Shown here: in pieces, positions 1-64,000 of the stretch
How the letters are laid out: each line of letters starts with the position of its first letter
How positions within the stretch are numbered: position 1 is the first letter of the stretch
Assembly (NCBI GenBank): GCA_963755915.1
Contig: CAVWLP010000002.1
Location: 1,344,001-1,408,000, forward strand
Length of the DNA: 64,000 nt
Direction: 5' to 3'
Source: an uncultured Phycisphaerales bacterium
GTDB lineage: Bacteria; Planctomycetota; Phycisphaerae; Tepidisphaerales; Tepidisphaeraceae
Translations under genes and position numbers: made by a program
The notes under the pieces: model-generated
The model's input: only the letters and a program-made list of their open reading frames with translations
Told to the model about the DNA's origin: nothing
The model's database searches: none

Positions 1-649
1 TGAACGCGGCGTGCGGGTGCTTCGTGTAAAAGTCGCCTTTAAGGCCGGCGTACCAGCCTCTTTCAAGGTTGCCCTGGATTTCGAATTCGCCCTTGGTGGT
101 CAGGCCGGGAACCTGGTCGACGCTGCGGTCGCCCCAGTAGGCGGAGTCGAAGTAGGGCCAGGTGCCGCTGAGGGAGAGGACGGCCAGGACGCGGCCGGGG
201 TTCCAGGCGGCGACGCCCCACCCCCAGCTTGCGGTCGCGGAGTGACCCGTGGGAACGAGCGGGGCATAGGCGATTTCCTGGTAGCCGGAAACGTCCGCGA
301 GATTCTTGAGGATTTTTTCGAGCAGCTCGCCGTCGCCCTGGTCGAAGCGGAAGCTGGCGGTGCCCATGGGCGGGGCCATCCAGACGATGGCGAAATTCAG
401 GTCGGAGCAAATCTTGCGGAACTGGTCGGATTCGAAAATCTGCTGCTCTTCCATGTTCTGATCGCCGACCACGACGGCGCGGACTTGCCGGCAATTATCA
501 GGGATCCACAGGAAAGCGCGGGGATAGTGCTTGCTTTCGCGCGAAGTGACGTCGTCGACGGAGACGGACCATTGATAGACTGCCGCGTGAGCGGGGCAAA
601 CCACGAAAACAAGTACCAATAAATGGATCGCAATTGAGGAGCAAACCAT
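1..649 (-). CDS. Secreted alpha/beta-hydrolase-like protein, partial (runs off the left edge)
   Basis: Read manually; not in the ORF track. MVCSSIAIHLLVLVFVVCPAHA-AVYQWSV (signal-peptide-like) ...RAFLWIPDNCRQVRAVVV... PLVPTGHSATAS (nucleophile-elbow-like). Alternative in-frame start at 673. Confidence 0.6.
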   Translation of the reverse strand, partial: MVCSSIAIHLLVLVFVVCPAHAAVYQWSVSVDDVTSRESKHYPRAFLWIPDNCRQVRAVVVGDQNMEEQQIFESDQFRKICSDLNFAIVWMAPPMGTASFRFDQGDGELLEKILKNLADVSGYQEIAYAPLVPTGHSATASWGWGVAAWNPGRVLAVLSLSGTWPYFDSAYWGDRSVDQVPGLTTKGEFEIQGNLERGWYAGLKGDFYTKHPHAAF

Positions 650-735
650 CCGCCCGTGCTTTGATTCTTCCATGCAATGAATCTTTCTTGGCGGAACGGG
701 CCGCGTCAACCTCGGCGTGCCAGGTCACTGATTTT

Positions 736-824
736 AACCGCGAATGACACGGATTTCGCGCAGAGGATGGCGGGTGATTGAATTTGTTTTAATCCGTGCC
801 CATCCGTGAAATCCGTGGTTGTTC
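736..824. repeat. Degenerate short-period palindromic intergenic repeat (ATCCGTG-type)
   Basis: aaccgcgaatgacacggatt ... aatccgtgcccatccgtgaaatccgtggtt; the arms are roughly complementary. Confidence 0.5.
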
Positions 825-874
825 AAATTTCTTCGCATTCCTTCGCGCCATCGAGGTAAAATCCCCATGCCCAG

Positions 875-1375
875 ATGCTCTACCACGTGAGCGAGGAACC
901 CGGCATCCCCCGCTTCGACCCGCGCCCGGCCGCCGGGCTCGATTACCCGATCGTCTGGGCGGTGCATGAAAACCGACTCAGGAATTACCTCCTTCCGCGC
1001 GATTGCCCGCGCGTCACCTTTTTCGCCGGCCTAAAAACTTCCCCGGACGACGCTGCACAGTTCCTCGGAACCGCCCCCTGCGTCGTCGCCATCGAATCCG
1101 CCTGGCTCGATCGCGTCCGGAACGCCCGCCTCTATTGCTACCGCCTGCCCGAGCAAACATTTTTCCAGGTCGACAAATGCGCCGGCTATTTTCACAGCCG
1201 CGAGCCGGTCATCCCCGCAGGCGTCGACGTCCTCAACGATCTCCTCGCCCAGATCGCCAAACGTGGCGCCGAGGTCCGTGTCCTGCCCTCTCTCTGGGAG
1301 CTGCACGACGCCGTCGCCGCCTCGACCCTGAGCTATTCCATGATCCGGATGAGGAACGCCGGACCGAGACAGTAG
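875..1375 (+). CDS. Conserved hypothetical protein (DUF6886-like)
   Basis: MLYHVSEEPGIPRFDPR...VWAV...NYLLPRDCPRV...YSMIRMRNA pattern. Confidence 0.65.
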   Translation: MLYHVSEEPGIPRFDPRPAAGLDYPIVWAVHENRLRNYLLPRDCPRVTFFAGLKTSPDDAAQFLGTAPCVVAIESAWLDRVRNARLYCYRLPEQTFFQVDKCAGYFHSREPVIPAGVDVLNDLLAQIAKRGAEVRVLPSLWELHDAVAASTLSYSMIRMRNAGPRQ

Positions 1376-1397
1376 AAGCGCAGGGCGATTGCATGTT

Positions 1398-1460
1398 CCC
1401 TCTTACCCCCTCGCCCGGTACGCGGGACGCAGTCCTCCGGGAGAGGGTTGGGGTGAGGGC
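1398..1460. repeat. REP-like palindromic repeat (CCCTCACCCCAACCCTCTCCC family)
   Basis: ccctcgcccggtacgcgggacgcagtcctccgggagagggttggggtgagggc; related copies at 3472, 11876, 17128, 24867 and 41855/43830. Confidence 0.7.
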
Positions 1461-1573
1461 AGTGAAAGAATTTCGGACCATATGCGATCGCCCTGAGTAG
1501 AAGCGGAGTCCCCCGCGATCCGTTTGCCGCTATCCCCAAATCCGGTTAAACTTCCCGCCCCAAACCGTATTCC

Positions 1574-1645
1574 GCCGAAGTAGCTCAACGGCAGAGCACC
1601 GCTTTCGTAAAGCGGGGGTTAAGGGTTCAAATCCCTTCTTCGGCT
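1574..1645 (+). tRNA. tRNA-Thr (anticodon CGT)
   Basis: Acceptor stem GCCGAAG/CTTCGGC, D arm TAGCTCAACGGCAGAGC, anticodon arm CCGCT-TTCGTAA-AGCGG, T loop GGTTCAAATCC; CCA not encoded. Confidence 0.95.
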
Positions 1646-1742
1646 TTGATGCAAACGATCGCTGTACATCGGCGGTCGGCAGCGCCGCCTTCGTCATTCG
1701 GTATTCGGATTTGATTCCGATTTCTGGTCTCGGATTTCAGAC

Positions 1743-2600
1743 TCAACCCGCGATCTCCAGCGCCGCCGGCAGATACGCCTCAATCCCCTTCGCCAACTGC
1801 TTGAACACCGGCACATTCTTTTCCATGTCCCGCGTCGCCGGCGTTCGATTGGCGTCGTAGAGCACGACGCGCCCGTCCACGATGCTGTAGTCGAACTTGC
1901 CGTAATCAAACCCCATCTCCCGCCGCATGTTCCGCAGCTCATCGGGAACCGGCGCGGGCTCAATCTTCACCGCCACAGCGGATTTGATGATCGGCTGCTT
2001 CGCGTACATGATCACGCTGTCGTCCGCGTCCCCCAGGAAGCACCACATTCGCATGCAGTAGAATTCCCCCTGCTTCTCGGGCAGAAACCGCTCCACGATC
2101 AGGTCGCGGTTGTGCCAGACCATCGTGGGAACTTCGCCCACGGTATCGAAGATCGGGTATTGCCAGGTATCGATCTCCGCCCGCATGCTCCACGGCAGGC
2201 GACGGCGAATCGCGCGGGTGTATTTGCTGAAGGCGGATTTCTGCTGCGCCATTTCACCCTCGCGCCCGCCGCCAAAATTGCAATTCGTCTTGACGATCAC
2301 GGGGCCTTCATAGCCGTCGCCGCGGGTCACGATATTTTTGCTGATCGCCCGCTTGGAAATATCCTTCACCGAGGCGTTGAGAGCGATCGGATAGCGCTTC
2401 ACGAAATCCAGATACTCATCGGGAATGACGGTTAGATCGACGTGCAGAATCGCCAGGTCGGCGTCAACGAACTTGTCCGGCCCCCGCAGGACAATCACTT
2501 CAATTCCCTCTTCCTTCCAGACTCTGCTCACCCCGTTGAGCATGTGCGTCATCTGGTCGAAGTAGTCGAGTTCATGGGTAACGATCGCGATCCGATGCAT
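1743..2600 (-). CDS. Hypothetical protein, ATP-grasp-like
   Basis: GPVIVKTNCNFGG, IVERFL and GKFDY...VLYDANRTP resemble ATP-grasp motifs; likely start MHRIAIV. Confidence 0.5.
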   Translation of the reverse strand: MHRIAIVTHELDYFDQMTHMLNGVSRVWKEEGIEVIVLRGPDKFVDADLAILHVDLTVIPDEYLDFVKRYPIALNASVKDISKRAISKNIVTRGDGYEGPVIVKTNCNFGGGREGEMAQQKSAFSKYTRAIRRRLPWSMRAEIDTWQYPIFDTVGEVPTMVWHNRDLIVERFLPEKQGEFYCMRMWCFLGDADDSVIMYAKQPIIKSAVAVKIEPAPVPDELRNMRREMGFDYGKFDYSIVDGRVVLYDANRTPATRDMEKNVPVFKQLAKGIEAYLPAALEIAG

Positions 2601-2701
2601 GGGCGGCGCCCTCCGCCCCATGCATCGGCTGACCTTAAGAGCGCCTGAATCTGCAAATCAGGGATCAGTTCGCGCATCGCGAAACTATCGGACCAAGACA
2701 A

Positions 2702-3438
2702 TCACCACTCAAGCGTCTCCAGATGCCGCTGAATGTCCCCCGCGCTGGAAAATCGCTCCAGGATCAATGAATCCTTCCCTCCGCGGATGATCTCCTTCAC
2801 CACCTTCGGCTGCCGCGCGTACGCCGCCCGTCCCCCCACCAGCACCAGGAAAACCTCCAGCAGGTTCAGCACATCCTTCTCGATCTTCGATCGGCTCGGC
2901 TTGCCCAGGTCGAAAAAATCCAGCAGCCTCACATCGAATCCGATCCCCTGCCGGCGGATCATGATGTTGTCGTCGTGAATGTCGCCGTGATATTCCCCCC
3001 GCTCGTGGATCGGCGCGATCCCCTTCGCCAGAACGTACAAAACATGCAACGCCTCAAATGCGCTGAGGCGATGCCCGGATTGCTGGTGCAAAAATTCGCT
3101 GAGCTTTTTCCCTTCGACGAGCTCGCTGATCACCACGATCACCTTCCGCCGGTGAACATAGGCCGTTTCCTGATGGTGATATTGCAGCAGAATCGGGCAG
3201 TGCCGCAGGGCGTCGAGCTTGCGGCATAGGCGATGGCCGCCTTGCCGGTTGGATCGCGATGCGGGTAATAAAACTTAGCCGCCCGGCGGATTCCCGTGCT
3301 TCGCTCGACGATCCTGTAAACTTCGCCCTCCCAGCCACTTCCGAGCATTTCCTCGATCTGGTATTTGCCGGCGATATACCGGCCCGAGGGAAAATCGAAT
3401 CGCTTGTTTTTACGGCTCCCGCGGTACATCCCCAACAT
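2702..3438 (-). CDS. Ser/Thr protein kinase-like protein (frameshift near 3220)
   Basis: LGSGWEGEVY...AAKFY in ORF 3139-3597; YHGDIHDDNIM and LLDFFDLG in ORF 2702-3142. Confidence 0.8.
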
Positions 3439-3471
3439 GATGCGGCCTGCCAAACACCCGGTCAATCGCGC

Positions 3472-3520
3472 CTCCTCACCCCCCGCCCCCGGTACTACGG
3501 GGGAGGGCAGGGGAGGGGGT
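3472..3520. repeat. REP-like palindromic repeat
   Basis: ctcctcaccccccgcccccggtactacgggggagggcaggggagggggt, with a GTAC-centred hairpin. Confidence 0.6.
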
Positions 3521-3627
3521 TCGGCCCTCCGAGCAATCGCCTCCAACTCGTTCCGATAGCTAGGCTTATTGGAATCGCAATACTTTCTAACCCGCAATAA
3601 GCCCCCTTCGGATACTATTTAAGTGGG

Positions 3628-4017
3628 ATGGAATTCCTGAAAAGCGTTACCGGTCGAATTGTCTCCGGAATGGTCGCCCTGGCGGTCATTGCCGCCGGGA
3701 TTTCATGGTGGCAGATGGACCCCTCCACCCGCCAGATGCTCGTCACCGGCACCGGGCACATCCTGGCCTGGTTTGGGGTCGTCCTTTTCGTCCCCTGGGC
3801 CGCTTTTGCCGTCATTGGTTGGGTCGCCCGCATGGAAAGTAACCTGGCAGGGGGGTTTCTCGTCGCCTTTTTCACGCTTGCCGAAACGACCCTCCTCGCC
3901 TGGCTCTTTCAATGGCACATTGCCACCCCGACCGCCTGGACATTCCTTCTATTCGGCGGGCTGGTTTCCGGCGTATATAATCTCCTCGTCTGCGACTGGA
4001 TCGCGGAGAAAGTGTAA
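3628..4017 (+). CDS. Small integral membrane protein (about 4 TM); first gene of the putative ESCRT-III-like operon
   Basis: Four hydrophobic stretches; stop is 2 nt before the kinase start. Confidence 0.75.
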   Translation: MEFLKSVTGRIVSGMVALAVIAAGISWWQMDPSTRQMLVTGTGHILAWFGVVLFVPWAAFAVIGWVARMESNLAGGFLVAFFTLAETTLLAWLFQWHIATPTAWTFLLFGGLVSGVYNLLVCDWIAEKV

Positions 4018-4019
4018 AC

Positions 4020-5063
4020 ATGCCCCAAGCTGGCCAACGTGTCGGTGAATATGTTCTGGACGCCAGGATCGGCGGCGGGACCTTCGGCGAGGTCTGGCGC
4101 GCACGCCATCACGTCTGGACCGACCAGCTCGTCGCCATCAAAATCCCCACCGATCCCCAGTACATCCGCAACCTCAAGGGCGAAGGCGTTGCCATCCACG
4201 GCCTCGTTCACCCCAACATCGTCCGCGCCATCGGGTTCGATCCCTATGCCGAGGTCCCCTACCTCACGATGGAATATGTCCCCGGCTCCAGCCTGCGGCC
4301 ACTGATCGAAAAGAAAACCCTCACCGTCCCCCAGGTCATCTGGATCATGCGGCAAGCGCTGGCGGGCCTGAAATACGCCCACGATCACAACGTCATTCAC
4401 CGCGACATCAAGCCGGAAAATATTCTCGTTCACGAACGCGCCCTCACCGACGGTTTCGATGTCGAAGGGGTCATCAAAATTACCGACTTCGGCCTGGGCA
4501 AAGCCGCCAACAGCACGATGGGATCGATCGCCTATTCGGCATCACTGAACACGCCCGCCGCCAAAGAAATCGCCGGCACGCTCGATTACATGGCCCCCGA
4601 GCAGCGCGGCGGCGCTGACCCGCAGGCAAAATCCGATCTCTACGCCTGCGGCGTCATCCTCTACGAAATGCTCACCGGCGAACGCCCCGCCGGCACCGAT
4701 GTGCCCAGCGATCTGAATCGCTCGGTCCCGAAATATCTCGACGACGTTTTCCGCCGCAGCTACGCCCGGCTCGACAAGCGTTACGCCTCGGCGGACGAAT
4801 TTCTCGCGGCGCTGCCACCGCCGCCAACCGCCTCGCGACCGACGCCGCCGCCGCTGCCCCGCGCGGCGATTCCCCTTCCATCCGCCCGCTGCCCACAGTG
4901 CCAGAAACCGGTCGATGCCACCGACCAGTTCTGCATGTACTGCGGCGTGCAGCTTGTCGCCCAGGTTCGCCGCTGCCCCAAGTGCGGCGCCTTCCCCGAT
5001 CAATCCGACCGCTACTGCATCTTCTGCGGCGAGGCGCTTTCACCCCAGCCGATTTCCGCATAA
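4020..5063 (+). CDS. Hanks-type Ser/Thr protein kinase with Pro-rich linker and C-terminal double zinc ribbon
   Basis: IGGGTFGEVW, VAIK, HRDIKPEN, DFG, GTLDYMAPE, DLYACG; CPQC..CMYC..CPKC..CIFC. Confidence 0.95.
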   Translation: MPQAGQRVGEYVLDARIGGGTFGEVWRARHHVWTDQLVAIKIPTDPQYIRNLKGEGVAIHGLVHPNIVRAIGFDPYAEVPYLTMEYVPGSSLRPLIEKKTLTVPQVIWIMRQALAGLKYAHDHNVIHRDIKPENILVHERALTDGFDVEGVIKITDFGLGKAANSTMGSIAYSASLNTPAAKEIAGTLDYMAPEQRGGADPQAKSDLYACGVILYEMLTGERPAGTDVPSDLNRSVPKYLDDVFRRSYARLDKRYASADEFLAALPPPPTASRPTPPPLPRAAIPLPSARCPQCQKPVDATDQFCMYCGVQLVAQVRRCPKCGAFPDQSDRYCIFCGEALSPQPISA

Positions 5064-5069
5064 ACCGTC

Positions 5070-5399
5070 ATGATTCATCTGGCCGTCAACCTCTTCCTCT
5101 TCGTGGTCTTCACCTTCGTGGCGCTGGGGCTGTTTATCACGGTTGTCATCACGCGCGTCATCCAGGGAATCTTTTACGCCTTCGGGCAACTCACGCGCGT
5201 CATTGGCCTCGGTCACCGCTATCAGATGCCGCCGGTCTTCACCAGGCGTTGTAGCCGGTTCCGCTGCGGCGCGAGAAACCCGATCGAAGCCAACTACTGC
5301 CGCCGCTGCGGCTCCCCGCTGCCGCGCGCGTATGCGCGTGCCCAGGCCGATCCGTCCGCCGCCCGCAGTAAATGGGTCTCTTCATCCGTCTCCTTATGA
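5070..5399 (+). CDS. Membrane-anchored zinc-ribbon protein
   Basis: Hydrophobic N-terminus followed by CSRFRCGARNPIEANYCRRCG. Confidence 0.8.
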   Translation: MIHLAVNLFLFVVFTFVALGLFITVVITRVIQGIFYAFGQLTRVIGLGHRYQMPPVFTRRCSRFRCGARNPIEANYCRRCGSPLPRAYARAQADPSAARSKWVSSSVSL

Positions 5400-6347
5400 G
5401 CACGTTTACTCCAACCGCGCAGACGCTCCATCCGCCGGACCGGCCCGACAATCTCTCCGCCGCCGTCCTGCACAGCCTGAGCCGGCCCATCGCCGGCCAT
5501 GTTTATTCCGGCGCAATCTCCGGCTTCATCTGCGCGGCGATCACGTTCGGCCTGCTGCCGCTGATCTCCTGGCCAAAAAAATTCAGCCGATTCGTCATCG
5601 CCGAGCAGCAGCAGTTCTGGCATTTCGTGGAATGGCTGCGGATCCGCACCGGCGACGAAGACGCCGCCAGGCTCCGCGATTCCGTCCGCCAGACCGGCGC
5701 GCCGCCCACTTTGTCGATCGTCCCCATCGCCATGCTCGTCATCGTCGCCTTCGTTTTTGTCCCCTTCGTGCAGGGCGGCGGATTGGCCCACGGCCACGCC
5801 TACTGGAATCACGGCGTTTGGATTGATAATTCGTTTCGGCCCGAGTTCCTGACCATCTATTCCAACCCCCTGCTTCACGTTTACAAAATCTGGGTCATTT
5901 GCCTTTGCATCGCCTACGCTTCGCATTGGCTCCACGTCCACCAGCACCTTTCAGAAGTCAACGCGTTCCTCCGCAATCTCAACCCTATCCTCATGCGCAA
6001 AATCTCCCCCCGATGCAGGGCTATGTGCTGGGCCTGGGCCTCTCGCCGCTTTGGATGATCGCCGGTCTGATTGGCCTTGCCTGCGGCGCATGGTGGGCCA
6101 TTCCCGCCGCGCTCGCCGGCGCGGTCCATCAACGCTACTGCAAGCGCACCAGCACCCGCCTGCGCGGCGAGCTCGCCTTGCGCGCAGCACGCTCCTCCAG
6201 CGCCAGCGCCCTCCGATCAACGTCCCAACGCCCGCCGGATTCCGCGTATTCTGCATCAACGAACTGTGCGGCAAATCGCTGCCGGTCTCGGCGACTTTCT
6301 GCCCGCGATGTGGAACGCGGTTGCCAAGGACCGATGCGGTGGCGTGA
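5396..6347 (+). CDS. Multi-pass membrane protein with C-terminal zinc ribbon (frameshifts near 6000 and 6185)
   Basis: Joined from ORFs 5372-6058, 5899-6360 and 6051-6347; several TM segments; ends CINELCGKSLPVSATFCPRCG; ATGA overlap with upstream stop. Confidence 0.7.
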
Positions 6348-6356
6348 ATTCACATC

Positions 6357-6452
6357 ATGAACGTCGTTTACGCTATCATCTCGATCACCGGCTGGGCCTG
6401 GTGCATCGTCGCGATGATCTTTCTATTTCTTAAACTTCGCCGAAACGCATGA
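6357..6452 (+). CDS. 31-aa single-TM micropeptide
   Basis: MNVVYAIISITGWAWCIVAMIFLFLKLRRNA*; its stop overlaps the next start (ATGA); below the ORF-track cutoff. Confidence 0.65.
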   Translation: MNVVYAIISITGWAWCIVAMIFLFLKLRRNA

Positions 6453-7286
6453 GCGATAGCTCCGATCCAACCCGCCACCAGCAGCTCGAGGCCCAGTTCC
6501 TCGCCCACGTCCAGCGTCTGCTGGCAGATGACCGTCTCCGCCTCCCCACCGCCGCGGGACGCAAATCGGTCGTCACCCTCCAGCGCGACATCCGCTTTTC
6601 CGATCGCGGCGTCGAGCTCAAACGCCTCATGCAGCAACTCGGAAAACCCGACCGCAAGCTCGAAGCCCAGATGCCCCTCGGTAAATCGATGGACATCGGC
6701 TTATCCCGCAAAAAATTCTGGATCTTCAAATCCGGCGTCGGCCGCGTCAGAGCAATCTGCTATTCCCCCTGGCAATCGCTGATCTCCGGCCAATCGCCGC
6801 AGCCGATGTCGGCGGCCGATCTTTCGCAAACCCTCTCCTCCACGCCCCCGCCCCTGCCGGGAATCCCCGTCACGCTGGCGATCATGTCCACCTCCGGCTT
6901 CACCCCCGAAGCCCGCAAGGCCGCGTCAGAAATTAAAGACCGCACAATTATCCTGGTTTCCCCCAACGACGCCGGCGGATGGTCGATCTCCGCCAACCCC
7001 GACGCCAAAGACATCGCTCCCCTCTTCGATCCCGAACTCGACCGCGAAAAACGCGCCCGAATCCGCTCCGAAATCGACGCCAACCGGGCCTCCCTGCTTT
7101 CTTCCGGCATTGCCGCCGATAAACTGGCGGCCAAGTTGCAACTTTCGCCCCAGCTCGTCGAATCTGAGTTAAAATCGTATGCTCGGGAAAGCCCCGGCCT
7201 GTCAGGTCAAACGCCTCGACGGCCGAACGGTCTTGTTCCGTGAAGGCTCCGCGCCACTGCCGGCTGACGCCGCTGGAGGTCTCCAT
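6449..7286 (+). CDS. Protein with restriction-endonuclease-like (Mrr-type) segment and winged helix; probably read through into the downstream ESCRT-III-like domain after a frameshift near 7200
   Basis: LAIMSTSGFTPEARKAA..RTIILVS resembles the Mrr_cat C-terminal half; ADKLAAKLQLSPQLVESELKSYA plus (shifted frame) VKRLDGRTVLFR fits an HTH with a beta wing. Confidence 0.55.
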
Positions 7287-7912
7287 ATGCCGTTCATCGA
7301 CAAAATGAAAACCCTCTTCGCCCGCAAAGGGGAGGTCGAAAAGAAAATCACCTTCCTCTCCGAGCGGCGAACCGCCCTCAGTCAGCAGCTCGACCGCGGC
7401 TACGAAGACATGGGCGTCATGGAAGCCCGCGAGGCCGAGCTTCGCCAGCAGTTCAAGGACGCCACCGGCGACCTGCCCCGCCGCCGCATCACCAGCCAGC
7501 TCCTCCAGCTTCGCAAAGACATCGAGCGCCGCCAGCAATTGCTCTCCGTCCTCAACCAGCAGATCAACGTCGTCAGCACGCATCTGCACAACCTCGAGCT
7601 TCAGCGCCAGGGCCAAAGCGCCAAGCTTCCCGACAGCGAAGAAATGGCCGCCGACGCCGCAGCCGCGGAAGAAGTCCTCGCCGAGCTCCAGGCCGGCAGC
7701 GAATTGGCCGAATCCGTCGGCGCGGGCGTTCACGGCGGAATGAGCGACGAAGAGCAGGCCCTCTACGAGGAACTGATGAACGATTCCAAAACCGCCGCCC
7801 CCGCGCCCGCGACGACAGATTCGACCCCGGCCGCGAAGGCGCTCCCGCGCCGCAAGCAGTTAAACCCCCGCCCATGCCCCAGCGACAGCGCAGCGAACCC
7901 GAGGCCGGCTGA
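7287..7912 (+). CDS. ESCRT-III/Snf7-like coiled-coil protein 1 (frameshift near 7835 in the Pro/Ala tail)
   Basis: Amphipathic MPFIDKMKTLFARK start, long heptad hairpin, acidic helix MSDEEQALYEEL; SD GGAGGT at 7275-7280. Confidence 0.6.
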
Positions 7913-7917
7913 TAATT

Positions 7918-8529
7918 ATGGCACTCATCGACAAAATCTTCGGCCACAAGAAAACCCTCAGCGAGCTCAATCGCCAGGAGCTCCGCAAGGAGGAAATCCT
8001 TCTGACCAAGCAGCGCGACCGCCTCTTCAAGCGCATCGAGCAGATCAGCACCAACAAGCAGAAAATCTTCCAGCAGGGCGCCACCCAGAAATCCCCCGAG
8101 CTGCGAAAATCCCTCGCCCAGCAGTTCGAGATGGAAACGCAGGAGCAGCTCATGGCCGCCCGCGAGCTGACCCTCCGCAGCAAGGAGCTGATGACGGTCA
8201 GCCGCCTGCGCATGGTCAAGGAAAACACCGAGCGCGGCAAAGGCGCCGGCCGATTGAATCTCACCGACAAAGACGTCGCCAAGATCACCCAGTGGATCGA
8301 AGACGATGCCGTCTCCCAGGACGTCTATCGCGACCGTCTCGACAGCTTATTGGAACTCGGCAACCAGTCTGATAAAGACGCCCTCGAATCCGCCGGCCTC
8401 ACCAGCGCCGGCCAGGAACTGATGAACATCTGGAACGACATGGACCGCGGCGCGGTGAAGCCGGAGCAGGCTTTCGACGCCGCCGACAAGGCCGTGCGGA
8501 AACACAACGCTCCCGACAAGGAAATGTGA
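7918..8529 (+). CDS. ESCRT-III/Snf7-like coiled-coil protein 2
   Basis: MALIDKIFGHKK start, basic coiled-coil N-half, acidic C-half, 203 aa. Confidence 0.6.
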   Translation: MALIDKIFGHKKTLSELNRQELRKEEILLTKQRDRLFKRIEQISTNKQKIFQQGATQKSPELRKSLAQQFEMETQEQLMAARELTLRSKELMTVSRLRMVKENTERGKGAGRLNLTDKDVAKITQWIEDDAVSQDVYRDRLDSLLELGNQSDKDALESAGLTSAGQELMNIWNDMDRGAVKPEQAFDAADKAVRKHNAPDKEM

Positions 8530-8554
8530 TGGAACTCCCAAAAAACAAAATCTA

Positions 8555-8640
8555 TTTCGCAGAGAGCGCAGAGATCGCAGAGGAAAACGCGGAAATCAGA
8601 CTTCGAATTTCCCTCCGCGCCCTGCGCCTCAGCGCGAAAC
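8555..8640. repeat. Nine-nt-period palindromic repeat (CGCAGAG-type)
   Basis: tttcgcagagagcgcagagatcgcagag ... ctccgcgccctgcgcctcagcgcgaaa. Confidence 0.55.
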
Positions 8641-8663
8641 CTCTTCTTTTAAGGTGCGACGCC

Positions 8664-9275
8664 ATGGGCCTGTTTAAATCCAAAGACGAACGCCGCATCG
8701 AACGCGAAATGAAAATCCGCTCCGGAATGCGCTCCATCGAACGCTCCATCCGTCAGCAGGAAAAATTCGCAGAAGACTTCATCAAAAACGCCCAGCACGC
8801 CAGGCGCATCGGCGACAACGGCCAATACCTCTTCATCCGCAGCGCCCTGAAAAAAACCGCCGCGGTGAAGAAAATGCTCGAGCGGCAATTGCTTTCGATC
8901 AAAAACGCCATGCTCATCCAGCAGCAGGCCCGCTCCAGCCAGCAGTTTGCAGAATCAATGTCCCTCATGGCCCGCGAGATCGGCCAGGTCTTCGGCGAGC
9001 TCGACCTCACCAAAACCCAGGCCGACTGGGAAAAAGCCGTCACCCAGGCCGGCAGCATCGAGGAGCGCATGGACGTCTTCCTCGATTCCATGGAGCAATC
9101 CGCCGGCACCGCCGCCTCCCCCACCAGCTCCCGCGAAGACCTTGTCACCGATGAAGAAATCGACCGCATGATCGACGCGGACGTCCTCGCCTCCGAAAAA
9201 ACCGAGCTGGGAAAACTCGACGAACTGGAATCAGAGATCGCCAAGGAATTGGGGACGAACAAGCAGAAGGATTGA
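8664..9275 (+). CDS. ESCRT-III-like protein 3 (Vps2/Vps24/Did2-class pattern)
   Basis: MGLFKSK..IRSGMRSIERSIRQQEK..ARRIGD..SQQFAESMSLMAREIGQV..LDLTK..VTDEEIDRMID..LDELESEIAKELG; 203 aa. Confidence 0.7.
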   Translation: MGLFKSKDERRIEREMKIRSGMRSIERSIRQQEKFAEDFIKNAQHARRIGDNGQYLFIRSALKKTAAVKKMLERQLLSIKNAMLIQQQARSSQQFAESMSLMAREIGQVFGELDLTKTQADWEKAVTQAGSIEERMDVFLDSMEQSAGTAASPTSSREDLVTDEEIDRMIDADVLASEKTELGKLDELESEIAKELGTNKQKD

Positions 9276-9347
9276 GCATCTGAAGCTGGGGTTATCGGTT
9301 TCTCGCGGCCCTTGGCCACTCAATTATGAATTGGATATGATTCCCCC

Positions 9348-9572
9348 ATGCGGCAAGTCGAATCAGTTATTAAAGTCGATCCCGAAATTCAGGGCGGAAC
9401 CCCCTGTTTCTCGGGCACGCGCGTGCCCATCAAGTCATTGTTCGACTACCTCGCCCGAAGCCGGTCCTTGGACTATTTCCTCGAGCAGTTCCCTTCAGTC
9501 AAACGCTCCCAGGCAGTCCGGCTCCTCGAAAAGGCGGGCAAAATGGTCGCTCGCGCTCCGCGAGCAGCATGA
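9348..9572 (+). CDS. DUF433 putative antitoxin
   Basis: IKVDPEIQGGTPCFSGTRVPI motif. Confidence 0.9.
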   Translation: MRQVESVIKVDPEIQGGTPCFSGTRVPIKSLFDYLARSRSLDYFLEQFPSVKRSQAVRLLEKAGKMVARAPRAA

Positions 9573-9889
9573 AAGTGCTTCTGGACGAAAACCTTCCTCA
9601 CGCTTTGCGGCATGAGCTTTTCGATCACCAGGTTTTCACCGTTCAATTCTTAAAATGGACGGGCACTAAAAATGGCGCCCTTCTGGCCAAGGCGGCAAGG
9701 GCAGGCTTTCATGTCATGGTCACAATGGATGACGGCGTCGAATATCAACAGAATCTCAAAGGACTCTCCATCGGAATAGTCATCCTCATGGCCGCTTCCA
9801 ATGATATGGATGATTTGTTGCCCTTGCTTCCAAAATTGCGCCGTGCCTTGAAGCAGCCGAAGCCCGGCGCGGTTATCCGAATCCGCTAA
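9569..9889 (+). CDS. PIN-like (DUF5615) putative toxin
   Basis: MKVLLDENLP..WTGTKNGALL..VTMD..YQQNL; ATGA overlap with the DUF433 gene. Confidence 0.85.
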   Translation: MKVLLDENLPHALRHELFDHQVFTVQFLKWTGTKNGALLAKAARAGFHVMVTMDDGVEYQQNLKGLSIGIVILMAASNDMDDLLPLLPKLRRALKQPKPGAVIRIR

Positions 9890-9922
9890 GCCCCTGCGGA
9901 CAATAGGAGCGAACGCCCGCCC

Positions 9923-11776
9923 TCAAAAGTCCTCCCTCCCCACCACATCCAAATGCTGATCCGGAATATCCGCGACGTGAACCGTAGTAATATTCTTCAC
10001 ATCATAAAGATTCATCATCGCCGCCGGCGGCCAATACGGCGCCATCACGTGCTCGAAATAAACATTCTGCACATCGCGCAGCCAAAACGGCGCCCGCACG
10101 TCTTTCGTCAGGCACCCGATGTCGACATTCGTCATCTCCAGCCCATTCACATGCCGCACGTAAAACGCATACGCCGGCTCCCCCCAAACCGCCCCGGATC
10201 CGGATACCCCTTCACCTGCTCCCAAGGCTCCTTCCGCGTCCACGATCCCTTCCCGCCCCCCGGGAAAATCATCCGGATATCGTGCAGATGCAAATCCTCC
10301 ACCTCATGCCCCGGAATCCCGCTGATGATGCACGCAAATCTGACGGATTTACATTGCGCCACCACATTGCTGATATTCACATGCCTGATCGCCCCCACCG
10401 GCGTCCCCTTCGGCCCGCGCATGCCGCCCCCAGCCGAATATAAATCGGCGAACTCACAATATCGCGCATCGCCAGGTTGGTAACGGTCACGTTATCGATC
10501 ACTCCTCCATCCACGCTTTCGATCGCCAGCCCCTGGCAATCGTCGAACAGACAATTCGTGATCGCGATATTCTTGAATCCCCCGTTCGATTCCGTCCCCA
10601 TCTTGATCCGCCCCGTGCGCGAGGTATGGCGCGGATGTCCATGCTCATCCGGGTTATAGTTCCCGGAGATTTTCTGGAACGTCCCATCCAGCAGCGTCCC
10701 TTCCCTGTATCCGCCGCTCACCATGCAACTATCGATCGTCACGTTCTCCGTATCGCGCACATACCCCAGCCCATAGGAGCTCTTCAGCACGATGGCATCA
10801 TCGTTCGGCGAATTCACCGCGCAATTCGAAACCCGCACGTTCCGGCAGCAGTCGATATCCATCCCATCCCGATTCGTATCGATCTTCACGTTATCGATTG
10901 TCAGCCCATCCACCGCCGTCGCCAGGATTCCGAAGTGCCCTCCCTCATAAATCGAAAAATCGCGCAGGATGCACCCGCGCACGTTCTTCAACGAAATCGC
11001 CTTGTTCCCAATCCCCGCCGCCAGCTCCTCCTTCGGATCGGGATATTCCGGCTTCGTCGCCGGCTTGGTCGTCGGATCCGACGGCTGCGTCGCCACATAC
11101 ATCGCCGTGTAATCCTGCGAGTTCATGTCCGCGGGAATCCGATTCAGCGCCCACCGCCACGGCCGCGTCGAAGCCCCCGACTCATCCACCGGCCCCACCC
11201 GGACATCCGTCCTCCCCATCTGCACCTCCCAAGGCTCCTGCGTATCCGCCGACGGCTGCGTCGTATCCTGCCACGGCTCCGTCGTCGGCCACGTTGTCGG
11301 CTTTTTATTATCCGGCTTCGGCGACCCCCGATTCAGCGCATCCTTCCCGTCAATCATCCCCGGCCCCAATATCGCCACGTTCTGAATATTCTCCCCCCAG
11401 ATCAAGCTGTTATGCCAATGCGTATGCCCGAAATCCTGAAACTGATCCTTGAACGGCCACGCCTCCGGCGGATCGTATTCCCCTTTATAAATCGTTCCCG
11501 CCGCCCGAATCGTCGCCCCTTCATCCAGATAGATCGCCACATTGCTCTTCAGATGAATCGAATAGCAAAGATAAGTCCCCGCCGCAAAATGCACCGTCCC
11601 CCCGCCCGCCTTGTTGGCAGCCGATATCGCATCATTCACCGCCGGCGTATCCAGGTGCAACCCATCCCCCCGCGCCCAAAATTGCGAACCTCAAACACCC
11701 CATTTGCTGCCTGACATCCGCCGAGCATCCCGAATATCAGCAGCAGGCCAATCCGAACAATTTTGATGTGATTCAT
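9923..11776 (-). CDS. Glycoside hydrolase family 28 (polygalacturonase/rhamnogalacturonase-like); frameshifts near 11670, 10420 and 10200
   Basis: DTPAVNDAI..GGGTVHFAAGTYL, NRDGMDID, DDAIVLKS, GRIKMGTESNGGF; N-terminal signal MNHIKIVRIGLLLIFGMLGGC. Confidence 0.85.
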
Positions 11777-11875
11777 AGTTGGTTGGACGGAAGTATAAAT
11801 GCCGAGGGGCGCGTTTGCGAATCTAAGCCACGCTCGCACCCCGGACGGCTGCGCCCAGAATTCCGGCAGTTCTTC

Positions 11876-11945
11876 TCCCCTCTTCTCCCCTCTCCCGGTA
11901 CGCCGGGAGAGGGCAAGCGGCGCGAGCCCGCGCGGGTGAGGGCCG
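11876..11945. repeat. REP-like palindromic repeat
   Basis: ccctctcccggtacgccgggagaggg...gggtgagggcc. Confidence 0.7.
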
Positions 11946-12069
11946 ACAGGACCGCGCCGACCAATCAGGAACATTTTTTGCCGCGTGCTTTCGACCTGCC
12001 GCAGTGCTAATGTCAAAGACCCGAGCACCAGGCTCGGCGCAATGAAACCGCTCCAAAAGGAAGGCCCAA

Positions 12070-12747
12070 ATGGAATCACAACTAACCGGCTCCCACGAAA
12101 AAGTTTACCAGCGCCTCTTCCAGCACCCCATGCCCCACAACCTCCAGTGGCGGGAAGTCCGGGCAATGCTCGAAGCAATCGGCGACATAAACACCGTCGA
12201 GGACGACAAGGGAAATCTAAAGCTCGCCCGCGGCAGCCAAACCCTGGTCCTCCATCGCCCGCGCGGCAAGGACCTCGCCGACAAACAGGAATTGATGCAG
12301 GTTCGTCACTTCCTGGAGAGATCGGTTTCCGCCCCTCCACCTCCTCCCCCCGCCGGCACCCATCTGCTCGTCGTAATCGATCACCGCGAAGCCCGCATCT
12401 ACAGCGCCGAATTGCGCGGCACCGTTCCCCAGCGCATCATGCCCTACGACCCCTTCGGCTTCGGCCGCGATCTGCGCTATAACCAGGACGACTCCAACGG
12501 CCAGCGAAAACCCGAACAAAGAAGCTTCTACGAATCAATCGCCAAAACCCTCTCCGCCGGCCAGCAGATTCTCCTCTTCGGCGAAGGCACCGGCGCCAGC
12601 AGCGCCATGGAGCAATTGACCCTGAACCTGAAACAGCATCACCCCGATATTGCCAAAAAAGTCGTCGGCTCCAAAGTCGTGGACATGCACCATCTCACCG
12701 AAGCCCAGTTACTGGCCGAAGCGCGGGAATTGTTTGCCGGGGGGTGA
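12070..12747 (+). CDS. Two-domain protein: HicA-like N-terminus plus baeRF/host-attachment-like C-terminus
   Basis: LFQHPMPHNLQWREVRAML..VLHRP; LVVIDHREARIY..FYESIAKTL..ILLFGEGTG..HLTEAQLLAEARELF. Confidence 0.6.
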   Translation: MESQLTGSHEKVYQRLFQHPMPHNLQWREVRAMLEAIGDINTVEDDKGNLKLARGSQTLVLHRPRGKDLADKQELMQVRHFLERSVSAPPPPPPAGTHLLVVIDHREARIYSAELRGTVPQRIMPYDPFGFGRDLRYNQDDSNGQRKPEQRSFYESIAKTLSAGQQILLFGEGTGASSAMEQLTLNLKQHHPDIAKKVVGSKVVDMHHLTEAQLLAEARELFAGG

Positions 12748-12902
12748 CGCCTTCTTCCGAGCAATCTAAAAGCCAAGAACTGGCCAATCCGAACGATTTT
12801 GATGTGATTCGTATTTGGTTGACCGCAGGTATAAATGCCACGGCGTTTGCGAATTCTCGGCCGGTTGCTGGAAACCTCGAGGTCGCCGATAATGCACGAC
12901 AA

Positions 12903-13195
12903 ATGACCGTCACGCGGCAAACCCTCCAGCGCAACCGCCAGGCGATCCTTGAGATCGCCCAGCGCCACGGGCGCACGACCTCCGCCTCTTCGGATCGGTC
13001 GCCCGCGGCGAAAGCACCGAAAGCTCCGATGTAGATATCCTCGTCCGTTTCGACCTCGACCGATCCCTCTTCGATCACGGCGGACTGATCGCCGACTTGG
13101 AGGAACTCCTCGGCGCGAAAGTCGATGTCGTCAGCGAGGCCGGCATGCGCGAACGGTTCCGGGCGCACGTTTTGGGCGAAGCAGTCCCGTTATGA
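12903..13195 (+). CDS. Minimal nucleotidyltransferase (MNT) antitoxin (frameshift near 12972)
   Basis: Reconstructed ILEIAQRHG..LRLFGSVARGE..SDVDILV..LEELLGAKVDVV. Confidence 0.85.
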
Positions 13196-13539
13196 GAAGC
13201 GACGCCCTTCGTTTGCAGGACATCCTCGACGCCATTGCGGCTATCGAGCGGCACACGCCTGCAACGCGCGAAGCCTTCAACAATTCCGAACCGATCCGAA
13301 GCCATATTCTTCTCCACGTGCAGATCATCGGCGAGGCCGCATCAAGGCTCTCCCCGCAAATCAGAATTGACAATTCGCAAGTGCCGTGGAAATCAATCAT
13401 GGCCATGCGAAATATCATCGCGCACGTTTATTTCGGCATCGATTGGAACGAAGTCTGGCAGGTCGCGGTTCGAGACGCCCCGGTTCTCAAACTCCAAGTC
13501 GAAAAAATTCTCGCGTCGCTTCCCCGCGGCACCCCGTGA
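13192..13539 (+). CDS. HEPN/DUF86 toxin
   Basis: LQDILDAI..IIGEAA..VPWKSIMAMRNIIAHVYFGID (RxxxxH motif). Confidence 0.9.
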   Translation: MRSDALRLQDILDAIAAIERHTPATREAFNNSEPIRSHILLHVQIIGEAASRLSPQIRIDNSQVPWKSIMAMRNIIAHVYFGIDWNEVWQVAVRDAPVLKLQVEKILASLPRGTP

Positions 13540-13548
13540 CTAAGTCCC

Positions 13549-14715
13549 CTATTCCGCAAGCCCCTTCATCTCCCGATTTAAATCGGCTTTCCCCTCAAAC
13601 CCAATCCCCACCAACTCCGGCATCGTGACAAACCCGTTCTCCACCCCCACCCCATCCGCAAATCCCCCATACGGCTGAAACAAATCCGGATAAGATTCAT
13701 TCCCCCCCAGCCCCAGCCCCGCCGCGATATTCAGCGACATCTGGTGCCCCCCATGTGGAATGCACCGCGTGCGCGACCACCCATGCTCATTCAGCATCTC
13801 CAGTATTCGCAAATACTCCACCAAACCGTAACTGAGCGCACAATCAAACTGCAGCCAGTCCCGTTCCGGCCGCATCCCGCCATAGCGGATCAGGTTTCTC
13901 GCATCCTGCATGGAAAAAAGATTTTCCCCCGTCGCCAGGCTCCCCGAATAATGCCGCCCCAACTCCGCCTGAAGCTGAAAATCCAGCGGATCGCCCGCCT
14001 CTTCGTACCAGAACAGATCAAATTTCGACAGCGCCTTCCCATATTCCAGGGCCGTCTTCAGATCGAACCGCCCATTGGCATCCACCGCCAGCTTCTGCCC
14101 CGGCCCCAGAATCCCCAGCACCGCCTCGATCCGCCGCAGATCATCCGCCAGCGGCTCGCCCCCAATTTTCATTTTCACAACCGTATACCCGCGATCCAGA
14201 TACCCCCGCATCTCACCAACCAGCGACTTCAAATCTTTCCCCGGATAGTAATATCCACCTGCCGCATAAACGAAGACGCGCGGATTGGCCTGCCCGTTCC
14301 CATATCGCTCCGCCAATAGCCGAAAGAGCGGCTTGCCCGCGATCTTCGCCACCGCGTCCCACACCGCCATATCGATTGCCCCCACCGCCACCGACCGCTC
14401 CCCATGCCCCCCCGGCTTTTCGTTCGTCATCATTCGCGCCCAGATTTTATGCGGATCGAAATTCTCCCCCGTCTGATCCAGCAAATCCGGCGGCCGCGCT
14501 TCCAGCACCCGCGGCGCAAACCGCTCGCGGATCATCGCCCCCTGCCCATACCTCCCGTTGGAATTAAACCCATACCCCACCACCCGCCGCCCGTCGCGCT
14601 CGACATCCGTCACCACCGCGACAAGGCTCAGCGTCATCCTGCTGAAATCAATGAACGCATTGCGAATCGGCGAGGAAATCGGCTTGGTCGCTTCGCGGAT
14701 TTCAAGAATCTTCAC
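13549..14715 (-). CDS. tarD: Mandelate racemase/enolase superfamily enzyme, D-tartrate dehydratase-like
   Basis: ISSPIRNAFIDFSRMTLSLVAVVTDV, GFNSNGRYGQG, KMKIGG, VDANG, PHGGH. Confidence 0.8.
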   Translation of the reverse strand: MKILEIREATKPISSPIRNAFIDFSRMTLSLVAVVTDVERDGRRVVGYGFNSNGRYGQGAMIRERFAPRVLEARPPDLLDQTGENFDPHKIWARMMTNEKPGGHGERSVAVGAIDMAVWDAVAKIAGKPLFRLLAERYGNGQANPRVFVYAAGGYYYPGKDLKSLVGEMRGYLDRGYTVVKMKIGGEPLADDLRRIEAVLGILGPGQKLAVDANGRFDLKTALEYGKALSKFDLFWYEEAGDPLDFQLQAELGRHYSGSLATGENLFSMQDARNLIRYGGMRPERDWLQFDCALSYGLVEYLRILEMLNEHGWSRTRCIPHGGHQMSLNIAAGLGLGGNESYPDLFQPYGGFADGVGVENGFVTMPELVGIGFEGKADLNREMKGLAE

Positions 14716-14844
14716 GCCTTCATTTTACAAAAATTTGAATTCTTGGCGCTCCTGGTGTCCTGGCGGTTACCTCTTTGTTGCCGTATAGCCCGGATAGACG
14801 CTTGTAAATTGACGAAAAAGATAGCCATTGCTAACTTTGTTTGC

Positions 14845-15501
14845 GTGGCTGGATCGGACCGGGAGATTCTTCAGTATGCTTCGCCGGGGGCGGTCAGAGA
14901 TCGGTCGCGGTTGGCGGGGGGGATTGGAGCGGCGATTTCCGCGGCGGGGGTTGCGGCGATTTTTTTGAAGTTCGATTCGGGAGTTTCGCCGTGGGATGCC
15001 ATCGTGACGTTTTTTTCCGCAGAGCCGTTATTTGCTTCCCCCAGCGACGACCTGATATGGGTCGCTGCTCCGTTTCTTCTGGCCTTGCCGCTGGGGTGGC
15101 TGGGAATCAGATCGATCTTTTCCCGCCGCCTTCGGACGGCTGAGATTGTCGCCGTCTGGAGTTGCGGCGGGCTCTCGGCGTGCGGAACTGTTCACGTCTT
15201 GTGGGCCATAGGCGCTGATTTCGTCAATGGTTATTCCGCGGGGGCGGTTGCCACAGTCGTGGCGACCGGCGGCACTCTTCTTGCCGGTGGCACGGCGGCC
15301 TTTGCCCGCAGAGGCAGCGTGTCGGCTTGCCTCATTGCCCTTTATGCGCCTTTCCTGGCGAACGCGCTCTTCTGCCTCGTGGACTTCGGTCCCCCCAATG
15401 TTGGGCCGGGATGGTACGTGACACTTTTCATCGCGATTGTGATGTTTCTGGAGACGCTACGGATTTTGTTGGCAGGGCCGTTTCGCGTCTGCCGGGAGTA
15501 A
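14845..15501 (+). CDS. Hypothetical multi-pass membrane protein
   Basis: About 6 hydrophobic segments; probable GTG start before ILQYASP. Confidence 0.55.
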   Translation: MAGSDREILQYASPGAVRDRSRLAGGIGAAISAAGVAAIFLKFDSGVSPWDAIVTFFSAEPLFASPSDDLIWVAAPFLLALPLGWLGIRSIFSRRLRTAEIVAVWSCGGLSACGTVHVLWAIGADFVNGYSAGAVATVVATGGTLLAGGTAAFARRGSVSACLIALYAPFLANALFCLVDFGPPNVGPGWYVTLFIAIVMFLETLRILLAGPFRVCRE

Positions 15502-15503
15502 GT

Positions 15504-17074
15504 CTATTGCGAAATCATCTTGCATGCATCGCCCGCGCTTGTGGAGATCAGGGCCTGTGCCCTCCAGCCTGGGAGAAGCCAGGGCCCGTCATCCTGCGGC
15601 TGTTTGCCGATGATCCAGACACCGCGGTAATGCGAAATTTGCAAAAGCATTTTGGGATCGGCGGGGTGATTGAGGATGAGCCAGGGCCGGTGCGAATTGG
15701 GGGAGTAATATTTCAGGCACATATAATAAAGACCAGGCGTGACCCAGGGATCGGGGCTGTAGTAAATCAGCAGATCGCCAGGGCCGGCTGAGGTGTTCAG
15801 CTCGGCGGCGAACTGTCGCCAGTCTTCGAGAGGTTGCGGAGGCGATGCAAGGTAATCGGCAGCGCTGATGGTAAGGGCGGCGACGCTCGCGATGGGGAGG
15901 AGGTCGCGGATGACGCCGAGACGCGGCCACTGGAAGCTCGCGATCAGCGCGAAAATCGCCGGGCTGGTAAGCAGGGTGTAACGCGGATAGCCGGCCATCG
16001 TGGTGCCGTGCAAGAGATCGACGAGGACCACGGAACACATGTTGCCTGCCATCCAGAGAACCCAGATCAGAAGATCGCGGCGACGGGGCAGCCGGAGGAT
16101 GGGCAGGATCATCGTCAGGAGGAAAATGATCAGGACGACATTGGTGCTCGGCGGGCAAGGGCTTCGCCGCGGGGTTCACCGAAAAGAAATTCGGCGGGCA
16201 GGCCAATCACGCGGTACAGGGTCAGCTTGCCGTGCTTTTCCATGTGGGCCTCGCGGAGAAACGTGGCGGCGAGAGAGGGAAGCGTGTGGGTTTGCGTTCC
16301 CAGGAGGGGAACCCATACAAGAAGCGTAACGATCGCCCCGGCCGCCAGCGAGATGAGCGTGGGCCAGCGCGATTTTGAAGGAAGTCGCAGCGCCGCGAAG
16401 GCGCCCAGGCCGAGCAGGGGGCCGGCGACGATATAGTGCGTCAACGTGGCCGCCGCGCAGCACAGGCACAGGGCGACGAGGAAAAATTTCGTCGGGCCGA
16501 AGAATTCGATTCGCAGCACCAGGTTGATGCAGCCGAGTCCCAGGAGCACGAGCAGTGCATACGCGCGGGCGTCGAAGGCATATTCGATCTGTCCCAGCGA
16601 CAGAGCCATTATCGCAGCCGCGAGGAGGGCGACCCTTGGGCCCTGAAGGAATCGGCAGATGTCGAAGAGAAGCAGGATCGATGCGAGCGAAGCGAGCGCC
16701 GAGAGGCTCCGAATCGCCGCCGCGCCGGTGCCGAAGATATCCATCCACCAGCGCATGAGCAGGAAGTAGAGTGGCGGATGCGTGATGTCGCCGACATGCG
16801 TGAGAATGCTCCGCGATGGAGCCGCGGACGAGAGCGAGGTGAGATCGGGCTGGTCCGTCCGGATGAGATTGGCGGGGAGCCGGTCGTTTACCGAGCCGCG
16901 GCCCATGGAGGTTTCGACCGACCAGATTTCGTCCTTCCAGAGGCTGGGGTCGCCGAGGCGGTAGAAGCGCAGCAAAGCGCCGGCAATTAAAATCGCCGAC
17001 AGAACCATGATATGGAAGACCGAGAGAGGGGTGCGAAGAGGAGAGCGGGTGGTAGGCCGCGGTGCCTTGGTCAT
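15504..17074 (-). CDS. GT-C fold glycosyltransferase (family 39/ArnT-like); frameshift near 16150
   Basis: LRFYRLGDPSLWKDE, HPPLYFLL, RSLSAL, ARAYAL, YPRY. Confidence 0.8.
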
Positions 17075-17127
17075 CGGTCAGGGAATTGTACTGACCGATC
17101 GCCTGGTCGCCGTATCAGTGGAGCTGC

Positions 17128-17180
17128 TACCCCCTTCCCCGGAGGACTGCGTCCCGCATACCGGGGGCGGGAAAAGAGGG
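17128..17180. repeat. REP-like repeat, reverse copy of the 1398-1460 element
   Basis: cccggaggactgcgtcccgcataccggg is nearly the reverse complement of cccggtacgcgggacgcagtcctccggg. Confidence 0.7.
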
Positions 17181-17206
17181 AATGATCGCTCGCCTGAAAA
17201 ATCCGT

Positions 17207-17497
17207 TCAGGCTGGCAGTTGATGAACCATCCGATCGTGCAAATAAGCCGTCAGCGTCCGAACCAGCTTTCTGGCTGCATCGTGCCAGTGGGTCTGCCGG
17301 TCGCGGAAGACGACCGTGCCTTTCTGGTCCGAAATACCGGCACGCATCTCGACATTTCGTCCCACACGGTGCATCGTGATGGAAATCACCAGATTTCCCA
17401 TCCGGTCGCCAAAACGCATGGCCCGTTTCAGCCAAGACATTAACTGACGGCGATGTGATGGTTTGAGCAGCACATTCCCGACATCTAGCTTAAGCAT
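17207..17497 (-). CDS. Small protein, possible HPF/RaiA-like fold
   Basis: 96 aa; predicted beta-alpha-beta-beta-beta-alpha pattern with a basic terminal helix. Confidence 0.4.
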   Translation of the reverse strand: MLKLDVGNVLLKPSHRRQLMSWLKRAMRFGDRMGNLVISITMHRVGRNVEMRAGISDQKGTVVFRDRQTHWHDAARKLVRTLTAYLHDRMVHQLPA

Positions 17498-17583
17498 TGT
17501 GCAACCTCATTAATAATATCCCCAAGCAGTTGGCGGTTGCAGGAGAAACAGCAATAATCGTGCCGCAATTCTGGGAGTGTTGA

Positions 17584-18069
17584 ATGACCGCGAGTCTGCG
17601 AACATTATCTGACGGCCGCCTTCTGGCCGATTGCCGGCTGGAGGCGTTTCGGGGTTCAGGGCCCGGGGGCCAGAAGCGCAACAAGACGAGCTCCGCAGTG
17701 CGGCTTACCCATAGTCCCAGCGGGCTTTCCGTCATTGCCTCCGAATCGCGGTCCCAGCAGCGGAATCGCCAGGTGGCCCTGGATCGGCTACGCCACAAGA
17801 TTGCCCTGTCGGTCCGGGAAAAGATCGATCTGTCGGGGCTGCCTGACCCGGATGTGATTCACGTCTCCTGCCGGTCGGATAAATATCCCGCAGCGATGGG
17901 CAAGACGCTAGATGTTCTGACCCATTCGCGCTGGAAGGTCTCCGAGGCGGCGAAAATGCTCGGTGTTTCGACGGGGCAGTTGGTCGATTTTCTGCGCACC
18001 GATGCCCAGCTCTGGATGGAAGTAAACCGAAAGCGGCAGTTGGCGGGATTTCGGAGTTTGAACGCGTGA
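17584..18069 (+). CDS. GGQ peptide chain release factor-like protein with C-terminal HTH-like region
   Basis: FRGSGPGGQKRNKTSSAVRLTH..ESRSQQRNR. Confidence 0.85.
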   Translation: MTASLRTLSDGRLLADCRLEAFRGSGPGGQKRNKTSSAVRLTHSPSGLSVIASESRSQQRNRQVALDRLRHKIALSVREKIDLSGLPDPDVIHVSCRSDKYPAAMGKTLDVLTHSRWKVSEAAKMLGVSTGQLVDFLRTDAQLWMEVNRKRQLAGFRSLNA

Positions 18070-18779
18070 GGGGGACCGCGAAGAACCATCCGCTTGCACT
18101 GCTCGAGCGGAAAATCGTGGCTTGCCGGCAGTGCCCTCGGCTGCGGAAGTATTGCGAAACAGTTGCCCGCGAAAAGCGGCGGGCGTTTTTGGATTGGACC
18201 TATTGGGGCAAGCCCGTGCCGGGGTTTGGGTATGCAGAGGCGCCGATCTGGATCGTGGGTTTGGCGCCGGCGGCGCATGGAGCGAATCGCACGGGACGTG
18301 TTTTCACGGGGGATCGTTCGAGCGATTTTTTATTTGCGGCGCTGTACCGCGCCGGTCTGGCGAATCAGCCGCTGTCGATTCGCGCGGGAGATGGTCTGGC
18401 GCTCCGCGGCGTTTTTATCAGTGCGGCAGTGCGATGCGCGCCGCCGGGGAACAAGCCGCTGCCGGATGAAGCGGCCAACTGCGCCGCCTTTCTGGATCGG
18501 GAGTGGGAGGCGCTGAAAAATGTCCGGTCGATTCTGGCGCTGGGGAAAATTGCCTGGGATGCGGTGCTGGCCATGGCGCGGAGGAATGGGTGTGAACTGC
18601 CGGACGCGCGGCCGGCGTTTGGCCATGGGGCGGAGCTGCGGCTGAGCGAAACCCGTTGGCTCATCGGGTCTTATCACGTTAGCCAGCAAAACACATTTAC
18701 CGGAAAGCTGACCCCCAAAATGTTCGATAATATCCTCAGGCAAACGGCCTTACGCTGCGGAATACCGCTTGTTTCTTGA
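18066..18779 (+). CDS. Uracil-DNA glycosylase family 5 (UdgB-like, Fe-S)
   Basis: CRQCPRL, GLAPAAHGANRTGRVFTGDRS, VRCAPPGNKP, SYHVSQQNTFTG. Confidence 0.9.
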   Translation: MRGTAKNHPLALLERKIVACRQCPRLRKYCETVAREKRRAFLDWTYWGKPVPGFGYAEAPIWIVGLAPAAHGANRTGRVFTGDRSSDFLFAALYRAGLANQPLSIRAGDGLALRGVFISAAVRCAPPGNKPLPDEAANCAAFLDREWEALKNVRSILALGKIAWDAVLAMARRNGCELPDARPAFGHGAELRLSETRWLIGSYHVSQQNTFTGKLTPKMFDNILRQTALRCGIPLVS

Positions 18780-18825
18780 CATTCACCGCAATTTACTCAA
18801 TACTCTAAGGACAATTGAATAAGTG

Positions 18826-18937
18826 TTCTTATCGAGAGTGGTTGAGGGTTAGGGCCCGATGAAACCACAGCAAAAGTTTTAAGCTCCGGCTTGAAATGAG
18901 TGCTAACTCCCTCCTGGGAAACCGGGAAAGATAAGAA
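18826..18937 (+). ncRNA. SAM-I riboswitch (S-box)
   Basis: TTCTTATC-GAGAG..GAGGG..GGCCCGATGAAACC.CAGCAA..GTGCTAACTCC..GGAAA-GATAAGAA; P1 = TTCTTATC/GATAAGAA. Confidence 0.92.
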
Positions 18938-18994
18938 GAGCCTACACGTCCTTCGTCGCTGCCTCTTCTTATCGTTAGAAGAGGAAACAATCCC

Positions 18995-20275
18995 ATGAGC
19001 TACGTTGTTGGTTTGAAGTGTAAGGAATGCGGTCATCGGCGCCCGTCTCGGCGGTGCATGTGTGCGAGGCCTGTTTTGGACCGTATGAAGTTGAATATGA
19101 CTACGCCGCGATGAAGGGAAACGTGACGCGGCAATCTATCCTCGCCGGGCCTAGAAGCCTGTGGCGATATAAGGACCTGCTTCCCGTTTCCGAGCCGAAA
19201 AGCGGCTTCAACTCGGGATTCACACCGCTGCGAAAGGCGCAGCGCTTGGGCAAGGAGCTGGGGTGCGATGAACTTTGGATCAAAGATGATTCGTGCAACT
19301 ACCCGACCTATTCGTACAAGGAGCGCGTCGTTTCCGTCGCCATCTCCAAGGCGATTGAATTTGGCTTCGACACCGTGGGCTGCGCAAGCACCGGCAACCT
19401 TGCCAACAGCACGGCGGCTCATGCGGCCATTGCGGGACTTCGATGCTTTGTGATGATCCCGTTCGATCTGGAGCAGGGGAAGGTCCTCGGCAGTTTGATT
19501 TTCGGCCCGACAATGGTGCGCATCCGCGGGACGTACGATGACGTCAATCGGCTCTGTACGGAGATTGCCGACAAGTATGGCTGGGCAATTGTGAACGTGA
19601 ATCTACGGCCCTATTACACTGAAGGAGCCAAGACGTACGGGTTCGAAATCGCCGAGCAGCTTGGATGGCGGCTGCCGCAGCACACGATTGTTCCCACGGC
19701 GGGGGGGACGATTTTGCCGAAGGTTTACAAGGCCTATCGCGAATTTATCGAGCTGGGAATCGTCGAGGACAATCAACCGAAGATTTATTCGGCCCAGGCG
19801 GCGGGTTGTAATCCCGTCGTCAAGGCGATTCACAAGGGGATCGATATCATCGAGCCGCAGAAGCCCAACACAATGGCCAAGAGCATCGCAATCGGCAACC
19901 CTGCGGATGGATATTACGTCTGGCATGCCGTCAAGGATTCCGGCGGGTGGGGCGAAAGCGCTTCGGATCGGGAAATCGTCGACGCAATCAAGCTGCTGGC
20001 CAAGACCGAAGGAATCTGGACGGAGCCCGCCGGCGGAACGACCCTTGCCGTGACGATGAAACTGATCGCAGCAGGGGCGGATTCCGAAAAACGAATCGAT
20101 TTGCGTGAGCATTACCGGCAATGGTCTGAAAACCCTGGAAGCGGTGCAGGGCGATTTGGTTTATCCCGAAGTAATCGAGGCGAAACTGTCGGAATTCGAC
20201 GCGCTTCTGGATCGCCAGAAGGCCGCCGCCAAGCCACAGCCCCGTCCACAGCATTCTGAAGTTTCAGTGGTATAA
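18995..20275 (+). CDS. thrC: Threonine synthase-like PLP enzyme (frameshifts near 19040 and 20075)
   Basis: LKCKECG..CEACFGP, PTYSYKER, CASTGNLA, EGAKT, EPAGG; corrected C-terminus SITGNGLKT. Confidence 0.85.
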
Positions 20276-20292
20276 TCCGATAAAGGAAAAAG

Positions 20293-20568
20293 ATGAGCAT
20301 CAAAGTAAGAATTCCCTCTCCTCTGCGAAATTACACCCAGGGCGCCGATGTCGTGGAAACCGAAGGCGCGAACATCGGCGAGGTTCTCAATGGCTTGAAA
20401 GCCAAGGCCGCGGGCATCGAAACCCGGCTGTTTAAGGGGCCGAATCAGCTCAACCGGTTCGTGAACATCTATCTCAATGAAGAGGATATTCGCTTTTTGA
20501 AGAACCTGGAGACACCCGTGAAGCCGGGGGACGAAGTGAGCATCGTGCCGGCGATTGCAGGGGGCTGA
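20293..20568 (+). CDS. MoaD/ThiS/CysO-type ubiquitin-like sulfur carrier
   Basis: VRIPSPLR..RFVNIYLNEEDIRF..IVPAIAGG C-terminus. Confidence 0.92.
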   Translation: MSIKVRIPSPLRNYTQGADVVETEGANIGEVLNGLKAKAAGIETRLFKGPNQLNRFVNIYLNEEDIRFLKNLETPVKPGDEVSIVPAIAGG

Positions 20569-20831
20569 TGATGAACAAGGCTGCATTCTCACGCCGCTGC
20601 TGGTTTACCTTCCCCACCCGAAGCGAGGTGGAGCAGCCGATCATCTGGCAGATGAGCCGAAAATTCCCGGAGGTGATTTTCGATATCCGCCAGGCGAGCG
20701 TGCAGAACGAAATCGGGATCATGGCGGTGCTGCTCACGGGGCCGGAGAACGACGTGAAGACGGCGATCGAGTTCGTCCGTTCAAAAGGGGTTACAGTTGA
20801 GCCGATCGAAAAGAGCGTCGTTGAGGGGTAG
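20568..20831 (+). CDS. NIL domain protein
   Basis: FTFP..QPIIWQM..FDIRQASV..GIMAVLLTG..AIEFVRSKGVTVEPI. Confidence 0.85.
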   Translation: MMNKAAFSRRCWFTFPTRSEVEQPIIWQMSRKFPEVIFDIRQASVQNEIGIMAVLLTGPENDVKTAIEFVRSKGVTVEPIEKSVVEG

Positions 20832-20967
20832 CCGTCTGGACGAAGTTCGCGGGGGAGCGATTCGCGTCCGAAATCCGCATTTATACTTTTGCTGTTTATT
20901 TAACAATTCAAACTATTTTTTACGCGGGCTCTTTCGCTCGCACTTACAGAAAGACAATATTTAACTA

Positions 20968-23241
20968 ATGTCCGAAAACTTACATTCACAGATACTTTCA
21001 CATTTGAAATCCGAAACCTATCGCCCGCAGAAGGAGCGGCGACTGGCGCGCGAGCTGAACCTCGAGCGGGATGAGACTTATCCTGCATTTCGCGAAGCCA
21101 TTCGCGAGCTTCGACACGCCGGGCGAATCGTCTTCGGCGCCGGCGGATGCGTCATGCTTCCGACGCAGAACCTGGTTCCCGAGGGAATCGTCGGCACTTA
21201 CCGGCAGAACCCGCGCGGGTTCGGGTTTGTCATGCCCAGCGATCCCGATGGCCATGAAGACCTCTTCATCGCCGAGGGCGAAAACGGCGGCGCCATCACC
21301 GGCGACGTCGTCCGGGCGCAAATCACCAACCGCCAGCAGCGCGAAGGGAAGGTGATGTATCGCGGCCGCGTGATCGAGATCATCACCCGCTCGCAGAAGC
21401 GATTCGTGGGCACGCTGGCCCGCCAGCACGGGAAATGGCTCGTCCTTCCCGACGGCAACGTGCTCACGGCGCCGATTCTTACGCCTGACGCCGCGGCGCG
21501 GCATATCAAGCTGGGGACCAAGGTCGTCGTCGAACTCACCGCCTATCCCGTCGACGGCGTCGGCGCCGCGGGCGTTATCACCCGCGTGCTCGGTGAGGCC
21601 GGCGAGAAAGACGTCGATCTTCGCTCCGTCATCGTGCAGTTCAATCTTCCGGAGGAGTTTCCGGATGCCTGCCTCGATCAGGCGCGCCAGGCGGTTGATC
21701 GGTTTAATGTCAGCCGGCAATGGCCGGATCGACTGGATCTTTCTGATCGCATGATCTGCACCATCGATCCGGACGACGCGAAGGACTATGACGACGCGAT
21801 CAGCCTCCGGAAGCTCGACAACGGGCAGTGGGAGCTGGGGGTACACATTGCCGATGTTTCGCACTTCGTTCAGGATGGCTCGCCGCTGGATGTTGAAGCA
21901 AAGGAGCGGGGAAATAGCTGCTATTTCCCGGGCTTCGTGATTCCGATGCTTCCGGAGATTCTCTCCAACGGCGTCTGCAGCTTGCAGGAGGGCGTCCCGA
22001 GGTTGTGCAAGAGCGCGTTCATTACGTTCGACGACAGCGCACAGCCGATTCGGGCGAGTTTTGCGAATACTGTGATCCGCAGCGCGAATCGGCTGCGATA
22101 TCGCGAAGCGCAGGCGATCATCGACCACGCGGATATGGTTCCCCATCCGGAGGGCCCGAGGAAAATTGACGCGTACAATCCGGAGGTTGTCGAACTGCTG
22201 CACCAGATGAACGCGCTCGCGAAGCGGATTCAGAAGCGGCGACATGCGGCGGGGCAGATCGTGCTTGAACTGCCGGAGGTGGAGCTGGTGCTGGATGACA
22301 GCGGCAAAGTCGTTGACGCCAAGCCGGAGGATCAGAGCTTCACGCATACGCTGATTGAGATGTTCATGGTCGAGGCGAATGAGGCGGTTGCGCGGGCGCT
22401 GGATTCGACGCATACGCCGTTTCTCAGGCGAATTCACCCGACCCCCGAGCCGGAAAGCGGGGAGCGGCTGAAGCATTTCGTGGAGGTCGCGGGGTTCAGG
22501 CTTCCCAAGGACCTGGACCGCAAGGCGATTCAAAGTCTGCTGGCATCCGTGCGCGGCAAGCCGCAATCGTTCACCATCAACCTCGCGGTTCTCAAGAGCC
22601 TCACCCGGGCGGAATATTCGCCCAAGGTGGTCGGGCATTACGCGCTGGCGAGCGAGCATTATTGTCACTTTACGAGCCCGATCCGCCGGTATGCGGATTT
22701 GACGATTCATCGATTGCTCGATCAATTTATCGCGGCTGGGGCAAAGGGGGGGCGGCGCTTGAAGCTGGATGGGGCGCCCTCGGAGCAGAACCTTGTCGAT
22801 CTTGGCAAGCAGCTCAGCTTTACCGAAAGGCGGGCAGATGATGCCGAGCGGGAATTACGTAAAGTCAAGCTCCTGGAGCTGCTGCAAGGCCACGTCGGTG
22901 AAGATTTCGACGGCGTGGTGACGGGCATCGCCAACTTCGGCATCTTCGTGCAGCTCAGTACCTGGCTGATCGACGGATTGATTCGCTATGAAGACCTGCT
23001 GGATGACTGGTGGGATGTCGACGAGCGCAGCGGCGTGATCCGCGGCCAGCGGACCGGGCGGCGAATCAAGATCGGCGATACCGCGAAGGTGCGGATCGTG
23101 CGGGTGGATCCGCCGAGGCGGGAATTGAGTTTGGCGATTGCCGAGCTTCAGTCGCGGCCGGAGAAGAAGGGGCAACAGGAACCGAAGAAGAAACAGCACC
23201 GGAAGGGGAAATCTTTGCCGCGGCGGCATAAGAGGAGGTAG
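20968..23241 (+). CDS. rnr: Ribonuclease R
   Basis: GFGFV cold-shock domain, TIDPDDAKDYDDAIS, HFTSPIRRYADL, S1 domain, basic tail. Confidence 0.96.
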   Translation: MSENLHSQILSHLKSETYRPQKERRLARELNLERDETYPAFREAIRELRHAGRIVFGAGGCVMLPTQNLVPEGIVGTYRQNPRGFGFVMPSDPDGHEDLFIAEGENGGAITGDVVRAQITNRQQREGKVMYRGRVIEIITRSQKRFVGTLARQHGKWLVLPDGNVLTAPILTPDAAARHIKLGTKVVVELTAYPVDGVGAAGVITRVLGEAGEKDVDLRSVIVQFNLPEEFPDACLDQARQAVDRFNVSRQWPDRLDLSDRMICTIDPDDAKDYDDAISLRKLDNGQWELGVHIADVSHFVQDGSPLDVEAKERGNSCYFPGFVIPMLPEILSNGVCSLQEGVPRLCKSAFITFDDSAQPIRASFANTVIRSANRLRYREAQAIIDHADMVPHPEGPRKIDAYNPEVVELLHQMNALAKRIQKRRHAAGQIVLELPEVELVLDDSGKVVDAKPEDQSFTHTLIEMFMVEANEAVARALDSTHTPFLRRIHPTPEPESGERLKHFVEVAGFRLPKDLDRKAIQSLLASVRGKPQSFTINLAVLKSLTRAEYSPKVVGHYALASEHYCHFTSPIRRYADLTIHRLLDQFIAAGAKGGRRLKLDGAPSEQNLVDLGKQLSFTERRADDAERELRKVKLLELLQGHVGEDFDGVVTGIANFGIFVQLSTWLIDGLIRYEDLLDDWWDVDERSGVIRGQRTGRRIKIGDTAKVRIVRVDPPRRELSLAIAELQSRPEKKGQQEPKKKQHRKGKSLPRRHKRR

Positions 23242-23596
23242 GCGGGGATAACGAATTTTGGGTTCGGGGCATTGAATACAAAACTTTACAGTCGGTAGTC
23301 TTTCCTGTTCCAAGATTTCAAGAGCTGCGACCGACGCGTTGGAGCTCAACGCCGACCCCAAAGCTGGATACGAAAAAGCTCCTTTGGTGGGCCAACCAAG
23401 ATTACCGGTTTGCGGTTCACGCGGCTGCATTTGCGACAGTTTTTTGGCGTCGCTCGCGCCTAACTAATGGCAAATGCGGGGATAATGCAGATATGGCGCA
23501 CCCTTGCCTTAGTCGGTTATCGCGTGATTTTAGCTCAGATTTTTTGACTCCCAGGCGCTGCGCATTTAAGCTCCCCAAACGCATTCGGGAGGGCCA

Positions 23597-24706
23597 GTGG
23601 GAAGTTTCCGCCTAATCGTTTGGGTAGCACTCTTCTCGATTGCTTTGTTTATTGGAGGCGCCATTGCGGCTCCGCTCTATTCGATAACGGATTTGGGCAG
23701 CCTCGCTGGGGAGGGAGGCGCTGCGTCGGGGATCAACGAGACTGGTCAGATTGTCGGGTACTCCTACGCTTCCGTCGGCAACGGGAATTACGCAGCGCAC
23801 GCCGTCCGTTACCAGAATGGTGTCGTCACCGATTTGGGCACCCTGGGCGGCTATAGCGATGCGGATGCGATCAACGACAATGGTGAAATCGTCGGCAGCT
23901 CCTCCACGAATACAGTCGACTCACCGTTTTACGCCTTCTCCTACCAGAATGGCAGCATGAACAACTTGGGGACCCTCGGCGGCGGCGGCAGCAACGCCTA
24001 CGGCATTAACGACAATGGCCAGATCGCGGGTAATTCCGGCACCGCGGCTGGTCCTGTTCACGCCTTCCTTTATCAAAACGGGACCATGAAAGACTTGGGT
24101 ACGTTTGGTGGCCTAAACAGCGATGCCCATGCCATCAACGCCAGCGGTGAAATTGTTGGCGACTCCCAGAATTCCCTGAATGTGGATTATGCCTTCCTGT
24201 ATCAAAACGGAAGCATGATGAATCTCGGCCTGCCGGCCAACGCGATCCAATCCTCTGCCAATGCGATCAACAACAACGGCCAAATCGCTGGCTATGCCCA
24301 ATATCCCAGTACAACTTCCAGTTTTCTCGAGCACGCGGCCCTATACGACAACGGAACCTGGACCGACTTGGGCGTTCTCCCCGGCGCTACTACGAGCGAC
24401 GGATTTGGAATCAATGATGATCTCACCATCGTCGGTGATTCTTACTGTACATCAGGCCCTCGCGCGTTCGTCTACAGCAGCGGAACAATGTACGACCTGA
24501 ACACGCTGATCCCCGCGAACAGCGGCTGGACGCTCAAGGACGCATTCGCCATCAATGACTCCGGATGGATCGTCGGGGACGGAATCAACCCCGAGGGAAT
24601 CGACGAGCCATACCTATTGACCCCCGTACCCGAACCGGCCACGATTTCACTTCTACTAATCACTGGGGTCGGCACCCTGATTCGCCGCCCAAAGCAATTG
24701 GCGTGA
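23597..24706 (+). CDS. PEP-CTERM exported protein with HAF repeats
   Basis: Repeated DLGTLGG..A.AIN..GQIVG..HAFLY; VPEPATISLL..RR tail. Confidence 0.9.
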   Translation: MGSFRLIVWVALFSIALFIGGAIAAPLYSITDLGSLAGEGGAASGINETGQIVGYSYASVGNGNYAAHAVRYQNGVVTDLGTLGGYSDADAINDNGEIVGSSSTNTVDSPFYAFSYQNGSMNNLGTLGGGGSNAYGINDNGQIAGNSGTAAGPVHAFLYQNGTMKDLGTFGGLNSDAHAINASGEIVGDSQNSLNVDYAFLYQNGSMMNLGLPANAIQSSANAINNNGQIAGYAQYPSTTSSFLEHAALYDNGTWTDLGVLPGATTSDGFGINDDLTIVGDSYCTSGPRAFVYSSGTMYDLNTLIPANSGWTLKDAFAINDSGWIVGDGINPEGIDEPYLLTPVPEPATISLLLITGVGTLIRRPKQLA

Positions 24707-24866
24707 TGCTTCGCGGTTTCAGGTTCAATGCCCGCGCCGGAATCGCGCTTCTAAACAAATCTTAACCGTTTGCGCAGGCGCGATCTGGCCAGGCCACCGT
24801 TCTTAACGTCTCACTCTCTTAAATTCGCGCCCAAGCGGCCACATGTGACCGGAGAATTCTTTTCAG

Positions 24867-24906
24867 ACCCTCACCCTAACCCTCTCCCAGAGTACTGGGA
24901 GACGGG
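24867..24906. repeat. REP-like palindromic repeat
   Basis: ccctcaccctaaccctctcccagagtactgggagacggg. Confidence 0.7.
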
Positions 24907-24994
24907 AAATACGGCGGTAATGGATTTTCGGCCCCGGCGCGTATTCCAAGTAAAGCCCACCCCCCATTTGGTCCGATAATCACCCAATAGACCC

Positions 24995-26973
24995 ATGCAC
25001 GAAGAACTCGTAGAAGTCCTGGTATCGAGTAAAAACGAGGCGGCGGATGACCTCCTCGTCGAAGGCCTCCGCCTCGGCGCGGAGCCGGAGCAATCTGTCA
25101 TTCTCAACGCCATACTCCAGCGGAAATCGATTCGCTCGCTTTCGGGGGTCGTAGAGCAATACGAGACGCTTTCGCCTCGGCTTCAGCATTCGATCCTGGC
25201 GAATATCAAAACGCTGCATCATGCCTTGCGGGAATGCGGCCGGAGCGATCGGATGGAGTTGCGGCAGGCGGCCATGCGGCTGATCGCCCTCAGCCGGGAG
25301 TGCAAGCTGGCGTATGTCATTACCGAAAACCTGCACGACACGGATGAAGCGCTAAGCAAATCGGCAGCCGAGGCGATCGTGGCGCTGGCCCGGTGGGTTT
25401 CGACGAGCACCCGGCTGCTCCAGCGCAAATATAGGCCGCCGGCGGATGCATTTTCTGAGCCGCAGGCCGACGTCACGCAGGCGCCTTCGACCGCCAACAG
25501 CCTTGAAGAGCCGCCGGAAGATTTTCAGGCGTTGTATCAGACTCTCATGGAGCAGCGGCCGGAGATTGAGACCGTCGTTGCCCGGGCGATCGACGTTCAC
25601 CGCGGGCGGCATGGGCAGGACCTGCTTCGCGCCGCGCTGCTCCTGTGCGACTGGCCCGGCAGCAAGACGCTGGCCATTCTGCAAACGACCAAGCATGGGG
25701 GGCAGAGCGCGATGGTTCGGCGCCTCCAGCAGCCGCCGGAGGCGGAGCATATTGAAGCGTTTCTGCTGGGGGCGACGCATGGGCAGCTTCGGCTTCATTT
25801 CGGGTCGGTGTTTTCGCATATTGAAGAGCCGACGGTTCTTGACGCCATTTTGCGGAAGACGCACTGGCTGAAGGATCATCAGCTACAACTCTGCATGCAC
25901 CAGGTGAATCGGGGGGTCTGGTGGCAGGAGGGGGAGCTGCTTAGGGACGCGAGCCGGCGCGAGCCGAAGGAGGCGGCCAGGATCGGGGATTGGGTGGCAA
26001 GCTCGGGGATGCACGATCTGATGCAGGACGAGCGGCTGACGTTTCTGGCGCAGCATGGGCGCACGATCTGGACGCGCGGCTGCGGCTGCTTAGCGTCGCG
26101 ATGCGGCGAAAGAAATGCGAGAGCGTGCAGTTTCTCCGGTTCATGCTGGCGGACGCGGATGAGCGATTGGTGCGGATGGCGGCACGGGAAATTGTCCGGC
26201 GCAGGCCGCCCGATTTTGAGAATATGCTGCTGCAACTAATGACCAATGCTCCGCTGTCGGTGCGGCGGGTGGTGAGCCGCTCGATCGGGCATGCGGGGTT
26301 TGAGCAATATTGGGACCGCTTCGATCATCTGGATCGTCCGACGCGAAAGCAGGCGGGAAAGGCGATGCTGAAGCTGATGCCGGATTCGCCGCAGCGGCTC
26401 GCGCGGCGACTGGCTTCGGGGCCGATAGAGCAGCGGCTCAAGGCCCTGCAGATCACGCAGGAGCTGGGGCTTGTGGAACCGCTTCGCGAGCAGGTGATGG
26501 CGCTGGCCAACCACGCCCACCCGAAGGTGCGCAGCAAGGCGGTGATGGTTTTGGGCGAAACGCCAGGGGCTTCGGTGGAATTGCTGATGGAGAGGATCGT
26601 TCGCGACACCGATTCGCGGGTGCGGGCGAATGCGATCGAGGTGCTGGAGAATCACCAGACGCCGGAATTTATCGCGCTGCTGGCGGAGCGATCGCGGACG
26701 ACCAACAACCGGGAGCGGGCCAATGCGATTAAGGCGCTGCACCGGATGCGCGTGGGGAACGTGGGGCCGGCGCTGATGCTCATGCTCCAGGACCAGCGGC
26801 CGGAGCATCGAATCTCGGCCATGTGGGCATTGAAGCAAATCGGGTGGTGGAAGCTGCTGCACGAGGTGGGGCGGATCGCCAAGGTCGATCCGAATCTGCG
26901 CGTGCGGCGGTATGCGGTTACCGTGCTGAAGGGCGTGGCCGAACTGGTTCAAACCCAGAAGGGAGTGGGCTGA
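24995..26973 (+). CDS. HEAT-repeat protein (frameshift near 26060)
   Basis: DADERLVRMAAREI, HPKVRSKAVMVLG, DSRVRANAIEVL, RISAMWAL repeats. Confidence 0.8.
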
Positions 26974-27410
26974 TGATTCACCTGGTCACACTTTGCACGT
27001 TGCCGCTGGCGAACCCTACTCAGGAAGAGGTTTTTCAGAGCATCAACAACCAGATGACGACGCCGGTCGATCTGAGCAAGGCCGTTCCCTACCTGCTGGT
27101 GGCCATCGCGACTGCGATCATGGTGGGGTTGTATAACTATCATCGAAAGCGCCGGGCGAATCCGGGGCGATTGAACAACCCGGCGAAGCTTTCCCGCGAG
27201 ATCTGCCGGCGCGTCAGCTTGCGGTCGGCGGAGCTGAAGCAACTCAAACTGCTGGCTGATGAGCAGGAAGTGGAATATCCGTTCACGCTGATTTTGTGTC
27301 CGTCGCTACTGGGCAAGGCGATTCGCTCGCAAAGCCCGCGCGTGGATCGGGCGGTGGTGCGGGCGATTGTGGAGAAGCTGAAGCAGAGCCTGGCGGAGCG
27401 GGGGCAATAA
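26973..27410 (+). CDS. Hypothetical membrane protein
   Basis: Starts at the stop of the HEAT gene; TM segment YLLVAIATAIMVGLY followed by basic residues. Confidence 0.65.
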   Translation: MIHLVTLCTLPLANPTQEEVFQSINNQMTTPVDLSKAVPYLLVAIATAIMVGLYNYHRKRRANPGRLNNPAKLSREICRRVSLRSAELKQLKLLADEQEVEYPFTLILCPSLLGKAIRSQSPRVDRAVVRAIVEKLKQSLAERGQ

Positions 27411-27470
27411 GTAGAAGCGGCGTCCTCGCCGCTTGCACGTCTGACTAAAGCGGCGGGACGCCGCTTCTAC
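27411..27470. repeat. GTAG-type REP doublet
   Basis: GTAGAAGCGGCGTCC ... GGACGCCGCTTCTAC, a perfect 15-bp inverted repeat; degenerate copy at 1497. Confidence 0.8.
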
Positions 27471-27483
27471 TATAATCCCCGCG

Positions 27484-28353
27484 ATGGCTGGAAAGATTAT
27501 TGACGGGGCCGCCCTTGCGGAGCAGATCAAGCGCGACGTCCGCGGCCGGGCTTCTGAGCTGGCGGCGGCCGGGCGCAGGCCGGCGCTGGTGGCGATTCTG
27601 ATTGGCTCTTCGCCGGCGGGGGAGCTTTATGCGAGCCGGCAGGCGCAGGCGTGCGAAAACGTGGGGATCGGCTATCGCCTCCATAAATTAGCCGCCGAGA
27701 CGACGCAGAAAACCGCCGAGGAGGCGATCAGATCGCTCAGCGCGGATCCGTCCGTCACCGGGATCATGCTTCATCTGCCCGTGCCGGGGCATCTGAATGC
27801 GACGGATCTTCAATACAAGATCGATCCGGTGAAGGACGTGGAGGGGGTAAACCCGGCAAACATTGGGTACGTCGTTTATGGGCACACGCTGATCGCCCCA
27901 TGCACAGCGCAGGCCGTGCTGGAATTGATCGACGCGACCGGGGCGGAGCTTCGCGGGACCGAGGCGGTGGTTGTGGGGGCGAGCGAAATTGCGGGCAAGC
28001 CGATCGCGCTGCTGCTGACGCAGCGATTGGCGACGGTGACCTTGTGCCATATCGCAACGCGCGATCTGAAATCGCACACCCGGCGCGCGGATATCCTGGT
28101 CGTCGCGGCGGGGAAGGCGGGGCTCATTGGCGCGGACCACGTGAAAGAAGGGGCGATTGTAATTGACGTGGGAATCAACCGGATTGCGGCCGCGGATGGA
28201 AGCAAGAAAACGGTGGGGGATGTGGATTTTGAGGCGGTCAGTCCGAAGGTTTCGCACATTACGCCGGTGCCCGGGGGCGTGGGGCCGATGACTGTGGCGA
28301 TGCTGCTGAAGAATACGATTCGGAGTTCGAATCTTGCCGATTCGATTTCATGA
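27484..28353 (+). CDS. folD: Methylenetetrahydrofolate dehydrogenase/cyclohydrolase
   Basis: IIDGAALA, KDVEG, PCTA, VIDVGINR, TPVPGGVGPMTVAMLL. Confidence 0.96.
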   Translation: MAGKIIDGAALAEQIKRDVRGRASELAAAGRRPALVAILIGSSPAGELYASRQAQACENVGIGYRLHKLAAETTQKTAEEAIRSLSADPSVTGIMLHLPVPGHLNATDLQYKIDPVKDVEGVNPANIGYVVYGHTLIAPCTAQAVLELIDATGAELRGTEAVVVGASEIAGKPIALLLTQRLATVTLCHIATRDLKSHTRRADILVVAAGKAGLIGADHVKEGAIVIDVGINRIAAADGSKKTVGDVDFEAVSPKVSHITPVPGGVGPMTVAMLLKNTIRSSNLADSIS

Positions 28354-29255
28354 AATTCGGACAAGTCGACAATCCGGGAAAAGTCGATTTCAAGATCGTG
28401 TCAGACAATCCGGGCACTGCGAAGGTGTTGAAAAAGACTTTGAAATCGAAGGTGTTTGAGGCCTGCGTCGGATGTGCAAAGTGGAATAAAAAAGACCTTA
28501 AACATTTCTATCCGAGGGAAGTAAAAGATGAACTCGCATATTATTCGACGCAGTTCAATTGCATCGAGTTGAATGCAACATTTTACCGCCTGTTTCCTGC
28601 GGCGACATTCGACAACTGGTATAAGGCGGTGCCAGAGAATTTCGAGTTCTTTCCCAAACTCGAGCAATCAATCTCCCACTTCCGGCGGTTGAAGGACGTG
28701 AAAGAGATCGTCAAACGAAACGTCAAAAACATGTCGCGTCTGCGTGAAAAACTGGGAATGCCGTTTCTGCAGATGCACAATAATTTTCGGCCGAAGGATT
28801 TTGAGCGTGTTGCGGCGTTTGCCGAAAACTGGAAATATGAGGTGCCGTTGGCGATGGAGTTTCGCCACACAGATTGGTTTAACGACGCCTCGGTTTCGGG
28901 CAAACTCTACGATTTACTTGAAAAATACGGTATCACGAATGTCCTTGTCGACACCGCGGGTCGTCGCGACCTGATGCACATGCGTTTGACGACCTCGACA
29001 GCGTTCATACGCTGGGTAGGGTCAAATGAACCCAAATCGGATCGCTCGCGCCTGGATGAATGGGTTGGGCGAATCGCCAAATGGAAAAAGGCCGGTCTGC
29101 GGAAACTCATATTCATCGTCCACCAGAATGAAGAACAGGAGTCGCCGGCACTGGCAGCGCATTTTATCGAGCGGCTCAACAAGCGGATCGGCACGACGTT
29201 GCCAATTCCCAGGATATTCGCTGCTTTACATGCTGGGCGATCCCGGCATCGATGA
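28350..29255 (+). CDS. DUF72 family protein
   Basis: YYSTQFNCIELNATFY, AMEFRH..WF, DTAGRRD. Confidence 0.9.
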   Translation: MKFGQVDNPGKVDFKIVSDNPGTAKVLKKTLKSKVFEACVGCAKWNKKDLKHFYPREVKDELAYYSTQFNCIELNATFYRLFPAATFDNWYKAVPENFEFFPKLEQSISHFRRLKDVKEIVKRNVKNMSRLREKLGMPFLQMHNNFRPKDFERVAAFAENWKYEVPLAMEFRHTDWFNDASVSGKLYDLLEKYGITNVLVDTAGRRDLMHMRLTTSTAFIRWVGSNEPKSDRSRLDEWVGRIAKWKKAGLRKLIFIVHQNEEQESPALAAHFIERLNKRIGTTLPIPRIFAALHAGRSRHR

Positions 29256-29274
29256 CGGGAACGTCCTGGGGCTC

Positions 29275-30839
29275 TCAGCGACGGCGCACGCGGGTGGCGA
29301 GTTCGGCGGCTACGGTTTCGATCACGCTTTTCCAATCGCCGCGCGAAGTTTGTCGGAAGAGGCGCATGGTCGGATACCACGGGGTGTCTTCGCGGGCGGT
29401 CATCCATCGCCAGTCGGTGGCGAATTGGAGCATGAGCCAGATCTCCGCGCCAGTGCGCCGGCGAGGTGGGGGATGGAAGTGTCTGATGAGATCACCAGGT
29501 CCATGAGGGAAATCACGGCGGCGGAGTCGGCGAAATCTTCGATCTGTGAACCGATGTCGATCAGGCGCATGCCGTTCGGCGCGATGGCAATTTGTGATGC
29601 GGCGGCGCCTTTCTGGAGGCTGAAGAACGTGACGCCGGGGATTGCAAGCGGGGCCAGTTGGCTGAGCGAAAGGGAGCGGGTTCGGTCGCGGGCGAAGCCT
29701 GCGTTGCCGGACCAGTTTAACGCTACGCGCAGGGTGCCGGCGGGTGGGCCGAGTTTCTGCGACCAATTTGTTTTCAGCGCGTCATTGGCGGCGAGATAAG
29801 GGACATTCGCGGGGATCGTTTCGACGCGCGTTCCCAGGGCCAGGGGAAGACTCATCATTGGGCAATGGAGATCGAACGGGGGAAGGGGGTCGCCCGTCTT
29901 GATTACCTGTGCGATTCCAGCGAGTCCCTGCATCAGCCGAAGCAGCGGCGGCTGGCATTCCAGGACAATTTTCGCGCCTCTCTCGCGTAGAGAGGGGATA
30001 AAGCGGGCGAACTGGATGGTATCCCCCATGCCCTGTTCGGCATGGAGCAGGATGGTCTTGCCGGCAGGCGGCTCGCCGCGCCACATCGGCTGGGAAAAAT
30101 CGCGCCGGCGGGAGGGGAAATCGCGGCATTGCCAGCGCCATTCAAATTCCTTCCAACCCTCGGGAAAAAGGCCTTTCATCAGGAGAAGAAGCGAGAGATT
30201 GTGATGGGCTTCGGGAAGATCGGGGCGCAATTCAATCGCCCGGCGGTATTCGTGGATCGCATCATCGACTCGCCCGGCGGCGCTGAGAGCTGCTCCCAGG
30301 TTGAGGTGTGCTTCGGCATACGCCGGATTGATCTTCAGGCAGCGGCGATAAGCCTCGATGGCTTCTTCGAGCCGGCCGCATTCGCGCAGGGCGATTCCGA
30401 GGTTTAGAAGCGCGGACGCGTCGTTGGGATTGGGGGTAAGATATTTTTGATAGACTTCTGCCGCCTCTTGCGGGCGGTTTGTTCCGAGCAGGGCTTTGGC
30501 GAGTTGATCGACCGCGCTGGGAAAATTCGGGCGCAATTCCACGGCCTGCCGGAAGGCTGTGATGCCTTCCCCTGTTTTTCCCAGGGCCATGAGGACGATT
30601 CCGCGATTGAAATGGTAATCTGCGGCTTGCGGTTTGATCGCCAATGCCCGATCGATCAAATCCAACCCTTCAGCGTGGCGCCCGCGCTGGGAGGCGACCA
30701 CGCCGAGCATTTCCATGGCATCGGAATTCCCAGGCTCGGCCACGAGCACGCGGCGGTAGACCTCTTCGGCTTCCGCCAGCCGCCCGGCGGAGTGATGGGC
30801 GAGGGCCAATTGCATAGCCTGATGGACGGTGAGCTCCAT
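29275..30839 (-). CDS. TPR-repeat glycosyltransferase (GT9-like C-terminus); frameshift near 29450
   Basis: TPR repeats; EQGMGDTIQFARF; DLVISSDTSIPHLAGAL; DWRW..TPWYPTMRLFRQ. Confidence 0.88.
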
Positions 30840-30929
30840 GGGAATATCGTATCAGGAAGAGCAGCGCGGACGCGAAAATGGAATTTCGATTAGCTGCTCT
30901 CCATGGCAGAATGCGCCGATAAAACAACG

Positions 30930-31795
30930 ATGCCTCCACTTTCACTTATTGTCACCGCCGACGACTTCGGCATCGGCCGCCGCACCAGCGAAGGGATCAT
31001 CCATGCGCATCTGCACGGCCCGGTGACGGCGACCAGCCTGATGGTCGTCACCGGGGATCACCTTCAGGCTTCCTTGCCGTTGCTGGCAGAGGCGCCAAAC
31101 CTGGACGTAGGGCTGCATATCGTTCTGACAAAATGCGGGCATCGGCCACTGGTGGCGGGGAAATCTTCGGGATTGTGTGATGAGGAAGGGTTTGTCACCA
31201 ACGGGCGGCTCTGGCTGAAAGCGTTTGCCGGGCGGCTGGATCGAAAAGCCGTGACGGACGAAATCGCCGCACAGGCACAGGCTTTTCGGAAGATCGTCGG
31301 GCGGGCGCCGGCATATGTGGATGCGCATCACCATTCCCATCAGCTTCCGACGATTCGGGACGCGTTGCTGGAAGTGATTGGGTCGGGGCTGCTGCCGGCG
31401 ATCAGCCGAAAAACCGTTGAGCCGCCGGGAATGCTCGGGCGGGCGCCGGCGCGAAGCGGAATCGGCGGGCGGCTCATCTGCTGGGCAAGCGCGCTGGGAA
31501 GAAATTCTCCGCAGGGAAAGTCTGGTCTAACGATTTTTACTTTGGGATGCTGGATGCCGCCGCGTTGCAACAGGAATTTCCCTGGCAACATTTTCTCCGG
31601 CATCTGCCCGCCGGCGGCGTCGTCGAATGGGTTGTCCATCCCGGCTGCGAGGATGCAACACTAATCCCCCGCGATACCTACGTGGCCGAGCGGGCGGTTG
31701 AGCTGCACGCGCTCACCGACCCCTCGATGATGAAATATTGGGAACATCTGCGTCCCAGCCTTGCACGGAAATCTATTCTGGCCGGCGGTAAGTGA
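30930..31795 (+). CDS. YdjC/ChbG/HpnK family deacetylase (frameshift near 31450)
   Basis: LIVTADDFG, VGLHIVL, YVDAHHHSH, EWVVHPG. Confidence 0.88.
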
Positions 31796-31859
31796 CGGGT
31801 AAAAAAACAAAGCCCGCCGGGATCGACGGGCTTTGCTGGCATTTTCTTTGGATGCGATT

Positions 31860-32084
31860 TTAGGTAGCAACCGTGGGGGTTGCGACGCGGCGCACCAGGG
31901 TGGCCTTGATGCCTTTGGGGCCGTCCTCGGCCTCATATTCCACTGCCTCCCCATCCTGGAGGGTTCGAAACCCCTCTGCCTGGATGACGGTGTGATGAAC
32001 GAAGATGTCCTTTCCGCCCTGGTCCGAAGAAATGAATCCGAACCCTTTTTGGTCGTTGAACCACTTGACCTTGCCCGTGGCCAT
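31860..32084 (-). CDS. csp: Cold shock protein
   Basis: [32 protein letters not shown]. Confidence 0.96.
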
Positions 32085-32283
32085 ACAGCCACTCCTTTCA
32101 GACGTGTAAGACGCGGAAAGCGCCCTTGGTTTGCGGGACAATTGAACTGAGTTCCGACGAGCCCTTCCCGATCGGAAAAGCGCCGCTCCGTGCCCGCGAT
32201 ATGTGCGACGCCGGGGCGGGAACATACCACGTGCTTTCTGACGCTCCAAAAATACCCCTTGTTTTCCCCATTCGTGACGCGAG

Positions 32284-32567
32284 TTATCCACAATTTTTGG
32301 GCCTCTCGCGCCGATTTTGCCCAGTATTCCAAGGGTTTTTGAGCGCGGAGCCTCATTTCGCCCCGAAAATCCGGCAAGTTTTAAGGTTGTGTTTTTCCTT
32401 GTTTATCTAACTCAATTAGATATAAAGATTTATGATTATGAATCGTCGCAATCCAGCATGAGGCTCATTTTCAGCTTTTGTTAGGAAATCCTCATTTTCA
32501 ATTCGTAATCCTTTGATCTGCCGCGAGCAGTGCGCACGAGGTGGCGGTTATCCACGAGTTATCCACC
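32284..32567. promoter_or_regulatory. DnaA-box cluster flanking an AT-rich tract
   Basis: TTATCCACA at 32284; TTATCCACG at 32548; TTATCCACC at 32559; AT-rich tract about 32380-32520. Confidence 0.5.
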
Positions 32568-32643
32568 GTTTTGCAGTGGCCTTGATTTTCAGGACTTCTG
32601 GGAGAGACTAATCGCCCCGTTTTGGGGCTTTTTTCAGGCAAAG

Positions 32644-33383
32644 ATGAACCTTCTCGAAGTGACCAAGCTTATCAAATCCTACAACGGCCGCGTTGTCGTC
32701 AACGATGTCAGCTTCCTCCTCCGGCAGCAGGAGGTCGTCGGACTCCTCGGCCGCAACGGCGCCGGAAAAACCACCACCTTCCGCATGATCCTGGGGATGG
32801 TCCAGCCAGACAGCGGCGTGGTCGCCTTCGATGCCATGAACATCACCGACCTCCCCATGTACAAGCGTGCCCGCCTGGGGATCGGCTACCTGTCGCAGGA
32901 ACGGAGCGATTTCCGCCGGCTTTCCGTGCTCCACAACCTCCTGGCGATCCTGGAAACCCTGAACCTCAGCCGCAGGGAACGCATGCAGAAGGCCAACGCC
33001 CTGCTCGCACAATACGGCCTGACCAAGCAGCGAAACCAGAAGGCCGACACCCTCAGCGGCGGAGAACGCCGAAAGCTGGAAATCGCCCGCGCTCTCGTGA
33101 CCGACCCCAAGCTGATCCTGTTGGATGAACCCTTCAGCGGCGTCGATCCGATCGCCGTCGAAGACCTTCAGAGAGAGGTCCGCCGGCTCAAGGACGAATT
33201 CGGTAAGAGCGTACTGATCACCGATCACAACGTCGCCCAGACCCTGCGCGTGTGCGACCGGGCTCTGATTATCACGGATGGGCAGGTCTTCAAGGATGGA
33301 ACCCCGCGCAAATCATCAACGATATGGAAGTTCGCGCCGCCTACCTTGGGAACACGTTCCGAGGCGACGAATTCGATGACTGA
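32644..33383 (+). CDS. lptB: LPS export ABC transporter ATP-binding protein (frameshift near 33305)
   Basis: GRNGAGKTT, LPMYKRARLGIGYL, LSGGERR, LDEPFSGVDPIAV; corrected end VRAAYLG..FRGDEFDD*. Confidence 0.92.
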
Positions 33384-33435
33384 TCCATTGAGCCCGATGC
33401 GGCCCCGGTCCTACAATGCCCTTTCGGGAGCTTCT

Positions 33436-34704
33436 ATGCCGCGGAAAATTGCCGTCGGTTTGATGGTGCTGGCGACCCTGGCCGTTGGGGCTTACACCTA
33501 TTCACTGTCGCGAGCGCAAGTGGCGGCTCCTGTCGCGGCCTCGCCGCAGACCGTGACTGTTTCTCCCGAGGCAAAGGACCTGCTCAATAAAATTCACGAC
33601 GCCTACGCCTCTCTCAAATCGCTGGCCCTCACCGGTTCCATCAACGGTCATTTCAATATCGACGGCGTGGAATTAAACCCCTCCGGCACCTTCACCGGCC
33701 TGTTTACCTCCTCCGGCCTCTTCCGCAGTGAGATGAAGGAGACGACGAGTACCAATTCTCCCACAACCCAGCCCACCGGCGATGCCCTCGTCGGGAACTC
33801 CGGCGACAAGGTCTACCTCTACTTCCCGCAGCAAAACCGCTATCTGATGGAGGACACCCCCAGGGGCAAGATAGACCTGACCGCCCTGGGCAGCGACATT
33901 GCCGACCTTCTGCGAAACCAGGATCTCTCCCTGACGCTTGCCCTCTCGGATGACGCCGCCGCCCAGCTTTCGCAGGACGCGACTGCCATCTCGCGCGTGG
34001 ATGACGTGAAAATCGACAATCAATCCTATCCCGCGCTCCTCTTCACCTACCCGCGTTTCGACATGACCGTGGCCGTCGATCCGCAGACGCATTTGCTGCG
34101 GCGGGTGGTGTCGGATGTCTCCAGGAATTCGCGGCTGGAGGGGGCGAAGGATGTGAAATCGGCCCTGCTGACGACCGACTACGCCTCGCAACTGAACGCC
34201 CCGACCGACCCGTCTCAATTCACCTGGACGCCGCCGCCCGGCGCTCAGCTTCTTGCCAGCAACGACTCCAACGGCGCCAACCTGGTCGGCAAGCCCGTCC
34301 CCTCGTTTTCGCTCGCCGGCCTTGATGGCAAAACCGTTTCCACCGACGACCTGAAAGGTACGGTTTACGTCCTCGATTTCTGGGCGACGTGGTGTGGCCC
34401 GTGCGTCGCTTCGTTGCCGCAGATTGACGCCATCTATCAGGATTTTAAGTCGCAGGGTGTGAAATTCTTCGCCGTCAATACGGCCGAGGACAAAGACACC
34501 GTCCAGAAATTCCTGGCCGCCAACAAGCTCTCGATCCCCGTCCTGCTGGACCTGGATGGAAAGGCTACCGATAAATTCGTCGGCGACGGGGGCATCCCGC
34601 TGACCGTCGTGGTGGGAAAAGATGGCGTCGTCGTGAACGCCGGGTTCTTCGGCGGTGACGAAAGCCAGCTTCGTCCCATCATTGATGCGGCGTTGAAGAA
34701 GTAA
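33436..34704 (+). CDS. Exported TlpA/redoxin protein with LolA-like N-terminal domain
   Basis: Signal peptide MPRKIAVGLMVL; FTWTPPPGA; LDFWATWCGPC. Confidence 0.85.
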   Translation: MPRKIAVGLMVLATLAVGAYTYSLSRAQVAAPVAASPQTVTVSPEAKDLLNKIHDAYASLKSLALTGSINGHFNIDGVELNPSGTFTGLFTSSGLFRSEMKETTSTNSPTTQPTGDALVGNSGDKVYLYFPQQNRYLMEDTPRGKIDLTALGSDIADLLRNQDLSLTLALSDDAAAQLSQDATAISRVDDVKIDNQSYPALLFTYPRFDMTVAVDPQTHLLRRVVSDVSRNSRLEGAKDVKSALLTTDYASQLNAPTDPSQFTWTPPPGAQLLASNDSNGANLVGKPVPSFSLAGLDGKTVSTDDLKGTVYVLDFWATWCGPCVASLPQIDAIYQDFKSQGVKFFAVNTAEDKDTVQKFLAANKLSIPVLLDLDGKATDKFVGDGGIPLTVVVGKDGVVVNAGFFGGDESQLRPIIDAALKK

Positions 34705-34838
34705 GCGCGACACGTCCACATAAAACTATTCCCGACTCCACGTCAATTCGACGCCCCAAATCGCGGGGGTCCGAAAGTTTACGCGACAATTTGCCGATGC
34801 CATTAGCGTAAGACCGGGCTTTTCCCACAAGTGAGATA

Positions 34839-36322
34839 ATGAATAGCGATTTGATGAAAAAGATTCAGCAGTGCCCGAATCTGCCGACACTGCCGACGGT
34901 TGCCGTGCAGATTCTCGACCTTGCCGGCAAACCAAACATCGACATCGCCGAAATCGCCCGCGTCATTTCCAAGGACCCCGCCCTCTCCAGCAAAATTCTC
35001 CGCACGGTGAACAGCAGCTTTTACGGCCGCAGCCACAACATCGGAACCATCAGCCACTCCCTGGTGATTCTTGGCCTCCAATCCGTCAAAACGCTCGTGC
35101 TCGGGTTCTCCCTGGTTACCACGCTGAGCAAAAATAAAACCACCGGCTTCAACCATCTGAAATACTGGCGGCGAAGTTTCTATTCCGCCACCGCCGCGCA
35201 CACCATCGCCGCCAAGATGAATCTCGTTCAGCAGGAAGAGGCGTTTCTAGCCTCCCTGCTTCAGGACATCGGCATGCTGGTGCTCCACCAGGTTCTCAGC
35301 GCCCAGTACAACGAAATCTGCACCAAGGTGAAAACCCACAACGATCTGCTCGCCGCCGAGCAGGAAGCGTTTCAGATGACCCACTGCGAAGTGGGCGCCT
35401 ATCTGGCGCAGCAGTGGAAGCTTCCGCCGATCCTCTCGACGACCATTGGCGCCAGCCACGATGCTTCGACGGTGACGGATCCGACCCTGAAAAAAATCGC
35501 CCAGCTCGTGCAGATTGCCGGGCAGTGCGCGGATGTTTTCGTGGACGCCGAGCCGGCCCCGGCCATCGTGCAGGTCCGCGCCACTTCGCCGCCGCTTTCA
35601 AGATGACCGATGCCGACTGCGACCAGCTTCTCGCCGAGATCGGCGTCAAGACCAAGGAGGTCATTCCCCTCTTTGAGGTGAACGTCGGCGACTACGCCAG
35701 CTACGAGGCCATTCTCAAAAAAGCCAACGAAGCCCTGGTGGAACTGACCCTCGAATCGCAAATGCAGGCGACCAAGCTCCAGGAACAAAACCAGGTCCTC
35801 CAGCAGAAGGCGACCACCGACGCCCTCACCAACCTGAGCAATCGCGCATCCTTCGACGAAACCCTCAAGCAGCTCTTCGCTGCCGCCCGGACCGGCGGAA
35901 GCGCCCTGACCCTTCTCATGCTCGACGTCGACAAGTTCAAGTCGATCAACGATCAGCACGGACATCCGGCCGGCGATCGCGTTCTTGCCACCCTCGGCAA
36001 ACTCCTCAAGAGCGCCACCCGCGATAAAGACCTTGCCGCCCGGTATGGCGGAGAGGAAATGGTCCTGCTTCTGCCGGAAACGTCCCGCGCCATCGGCGCC
36101 GCCATCGCCGAGACCATTCGCCTCGCGGTCTCCAAGCAGCCCATCAACTGCGGCAAGCAGGCCGTCCCGGTCACCGTAAGCATCGGCGTCGCAACGCTCG
36201 AGCCCAACAGCCGGATGACCGAACCCGCCCACCTCCTCAAAGCCGCCGACATGGCCGTTTACGCGGCGAAAAACTCCGGACGCAATTGCGTCAAGATATT
36301 CTCCCTCGCCGCCGCGGCGTAG
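34839..36322 (+). CDS. HDOD-GGDEF diguanylate cyclase (frameshift near 35578)
   Basis: LPTLP..DPALSSKILRTVNS..LQDIG (HDOD); DALTNLSNR, DVDKFK, RYGGEE. Confidence 0.9.
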
Positions 36323-36449
36323 TCGGTCAATCCCTCAGATAACCTGATTCTAAATCGGCGACCGCAACGGCAACAAATCTCCCTTCGCGTTTAGCCGCAA
36401 CCCCGCAGGGGTGCGCGTTTCGGATCGTCGCAAAATCGTGGTCCCCCAT

Positions 36450-37575
36450 TCAGAACAACGACAATTGCCCGTTCACTACCGGCCTCCGGAAATGCGCCGT
36501 CGATAGCGGCCGGATATCCCGGTTGAGGCCGTACTTGCGGGTGAAAACGTCAAACGTCTGCGAGAGCTGCTCAACAATCACTCCCCGCCCCCGGCGCCGA
36601 TTGGCATACGACGATTCGTAAAGCTTTCCGCCGCGCGACTGCCGGATCAACGATTCAACTTTTTTAGCCCGGTCCGGGTGAACACTTCTCTTTAGCCAGT
36701 CGAGAAACAGATCTTTGAGCTGATACGGCAGTCGCAGCAGCACCCACGCCGCCCGCCGCGCACCCGCATCTGCCACGGCGCTCATAATCTGCGGCAGCTC
36801 GGTATCGGTCAGCCCGGGGATCACCGGAGCGATGTTAACAGTGACCGGGATTCCCGCCGCCGTCAGCTCGCGGATGATCCGCAGGCGAGCCATCGGCGAA
36901 GAGGCGCGCGGCTCAAGCTTCTGTGCCAGGTCGCTGTCGAGCGTAACGAGCGTGACCGTAACCCTCCCGGCGTTCATCTCCGCAAGCCGCGCCCGAAAGA
37001 TCCGTGTCGCGCAGCACCAGTGCGCTCTTGGTCATCGTCGTCACCGGCTGCCCGCACTCCGCCAGAACCTCCAGGCAGCCTCGCGAGATCCGCAGCTTAT
37101 GCTCGATCGGCTGATAGATATCCGTAATCGCCGACATGACAATCGGCTCAGGCTTCCAGTTCGGCGATGCCAGCTCGCGCCGAAGCAGCTCTGCCGCATC
37201 CGGCTTGGCCATGAGCTTGGTCTCAAAATCCATCCCGCAACTGAACCCAAGGTATTCATGATACGGCCTTGCAAAGCAGTAAATGCACCCATGCTCGCAC
37301 CCGCGGTAGGGGTTGATGGTGAAATCGAAAGGCACATCCGCCGTCGGCGCGACGCGATTGATGATGCGCTGCGTCCGGTCGAAGAAAACTTGCCGCTGGA
37401 CGCGGGCGGTTTTGCCGTCCTCGCCCTGCACTTCAATCATCTGGCGATCCAGCTCTTCGCCCAGCACGTGCAGGCGGACGGTTTCGAACCGGTTTCCCGG
37501 ATTGAGCCCAGCGCCGCGCCGATGTGCCGGACCGCTCGGCAGCGCATCGCGAAAAGCAAAATCCTCGTCGCTCAT
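36450..37575 (-). CDS. PA0069 family radical SAM protein (frameshift near 36990)
   Basis: INPYRGCEHGCIYCFARP, TDIYQPIE, LEPRASSP, APVIPGLTD. Confidence 0.9.
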
Positions 37576-37663
37576 GCCCGCACAATAGGCGAGCGCGGCG
37601 TGCGGGCTCAATGGGAATCTTCACCGAATCGTTTGTTGCAAAAGCGACAAACTTTCTCAGAAA

Positions 37664-38170
37664 TCAATTCTTCGGAAGTTTCGACAGCGCCTCGCACATT
37701 CCCATCGCTCTGCGCCAGGCGGAGAGCTGTCCCAGGTGCGTCGCTTCATGGCTCATCATCACGAAGGTCAGGAACATTCCCAGGCTGCTGAAGCGCGGCG
37801 GAATGCCGGGCACACCCGGCGGCTTGGCAAGCTCTTCTGCGCCGAGTCGCGAGAAGAGCCGCACAAACTCCCCCCGCCGCTCGTCGATGATGCCCAGAAG
37901 ATCGGCCCGGGTCGGATGGCCGGCGCCGGCCGACGCGGGCGTCGAACCGCGGCCAAAGCGTTTTTCCCAATCCGGATCGAGCCTGGATTTCCCGCCAAGA
38001 ATCTGCACCAGCCGATCCTGCACGACGGCCAGGTGCGCCAGTTGCCAGGCCGGATGATTCACGATCCCCGGCGGCTGAGACGTCATTCTCTCTTCGGGAA
38101 TATCTTCCACGAGGAGGGTGAGATACTGCCGCTGAAACTGATACGCGGAAAGAATGCAATTGTTATCCAT
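37664..38170 (-). CDS. DinB family protein
   Basis: NHPAWQLAHL..HEATHLGQLSAWRR. Confidence 0.9.
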   Translation of the reverse strand: MDNNCILSAYQFQRQYLTLLVEDIPEERMTSQPPGIVNHPAWQLAHLAVVQDRLVQILGGKSRLDPDWEKRFGRGSTPASAGAGHPTRADLLGIIDERRGEFVRLFSRLGAEELAKPPGVPGIPPRFSSLGMFLTFVMMSHEATHLGQLSAWRRAMGMCEALSKLPKN

Positions 38171-38196
38171 GACTCTTCCTCAGGTAGTAAAAAAGT

Positions 38197-38643
38197 TTAT
38201 CGCTGCGCGCGGGCTTTGATCTCGCTCAGCATCTTGCCCCATCCCTTGGTGACGCCTTCGCGGTGTTCGCTGGCGATCTCGCCAAAGCCACGGTGCGTCA
38301 GTGTCAAAAGCGTTCCCGATCCTTTTTCGGTCAGGCGATACTGAATGTGGTTGATGGCCGGGTAGGACATGAACATCGGGCCATAAATTTCTAGAAGCGA
38401 GGGCGGCTTGATGACCTGCACGTTGCCCCACCAGTGGCCGGTGCTGTTGCCCAGGTCGCGGAACCATCGCCCACCGGGCCACGGCTCCAGGCGGGCGTTC
38501 ATCGACTTGCCCTCCATCCCCGAGAAACCAGGGCCGACCTGGTGCAGGACCGAATCAAAGACGACCGCAGGCGGGGCCGAAATCTCGACCTCCTGGTGAA
38601 TGTGCAGAACAAAATTCGGCAGATTGTCCAATGACTTATCCAT
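38197..38643 (-). CDS. SRPBCC/AHSA1 domain protein
   Basis: EISAPPAVVF, PGGRW, GTLLTLTH..GW. Confidence 0.88.
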   Translation of the reverse strand: MDKSLDNLPNFVLHIHQEVEISAPPAVVFDSVLHQVGPGFSGMEGKSMNARLEPWPGGRWFRDLGNSTGHWWGNVQVIKPPSLLEIYGPMFMSYPAINHIQYRLTEKGSGTLLTLTHRGFGEIASEHREGVTKGWGKMLSEIKARAQR

Positions 38644-39013
38644 GTGACTCTCCTTTATCGTGAGAAGGTGGTTGTGTTGCGCCGGTTTGAACTTTCGCTT
38701 CGGCGTGTGCTTTGATGCGCTGGAGATGATCGCTCCAGAATCGCTCAAAATGTTTGGTCCAGTCGTGAATCGGTTTCAGTTCCATGGCATTGATCGCATA
38801 AAGATGAGTGCGACCCTCCGTTCGCATTTTGACCAGCCCCACCTCCAGCAAAACCCGCAGATGCTTGGAAACCTGCGGCTGCGGCCAGCCGAGGTTGGTG
38901 ACGATGCCGCCAACCGAAAGCTCGGGGCCTTTGGCGAGCAGGTCGAGCAGGTCCCGCCGCTTTGGCTCGGCGACGGCGTTGAAGGGGTCGAGGGTTGTGG
39001 GGGCTCTGGCCAT
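38636..39013 (-). CDS. ArsR/SmtB family transcriptional regulator
   Basis: FNAVAEPKRRDLL..QPQVSKHLRVL..GLV. Confidence 0.92.
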   Translation of the reverse strand: MARAPTTLDPFNAVAEPKRRDLLDLLAKGPELSVGGIVTNLGWPQPQVSKHLRVLLEVGLVKMRTEGRTHLYAINAMELKPIHDWTKHFERFWSDHLQRIKAHAEAKVQTGATQPPSHDKGESHG

Positions 39014-39095
39014 TTGCGGAGAATTATATTCCCATATAGGAATATGTCAAGGAAAAAAATAGGGGATGGTTTCGGAATGGTTTTTCATTTCGCGT

Positions 39096-40280
39096 CTATT
39101 GCGGCGTATCGAGGGATTTGACCGCGGCTTGCTGGAAATATCTGCGGAAATCGGACGCGTCGGAATTCTCAAGGTCCGCGCGCTGAATCAGCAGAATGTA
39201 AATCCGTCGTTTGACGGGGTCGATCCACGCCTGCGTGCCATACATGCCGCCGTGGCCGAAGGTTCCGGGTGAAAGACCCTCGGTGATGCCGCTGGGTTGG
39301 CGGACGATTCCGAAACCTAAACCCCAGGCGCTGCCGGGAACGAAGCCGGCCTTCAGCGTCCCCGTTTGAACGCTGGTCATTTCATGGATGCTCTGGGCGG
39401 AGAGATATCGTCGCCCATCCAGCGTGCCGCCATCAAGAAGCATCTTGGTGAAGCGGTAGTAATCCGGCGCCGTCGAGAAAAGCCCGCCATTGGCGGCCGC
39501 GTAATGGTTGCGATCGCCAGGGGGGCCGGGAATGCGCGAGATTTTGGTCGGGATCAGCTTCCCGTTTTTCAAACTGTACGAAACCGCCAGCCGCTTCACC
39601 TGCGCCGCATCGGGATAAAACGTCGTGTCCTTCAGCTCCATCGGATCGAAGAGCCGCTCCTGCATGAACTCGGCAAAGCTTTCCCCCGAGACAATTTCGA
39701 TGATCCGCCCCAGCGTGTTGATCCCGGATTGGCAATAATCCCACTTGGTCCCCGGCTCAAACTTCGTCGGCCGATTGAGATAAGAGGGAATCAGCTCGGC
39801 AAGTGTGCGGGCCCTGTGCATCAATTCATCCGGCGCTTCCTGGAGTCCGCTGGTGTGCGTGATCAGTTGGCGCAGGGTGAGGTTTGCAGGCTTGCCGGAC
39901 GGCGTTTTCAGCCCCGCGAATTCGGGAATAAATTTGGATACAGGATCGTCCAGCGAAATCTTCCCCTGCTCCTGCAGCATCATGACCGCCGTCGAAGTCA
40001 TCAGCTTGGTCATCGAGGCGATCCAGAACACCGTGTCAGTGCGCATCGGCAGATGATGGTGCAGATCGCGCTGACCGACAGCCGAGAGATAGATAATGTG
40101 TGTATCATCGCCGACGAGCGTGACCGCCCCGGAGAGCTGCCCTTTATCGACAAAGGCCTGCATGGTCTGGTCGATCTTTGGATTTTTGGGGTACTGAAGG
40201 ATTTCAGGAGGTTCTTGCATGGTATGGGTGCAGGAGGCCAAAGTTAGAACGAAAAGTCCGATGATCGATATCGATTTCAT
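39096..40280 (-). CDS. Serine hydrolase (beta-lactamase-related) lipoprotein
   Basis: LASC lipobox; SMTK (SxxK); LITHTSG; FGHGG. Confidence 0.9.
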   Translation of the reverse strand: MKSISIIGLFVLTLASCTHTMQEPPEILQYPKNPKIDQTMQAFVDKGQLSGAVTLVGDDTHIIYLSAVGQRDLHHHLPMRTDTVFWIASMTKLMTSTAVMMLQEQGKISLDDPVSKFIPEFAGLKTPSGKPANLTLRQLITHTSGLQEAPDELMHRARTLAELIPSYLNRPTKFEPGTKWDYCQSGINTLGRIIEIVSGESFAEFMQERLFDPMELKDTTFYPDAAQVKRLAVSYSLKNGKLIPTKISRIPGPPGDRNHYAAANGGLFSTAPDYYRFTKMLLDGGTLDGRRYLSAQSIHEMTSVQTGTLKAGFVPGSAWGLGFGIVRQPSGITEGLSPGTFGHGGMYGTQAWIDPVKRRIYILLIQRADLENSDASDFRRYFQQAAVKSLDTPQ

Positions 40281-40324
40281 TGCTGATAATACTTTAATCA
40301 GAAACTCCCGTGTAGCCGCCGCAA

Positions 40325-40372
40325 GAGCCGGAGGCGCTTGGGCGGTACTCCGCGAGCTTAGGCCGGAGGCCG
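40325..40372. repeat. Dispersed GAGCCG..GCGGTACTCCGC..GCCGGAGGCCG repeat
   Basis: Related copies at 43654, 46046 and, as a tandem array, 48723. Confidence 0.55.
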
Positions 40373-40679
40373 TTCATGCGGCGCTTTCCCGCCCAACACC
40401 TCGAGGCCGTCCCGAACGTCGCCAGGGCAGCCTTGTGCCATCGCCGCGGAACCGCCTGTTATATACGAGCCGGCGAGTATTCTCGTCACACCAACCGTAA
40501 CCGAAAATACTCTGAATGCTTTTTCCCTTTCCACACCTTTTGCCACATAGCAATGTGGGTAAAAACGAGCCCAGTGCATTGCAAGGAGTGAAAACGCACG
40601 GATGGCCTTAAGCCGACAAGATGGAAGATAAGTTCGATCTAAAGAGGGCCGATGCCTAAAATACCAACAGGGACGCAAA

Positions 40680-41819
40680 ATGCCTCCGCTCCAAATCCTC
40701 AACGACGATCAGGCCCGCCTCAAATCCCTCAAGGACATGCTCCATCAACACGTCGCCCCCGCCGCCGACGAGCTGATCCAGCACGAAGCCGACGGCGCCG
40801 TCCGCTGCTTTGCCTGCGGCCATCGCTGCCTCGTCAAGCCCGGCCGCGACGGCGTCTGCCGCGTGCGCTTCAACGAGGGCGGCACTCTGAAAGTCCCCTT
40901 CGGCTACGTAGGCGTCCTCGCCTGCGACCCCATCGAGAAAAAACCCTTCTTCCATTGCCTCCCCGGCAGCGACGCCCTCACCTTCGGCATGCTCGGCTGC
41001 GATTTCCACTGCGGCTATTGCCAGAACTGGGTCACCAGCCAGATGCTCCGCGACCCCAAGGCCGCTGCCCCGCCCAAATTGACGAACCCCAAGCAGCTCG
41101 TAGACCTGGCCATCCAGCACGGAGCCCCGGTCATCGCCTCCAGCTACAACGAGCCGCTCATCACCAGCGAATGGGCCGTCGCCGTTTTCCGCGAAGCGCG
41201 CACCCGCGGCCTCAAGTGTGCCTATATCTCCAACGGCAACGGCACGCCGCAGGTCCTCGATTTCCTCCGTCCTCACGTCGACGCCTACAAAGTCGATCTC
41301 AAAACCTTCAATCCAAAACACTACCGCGAGCTGGGCGGCGTAATGGAAAACGTCACCACCACCATCAAAATGCTCAAGCAACGCAACTTCTGGGTCGAAA
41401 TCGTCACCCTCGTAGTCCCCGGCTTCAGCGACGACCCCGATGAGCTCAAACAAATGGCCGATTTTCTGGCCTCGGTTGATCCCCTCATGCCCTGGCACGT
41501 AACCGCCTTCCATCCCGACTACAAAATGCGCGAGGGCTTCCGCAACACCACCGCCGACGACCTGATGCGAATCGTCGAGTACGGCCAGAAAGCCGGCCTG
41601 AAATATATCTACCCAGGCAACCTCCCCGGCCAGGTCGGCGATTGGGAAAACACCCGCTGCCACTACTGCCGCGCCATGCTAATCCGGCGATACGGTTTTC
41701 TGGTCCAGGAAATCCGCGTGACCTCAGAGGGCAAATGCCCCGACTGCGGCACCGCCATCCCCGGCATCTGGGGCAAGCGCAGCGGCCACGGGGATGGAAA
41801 GGTGCGCCCCTTGGCCTAA
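40680..41819 (+). CDS. amrS: AmmeMemoRadiSAM system radical SAM enzyme
   Basis: CFACGHRC..GVCRVR, DPIEKKPFFH, GCDFHCGYCQNW, YNEP, TAFHPDY. Confidence 0.92.
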   Translation: MPPLQILNDDQARLKSLKDMLHQHVAPAADELIQHEADGAVRCFACGHRCLVKPGRDGVCRVRFNEGGTLKVPFGYVGVLACDPIEKKPFFHCLPGSDALTFGMLGCDFHCGYCQNWVTSQMLRDPKAAAPPKLTNPKQLVDLAIQHGAPVIASSYNEPLITSEWAVAVFREARTRGLKCAYISNGNGTPQVLDFLRPHVDAYKVDLKTFNPKHYRELGGVMENVTTTIKMLKQRNFWVEIVTLVVPGFSDDPDELKQMADFLASVDPLMPWHVTAFHPDYKMREGFRNTTADDLMRIVEYGQKAGLKYIYPGNLPGQVGDWENTRCHYCRAMLIRRYGFLVQEIRVTSEGKCPDCGTAIPGIWGKRSGHGDGKVRPLA

Positions 41820-42084
41820 TCGGGTGTAATGCTTGCTTATGGCTCACCGGTATTTCCCCTCCCCTGGTACTCCTGACCGCCCGCCACTTTTTTCTGTCGA
41901 GTCAGATTTCCCCCCGCCGGAATGATGCGCTCGGCTTCTTTCCTTTGTCGCAGGACGTGAACCAGCAAAACCGCCAATACCGTCCGGCTGGCCCCACGAT
42001 CTTCACCTGCCCGATGGTCCAAGCACAAATAGGCCTGAAAATCCGCAGCAATGCGTCTGTTCGTTGCCTTTGGCCTTGGACGGT

Positions 42085-43618
42085 TAGATGGCATGTTGGT
42101 TGTCGGGCTAGCCACCGTCGACTAAACCCGACAACCATGAAACACAATTCTTCTAAAGGTAGCCGCAAGGCCTCCCAAGTTCGAGGGGAGAGAGTCTCGA
42201 AGCCCAATCAGTCGCACGAGGTGATCAAACTCGGCGTGGATACCCACAGCCAGCAATATACCTTCGCACGGATGGTCGATCATCAGGGGATTCAACCGGC
42301 CCAAAAACTCTCGCCGGCCGTCTTCATCGAGTTTCTCAAAAAGCAGCTGACGCTGGCCAAACGCGTGGTGATGGTCTACGAAGCCGGTCCCTACGGCTTC
42401 GCGTTGCACCGCGAAGCCACCGCCCTGGGCGTAGAGTGCCTGGTCTGTGCCCCCGAACGTCTGTCCCGCGGCCGCAAGAGAGTCAACGACAAGATCGACG
42501 CCACCGAACTGCTCTCGCGTCTGGACCGGCATCTCGCCGGCAACACGACGGCGCTGCGTCTGGTGCGTGTCCCCACGGTGGCCCAGGAGATCCACCGCCG
42601 CCTGGGGCGCGAGCGCAACACCTACCGAAAGGAACGGCAGCGCTGGATCGCCCGTGGACGAAGCCTGCTGCACAGCCTCGGCATCCATCGCCCGGGAAAA
42701 TGGTGGGAGCCGCTGGCGTGTGAGCCGCTGCTGAAAAAGCTGGAAGAACTCTACGGCTCAGAACTGATCGAACCGATCCGCAAGGAGCTTGCCCGCGACC
42801 TGGAGATGGTAGAGATGATGGACCAGAAGCGAGATGAACTGACCCGCCAGCTCTGCGCGGAGGCCAAGTCCCGCGAATCGGCCCGGATCAAGGGAATCGG
42901 ACACCTCAGCTATGAGCTGCTGGATCGTGAGATCGTCGACTGGAATCGCTTCCAGAACCGCCGGCAGATCGCCAGCTACACCGGGCTTTGCCCTGGAGAA
43001 TCCTCCTCAGGCCAGAGCCGGATGAATCTGTCGATCGACAAACATGGCAACCGCCGACTGCGCACGGTGCTGGTGGAACTGGCGTGGCTGCTGCCCAAGT
43101 TCCAGCCGGAGTATTTTCGTCTGAAGCGCTGGAAGCAGGTCTTCGAGAACCCCGGAGCCAGAGCCATGCGCAAGAAAGCCGCGGTGGCCTTGGCGCGGCA
43201 ACTGGCGGTGGACCTGTGGCGGATCAAAACCGGCCGGGTCAAAGCGCAGGATCTGGGCTTGAAACTGGCAGCGTAAAAAGCCGGCCAAGGTTGTCCCCGA
43301 ACTTCTGGAGCCTGGATGGACGACGGATAAAGAGCTTGGAATAAAAGTGAAAGAGACGAGCCACGGTGTAACGCGCCCGTTTTCCCCTATGAGCGCCCTT
43401 GAGCGTTCGGCGGTTAGATTGGGTCAGCGTGAACCGCCTGCAACGGACGTATTAGACCATGGTGTACTGGCAAACCGCCAGGTACGGATAGCAGGAAGAG
43501 CGTTGCCGCAATGATGGCAACAGCCCATGCAGAGCGGACACTGACAGGCCGAGCAACAGCTTAAAAAGACAAAAGAATAAAGGCGGCGAATGCGGCCCAC
43601 ACTTGACAACCAACATAG
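42085..43618 (+). mobile_element. IS110 family element, IS1111-type
   Basis: 12-bp sub-terminal IR ATGTTGGTTGTC (42093-42104) / GACAACCAACAT (43605-43616); TAG at both ends; about 340-nt noncoding 3' end; TTGACA at 43603. Confidence 0.85.
42137..43276 (+). CDS. IS110 family transposase/recombinase
   Basis: LGVDTH, VYEAGP, NDKIDA (DEDD); IKGIG, YTGLCPGESSSG, GNRRLR, AVALARQL. Confidence 0.93.
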   Translation: MKHNSSKGSRKASQVRGERVSKPNQSHEVIKLGVDTHSQQYTFARMVDHQGIQPAQKLSPAVFIEFLKKQLTLAKRVVMVYEAGPYGFALHREATALGVECLVCAPERLSRGRKRVNDKIDATELLSRLDRHLAGNTTALRLVRVPTVAQEIHRRLGRERNTYRKERQRWIARGRSLLHSLGIHRPGKWWEPLACEPLLKKLEELYGSELIEPIRKELARDLEMVEMMDQKRDELTRQLCAEAKSRESARIKGIGHLSYELLDREIVDWNRFQNRRQIASYTGLCPGESSSGQSRMNLSIDKHGNRRLRTVLVELAWLLPKFQPEYFRLKRWKQVFENPGARAMRKKAAVALARQLAVDLWRIKTGRVKAQDLGLKLAA

Positions 43619-43992
43619 CAGGGGAAAAGGAGAGGGAGTGGGGGTGCGGGGGCGGAGCCGCGGACGGCTCCGGGCCGTACTCGGCGATTACGCCCCGGAG
43701 GCCTCCGCGCCTCCGAAGAACCTCTTGGGGCCCTATGTGGCTCTCCCTCGCCCCCGCATTGCATTTGCGTTTTGTATTCAAAAAAAGCAGCCATATGGCT
43801 CACGAAAACAAAAAGTGTCGGGCGGTCAGCCTGGTACTCCGGGGGAACCCTCCCTGTCCTCTTCCGCTAGTTTCGGCACGATGGGTGGGGGGTCGGACCA
43901 CAAATGAGCGCCACAACCGCTCAACCAGTTCGCCAACATTTTTCGTGCAGCGCCCCGTTCGTGTGTTAAATTTATTGATCACGGAGAAACCA

Positions 43993-44238
43993 ATGACGAT
44001 TTCCCTCAGCGCAGAAACTCAAAAACTTCTCGCAGAAAAGCTCCAAAGCGGCGAGTTCAGTTCCGCTGACGAGGTCGTCCACGCCGCATTAGAAGCGCTG
44101 AACACTCTTCAATCACATTCCCTGGATCCGGCCACACTGGACGCAATTCATCGGGCCGAAGCTCAAATCGAGCACACCCGCGTCCACAATTGGAAGAACG
44201 TGCGCGAACAGGTACACGACCGATTCCTCGGCAAGTGA
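43993..44238 (+). CDS. ParD-like RHH antitoxin (orphan)
   Basis: MTISLS..KLQSGEFSSADEVVHAAL; no intact toxin gene follows. Confidence 0.7.
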   Translation: MTISLSAETQKLLAEKLQSGEFSSADEVVHAALEALNTLQSHSLDPATLDAIHRAEAQIEHTRVHNWKNVREQVHDRFLGK

Positions 44239-44309
44239 CAAGCTCACTCTCGCCCACACACACTCTGACCATCCGCCGTGGCGTCCGGCGACCGCCTCGT
44301 CAGATTGAT

Positions 44310-44496
44310 TAGAGCATTTTCACTTCAGATGTAGCGTCTGCGTTGATTTGGCCGGGGCTGGCCGCAAGGAAGAGCGACGAAGCGGGTTCGCATGGACCCG
44401 TTGAGGAGCGATGACGCCGCGGACGGCCCCGGCCAAATCAACCCGAAGGGTCGCCGAAGGCGACGCAGACGCTACACCTGAAGTGAAACTGCTCTA
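44310..44496. mobile_element. 187-bp palindromic MITE-like element
   Basis: 34-bp TIR TAGAGCA(T/G)TTTCACTTCAG(A/G)TGTAGCGTCTGCGT with 2 mismatches; internal 16-bp IR GTTGATTTGGCCGGGG; TA at both ends. Confidence 0.85.
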
Positions 44497-44634
44497 AGTC
44501 TTCCCCTTGCCGCGTTCCCGCTCAGGAGCCCCAAGAATTCAAAAGCGGAAAAAGTCAAATCCTTTAAATCTCGGGTAGTGGGTCAGTTTGAAAAATAATG
44601 GTTGGAAATGAGTTTTCTGGTTATTCTCACTTAA

Positions 44635-44949
44635 ATGCCCAATGGTCACGACAAGAACTGGGTCCGCCTCGTCGGTGTCATTGATGGTTTTCGAGCAAGA
44701 TGCGATGCTTGGCCCACTCGCGTCAGAATGTTTCCTGCCGCCTTACGAGACATTCAGGATCATTTGTTTTCACCAGAATTGTTCGCGAAATTAACTCAAA
44801 AACTTCAACTTGTCGCGGATGAAGCTCCATTCATTGCCGAAGACGATCACGGCAACAGTTACTCGTATGGAAAAGATGGATTTCCAGTCAATCGGCCTAA
44901 TCCAGGTGCTCGGGAATGGCTTGGAATAGAGCCGGATAGGGGCGGATAA
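44635..44949 (+). CDS. Hypothetical protein (passenger gene)
   Basis: 104-aa ORF with lower GC, between the IR and the transposase stop. Confidence 0.6.
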   Translation: MPNGHDKNWVRLVGVIDGFRARCDAWPTRVRMFPAALRDIQDHLFSPELFAKLTQKLQLVADEAPFIAEDDHGNSYSYGKDGFPVNRPNPGAREWLGIEPDRGG

Positions 44950-44978
44950 CCGATACCCGTATCGTGTCGGTTTTTATC

Positions 44979-45281
44979 TCAGTCGATCAAAGCTACCAAT
45001 TCCTCAAGCTCCCAAACATGATCGGCCAGCCCGGCTTGCATGGCTGGAGTCACGCGAAGCGTCTGGTGAATCCGGCAATAGTTGTAGTGCATGAAGTGCA
45101 AGGCAACTTGCGCCGCGTGGTTCTCAACCTTTTTGCTGAACGCGTTTGTGAGTCGCGTGAATCGACGCATCGACATCCGCATCGTGAGATTCTGCCGTTC
45201 AACGTAGGACGTTGAAATGTGGCTGGCATCGGGCGTTCCGCAGACTTCCTCTTGCCGAATGTCAACCACTTCCGGCGGCGA
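44979..45281 (-). pseudogene. IS1-family transposase C-terminal fragment
   Basis: HISTSYVERQNLTMRMSMRRFTRLTNAFSKKVENH..TPAMQAGLADHVWELEEL. Confidence 0.85.
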
Positions 45282-45947
45282 GTAGTGGGTCAGTTTGAAA
45301 TTAAATAGTACTTTCGACCAGCTTTCCGCATTCCGGGCAACGATCAGGCGTGGCGCGGAGGTCATAGCCGCAGACCTCGCAGAGGCCTCTTGCACTTCGG
45401 CGGCGGTTGCGGCGCCGATTCATTTCCTGAATCAGAATTAGCATCGGGCAAAAGGCCATTAACGCCCAATGGGGGATTCGTGCCTCTAAACATGGGATAT
45501 ACGCTCCTGATCCAAGCTCGTTGATTCCGAACTCAAATCCGCACTTGCTGAAATAGGCGCCGTAAAATACGTCGCCTAACCACTCACCGTGGGGAAGGGG
45601 AAACGATTTGAACTCGATTTCCAAAGGAAGGCTGTGGATAAAGTTGGCGTGAGTCACGTAAATATATCGCGCCCATATTTGGCCATCGCGCGACCCGATC
45701 TCGAATGCGCCCCTATATTGGCCAATTGCACTCAATTGGACAGCTATCCATTCATCGTGGTGAATGCTCCGTATCTACAGTAGCAGCGTACCCACGAACA
45801 TCAGCACCATCGAAGCGGCGATTACTCTCGACAGCCATCGGCGGAAGCGTTTCATCGGTTGCAATTCTACCGCGATTCAGTCAATCAACTTCACCAATTC
45901 CTCAAGCTCCCAAACATGGTCCGACAGCCCCGCCAGCATTGCCGGTG
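45282..45947 (-). mobile_element. IS1-family 3' remnant 2
   Basis: IR GTAGTGGGTCAGTTTGAAA at 45282; transposase tail PAMLAGLSDHVWELEELVKLID* at about 45876-45947. Confidence 0.7.
45301..45855 (-). pseudogene. Membrane protein with C-terminal zinc ribbon and an internal stop codon
   Basis: MKRFRRWL..LLL*IRS (TAG at 45775-45777, probably from TGG), in frame with GLCEVCGYDLRATPDRCPECG. Confidence 0.7.
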
Positions 45948-46253
45948 ATAGCTTCGATGAACAAAAATCCCTCTCATCCGAAAAATCCAAAACTCTTTTC
46001 TTTCTTGGCGCTCTTCGCGTCTTGAGCGAAGCGGGCGGTTAAAACGGAGCCGCGGACGGCGACGGGCGGTACACCGCGAAAGGTAGGCCGGAGGCCGGTC
46101 AATTTTATTAACCGCCAAGCCACCAAGAGCGCCAAGAAAGGCAAATCAATATCAAATCTCCGCGGTGAAATGATTTGTTTAATGGTAAACAGAACGATTG
46201 TTACCGATCACTATCAAAATCCGCGAAAAATGTAAAAAAACGTAACAAAACGT

Positions 46254-47743
46254 TAATCCCGTTCGGCACGGGGTTCGCGCAAGCAGCAAGATATTGAGAT
46301 TGCGCCTTTGATCTTTTTATGGCATGCTGCCGGACGTGCAGGCAAGACTGAAGGAAAAAGAGATCCTGTGCCTCGGACATCTGCGGCGCGTCTTCGCGCT
46401 GCTGCCCACGCTGCGGGATGTGGGCTGTGAGCGGGATCGAGCCGGGAACCGCCAGCTTCACTTCGACGATTATTGCAAGCTGGTTTTGCTTTACACCTGG
46501 AATCCGCTGATCCAATCCCTGCGGGATCTTCAGGAGGTTGCTGAACTGCCCAAGGTGGCCAAGGCGCTGGGAATTAAGCGTTTTTCCGTGGGCAGTTTCT
46601 CTGAATCGGTTCGGGTGTTCGAGCCGGGGCGTTTGACGCCGCTGATTGAGGAATTGGCGGGGGAACTGCCCCAGGCGCCCGATCCGCGTCTTGCGGACTT
46701 TGGGCAGGCGATCACGCTGGTCGACGGGACGGTGCTGACGGCGCTGAGTCGGCTGGCCAAATCCGCTTGCGGCATCGATGCGCGCTACAACACCTCCCGG
46801 GACGGGAAAGCGGTCTATGGCTGGCGTTTGCACGTTCAATTCGATCTGGAGACGTTCAAAGTCCATCGCCTCGACCGCACTGGCGCTCGCAACGCGGGGG
46901 CCAACCGTGAAAACAACGTCCTGCGGCGCAGCCTGGAAGCAGGACGGTGCTATGTAGGAGACGGCGGCTACGCCGACCGGAGCCTCTTTGCGGACATCGC
47001 CGCGGCGCAAAGCTCCTTTGTGATGCGGGCCGCGGAAAACTCGGTGTTTGAGCTGTTTGAAGAACGATTGCTTTCACAGGAAGCATTGGACGGCGGCGTG
47101 GTGCGAGACGCGCTGGTGAAACTCGACGGCCTGGAGACGGCGGCGGATAGGGTGGTGCGACGGGTGGAAGTGCAGGTGAAACCCCATCCGCGCCGCACGC
47201 GCAGCGGCAACAAGCCGACGGACCTGATCATCCTGTACACGAACCTGCTGGACCTGCCGGCGGAATTGATCGCCCTGATTTATCTGTACCGCTACACCGT
47301 TGAGTTGTTCTTCCGGATCTTCAAGCAACTGCTGGGCATGCGTCACCTGCTGAGCCAACGCCAGGAGGGGATCGACATCCAAATCCACTGCGCGCTGATC
47401 GTCTGCGTGCTGATTCAGCTGATCAGCGGCAGGAAGCCGAACAAGGCGATGCGGAACATGATCGGCTGGTATCTGCTGGGGCTGGCCGAGGAACAGGACG
47501 TGCTTCGATTCCTGAACAAGCCGGATAACACCGGGATTAAGCTGAGGGCAAGAGCGGAGGCCTTGAAAAAACTGGGAGTAAACTGAAGGGGAATCCGTCG
47601 CCGCGGAGACCTCGCGGTTGATGCTGCGCTCTTGCGGACGCCGGCGTGCAGCAGGGGAAAGTAAAAGTATCTAAGCTTCAATTGTTTCGCGTCCTCCACA
47701 GCTTTGGAATGCTCCGATGAAGCCTGCGTGCCGAACGGGATTA
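46254..47743 (+). mobile_element. IS4 family insertion sequence, intact
   Basis: Perfect 17-bp TIR TAATCCCGTTCGGCACG; flanking direct repeat ACAAAACGT at 46245-46253 and 47744-47752. Confidence 0.93.
46324..47586 (+). CDS. IS4 family DDE transposase
   Basis: LVDGT, VGDGGYA, YLYRYTVELFFRIFKQ (YREK motif). Confidence 0.93.
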   Translation: MLPDVQARLKEKEILCLGHLRRVFALLPTLRDVGCERDRAGNRQLHFDDYCKLVLLYTWNPLIQSLRDLQEVAELPKVAKALGIKRFSVGSFSESVRVFEPGRLTPLIEELAGELPQAPDPRLADFGQAITLVDGTVLTALSRLAKSACGIDARYNTSRDGKAVYGWRLHVQFDLETFKVHRLDRTGARNAGANRENNVLRRSLEAGRCYVGDGGYADRSLFADIAAAQSSFVMRAAENSVFELFEERLLSQEALDGGVVRDALVKLDGLETAADRVVRRVEVQVKPHPRRTRSGNKPTDLIILYTNLLDLPAELIALIYLYRYTVELFFRIFKQLLGMRHLLSQRQEGIDIQIHCALIVCVLIQLISGRKPNKAMRNMIGWYLLGLAEEQDVLRFLNKPDNTGIKLRARAEALKKLGVN

Positions 47744-47812
47744 ACAAAACGTAAAATCCCCCTCCCCTAACCCCAAACTTGCCATCACTCCGCCAATCCC
47801 GAAAATGCCTCG

Positions 47813-48712
47813 GTGACAGCATTTACAAGACTCACCTGGAGGATCATGGCAATATCAACGACGATCCTGGCGGGATGCACCTGCAGCGGCAACAAGCCCG
47901 CGGAATTGCCCGAATCAACGCCCCTCTGGAACGGCACACCCCCAGGCCCCCAGGGTTTGGGCGGCCCGGAAAAGACCAGCCTTCGCACCGATCAGGGAGT
48001 TACCTTTGAGATCCTCGAAAATGTAAACGATCCATCGATCACGCCCTTCTTGCCAGCGAAGGACAAGGCAACCGGCGTAGCCGTCATCGTCGCCCCCGGC
48101 GGCGGACATCAGTTCCTCGCCATCGAGCACGAAGGATGGAACGTCGGCCGAGTCCTGGCCGACAGTGGCATCGCCGCCTTCGTCCTGAAATACCGCCTCT
48201 CCAAAGAGAAGAATTCCCCCTACAAAATGGACGATGAGCTGATGGACCTCCAGCGGGCCATCCGCCTCGTGCGTTCCCGATCCGGCGATTGGGGCGTCGA
48301 TCCCAACAAGGTCGGTGTCATGGGATTCTCGGCCGGCGGCCAACTGGCTCTCATGGCTTCGACGCAATATGCCCAGCCCGTGAAAGGTTCGGATGACCCG
48401 GTCGATCAGATCAATTGTCGCCCGGATTTCCAGGCCCTGATTTATCCTGGAGGGTTAAATGAGCCGGATAAAATCGTCGTCGACAAGAACACCCCGCCCG
48501 CGTTTCTCGCTTGCTCCTATAACGATCGAATCACCATCTCCGAGAACCTCGCCAAGCTTTATCTCAAACTGAAAGAGGCCGGCGTCCCCGCCGAACTGCA
48601 CATTTTCGAAAGCGGCGGCCACGGCTGGGGAATCCGCCCGACAACCCGCCCGGACGGAGCATGGCCCGATTTGTTTGTGGCATGGGTTAGAGATCGCGGA
48701 CTCATCAAATAG
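47813..48712 (+). CDS. Exported alpha/beta hydrolase (acetyl xylan esterase-like)
   Basis: APGGGH, VLKYRL, GFSAGG, ELHIFESGGHGWG. Confidence 0.88.
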   Translation: MTAFTRLTWRIMAISTTILAGCTCSGNKPAELPESTPLWNGTPPGPQGLGGPEKTSLRTDQGVTFEILENVNDPSITPFLPAKDKATGVAVIVAPGGGHQFLAIEHEGWNVGRVLADSGIAAFVLKYRLSKEKNSPYKMDDELMDLQRAIRLVRSRSGDWGVDPNKVGVMGFSAGGQLALMASTQYAQPVKGSDDPVDQINCRPDFQALIYPGGLNEPDKIVVDKNTPPAFLACSYNDRITISENLAKLYLKLKEAGVPAELHIFESGGHGWGIRPTTRPDGAWPDLFVAWVRDRGLIK

Positions 48713-48722
48713 TTACCCGCAG

Positions 48723-48821
48723 CCGGAGGCGAGGAGCGGTACTCCGCATAGGCGGGATGCCGTTGACCCGGAGGCGAGGAGCGGTAATCCGCATAGGCGG
48801 GATGCCGTTGAGCCGGAGGCG
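48723..48821. repeat. 45-bp tandem repeat, two copies plus a partial third
   Basis: ccggaggcgaggagcggta(c/a)tccgcataggcgggatgccgttga at 48723 and 48768; partial copy at 48813. Confidence 0.85.
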
Positions 48822-48894
48822 GATATAGCTGACTCGCAACTCGCAACTTCTGCCATTACAATCGCACACTTGTTTCGCCTGAGGTGACACTCGT

Positions 48895-50041
48895 ATGTTC
48901 CGATGGTGGTGGCTGGGCGGAGTGGTGGCGATTCTGGCTGGGGTATCCGTTTTGCTCGCGCAGAGGGAATCGTCAATACAACCGACGGGCGAACGCTTCG
49001 CGGCGATATCCAGCAGAATCCCGATGGAACAACCAACGTAAGCTTTCGCGGCGGGACCCTCACGCTGGATGCGGGCAACGTCGCTTCGATCGTCTATGCG
49101 GACGATGCACGGGCGGACTTTGACGATCGGCTCAAGAAGCTCGACCCCAACGACATCACCGGCCGCATCGAGCTTGGCCGGATGGAACTGAGCGCCGGGC
49201 AGTACGAACTGGCGACGTCGGCCGCGGAAGAGGCGCAGCGGCTCGATCCCCATAACCCGGACGCGGCGATTTTGCTCGACACGATCCAGGCCGAGCAGAC
49301 GCTGAACGTGCGCATGGCCGTCGAGGCGGCGTATCCGACGCCGGTGGCGACGAAGCCATCGGAAGGACCGTGTCTGACCCAGGCCGACGTCTATGCGATC
49401 CGGCGGGCGGAGCTGACGCCCGATGACAATGTTCGCCTCACTTTTCACAACGACGTCCGCAGCCGATATGCAAGCCTCCAGTCGGATGCGGGGGGATTCG
49501 ATCGCGAAACCGAAACGCAGCAGGCCATAGATATCATCCAGAGCGGTGACCCGAATCTTGCCAAGGACGTACACATCGAATCCGATCCAGCGGTGATTCG
49601 CGAATATCGCGCAGAAATTCAGCCCAAAATTTTGGAAGGGTGCGCCGCGGCCGGTTGCCACAGCGGAGATGCGCAAGGCGGCTTCAGGCTGATGACCGAC
49701 GCGAGCGATACGCTTCCGGCCTATACGAACTATTTTATCTTGCAGATGAGCGGCGAGAAGCTGGAAGGCGGCAGCACCTTTGGCCACGGGCCCGTCTTCC
49801 GGCCGATGATCGACCCGCGCGGGTCGATGAGTCGCTGCTCCTTCAGTTTGGCTTGCCGCAGAATGTCGCGGTCACGCCGCATCCCAATGCGCAGGGTTTC
49901 AGGCCGATGTTCCGCGGGACGGATGATCCGCTCTATCAGTTTGTATTTCGCTGGATTTCCTCGCTACGGGCGATTACGCCGGATTATGGCATTCAATTTA
50001 AGCCGTCGGTGGGCAGCGGCGCGACAACGCAGGGATCATAG
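48895..50041 (+). CDS. Exported hypothetical protein with a TPR-like segment and a CxxxxCH motif (frameshifts near 48950 and 49815)
   Basis: Signal-like MFRWWWLGGVVAILAG; AQRLDPHNPDA; GCAAAGCHSG; SLLLQFGLP. Confidence 0.6.
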
Positions 50042-50045
50042 AGGA

Positions 50046-50164
50046 AATTCGAAACTCGAAACTCGAAATTCGAAGTAAATTCGCGTGACTGAAATTCGAA
50101 AGCGTCGTTTCGAACATTCGAATTTCGAATTTGATTCGTCATTCGAGTTTCGGATTTCGAATTT
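50046..50164. repeat. Heptamer-based palindromic repeat (TCGAAAT/ATTTCGA)
   Basis: aaattcgaaactcgaaactcgaaattcgaa ... ttcgagtttcggatttcgaattt; similar half element at about 1690-1745. Confidence 0.75.
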
Positions 50165-50240
50165 GGCCCGCGAGCCCGCCGCATAATTGTGGGATCAGAT
50201 TATTTTTGCATTTTTGCTCTAAATCGGCACACTTCCCCAT

Positions 50241-50600
50241 ATGGGCTCGGAATACATCGTTACGCAGATCGACAAGGCGATCGTGGTGGAGTTTCGGATT
50301 CCGTCGCTGATGGAGCCGGCACAACTGGAGAAAATTCAACAGGAACTTTTCAAGCTCGTGGACGAGCAGGACAAGCGGCTGGTGATCCTCGATTTCTCTC
50401 GCGTGGAGTTCATTTCCAGCCAGGCGATCGGCATCGTCATCGGCCTCAATCGCCGCCTCGCGGCCCTGCCCCACAGCAAGCTGCTGCTTTGCGGGGTGAA
50501 CTCGAAATTGACCGAGCTGCTGCGCATCACCCGCCTGGACCGGGTGCTGAAGATCAAGCCGACGCAGAAAGAGGCGATTAATTCGCTGGCGATGCTGTAA
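50241..50600 (+). CDS. STAS domain anti-sigma factor antagonist
   Basis: VILDFSRVEFISSQAIG..LLRITRLDRVL. Confidence 0.92.
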   Translation: MGSEYIVTQIDKAIVVEFRIPSLMEPAQLEKIQQELFKLVDEQDKRLVILDFSRVEFISSQAIGIVIGLNRRLAALPHSKLLLCGVNSKLTELLRITRLDRVLKIKPTQKEAINSLAML

Positions 50601-50977
50601 CCCCACCGCGCCGGCGAATCAGAAGTGCCAGCGGTGCGATACAGAGAATTCCCATCGACGCCGGTTCGGGGACCACAAGCGAGAGCAGATAAGCGCTGCT
50701 GCCGATGGACGAGTTATTCATTAATTCCTGGCCATTCAATAATCCGAGGCCGACAACGAATTGTGGATATCCATTCACATCGTCGCCCGAGGTGCTAATA
50801 ACGCTTTGGATCGCATCCCAGCCGTTTGCGGTAAGTCCGCCGTTGACAAGCGTGCCAAGGTGTCATGGGGCGCGCAAAACCGGCCAATTGAGGGCGCGCC
50901 AAAACCGGCCATTTTGAGGCACAGGAGATTGGGTTATCGACCTTGGCTTTCGGCGGTTGCCGCAAGCCAATGGTGGG

Positions 50978-52658
50978 ATGGCCAATCAACTCAAGATGGC
51001 GGAAGTACAAGCAATTTTGGCACTTGCGCAGCGGCTGGTCCAATCGGAACATCGCCCGCCAACTCGGCGTTCACCGGGAGACCGTTGGACGCCACATCCG
51101 GTTGTCGGGCGGCGATCCTGCGGCGCCCGGATCGGATTCAAAACCGGCCAGCGCGCCCTCGGCTCGACGGTGCTCGCCGCAGGCGGCTCGACGGTGCTCG
51201 CCGCAGGCGGCTCGACGGTGCTCGCCGCAGGCGGCTCGGAGAGCGCGCCCACCGGGTTATCCGGCGCGCCCATCGGGTCGGTCAGTACGGCATCGCCCTG
51301 GCGTGAGGTCATTGTTCAGAAGTTGGAAGCCGGGCTGACGGCCCAGCGGATTTATCAAGACATCTCCAGCGATCACGGCTATGCCGGCAGCTATTACAGC
51401 GTGCGCCGGTTCATCAAGAAGCTCTCGGCTGCCGCGCCGGCGCCCTTTCGCCGGATGGAATGCGAGCCGGGAGCCGAGGCGCAGGTGGACTTCGGCCGGG
51501 GTGCGCCCTGGTCGGTCCTGACGGCAAACGCAAAGCAACCTGGGTCTTCCGCATTGTGCTGAGCCACAGCCGCAAGGGGTACGCCGAGGCGGTGGAGCGG
51601 CAGACGACCGATGATTTTCTGCGTTGTCTGGAAAATGCCTTTACGCACTTCGGCGGGATGCCGTCAGCGCTGGTGATCGACAATCTTCGCGCGGCGGTGA
51701 CGCGGGCGGACTGGTTCGAGGCGGAGTTGTGTCCCAAGGTCCGGTCGTTCGCCGAACATTATGGAATCGCCATTCTGCCCACCAAGCCGTACACGCCGCG
51801 GCACAAGGGGAAGATCGAGCGGGGCATCGGCTATGTGAAGAGCAATGCTCTCAAAGGCCGGCAATTCGCCTCGCTCTCGGATCAGAACGCGCATCTGCTG
51901 ACGTGGGAGAAGAGCGTGGCCGACACGCGCATCCACGGCACGACGCGGCGGCAGGTGAAGGAAGTCTTCGAGCAGGTAGAGAAGCCGGCACTGTTGGCTC
52001 TGCCGCCGGTGCGATTCGATCTTTTCACCGAGGCGTTGCGCAGTGTTCACCGCGACGGGCACGTGGAGATCAAGGGGGCGTACTATTCGGTCCCGCCGGA
52101 GTTTTTGGGCCAGCGGGTCTGGGCGCGGTGGGACGGCGCACGGTCCGGCTGTTCGATCAGAAGATGCGTGCGATCGCTCTGCACGCGCAGCGTCCGCCGG
52201 GCAGGTTCTCGACGCAAGACGCCCATATCCTGCCGGAGAAGATCAGCGGCATCGAGCGTGGAACGACCTGGCTTCTCCAGCGGATCGAATGCATCGGGCC
52301 GCACGCCACGCAGTGGGCGCAGTCAATGCTTCAGCATCGCGGCATCGAAGGCGTGCGCGTGTTGATGGGGCTGCTGTCGCTGGCCAATCAGCAGCCGCGA
52401 CCGGCCGTGGAACGAGCCTGCGAGATTGCTCTGGGGCATGGCGCGTATCACCTGCGCTCCCTGCGGCAGCTCATCGAACACCAAAACGGCGCGCCGGTTC
52501 AACAACACTTCGAGTTTGTTCAGGAACATCCAATCATCCGCGGACTGGCCGATTACGGACAGTTCGTACGCGACGCAATCACCCAAGCGGAGGCTTTGCC
52601 TGCCGCACAACCTTTACAGGCCTGCCCTGAGCAGAGCCGAAGGGAGTCCACCCCATGA
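50978..52658 (+). CDS. istA: IS21 transposase IstA (several frameshifts)
   Basis: GSYYSVRRF, PGAEAQVDFG, VIDNLRAAV, KGKIERGIGYVK, YSVP. Confidence 0.9.
51161..51238 (+). repeat. 24-bp tandem repeat, 3.25 copies, within istA
   Basis: GGCTCGACGGTGCTCGCCGCAGGC at 51161, 51185 and 51209. Confidence 0.9.
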
Positions 52659-53545
52659 GACCTTCGTTGATGCAGACGCTCAAGCAACTTCGGCTTTCAG
52701 GTCTGGCGAGCAGCCTTGAAGTTCGCCTGAGCGAGGCGGCCGGCAATCGGCTCGACCACAGTGAGTTTTTGGAACTGATCCTTCAGGATGAACTGAACGT
52801 CCGATCCAGCCGGCAGATCGGCCGGCGCGTCAAGGCGGCGATGTTCCGCGACACCAAAAACCTCGACGAGTTCGACTTCTCCTTCAACACCTCCATCAAA
52901 CGCAAACAGATTCACGATCTGGCCGCCGGCCAGTTCATTCGTGACAAACGTGACGTGCTCTTGCTGGGTCCGCCCGGCGTGGGCAAATCGTTTTTGGCCC
53001 AGGCCATCGGACACCAGGCGATCAAGAGCGGCTTGGTGGTCCTGTACCGATCCATCTTCGACCTGGCCCGCGACTTTTTAGGCGACGAGGATCTGGGAGC
53101 CCAGGACAAGACGCTGGCCCGGTATCTCAAGCCTGATCTGCTTATCATCGACGACATGGGAATGAAGCAGCTTCCGCGGCGCAGCGGCGAATGCCTGCTG
53201 GAGATCGTCATGCGCCGGCACGAGAACCGCTCGACGATGATGACCAGCAACCGTCCACTGGAGGACTGGGCCAAGCTGATCGGCGACGTGCCGGCGGCCA
53301 CGGCCATTCTGGATCGGTTCCTGCAGCACGCCACGATCATCAACATCACCGGCAAGAGCTACCGCCTTCGGCATGGGGGCCATTCGACTTCGCTCACGGC
53401 AGGCCAATCCGGGACACCGGAAAAGACAAATCCAAAAGGACGGCGGAGTACCGCCGGCGATGAAGGGTGCTCCCCCCCGGAAGACACCGTGACAGAGCCG
53501 CCGTTGTCTTCTGATGTGGGGGTATCCGCCGGCCAGACGGCGTGA
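52655..53545 (+). CDS. istB: IS21 helper ATPase IstB
   Basis: GPPGVGKS, LLIIDDMG, TSNR, AILDRFL. Confidence 0.95.
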   Translation: MRPSLMQTLKQLRLSGLASSLEVRLSEAAGNRLDHSEFLELILQDELNVRSSRQIGRRVKAAMFRDTKNLDEFDFSFNTSIKRKQIHDLAAGQFIRDKRDVLLLGPPGVGKSFLAQAIGHQAIKSGLVVLYRSIFDLARDFLGDEDLGAQDKTLARYLKPDLLIIDDMGMKQLPRRSGECLLEIVMRRHENRSTMMTSNRPLEDWAKLIGDVPAATAILDRFLQHATIINITGKSYRLRHGGHSTSLTAGQSGTPEKTNPKGRRSTAGDEGCSPPEDTVTEPPLSSDVGVSAGQTA

Positions 53546-55711
53546 ACGGGGACCAATAACTCAAGGAACAGTTGCGTCGGATAGAACGGATGCGGTATAG
53601 AATACGTCAGCACATTGGCCGGTTTTGAAGCGCCCCGCCCTGGCTGGTTTTGGCGCGCCCCGTGACACCAAGGTCATGGAAACCGTTGGACTCGCTCCAG
53701 TAGAAGGCGTCTATCCCTTCAAGGGTGGAACCATTGTATAGGTCGTAATAGCCAAGGACTGCGCCCGAGTCGGTCAGAACCTCAGGGTATGTGTCGCTGT
53801 CGCCATTGGCGCTATCGACGCTGAACTGAAGCAGGTCCGTGGAATCCGTGGCGCTGTCGAAAAACCAAGCGTCCTGGCCCAGAGAATTGCCAGTCGAGTT
53901 GTAACGATCGGAGTTTCCAATGACATCACCTGCAGCGTTCATCTGAGATATATAACTGGTTTCGTAGGTTCCGCCGGAGGTGATATAGCTGTCGCCGGCC
54001 CCGTTCACGACGATTTGCTCAGTGGTGGAACCGTTGTAATACCACGCGTCCTGTCCGAGAGGAGCCCCGCTCGAACTAAATCGCTGTGAATAACCAAGCA
54101 CATCACCCGCGTTATTAATCAATGCTGGGGAACTGTTTTGATAAGTTCCCCCCGAGGCGGGATAGCTGTAGTTCGTCCCCGTCAGGCCGATTTGCTGGGT
54201 GGTGGACCCGTTGTAATACCAGGTGTCATAGCCGAGAGAGGCTCCGCTCGAACTAAATCGCTGTGAATAACCAACCACATTCCCCGCGGAATTGATATCG
54301 TATGGGAAACTGTATTGATATGTTCCTCCCGAAGTGGCATAGCTGTAATTTGCCCCGGTCAATCCGATTTGCTGAGTTGAGGAACCGTTAAAATACCAGG
54401 CGTCGCTCCCGAGTGAGCCCCCACTGGAGTTATAGCGAAGCGATTGTCCAAGGACTTCTCCTGTCGCGTTGATCGCAAAGTCGTTACTGGATTCGTAGGT
54501 TCCTCCAGTTGTGGCGTAACTGTAGTTCGTGCCAGTCAAGCCGATTTGCTGCGTGGAGGAGCCATTGGAATACCATGAGTCATATCCAAGAAAATTTCCG
54601 GCGGAGCTATAGCGTTTGGAGTATCCGTCGATATCTCCCGCGTCGTCCATGGTGCTGTCGGCCGCCCATTCATATGTTCCACCAGTGGTGGAATAGCTGT
54701 AGTTAGGCCCGGTCAGTCCGATTTGCTGAGTCGTGGAACCGTTAAAATACCACGAGTCTATACCGAGATTATTTCCGCTGGTGCCATAGCGATACGAACT
54801 TCCGCTGACATCCCCGGCGGTACTGACCTGCCATGGCATGCTGTCTTCGTAGCTGCCGCCCGAAGCCGCGTAGCTATAATTTGTCCCAATCAGACCGATC
54901 TGCTGGGTGGAGGTGCCGTTGAAATACCACGAGTCATCGCCGAGCGCGGTTCCGGTGGTGCTATAGCGATTGGAAGTTCCGATGACATCATTCGTGCTGT
55001 TAATCTTGTCGGGAGTGCTGAATTCGTAGGTTCCGCCTGAGGCTGCGTAGCCATAGTTCGTCCCTATCAATCCGATTTGCTGCGTCGAGGAGCCATTAAA
55101 AAACCAGGCGTCCTGTCCGAGAGAACTGCCACTGGAGCTGTAACGCGCGGAATCGCCGATTAAATCCCCCACCGGATTGAAGTTGGAAACTACCTCAATG
55201 GATTGATTGCCATCGTAGGAATAAATTGTTCCGGTAAGCCCGAGTTCCTGAATCGAATAAACTGCGGAAGCAAGGGCCAGCGGGGCGGTAGACGCGAGCG
55301 CACTGAGGAAGACCACCAGAACGCGCACGACTGCCTGCAAAGAAAATGGCTTTCGCGTGCTCTTCGGAGATGTTTTTAGACTTAATGCCTGGTGCATTTT
55401 CCTCCCATTTCAACAGCTTTGAATTGCGGGATTTCGCCCGATTTCGTGCCAATCCTCCAGGATCTTGGACCAGTATATATTGAACGACCAATGTCCACCA
55501 AGAAAATCCCCTCAAACAAGCATAAGCCGCTGCTAGATTTGCAGATACGCTACGCACCCCGGACATTCATGGACCTGTTTTGTTCAGCGGGGATCGGCTA
55601 ATCGCTTGAGAATTAAGTATTTCGAAAATACGCGAGATAGGCGGTTCGCCGCTCAATCCACGCAAAGGTAGAATCACAGTTGAGATCGGATTTCTCTAGC
55701 GGAGGATAGCC

Positions 55712-56164
55712 ATGTCAGACGTTCGCAACGCGGTGCAGTTCAGCGTTTTTCTGGTGAACAAACCGGGGATCTTGGCCCAGGTTTGCCGGGCGCTGGCGGA
55801 TGAGAAAATCAATGTCGTCGCGATGACCCTGGTGGATTCGCAGGAGCACGGCGTTCTACGGCTTGTGGCCGAGAATCTGAAGGCGACACGAGATGTGCTC
55901 GCGGGGTTGAATCTGCCGATGACGGAGACGGAAGTTTTGTGCGTCGATCTGCCCAACGAATCCGGTGCGCTGGCGGATATCGCGACGATCCTGGGGCAGA
56001 ACCACATCAACATCAATTACGCGTATTGTACCAGCGGGGCGCCAGGCGGCAGAACCACAGGGGTTTTTAAGACGGGGGATCAGGCGAAGGCGACGCATCT
56101 GCTGCAAAAGGGCGGGAAGGCGCACAAGGAGCCGGATTTGCATCGGGCGCGGGGGAGAAGATAG
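55712..56164 (+). CDS. Tandem ACT domain protein
   Basis: QFSVFLVNKPGILA..NESGALA..ININYAY. Confidence 0.88.
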   Translation: MSDVRNAVQFSVFLVNKPGILAQVCRALADEKINVVAMTLVDSQEHGVLRLVAENLKATRDVLAGLNLPMTETEVLCVDLPNESGALADIATILGQNHININYAYCTSGAPGGRTTGVFKTGDQAKATHLLQKGGKAHKEPDLHRARGRR

Positions 56165-56193
56165 TGTTGGGCTAGACTAGAATTGGTTGCGTC

Positions 56194-56781
56194 ATGACAG
56201 CAATAGTCGGTCCATTTTCGTTGGAGCGAATGGTGAGTGCCGTGGAAAAAGTCCGGCAGCGGCTTCTCAAAGCGGCGGGGGCTTTGCGCGGCGCGAGCGT
56301 GCCTTATGCAGTTGCCGGGGGTAACGCGGTTGCGCTCTGGGTTTCGCGCGTGGATGAAGCCGCGGTGAGAAATACGCAGGATGTAGATGTTTTGCTTCGC
56401 CGTCAGGACTTTGATGCGGCGAAGGTTGCTCTGGAATCGGCGGGGTTTGTCCATCGAGTCGCTGGGGGGCTGGAAATGTTTCTGGATTCACCGACGGGCA
56501 AAGCCCGTGATGCCGTCCATATCGTTTTTGCCAACGAGAAAGTTCGGCCTGAGGAGGCACTGGCGAATCCGGATGTCAGTGAATCGGAAGATGCGGGCCT
56601 GTTTCAAGTCATCGGGCTGGAAGCTCTCGTGCGGATCAAGCTGACCGCTTGGCGCGACAAGGATCGAACCCATTTGCGTGATTTGATCGACGTCGGGCTG
56701 ATCGATGCCACTTGGCGGAATAATCTTCCGCCAGTTCTCGCGGATCGATTGCGGCAGCTCTTGGCCAACCCACAGGGGTGA
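56194..56781 (+). CDS. Nucleotidyltransferase-like family protein
   Basis: YAVAGGNAV..RNTQDVDVLL..KLTAWRDKDRTHLRDL. Confidence 0.75.
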   Translation: MTAIVGPFSLERMVSAVEKVRQRLLKAAGALRGASVPYAVAGGNAVALWVSRVDEAAVRNTQDVDVLLRRQDFDAAKVALESAGFVHRVAGGLEMFLDSPTGKARDAVHIVFANEKVRPEEALANPDVSESEDAGLFQVIGLEALVRIKLTAWRDKDRTHLRDLIDVGLIDATWRNNLPPVLADRLRQLLANPQG

Positions 56782-56784
56782 CGT

Positions 56785-57195
56785 TCAAGGCAACGCCGTG
56801 CAGATGATCGTCCGTCTCCGCGGACGTGTATCGAATTCCATCAATACGATCTGCTGATATTCGCCCGTGAGCAGTTTGCCGTCGGCGAAGGGGATGGAGA
56901 GGCTCGGGCCAACCAGGGCGGCGCGGACGTGGCTGTGGCCGTTGTCGTCGTTCCACGTAGCTTCGTGGAAATAATGCGCGTTGTCGGGGACGAGGCGTTG
57001 AAGCACGTCGGACATATCGTGCTTCACGAGGCCCGACTCATATTCCATGGTGGTCAGCGCCGCGGTGCTGCCCACGAGGAACAGGTGAAGCAACCCTTCC
57101 CCCTTGAGCTTACGCAGGTGGTCGCGCAAGGGGATATGCAGGTTGATAATGTCGCTGTTGCCGTCGGTTTCTACTTCCAGATTAAAGCGCATCAT
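56785..57195 (-). CDS. yjbQ: YjbQ/UPF0047 family protein
   Basis: GSTAALTTMEYE, DNGHSHVRAALVG, GEYQQIVLMEFD. Confidence 0.9.
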   Translation of the reverse strand: MMRFNLEVETDGNSDIINLHIPLRDHLRKLKGEGLLHLFLVGSTAALTTMEYESGLVKHDMSDVLQRLVPDNAHYFHEATWNDDNGHSHVRAALVGPSLSIPFADGKLLTGEYQQIVLMEFDTRPRRRTIICTALP

Positions 57196-57479
57196 GGTTG
57201 GTTCCGGAGAGTACTATAGCACGCGATTTTGATCGGCAAAGCCGCGATGGGAATGTGCATGTTTGCAAAAATCCGTGCAAATAATCCTGGGAAATGGTGA
57301 TTATCGGACATTGCTCTTGTATGCGGATATATTTGGAGTTTATTTGACCCTCTGGAAAAGCGGTGATATATTCACCGGGAGCGCCTGCTGGAGGCGTTCA
57401 CATTACGCTTGTTGCGCAAAGGGTTTAGGGGATTTTTGCAGGGCGGAAGTCCAGATTTCCGCATCAGGGTGGCTGGGAA

Positions 57480-59390
57480 ATGCGTGCCGAAGCGTTCAGC
57501 ACTTTTGAAGATGTAAAGACCCGCGTTTTGCAAGCCACCGATATTGTCGCTCTGGTCGGGCAAAGCGTCCGATTGAAGCGCCGCGGAAAGGATTTTGTCG
57601 GGCTCTGCCCGTTTCACCAGGAAAAGACCCCGTCGTTTTCGGTCAGCCCTTCCAAGCAGCGATTCTATTGCTACGGCTGCGAGAAGGGTGGCAATGCGAT
57701 CGACTTCGTGATGTTCAGCGATCGGGTCGAATTTAAAGACGCCCTGCGAAAGTTGGCCGAGTCGGCGGGAATCGATATGCCGCACCTGCGGCAGACGAAG
57801 GAAACAGTCAGCGAGCGGCAGGTTCTGCTGGAAGCACAGTCGAGTGCCGCGATGTTCTTTGAAAAGTTGCTCTCCCACCCGGAGAGAGGTGCTGCCGCCC
57901 GGAAGTACCTGGTGGAACGCGGGTTCGACGCGGAGTCGATCAAGCGGTTCCGCATCGGACTGGCGGCAGATAGCTGGGACGCGCTGCTTACGAGCGTGGC
58001 GATGAAGAAATTCACACCGCCGCAAATGGCGCTGGCCGGGCTGGCTAAAGCCCGCGAGCGTCAGGACGGCGCCAGTGGCGGATTTTACGACACGTTTCGA
58101 AATCGGCTCATGTTTCCGATTCGCGATGAAGGCGGCCGCGTGATCGCCTTCGGCGGGCGCGTCATGCCGGGGTCGGAAGATCCCGCGAAATATCTCAATA
58201 GCCCCGAGACGCCCCTGTTTTCGAAGAGCCGGTGCATTTTTGGGATTGATCTGGCCCGGCCGAAGATCGTCGAAACGCGGACGGCGGCAGTTGTTGAAGG
58301 GTACACCGATGTGGTGATGGCGCATCAGTTCGGCGTCAGCAACGTCGTATCGGTGCTCGGCACAGCCCTGACGGAACATCACGTGGCGATCCTCCGGCGA
58401 TTTGCCGATCGGATCGTCCTGGTCTTCGACGGCGACCTCGCGGGTGACAACGCCGCCAACCGGGCCATGGAGCTCTTTTTGAGCCAGCCGGTGGAAATTG
58501 CCATTGCCTCGCTGCCGGATGGGATGGACCCGGATGAATTTCTGCTGAAAAACGGTGCCGAGGCGTTCAATAAATTTTTGGCCGATGCAACGGATGCGCT
58601 GACATATAAATGGAGACAGTTGGTTCAGCGGTTGAAAGAAAATAGCGGCCTAACGTCTCGGCAGGAGGCGGTTCAGCAATATCTGGAGACGCTTGCCGCC
58701 GCACGAGGTTCAGCAGCGGTCGATCCGATTCGCTGGGGCGCGGCCCTGGCACGAGTCAGCCGCCTTACCGAAACCCCCATGGAGGAGTTAAACCAGAGGT
58801 TTCGGATAAAGACGGCAAGGAAGCGACCGGCGGCAACCGGAGCAGCCAATGGAGTAGCTGGGACCGCTCAAGTTGGCGAGGCCGATCAGCCGAAAAGCAA
58901 TGTCTCAGCCACACGGTTGACCGCACGCCAGCGGGCAGAGGGTTTTATTCTGGGACTGTTGCTGTCCGAACCGCAACGCTGGCATAAAATTCAGCAAGAG
59001 CTTAAGCCAGGCGACTTTACGGATGATTCGCTGCGCCGCCTCGCCGAGATGTTCTGGCAGCATTCGCAGGATGAGGGAGAGCCGGTTTTCAACGAGTTTT
59101 TGAATTTGATATCGGACGTTGAATTGAAAAGCGCCGCTGTAAAATGGGCCAATGAATCCGGAGATGCAATTGAGAAAGATCGATACCTCGCGGACTCTTT
59201 AGGGCATATAATGAGACAGAGGGAAATCGAGGAAAGGAAACGGCTGGTCGTTGGACTGCGTCAAACGGCCGGGCCCTCAGGAGTCAACGGGCCGGAAGTT
59301 AAGCAGGGTGATGTGTCGGCAGACATTGAAACCCTGCGTAAATTGCAGGAAAAAGCTCGTCATCCGGACCTGATGCGTGTTACTCTGTAA
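57480..59390 (+). CDS. dnaG: DNA primase
   Basis: CPFHQEKTPSF..CYGC, FGGR, KYLNSPET, VEGYTDV, FDGDLAG, DPD. Confidence 0.97.
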   Translation: MRAEAFSTFEDVKTRVLQATDIVALVGQSVRLKRRGKDFVGLCPFHQEKTPSFSVSPSKQRFYCYGCEKGGNAIDFVMFSDRVEFKDALRKLAESAGIDMPHLRQTKETVSERQVLLEAQSSAAMFFEKLLSHPERGAAARKYLVERGFDAESIKRFRIGLAADSWDALLTSVAMKKFTPPQMALAGLAKARERQDGASGGFYDTFRNRLMFPIRDEGGRVIAFGGRVMPGSEDPAKYLNSPETPLFSKSRCIFGIDLARPKIVETRTAAVVEGYTDVVMAHQFGVSNVVSVLGTALTEHHVAILRRFADRIVLVFDGDLAGDNAANRAMELFLSQPVEIAIASLPDGMDPDEFLLKNGAEAFNKFLADATDALTYKWRQLVQRLKENSGLTSRQEAVQQYLETLAAARGSAAVDPIRWGAALARVSRLTETPMEELNQRFRIKTARKRPAATGAANGVAGTAQVGEADQPKSNVSATRLTARQRAEGFILGLLLSEPQRWHKIQQELKPGDFTDDSLRRLAEMFWQHSQDEGEPVFNEFLNLISDVELKSAAVKWANESGDAIEKDRYLADSLGHIMRQREIEERKRLVVGLRQTAGPSGVNGPEVKQGDVSADIETLRKLQEKARHPDLMRVTL

Positions 59391-59623
59391 GCAGGTGAAC
59401 CCTCGCCGGTGGCTCACATGGGCTGCCATGCGGGTTCGTGCGAGCGGGTTCATGGGCGGGACGGGCTTGGTTTGAAAAACTAAATATCGGGAATGAATGT
59501 TGGGTTCGCGTTGCAACGATCAGGAATAGCCCTGAAATCGTTGGCCCGGCTCCGCGTCATTATCAGCGGATTTGGCCGCCAGCCAAAGAACGCTGTGGCA
59601 ACTGGAAAGTGGTCGTTAAGGAC

Positions 59624-61434
<1,811 letters not shown>

Positions 61435-61464
61435 GTTGTCATTATATTTTGAAGATTAAGGAAC

Positions 61465-61496
61465 AGGGCGGCGCGCACAGCGCCGCCCTTTCTTTT
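61465..61496 (+). terminator. Intrinsic terminator after rpoD
   Basis: AGGGCGGCGC-gcaca-GCGCCGCCCT followed by TTCTTTT. Confidence 0.85.
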
Positions 61497-61501
61497 GTGC
61501 T

Positions 61502-62622
61502 CTATCTTGTCGCGGAAAGCTCATGCGGAATCGCCCCGACGAGCACGGATGAATCAGCCGGCGTCAACTGGAGCTGCCGCGTAACCTGGTCCATCCGGCT
61601 TATGAAGTGAGTCTGGAACGTATCGCCCAGCAGATCATCGATGTGGCCGCTCAAACCGTCGGGCAGCACGATGCACGTCACGTTGCGAACGGTGAATCCG
61701 CCGAGCCGAATCGATTTGAGCGTTGCCTGGTGGACCTTGACGGTGTCCGTACCAGCCGTACCCACTTCGAAAGTGGGGTCCTGATCGGTGAAGTGGATGC
61801 CCAGTTGTTTAGCGGTATTGGCGCTGATCGCCATCTGGTCGGCGCCGGAATCCCACATCATTTCATCGGTCACGCTGCCGTTGATAACGGCCTGGACATA
61901 GAGTTCGTCGTTGCTGGGGTCGCGGCGCACCGGGACCGGCGAATCGACCACATCCTTCACCGCCTTGCGCAGGAAATCCAGGTCGGCGGCGAAGTCCGGC
62001 GTAGGACCCAGCTTCAGGGGCGGCTGAGTGTTCAGGTTGGCGGTGGTGATCGCCTGTGTCAACGATCGATCCTGCGCCAGTGTCGCATAGGCCCTGGCAA
62101 TGGATTCCCCCTGCCCGGCGACGTCCATCACGAGATTTGTATAAGCCGCCCGTGAATCCGGCACCTGCCCGAGCTTGGCCGTGGCGTCGTCCAGGTCCTT
62201 CTGCTGGCTGTCGATGTTGGCGGTGAGCGAGTTGTGCAACTCCGCGGCGGCGTTATACAGGTCGATCACCTGCGAATAAGCGGGATCGTCCTTGCTCAGG
62301 CTCCGCGACTGCGTGATGTATTGGTTGAGTTGATTGTCGTCGACAAGCAGCTTGTCTGTCAGTCCATCGAGATTTCGCCGGTCGCCCTGGATCTCAAAAC
62401 GCAGGTCGCGGCGCGAGATCGTCTCGGCATGAACCGCGTCGGCGCTGTGCTTCACCTGCCCAACGCGGTCATGGAATCCTGACTCGTAGGGAAGCACAAG
62501 CCAGGAGTCGGACACCGACAGCCCGCAGTTTTCAAATACCGTTTGCGGGGGCAGAGAGTCATCCTGCGCAGCCCAAGCGCGAAGGCGAGAATTAAAGCCG
62601 CAACTAATCGGGCTCGTTTCAT
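61502..62622 (-). CDS. Exported coiled-coil protein with retropepsin-like aspartyl protease domain (frameshift near 62580)
   Basis: Signal MKRARLVAALIL; YVQAVING..MMWDSGA..TAKQLG..DLLG. Confidence 0.8.
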
Positions 62623-62630
62623 AATTCCCA

Positions 62631-64000
62631 TTACTGGAACAAGCATATCTCCGCGAAGCCCGGGTGCTGCGTGCCGGCGCCGACGGAGAAGATATCGAAA
62701 CGAATCCACTTGACAGTATGCGAGGTGAAGTGCAAAGCGAGGGGTGTTCCGTCCGTCGGCAGCTCGCCGAAAGGCACGGTGCTCCCGTCGTTGAAAACCA
62801 TCTGGCCGCTGACGATGTGGTCGGATCCATCGGGGCGGTCCCACATTTTGGCTGAGCTGATGGATACGGGCTGATCCCAGGTGAGGGTGATGGATCCGGT
62901 TGGCTGGTCGCAGGCCCATTCGTTGCGCGGATTGTCGGGCGCGCCGGCGACGATGCCGTCGATGGCGCCGCGGGGTGGATCCGTCCATTGTCGAGCTGGC
63001 GGTCGCAGTGGCGAGGCGGCCCAGATCAAAGTCTTTGGGCCGGGAGGGCGGGCGGTAGGCCGGCGACTGGGAATTTGGCTGCGAATTCTGCTGAGAAGCG
63101 AAGACGGGTTCGCCGATCGCCCCGATGTCAACCGAGGAATCGATCGGCGTCAACTGAAGTTTGCCGCTTTGCTGATCCAGCCGGCTCAGGAAATGGCTCT
63201 GGAAACTGTTGCCCAGAAGGTCCGAGCCTTCCATCACCACGCACTCGACGCTGTGCAGCGTGAAAGGACCGAGCTGAACGGAATCGAGCACAGCCTTTTT
63301 TGCCTTGATGGTCGCTCCATTAGCGATCGTGATTTCAATCGAGGGACTTTTATCGTTCAGGTCCAGGCCAAGCGCCGCGGCGGTATCACGACTCAACTGC
63401 GTATCTGAACAACCGGAATCCCAGGTCATCGAAACCGTCAATTTTCCGTTGATGATCGGCAGGACGTGAAGCCCGCCAATCGTGTTGGCTTTTTGCACGG
63501 CCACCCAGGCGCTGACAATCCTTTGTGCCGAATCGTGCAGAAATTGCTGATCTTCGGTGAACTGAGGCGAAGGCCCCAGCGTCAGCGCCTGGTCGGCATT
63601 GGCGTTCGCCTGGGCGATGGCGGCGCTCAGCACGTCATTCTGCGCCAAATGCGAATAGGTCTGGACAATCGCGTCGGCCTTGGCCTGCGCGTCCATGATC
63701 CCGCCGATGAACCGCGCCCGCGCTTCCTCGACCTGGCTCTCGCGCTGTGAGAGGCCGTCGAGCATTTCCTGCTCCCTGACCAGTTTCGACCATAACTGAT
63801 CGGATTGCGTTATCGTGCGGTTCATGGCGTCGATCGAATCGTTGTCGGTCTTGCCCTTGAAACCGTTGATCGTCTTCAGCAGCGACGCGCGCTGGTCGGC
63901 AATCGCCTCTATCGTATTTTGTCCCTGGATCAATTCGGGCTGCAGGCTTCGATGCGTGCTGGTCGCGCTCCGTACCGCTTCGTCAGATTGCTGAAGCGCC
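62631..64000 (-). CDS. Paralogous coiled-coil/retropepsin protein with C-terminal discoidin-like domain; partial, frameshift near 62970
   Basis: IING..MTWDSGC..DLLGNSF; ATATASST..AIDG..EW..ITLTW..WIRF. Confidence 0.78.

Follow-up and report, generated by a model that had tools for sequence, protein, structure and literature searches.

The window, the whole 64,000-nucleotide stretch of DNA analyzed here, carries a conserved gene cluster comprising a presumed membrane protein, a Ser/Thr kinase with zinc ribbons, and three ESCRT-III-like genes (Table 1). The first of these three is predicted to encode a nuclease-like N-terminal domain (N-domain), a winged helix, a linker, and an ESCRT-III-like C-terminal domain (C-domain), and is referred to as the fused gene; the other two are termed E3b and E3c. 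Across the loci surveyed, the kinase was present in 66 of 71 and E3b adjoined the fused gene in 69 of 71, and the small hydrophobic protein preceded the kinase in 11 of 24 loci besides L001, several loci ending early upstream. What varies within the cluster is the region of the two zinc-ribbon genes.

Table 1. Genes, domains, and sequence features of the cluster, in window coordinates
Feature	Position	Strand	Description
Small hydrophobic protein	3628..4017	+	129 aa; head of the cluster; presumed membrane protein, from sequence reading
Ser/Thr kinase	4020..5063	+	Pkinase, E 2e-43; C-terminal double zinc ribbon (DZR)
Two hydrophobic zinc-ribbon proteins	5070..5399 and 5372..6347	+	Zn_Ribbon_1; presumed membrane proteins
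Fused gene, corrected	6449..7912	+	~487 codons; frame broken by two single-base assembly errors
N-domain	6449..7033	+	Residues 1-195; alpha/beta, predicted restriction-endonuclease-like fold
Winged helix	7040..7241	+	Residues 198-264; false frameshift just ahead of the wing
Surplus base (assembly insertion)	7201	+	Source of the false stop at 7241-7243
Shine-Dalgarno-like GGAGGT	7275..7280	+	Within the ORF; falls in the linker predicted to be disordered
Internal in-frame ATG	7287..7289	+	Residue 280 in the long form; a ~207-aa product is proposed to start here
ESCRT-III-like C-domain	7287..7912	+	Short N-terminal helix, hairpin of 42 + 46 residues, two more helices
Lost base (assembly deletion)	7840..7841	+	One base more in G001
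E3b	7918..8529	+	203 aa; second ESCRT-III-like gene, paralogue of the C-domain
E3c	8664..9275	+	203 aa; third ESCRT-III-like gene

The cluster was near-universal in six Phycisphaerae families (f1, 37/40; f4, 10/10; f108, 17/17; f110, 11/11; f9, 1/1; f112, 1/1), mostly with one copy of the fused gene per genome; searches of other Phycisphaerae families did not find it (0/38, 0/29, 0/23, and others). Likewise, the fused-gene family was not found in 292 of the 301 sampled Planctomycetota, and Pfam searches gave nothing for the large proteins that lie upstream of, or are fused to, stand-alone homologues in other Planctomycetota. When homologues were compared for a fused or split arrangement, 68 of 70 were fused, as were the family loci. 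A recent gene fusion, which had been offered as an alternative in the original prediction, was therefore not upheld; the fused form is common to six families of the class.

Two assembly errors in the fused gene

In the window sequence as given, frame 2 is open from 6449 and ends at a stop at 7243, and frame 0 is open from approximately 7202 and runs via the wing of the winged helix into Met 7287. It had been foretold that removal of one base near 7202 would join the two frames, and an inspection of reads at 7195-7210 had been advised. Alignment of the window with a 96%-identical relative, G001, showed that base 7201 is missing there, and G001 reads exactly the peptide foretold. Furthermore, base 7201 was left out by the contigs of all four covering public runs (X1, X2, X3, and X5), which come from two studies, have a low depth (2.5-7), and are 95-99% alike to the window; X1 is possibly the window's own sample. 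Of the public runs found for this stretch, 0 were recorded as RNA. At the second site, X5 puts a T behind 7840 and X1 puts a C behind 7841, and both runs that cover the site (2/2) support the correction, X2 and X3 not reaching it. Owing to this lost base, frame 0 continues to 8372 and misses the stop at 7910-7912. By dropping base 7201 and placing an N after 7840, we obtained one frame of 487 amino acids with a single terminal stop, and the corrected protein was 96.5% identical to that of G001. Relatives similarly have one open frame, of 470-560 or, in one comparison, 485-565 amino acids. These data demonstrated that the stop at 7243 is an assembly artifact and that 6449..7912 is one intact gene.

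A frameshift that is genuine in this strain, whether it marks a pseudogene, a recently split gene, or programmed frameshifting, is almost certainly not the explanation. Although the stop at 7241-7243 is present in the window sequence as given, the surplus base was absent from all covering contigs of the four runs, and a second, compensating-frame error occurred 640 nt further on. Comparison with G001 also revealed single-base deletions at two more sites, 5996 and 6184, which break the second of the upstream zinc-ribbon genes, and in all four frame-breaking indels were counted in about 2.6 kb. No slippery context was seen at 7195-7205, and both programmed frameshifting and a pseudogene were ruled out by the contigs together with the relatives. 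The source genome, G000, consists of three contigs with a completeness of 81% by markers, and the two frame breaks are thus attributed to errors of an indel-rich assembly. Its frequent single-base indels also give reason to distrust other apparent frameshifts or split genes in this assembly. The second error had been overlooked in the original prediction, and the base missing at 7840 is needed as well to reach the terminal stop.

Predicted domains of the fused protein

The N-domain was modeled with higher confidence by itself (pLDDT 92) than the whole protein was (pLDDT 78), and contains the conserved motifs STSGF, GGW, and LFDPE. Among its best 50 fold matches, about 18 were nuclease folds, the best being Mrr-type or type IV restriction endonucleases (MspJI, AspBHI, LlaBIII, and AF1548), with which it shares the STSGF strand-turn motif, after which come a helix and a hydrophobic strand. 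Foldseek searches of the PDB with the whole model or the N-domain, however, gave nothing at E 0.001 or better. In Pfam searches, a 264-aa piece matched 0 families with the E limit set to 0.1, and the whole protein matched neither Mrr_cat nor a related model with the limit raised to 1. In alignments of 42 and 45 sequences, no conserved catalytic D...(D/E)xK was seen in the columns that are invariant or nearly so. When catalytic residues were mapped onto the structure, by eye rather than by superposition, strands 80-105 contained no acidic-x-Lys, the strand reading VGR.R, and Asp 82 was lost in distant families. The claimed likeness to Mrr-type nucleases is seen in the fold matches and the STSGF strand-turn, an active nuclease is not supported, and the N-domain is best described as a predicted restriction-endonuclease-like fold that has probably lost its catalytic residues.

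The winged helix that had been claimed is borne out by the structure model, in which residues 198-264 form three helices followed by a beta-hairpin wing, and there is only one such unit. Its best fold matches were GntR, ScpB, and Zalpha, and the ESCRT-II structure 3cuq_B was matched by Foldseek at E 0.30, ranked under GntR and ScpB. CHMP7 carries a tandem ESCRT-II-type winged helix joined to a Snf7 domain, and the fused protein resembles it in having the winged-helix part N-terminal to the ESCRT-III-type part, a nucleator role being suggested by analogy. It differs from CHMP7 in its single, generic winged helix and in the additional nuclease-like domain. No sequence match to CHMP7 or ESCRT-II was obtained, and Pfam Snf7 was absent from the whole protein. 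Hence, the proposed kinship with CHMP7 or ESCRT-II was not supported, and the resemblance is one of architecture only, convergent at most.

Following a linker predicted to be disordered, the AlphaFold model of the G001 orthologue places helices at residues 281-291, 296-337, 341-386, 396-423, and 433-445, with a core pLDDT of 75-85, and the C-domain ends in a disordered tail with a conserved EPE(A/P)G. This predicted arrangement has the ESCRT-III layout, that is, a short N-terminal motif, an alpha1-alpha2/3 hairpin, alpha4, and alpha5. The two hairpin helices are nearer in size to those of Snf7/CHMP proteins than to those of PspA/Vipp1.

At the sequence level, the C-domain and E3b families were related in hhalign comparison (probability 92.4%, E 5.2e-7, 146 columns), a match that was weak with shallow alignments and significant only with deeper ones. 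E3b and E3c aligned collinearly but weakly (E 0.0046), and the C-domain and E3c profiles gave no significant hhalign match. Only E3c among the three genes has a sequence link to Snf7/CHMP: its profile matched CHMP3 chains alone in the PDB, at borderline E values of 0.0023 and 0.0078, and the match was collinear over about 140 residues (13-151 to 14-155). E3c also matched Pfam Snf7 under the cut-off, and such sub-threshold Snf7 matches occurred in 9 of 14 control genomes as well. Homologue searches with E3c found just close relatives among the matches listed, none of them with Pfam annotation. HMM profiles of the C-domain and of E3b retrieved no ESCRT-III sequence from the PDB; a CHMP4B fragment appeared at E 5.5 in the PDB profile search and was not counted. 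In Pfam, the C-domain had no Snf7 or PspA_IM30 match, 1 of 33 C-domain relatives had a Snf7 match below the cut-off (E 0.0045), and a profile search of the sequence library gathered 304 relatives with no bridge to other families. Pfam, NCBIfam, and PADLOC searches with the pieces and the whole protein returned coiled-coil noise only, and PspA_IM30 was matched neither in the protein nor in G000. In the ESM Atlas, the best named match of the C-domain, to be taken as a lead only, was a Lentisphaerota cluster in which 16% of the members carry Snf7 (score 0.89).

The ESCRT-III fusion of the original prediction is thus retained as one gene with a C-domain of predicted ESCRT-III shape, although neither Snf7 nor PspA was matched directly at a significant level. 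Considering the predicted shape, the paralogy with E3b, and the borderline CHMP3 match of E3c, we regard ESCRT-III membership of the C-domain as likely. It is not proven, because the E3c match is to CHMP3 only and at a borderline E value.

The proposed internal ribosome-binding site and start codon

The strong Shine-Dalgarno (SD) sequence that had been reported ahead of the internal ATG is present, with a spacing of 6 nt to 7287. In the window, GGAGG N4-9 ATG was found 18 times versus 16.2 expected; since the motif is at chance within one genome, its meaning comes only from conservation across genomes. The internal Met was invariant in 42 of 42 sequences, and among 93 loci the internal start codon was ATG in 87 and GTG in 6, the latter encoding Val in the long form yet still being a start codon. 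A GGAG core lay at a fixed distance before the internal ATG or GTG in 88 of the 93 loci, against a 7-12% background. In the 23- and 70-locus sets, respectively, a GGAG/GAGG core was found at -17 to -5 in 22/23 and 66/70 loci (background 7.2% and 12.0%), whereas the same core preceded other in-frame ATG/GTG codons in 6.1% and 7.6%; its offset was -12 in 17/23 and -13 in 61/70 loci. As kin are not independent, these locus counts overstate the support. Codon -5 encodes 13 different residues, but 63 of 70 loci have G as its third base, versus a 42% background. The two Gly codons ahead of the Met are GGA in 18/18 and GGT in 15/19, and 12 other conserved Gly columns use mostly GGC. No clear SD was found at the other genes of the cluster. 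Furthermore, stand-alone homologues of about 200 amino acids begin exactly at the position of the internal Met. A spaced SD and a start codon inside the ORF are therefore conserved beyond the needs of the protein, and because this conservation is at the nucleotide level, a short isoform from the internal start is likely. The long and short isoforms that had been envisaged are thereby strongly suggested.

Alternatively, the SD and ATG may be no working start but a relic of the fusion or an SD-like pause site, with the long protein alone being made, a reading we consider improbable. A remnant of fusion would indeed be expected at this position, given that stand-alone relatives of the C-domain start there, and the chance frequency of the motif in the window agrees with it. 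A relic should decay, however, and here the core stays at its fixed offset even between families whose proteins are just 31-37% identical, persists whichever residue codon -5 encodes and whether the start is ATG or GTG, and involves rare Gly codons. As for a pause site, it needs no start codon.

Another possibility, which we deem somewhat unlikely, is that the C-domain and its neighbors are generic coiled-coil or helical-hairpin proteins and that the locus, with its nuclease-like head, winged helix, and kinase, acts on DNA in chromosome organization or defense rather than on membranes. Besides the lack of a direct significant Snf7 or PspA match, BAR domains and designed bundles scored equal to or above ESCRT-III in fold matches of the C-domain, with SMC coiled coils scoring similarly; there was also a weak LmuB match (E 0.0033), and the kinase matched defense-set kinase models, albeit through generic kinase similarity. 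On the other hand, a generic hairpin does not readily account for an E3c profile that retrieves only CHMP3, collinearly over its length, for the ESCRT-III-like order and lengths of the predicted helices, or for three tandem paralogue-like genes resembling ESCRT-III sets. A defense role is at odds with the family-wide, mostly single-copy, and syntenic spread, which is unlike that of mobile defense islands, and the catalytic nuclease residues are not conserved.

Proposed mechanism and comparison with known systems

The explanation that we favor as fairly probable is a single gene with the predicted modules and two products, giving a membrane polymer with an adaptor head under kinase control. The gene would make the long form and a short form, which consists only of the ESCRT-III-like domain and has its N-terminal helix free. 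The short form would co-assemble with the two neighboring ESCRT-III-like proteins into a membrane-bound polymer, which the long form would enter through its C-domain, and the nuclease-like/winged-helix head may act as an adaptor or nucleator that binds DNA or a partner protein. Assembly would be regulated by the co-conserved Ser/Thr kinase. Vps4_C was not found in G000 (81% complete) with a search that was positive in two control archaea, so disassembly would go by means other than Vps4. We infer the polymer, adaptor, and kinase roles from context and from the ESCRT-III families.

A more specific version, which we hold to be quite unlikely, sees in the cluster a bacterial equivalent of the archaeal Cdv/ESCRT system, one that lacks Vps4 and would perform membrane scission at division in the carrier Phycisphaerae. 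Here, the long-form head would anchor the polymer at the nucleoid or at a landmark of the division site, in the way that CdvA acts for CdvB, and the short form would be the bulk subunit, translation of one gene setting the nucleator-to-subunit ratio. According to the accessible text of PMC6952346, these bacteria divide by binary fission without FtsZ, and FtsZ_C was not found in G000. It counts against a division role that the fused-gene family was not found in the other FtsZ-less Phycisphaerae families searched or in most of the sampled Planctomycetota, as counted above.

If the favored explanation is true, a conserved three-gene ESCRT-III-like bacterial locus would extend the archaeal-type layout to bacteria. 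One of its ESCRT-III-like genes is joined to a winged-helix head that would serve as an adaptor, a Ser/Thr kinase lies nearby, and the group that carries it divides without FtsZ in a manner yet to be explained. With its conserved internal start, the gene would offer a clean natural example of one gene encoding both a polymer subunit and the adaptor-bearing variant. Cultured relatives exist for testing, namely Tepidisphaeraceae isolates and Phycisphaera.

CdvB of the Thermoproteota, the winged helix of which is C-terminal, likewise combines an ESCRT-III-type domain with a winged helix in a single protein. The accessible text of PMC11188069 calls that part a 'wH extension', whereas the winged helix lies N-terminally here. 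According to the same text, archaeal ESCRT loci often have a winged-helix protein just upstream of ESCRT-III, as well as Ser/Thr kinases and zinc-ribbon proteins, and one archaeal winged-helix protein carries an inactivated nuclease head, which is Cas2-like there and PD-(D/E)XK-like in the present protein. Several ESCRT-III paralogues in one locus are a further shared trait, but the host here is bacterial, Vps4 was not found, and significant sequence similarity is lacking.

In the accessible parts of PMC11188069 and PMC11237479, the bacterial ESCRT-III superfamily is essentially PspA/Vipp1 (IM30), its established members, plus scattered Snf7-like genes; PMC11237479 describes operons that pair tandem paralogues with accessory proteins, and PMC11188069 states that adaptors of the ESCRT-I/II type do not occur in bacteria. 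The present proteins are similar in being bacterial with a predicted ESCRT-III-type hairpin and in having tandem paralogues next to accessory genes, but differ in having no PspA_IM30 match and in their partners, which are a kinase, zinc ribbons, and a nuclease-like/winged-helix head. No architecture like this one is among the bacterial Snf7 loci described in the accessible part of PMC11237479. Nor was a published description of the locus found by searching for ESCRT-III, Snf7, and PspA in bacteria and Planctomycetes in mostly open literature, the supplements of PMC11237479 and PMC11188069 aside.

Such an arrangement of two products from one gene would have precedents, which the present locus resembles in carrying an SD and an in-frame start where two domains meet, so that a full-length product and one without the N-terminal part would result. 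ClpB, IF2, and CheA are bacterial genes with in-frame internal starts and two isoforms. Internal starts have also been mapped genome-wide in bacteria, as reported in the accessible parts of 10.1101/520783 and PMC11005335. Unlike the ClpB, IF2, and CheA cases, the present one is proposed from conservation alone, and its short product would equal the ancestral stand-alone protein.

Assembly errors within a single gene

In the window sequence, frame 2 stays open between ATG 6449 and a stop at 7241-7243 (264 aa), and from about 7202 onward frame 0 encodes a strand-turn-strand peptide, a short linker and then a Met at 7287. The original prediction had described these frames, together with a GGAGGT motif at 7275-7280 and the ATG at 7287, and rereading the window gave the same picture. 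It had also proposed that removing one base near 7202 repairs the gene. This does restore the frame into Met 7287, but it accounts for only one of two breaks: frame 0 runs to 8372 with no stop at 7912, and because the stop at 7910-7912 lies back in frame 2, a second frame change is required near 7840.

The assembly, G000, consists of three contigs (6.6 Mb; marker completeness 81%, contamination 8%). When the 264-aa piece was used as a query, matches occurred in 27 of 41 genomes (G000 included), among them 23 of the 24 others in G000's family; congeneric short-read assemblies carried the match in one uninterrupted frame of 523-565 aa. In G006 and G007, also few-contig, low-completeness assemblies, the gene was in pieces. 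DNA alignment with the closest relative genome, G001 (3127 aligned bases, 91.9% identity), showed that the window carries one extra base at 7201 and lacks one at 7840, with two further bases missing at 5996 and 6184 in the gene upstream. Logan contigs from four soil or peat runs (X1-X3 from one study, X5 from another) were then compared over 6449-7912. Around 7195-7210, the base at 7201 was absent from these contigs, not reads, of all four runs at low depths (depth with the absence/all depth, 4.3/4.3, 3.31/3.31, 2.47/2.47 and 7/7), although X1 (67% of words) may be the window's own sample. Both runs covering 7840 inserted a base, X1 a C behind 7841 and X5 a T behind 7840. Read through both breaks, the window yields 487 codons with one terminal stop and 96.5% identity to the 485-aa protein of G001. 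Thus, the open frames of the relatives, the contigs lacking the 7201 base and filling 7840, and the 487-codon read-through settle that 6449..7912 is a single gene and that its frameshifts are assembly errors. The artefact is ordinary; the gene beneath it is not.

Since four frame-breaking indels fall within about 2.6 kb, other "split genes" of G000 are suspect. The deletions at 5996 and 6184 break the gene at 5372-6347, which is one frame in G001 and whose product, presumably a membrane protein, has a zinc ribbon at its C terminus. The G001 locus, L002, has a single-base frameshift of its own in the gene E3b (about 3289). A 614-bp insertion (786-1399) also separates its upstream gene from the fusion gene and contains a small ORF as well as a long inverted repeat rich in G+C.

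A probable internal ribosome-binding site and start codon

The GGAGGT motif ends 6 bases before the in-frame ATG 7287. In the window, an ATG stood 4-9 bases behind GGAGG 18 times against 16.2 expected, which is chance level, so the evidence for an internal start is comparative. Codon choice was examined in 20 family genes, a set that omits L011, which is frameshifted at this place, the distant L023-L025 and the window's own gene. The pair of Gly codons just ahead of the internal Met was GGA in 18/18 and GGT in 15/19 (GGA in 3, GGC in 1), compared with overall Gly usage in these genes of 57% GGC, 19% GGG, 14% GGA and 10% GGT; GGC led in 11 of the 12 other conserved Gly columns. In other families, the linker residues vary (QED, EED, ARS), yet GGAGGA or AAGGAG persists in the DNA.

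A wider set was obtained with the short-type relative P0138 as the query, which retrieved 71 loci among named MAG records of Phycisphaerae; 70 of them were used (the match in L101 is cut by the contig end); the first set comprised 23 loci (L002-L010 and L012-L025). Homologues were fused, with at least 200 in-frame codons upstream, in 68 of the 70 loci, the exceptions being L073 (contig edge) and L093 (44 codons). A GGAG/GAGG core at -17 to -5 of the internal start was found in 66/70 loci of the wider set and 22/23 of the first, counts that are not independent events because the genomes are kin. Elsewhere in these ORFs, the rate was 12.0% and 7.2%, respectively, over all remaining codon positions, and 7.6% and 6.1% at other in-frame ATG/GTG codons. 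GGAG began at -13 in 61/70 and at -12 in 17/23. Codon -5 encodes 13 different residues, yet it ends in G in 63/70, whereas G makes up 41.8% of all third positions; GAG occupies codon -4 in 62/70. The start codon was ATG in 87 loci and GTG in 6, indicating that a start codon, rather than methionine, is what is conserved. The GTG loci (L054, L082, L085, L092, L094 and L102) all retain the SD core. Stand-alone homologues of about 190-230 aa start exactly at the internal-start position.

Inheritance alone is an unlikely cause of this pattern, given how varied the residues are and how little identity the proteins of the two sets share (31-37%). The pattern is most simply explained by a functional ribosome-binding site inside the gene, which we consider very likely on these comparisons. 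Of the public runs that contain this stretch, none was on record as RNA. The nucleotide-level conservation supports the two isoforms that the original prediction had proposed, and the three-module protein probably has a second product.

Predicted modules of the protein and likely ESCRT-III membership

With the G001 protein as the query, 8000 candidates were scored, and 655 of them were relatives at E ≤0.001. The 120 that were listed measure 364-530 aa and carry no precomputed Pfam domains; where named, they are called hypothetical (with a few stray automatic names) and come from Tepidisphaeraceae MAGs. Pfam, NCBIfam and PADLOC searches of the fusion protein or its pieces returned only coiled-coil noise. 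A 42-sequence alignment was collinear end to end; every sequence in it has the internal Met (residue 280), and the C terminus is conserved as R.EPE(A/P)G. This motif, P.AE in distant relatives, closes a disordered, variable tail (window about 7890-7909), is kept in stand-alone C-domain homologues too, and looks like a candidate docking peptide for a partner.

AlphaFold on this alignment (mean pLDDT 78, pTM 0.53) predicted a three-module fold, including the winged helix anticipated from the sequence. Folded alone, the N-domain reached pLDDT 92 and pTM 0.88, and its fold matches included AspBHI, Can2, FokI, BspD6I, NucS, LlaBIII, HamA, Avs4 and Cap4, intermixed with RPB5, acetyl-CoA carboxylase central domains and Rossmann-like dehydrogenases. 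The fusion protein is unannotated and family-wide, with three predicted modules.

Features of the cluster and predicted modules of the fusion protein
Feature	Position	Remarks
Small hydrophobic protein	3628..4017	same strand as fusion gene
Ser/Thr kinase with double zinc ribbon	4020..5063	same strand as fusion gene
Two presumed membrane proteins with zinc ribbons	5070..6347	same strand; variable part of cluster
Fusion gene	6449..7912	+ strand
E3b, ESCRT-III-like	7918..8529	same strand, after fusion gene
E3c, ESCRT-III-like	8664..9275	same strand, after E3b
N-domain, alpha/beta	residues 1-195	AlphaFold, pLDDT about 90
Winged helix	residues 198-264	AlphaFold
Disordered linker	residues 268-279	AlphaFold
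C-domain helices	residues 281-291, 296-337, 341-386, 396-423, 433-445	AlphaFold; then disordered tail

The predicted order and lengths of the C-domain helices fit ESCRT-III, and two genes of similar look, each encoding about 200 aa, directly follow. With deeper alignments, the C-domain family matched the E3b family at 92.4% probability (E 5.2e-7, 146 collinear columns; 77.8% with a shallower E3b alignment). Searched against 177,635 PDB sequences, the E3c profile had CHMP3 as its sole match, collinear from E3c residue 13 to 151 (E 0.0023 with a 10-sequence and 0.0078 with a 30-sequence profile), and E3b matched E3c at E 0.0046 over 111 collinear columns, at low probability. For the C-domain itself, Pfam and PDB profiles gave no significant direct match to Snf7, to PspA or to an ESCRT-III of solved structure, and its comparison with the E3c profile was not significant; in the fold search, BAR domains and designed helical bundles scored as high as ESCRT-III. 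Pfam Snf7 gave E3c 14.5-18.7 bits, below the 27.3 cut-off, with sub-threshold matches also in 9 of 14 control genomes, and an exhaustive sequence-library search with the C-domain found 304 relatives, none outside the family. Taken together, it is likely that the C-domain belongs to the ESCRT-III superfamily.

Distribution, proposed working and known systems

The order kinase, fusion gene, E3b, E3c was seen in three families; among 71 further loci, E3b was present in 69, the kinase in 66 and E3c in 63. In L074 (3300-4697), the E3c homologue occupies a 466-aa frame, twice the usual length, through fusion or a lost stop. Directly after the cluster, an overlapping DUF433 (E 2.5e-14) and DUF5615/PIN-like (E 4e-5) pair at 9348-9889 looks like a toxin-antitoxin-type pair outside the conserved part, and 10377-11660 (-) encodes an unrelated beta-helix/glycosyl hydrolase 28-like protein.

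A C-domain profile scan of 251 Phycisphaerae genomes (sampled ones at least 90% complete) matched 78, G000 included, by family 37/40 in f1, 10/10 in f4, 1/1 in f9, 17/17 in f108, 11/11 in f110 and 1/1 in f112; the profile found no match in f2 (0/38), f3 (0/12), f5 (0/29), f7 (0/12), f12 (0/13), f13 (0/23) or ten smaller families. There was usually one match per genome, and among the 82 matches listed, 74 lay in fused open frames of 451-738 aa, the remaining 8 being fragments or second matches. The fused form is therefore common to several families, which argues against the recent fusion offered as an option by the original prediction. Among 301 sampled Planctomycetota, the profile matched 9, G000 included. 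Elsewhere in Planctomycetota, the homologue either stands alone or has an unrelated protein of about 900-970 aa as its neighbour or fusion partner. This large protein matches no Pfam model and constitutes an independent second head for the ESCRT-III-like pair. In L027 and L028, where it has about 900-975 aa, the stand-alone homologue sits right behind it, and in L029 the two are fused (1186-aa frame). One or two E3b-like genes follow the C-domain homologue in L028, L029 and L031. Since the C-domain-type and E3b-type pair also occurs in other lineages, it is the old core; judged from this distribution, the nuclease-like/winged-helix head was gained once, early in this part of Phycisphaerae.

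The comparisons show a single gene, conserved and syntenic, whose internal SD and start codon are conserved at the nucleotide level. In the proposed model, the gene would yield a long and a short product. The short one would be a free ESCRT-III-like subunit with an exposed N-terminal helix; ESCRT-III N-terminal motifs of such kind are described as lipid-binding (PMC7619361). It may co-polymerise with E3b and E3c on the membrane, and the long form would join the same polymer with its winged-helix/nuclease-like head, which may bind either DNA or some protein landmark; the kinase would govern assembly. G000 had no Vps4_C, PspA_IM30 or FtsZ_C match (controls as expected; genome 81% complete by markers), and without Vps4, turnover would have to proceed another way. 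The host group is reported to divide without FtsZ (PMC6952346), and a role of the cluster in cell division is possible but speculative and of low probability; the C-domain family is missing from many FtsZ-less Phycisphaerae relatives in the profile scan. The three ESCRT-III-like genes, linked to a kinase gene, belong to bacteria of this FtsZ-free mode of division.

Our literature search found no description of this locus. In-frame internal starts giving two isoforms are known in bacteria (10.1101/520783, PMC11005335). A PSP survey reports bacterial Snf7 homologues as sporadic, naming an RND fusion from Actinobacteria and, from Deltaproteobacteria and Bacteroidetes, loci in which PspA and Snf7 are neighbours; none of these architectures resembles the fusion gene (PMC11237479). 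The likeness to CHMP7 proposed by the original prediction holds for the order of modules and for nothing else. The nearest parallels are archaeal. CdvB bears a winged helix. One account, in which many ESCRT components have homologues in archaea "but not in bacteria," describes archaeal ESCRT loci that often place a winged-helix protein upstream of ESCRT-III and include Ser/Thr kinases and zinc-ribbon proteins, and one such winged-helix protein carries an inactivated Cas2-like head (PMC11188069).
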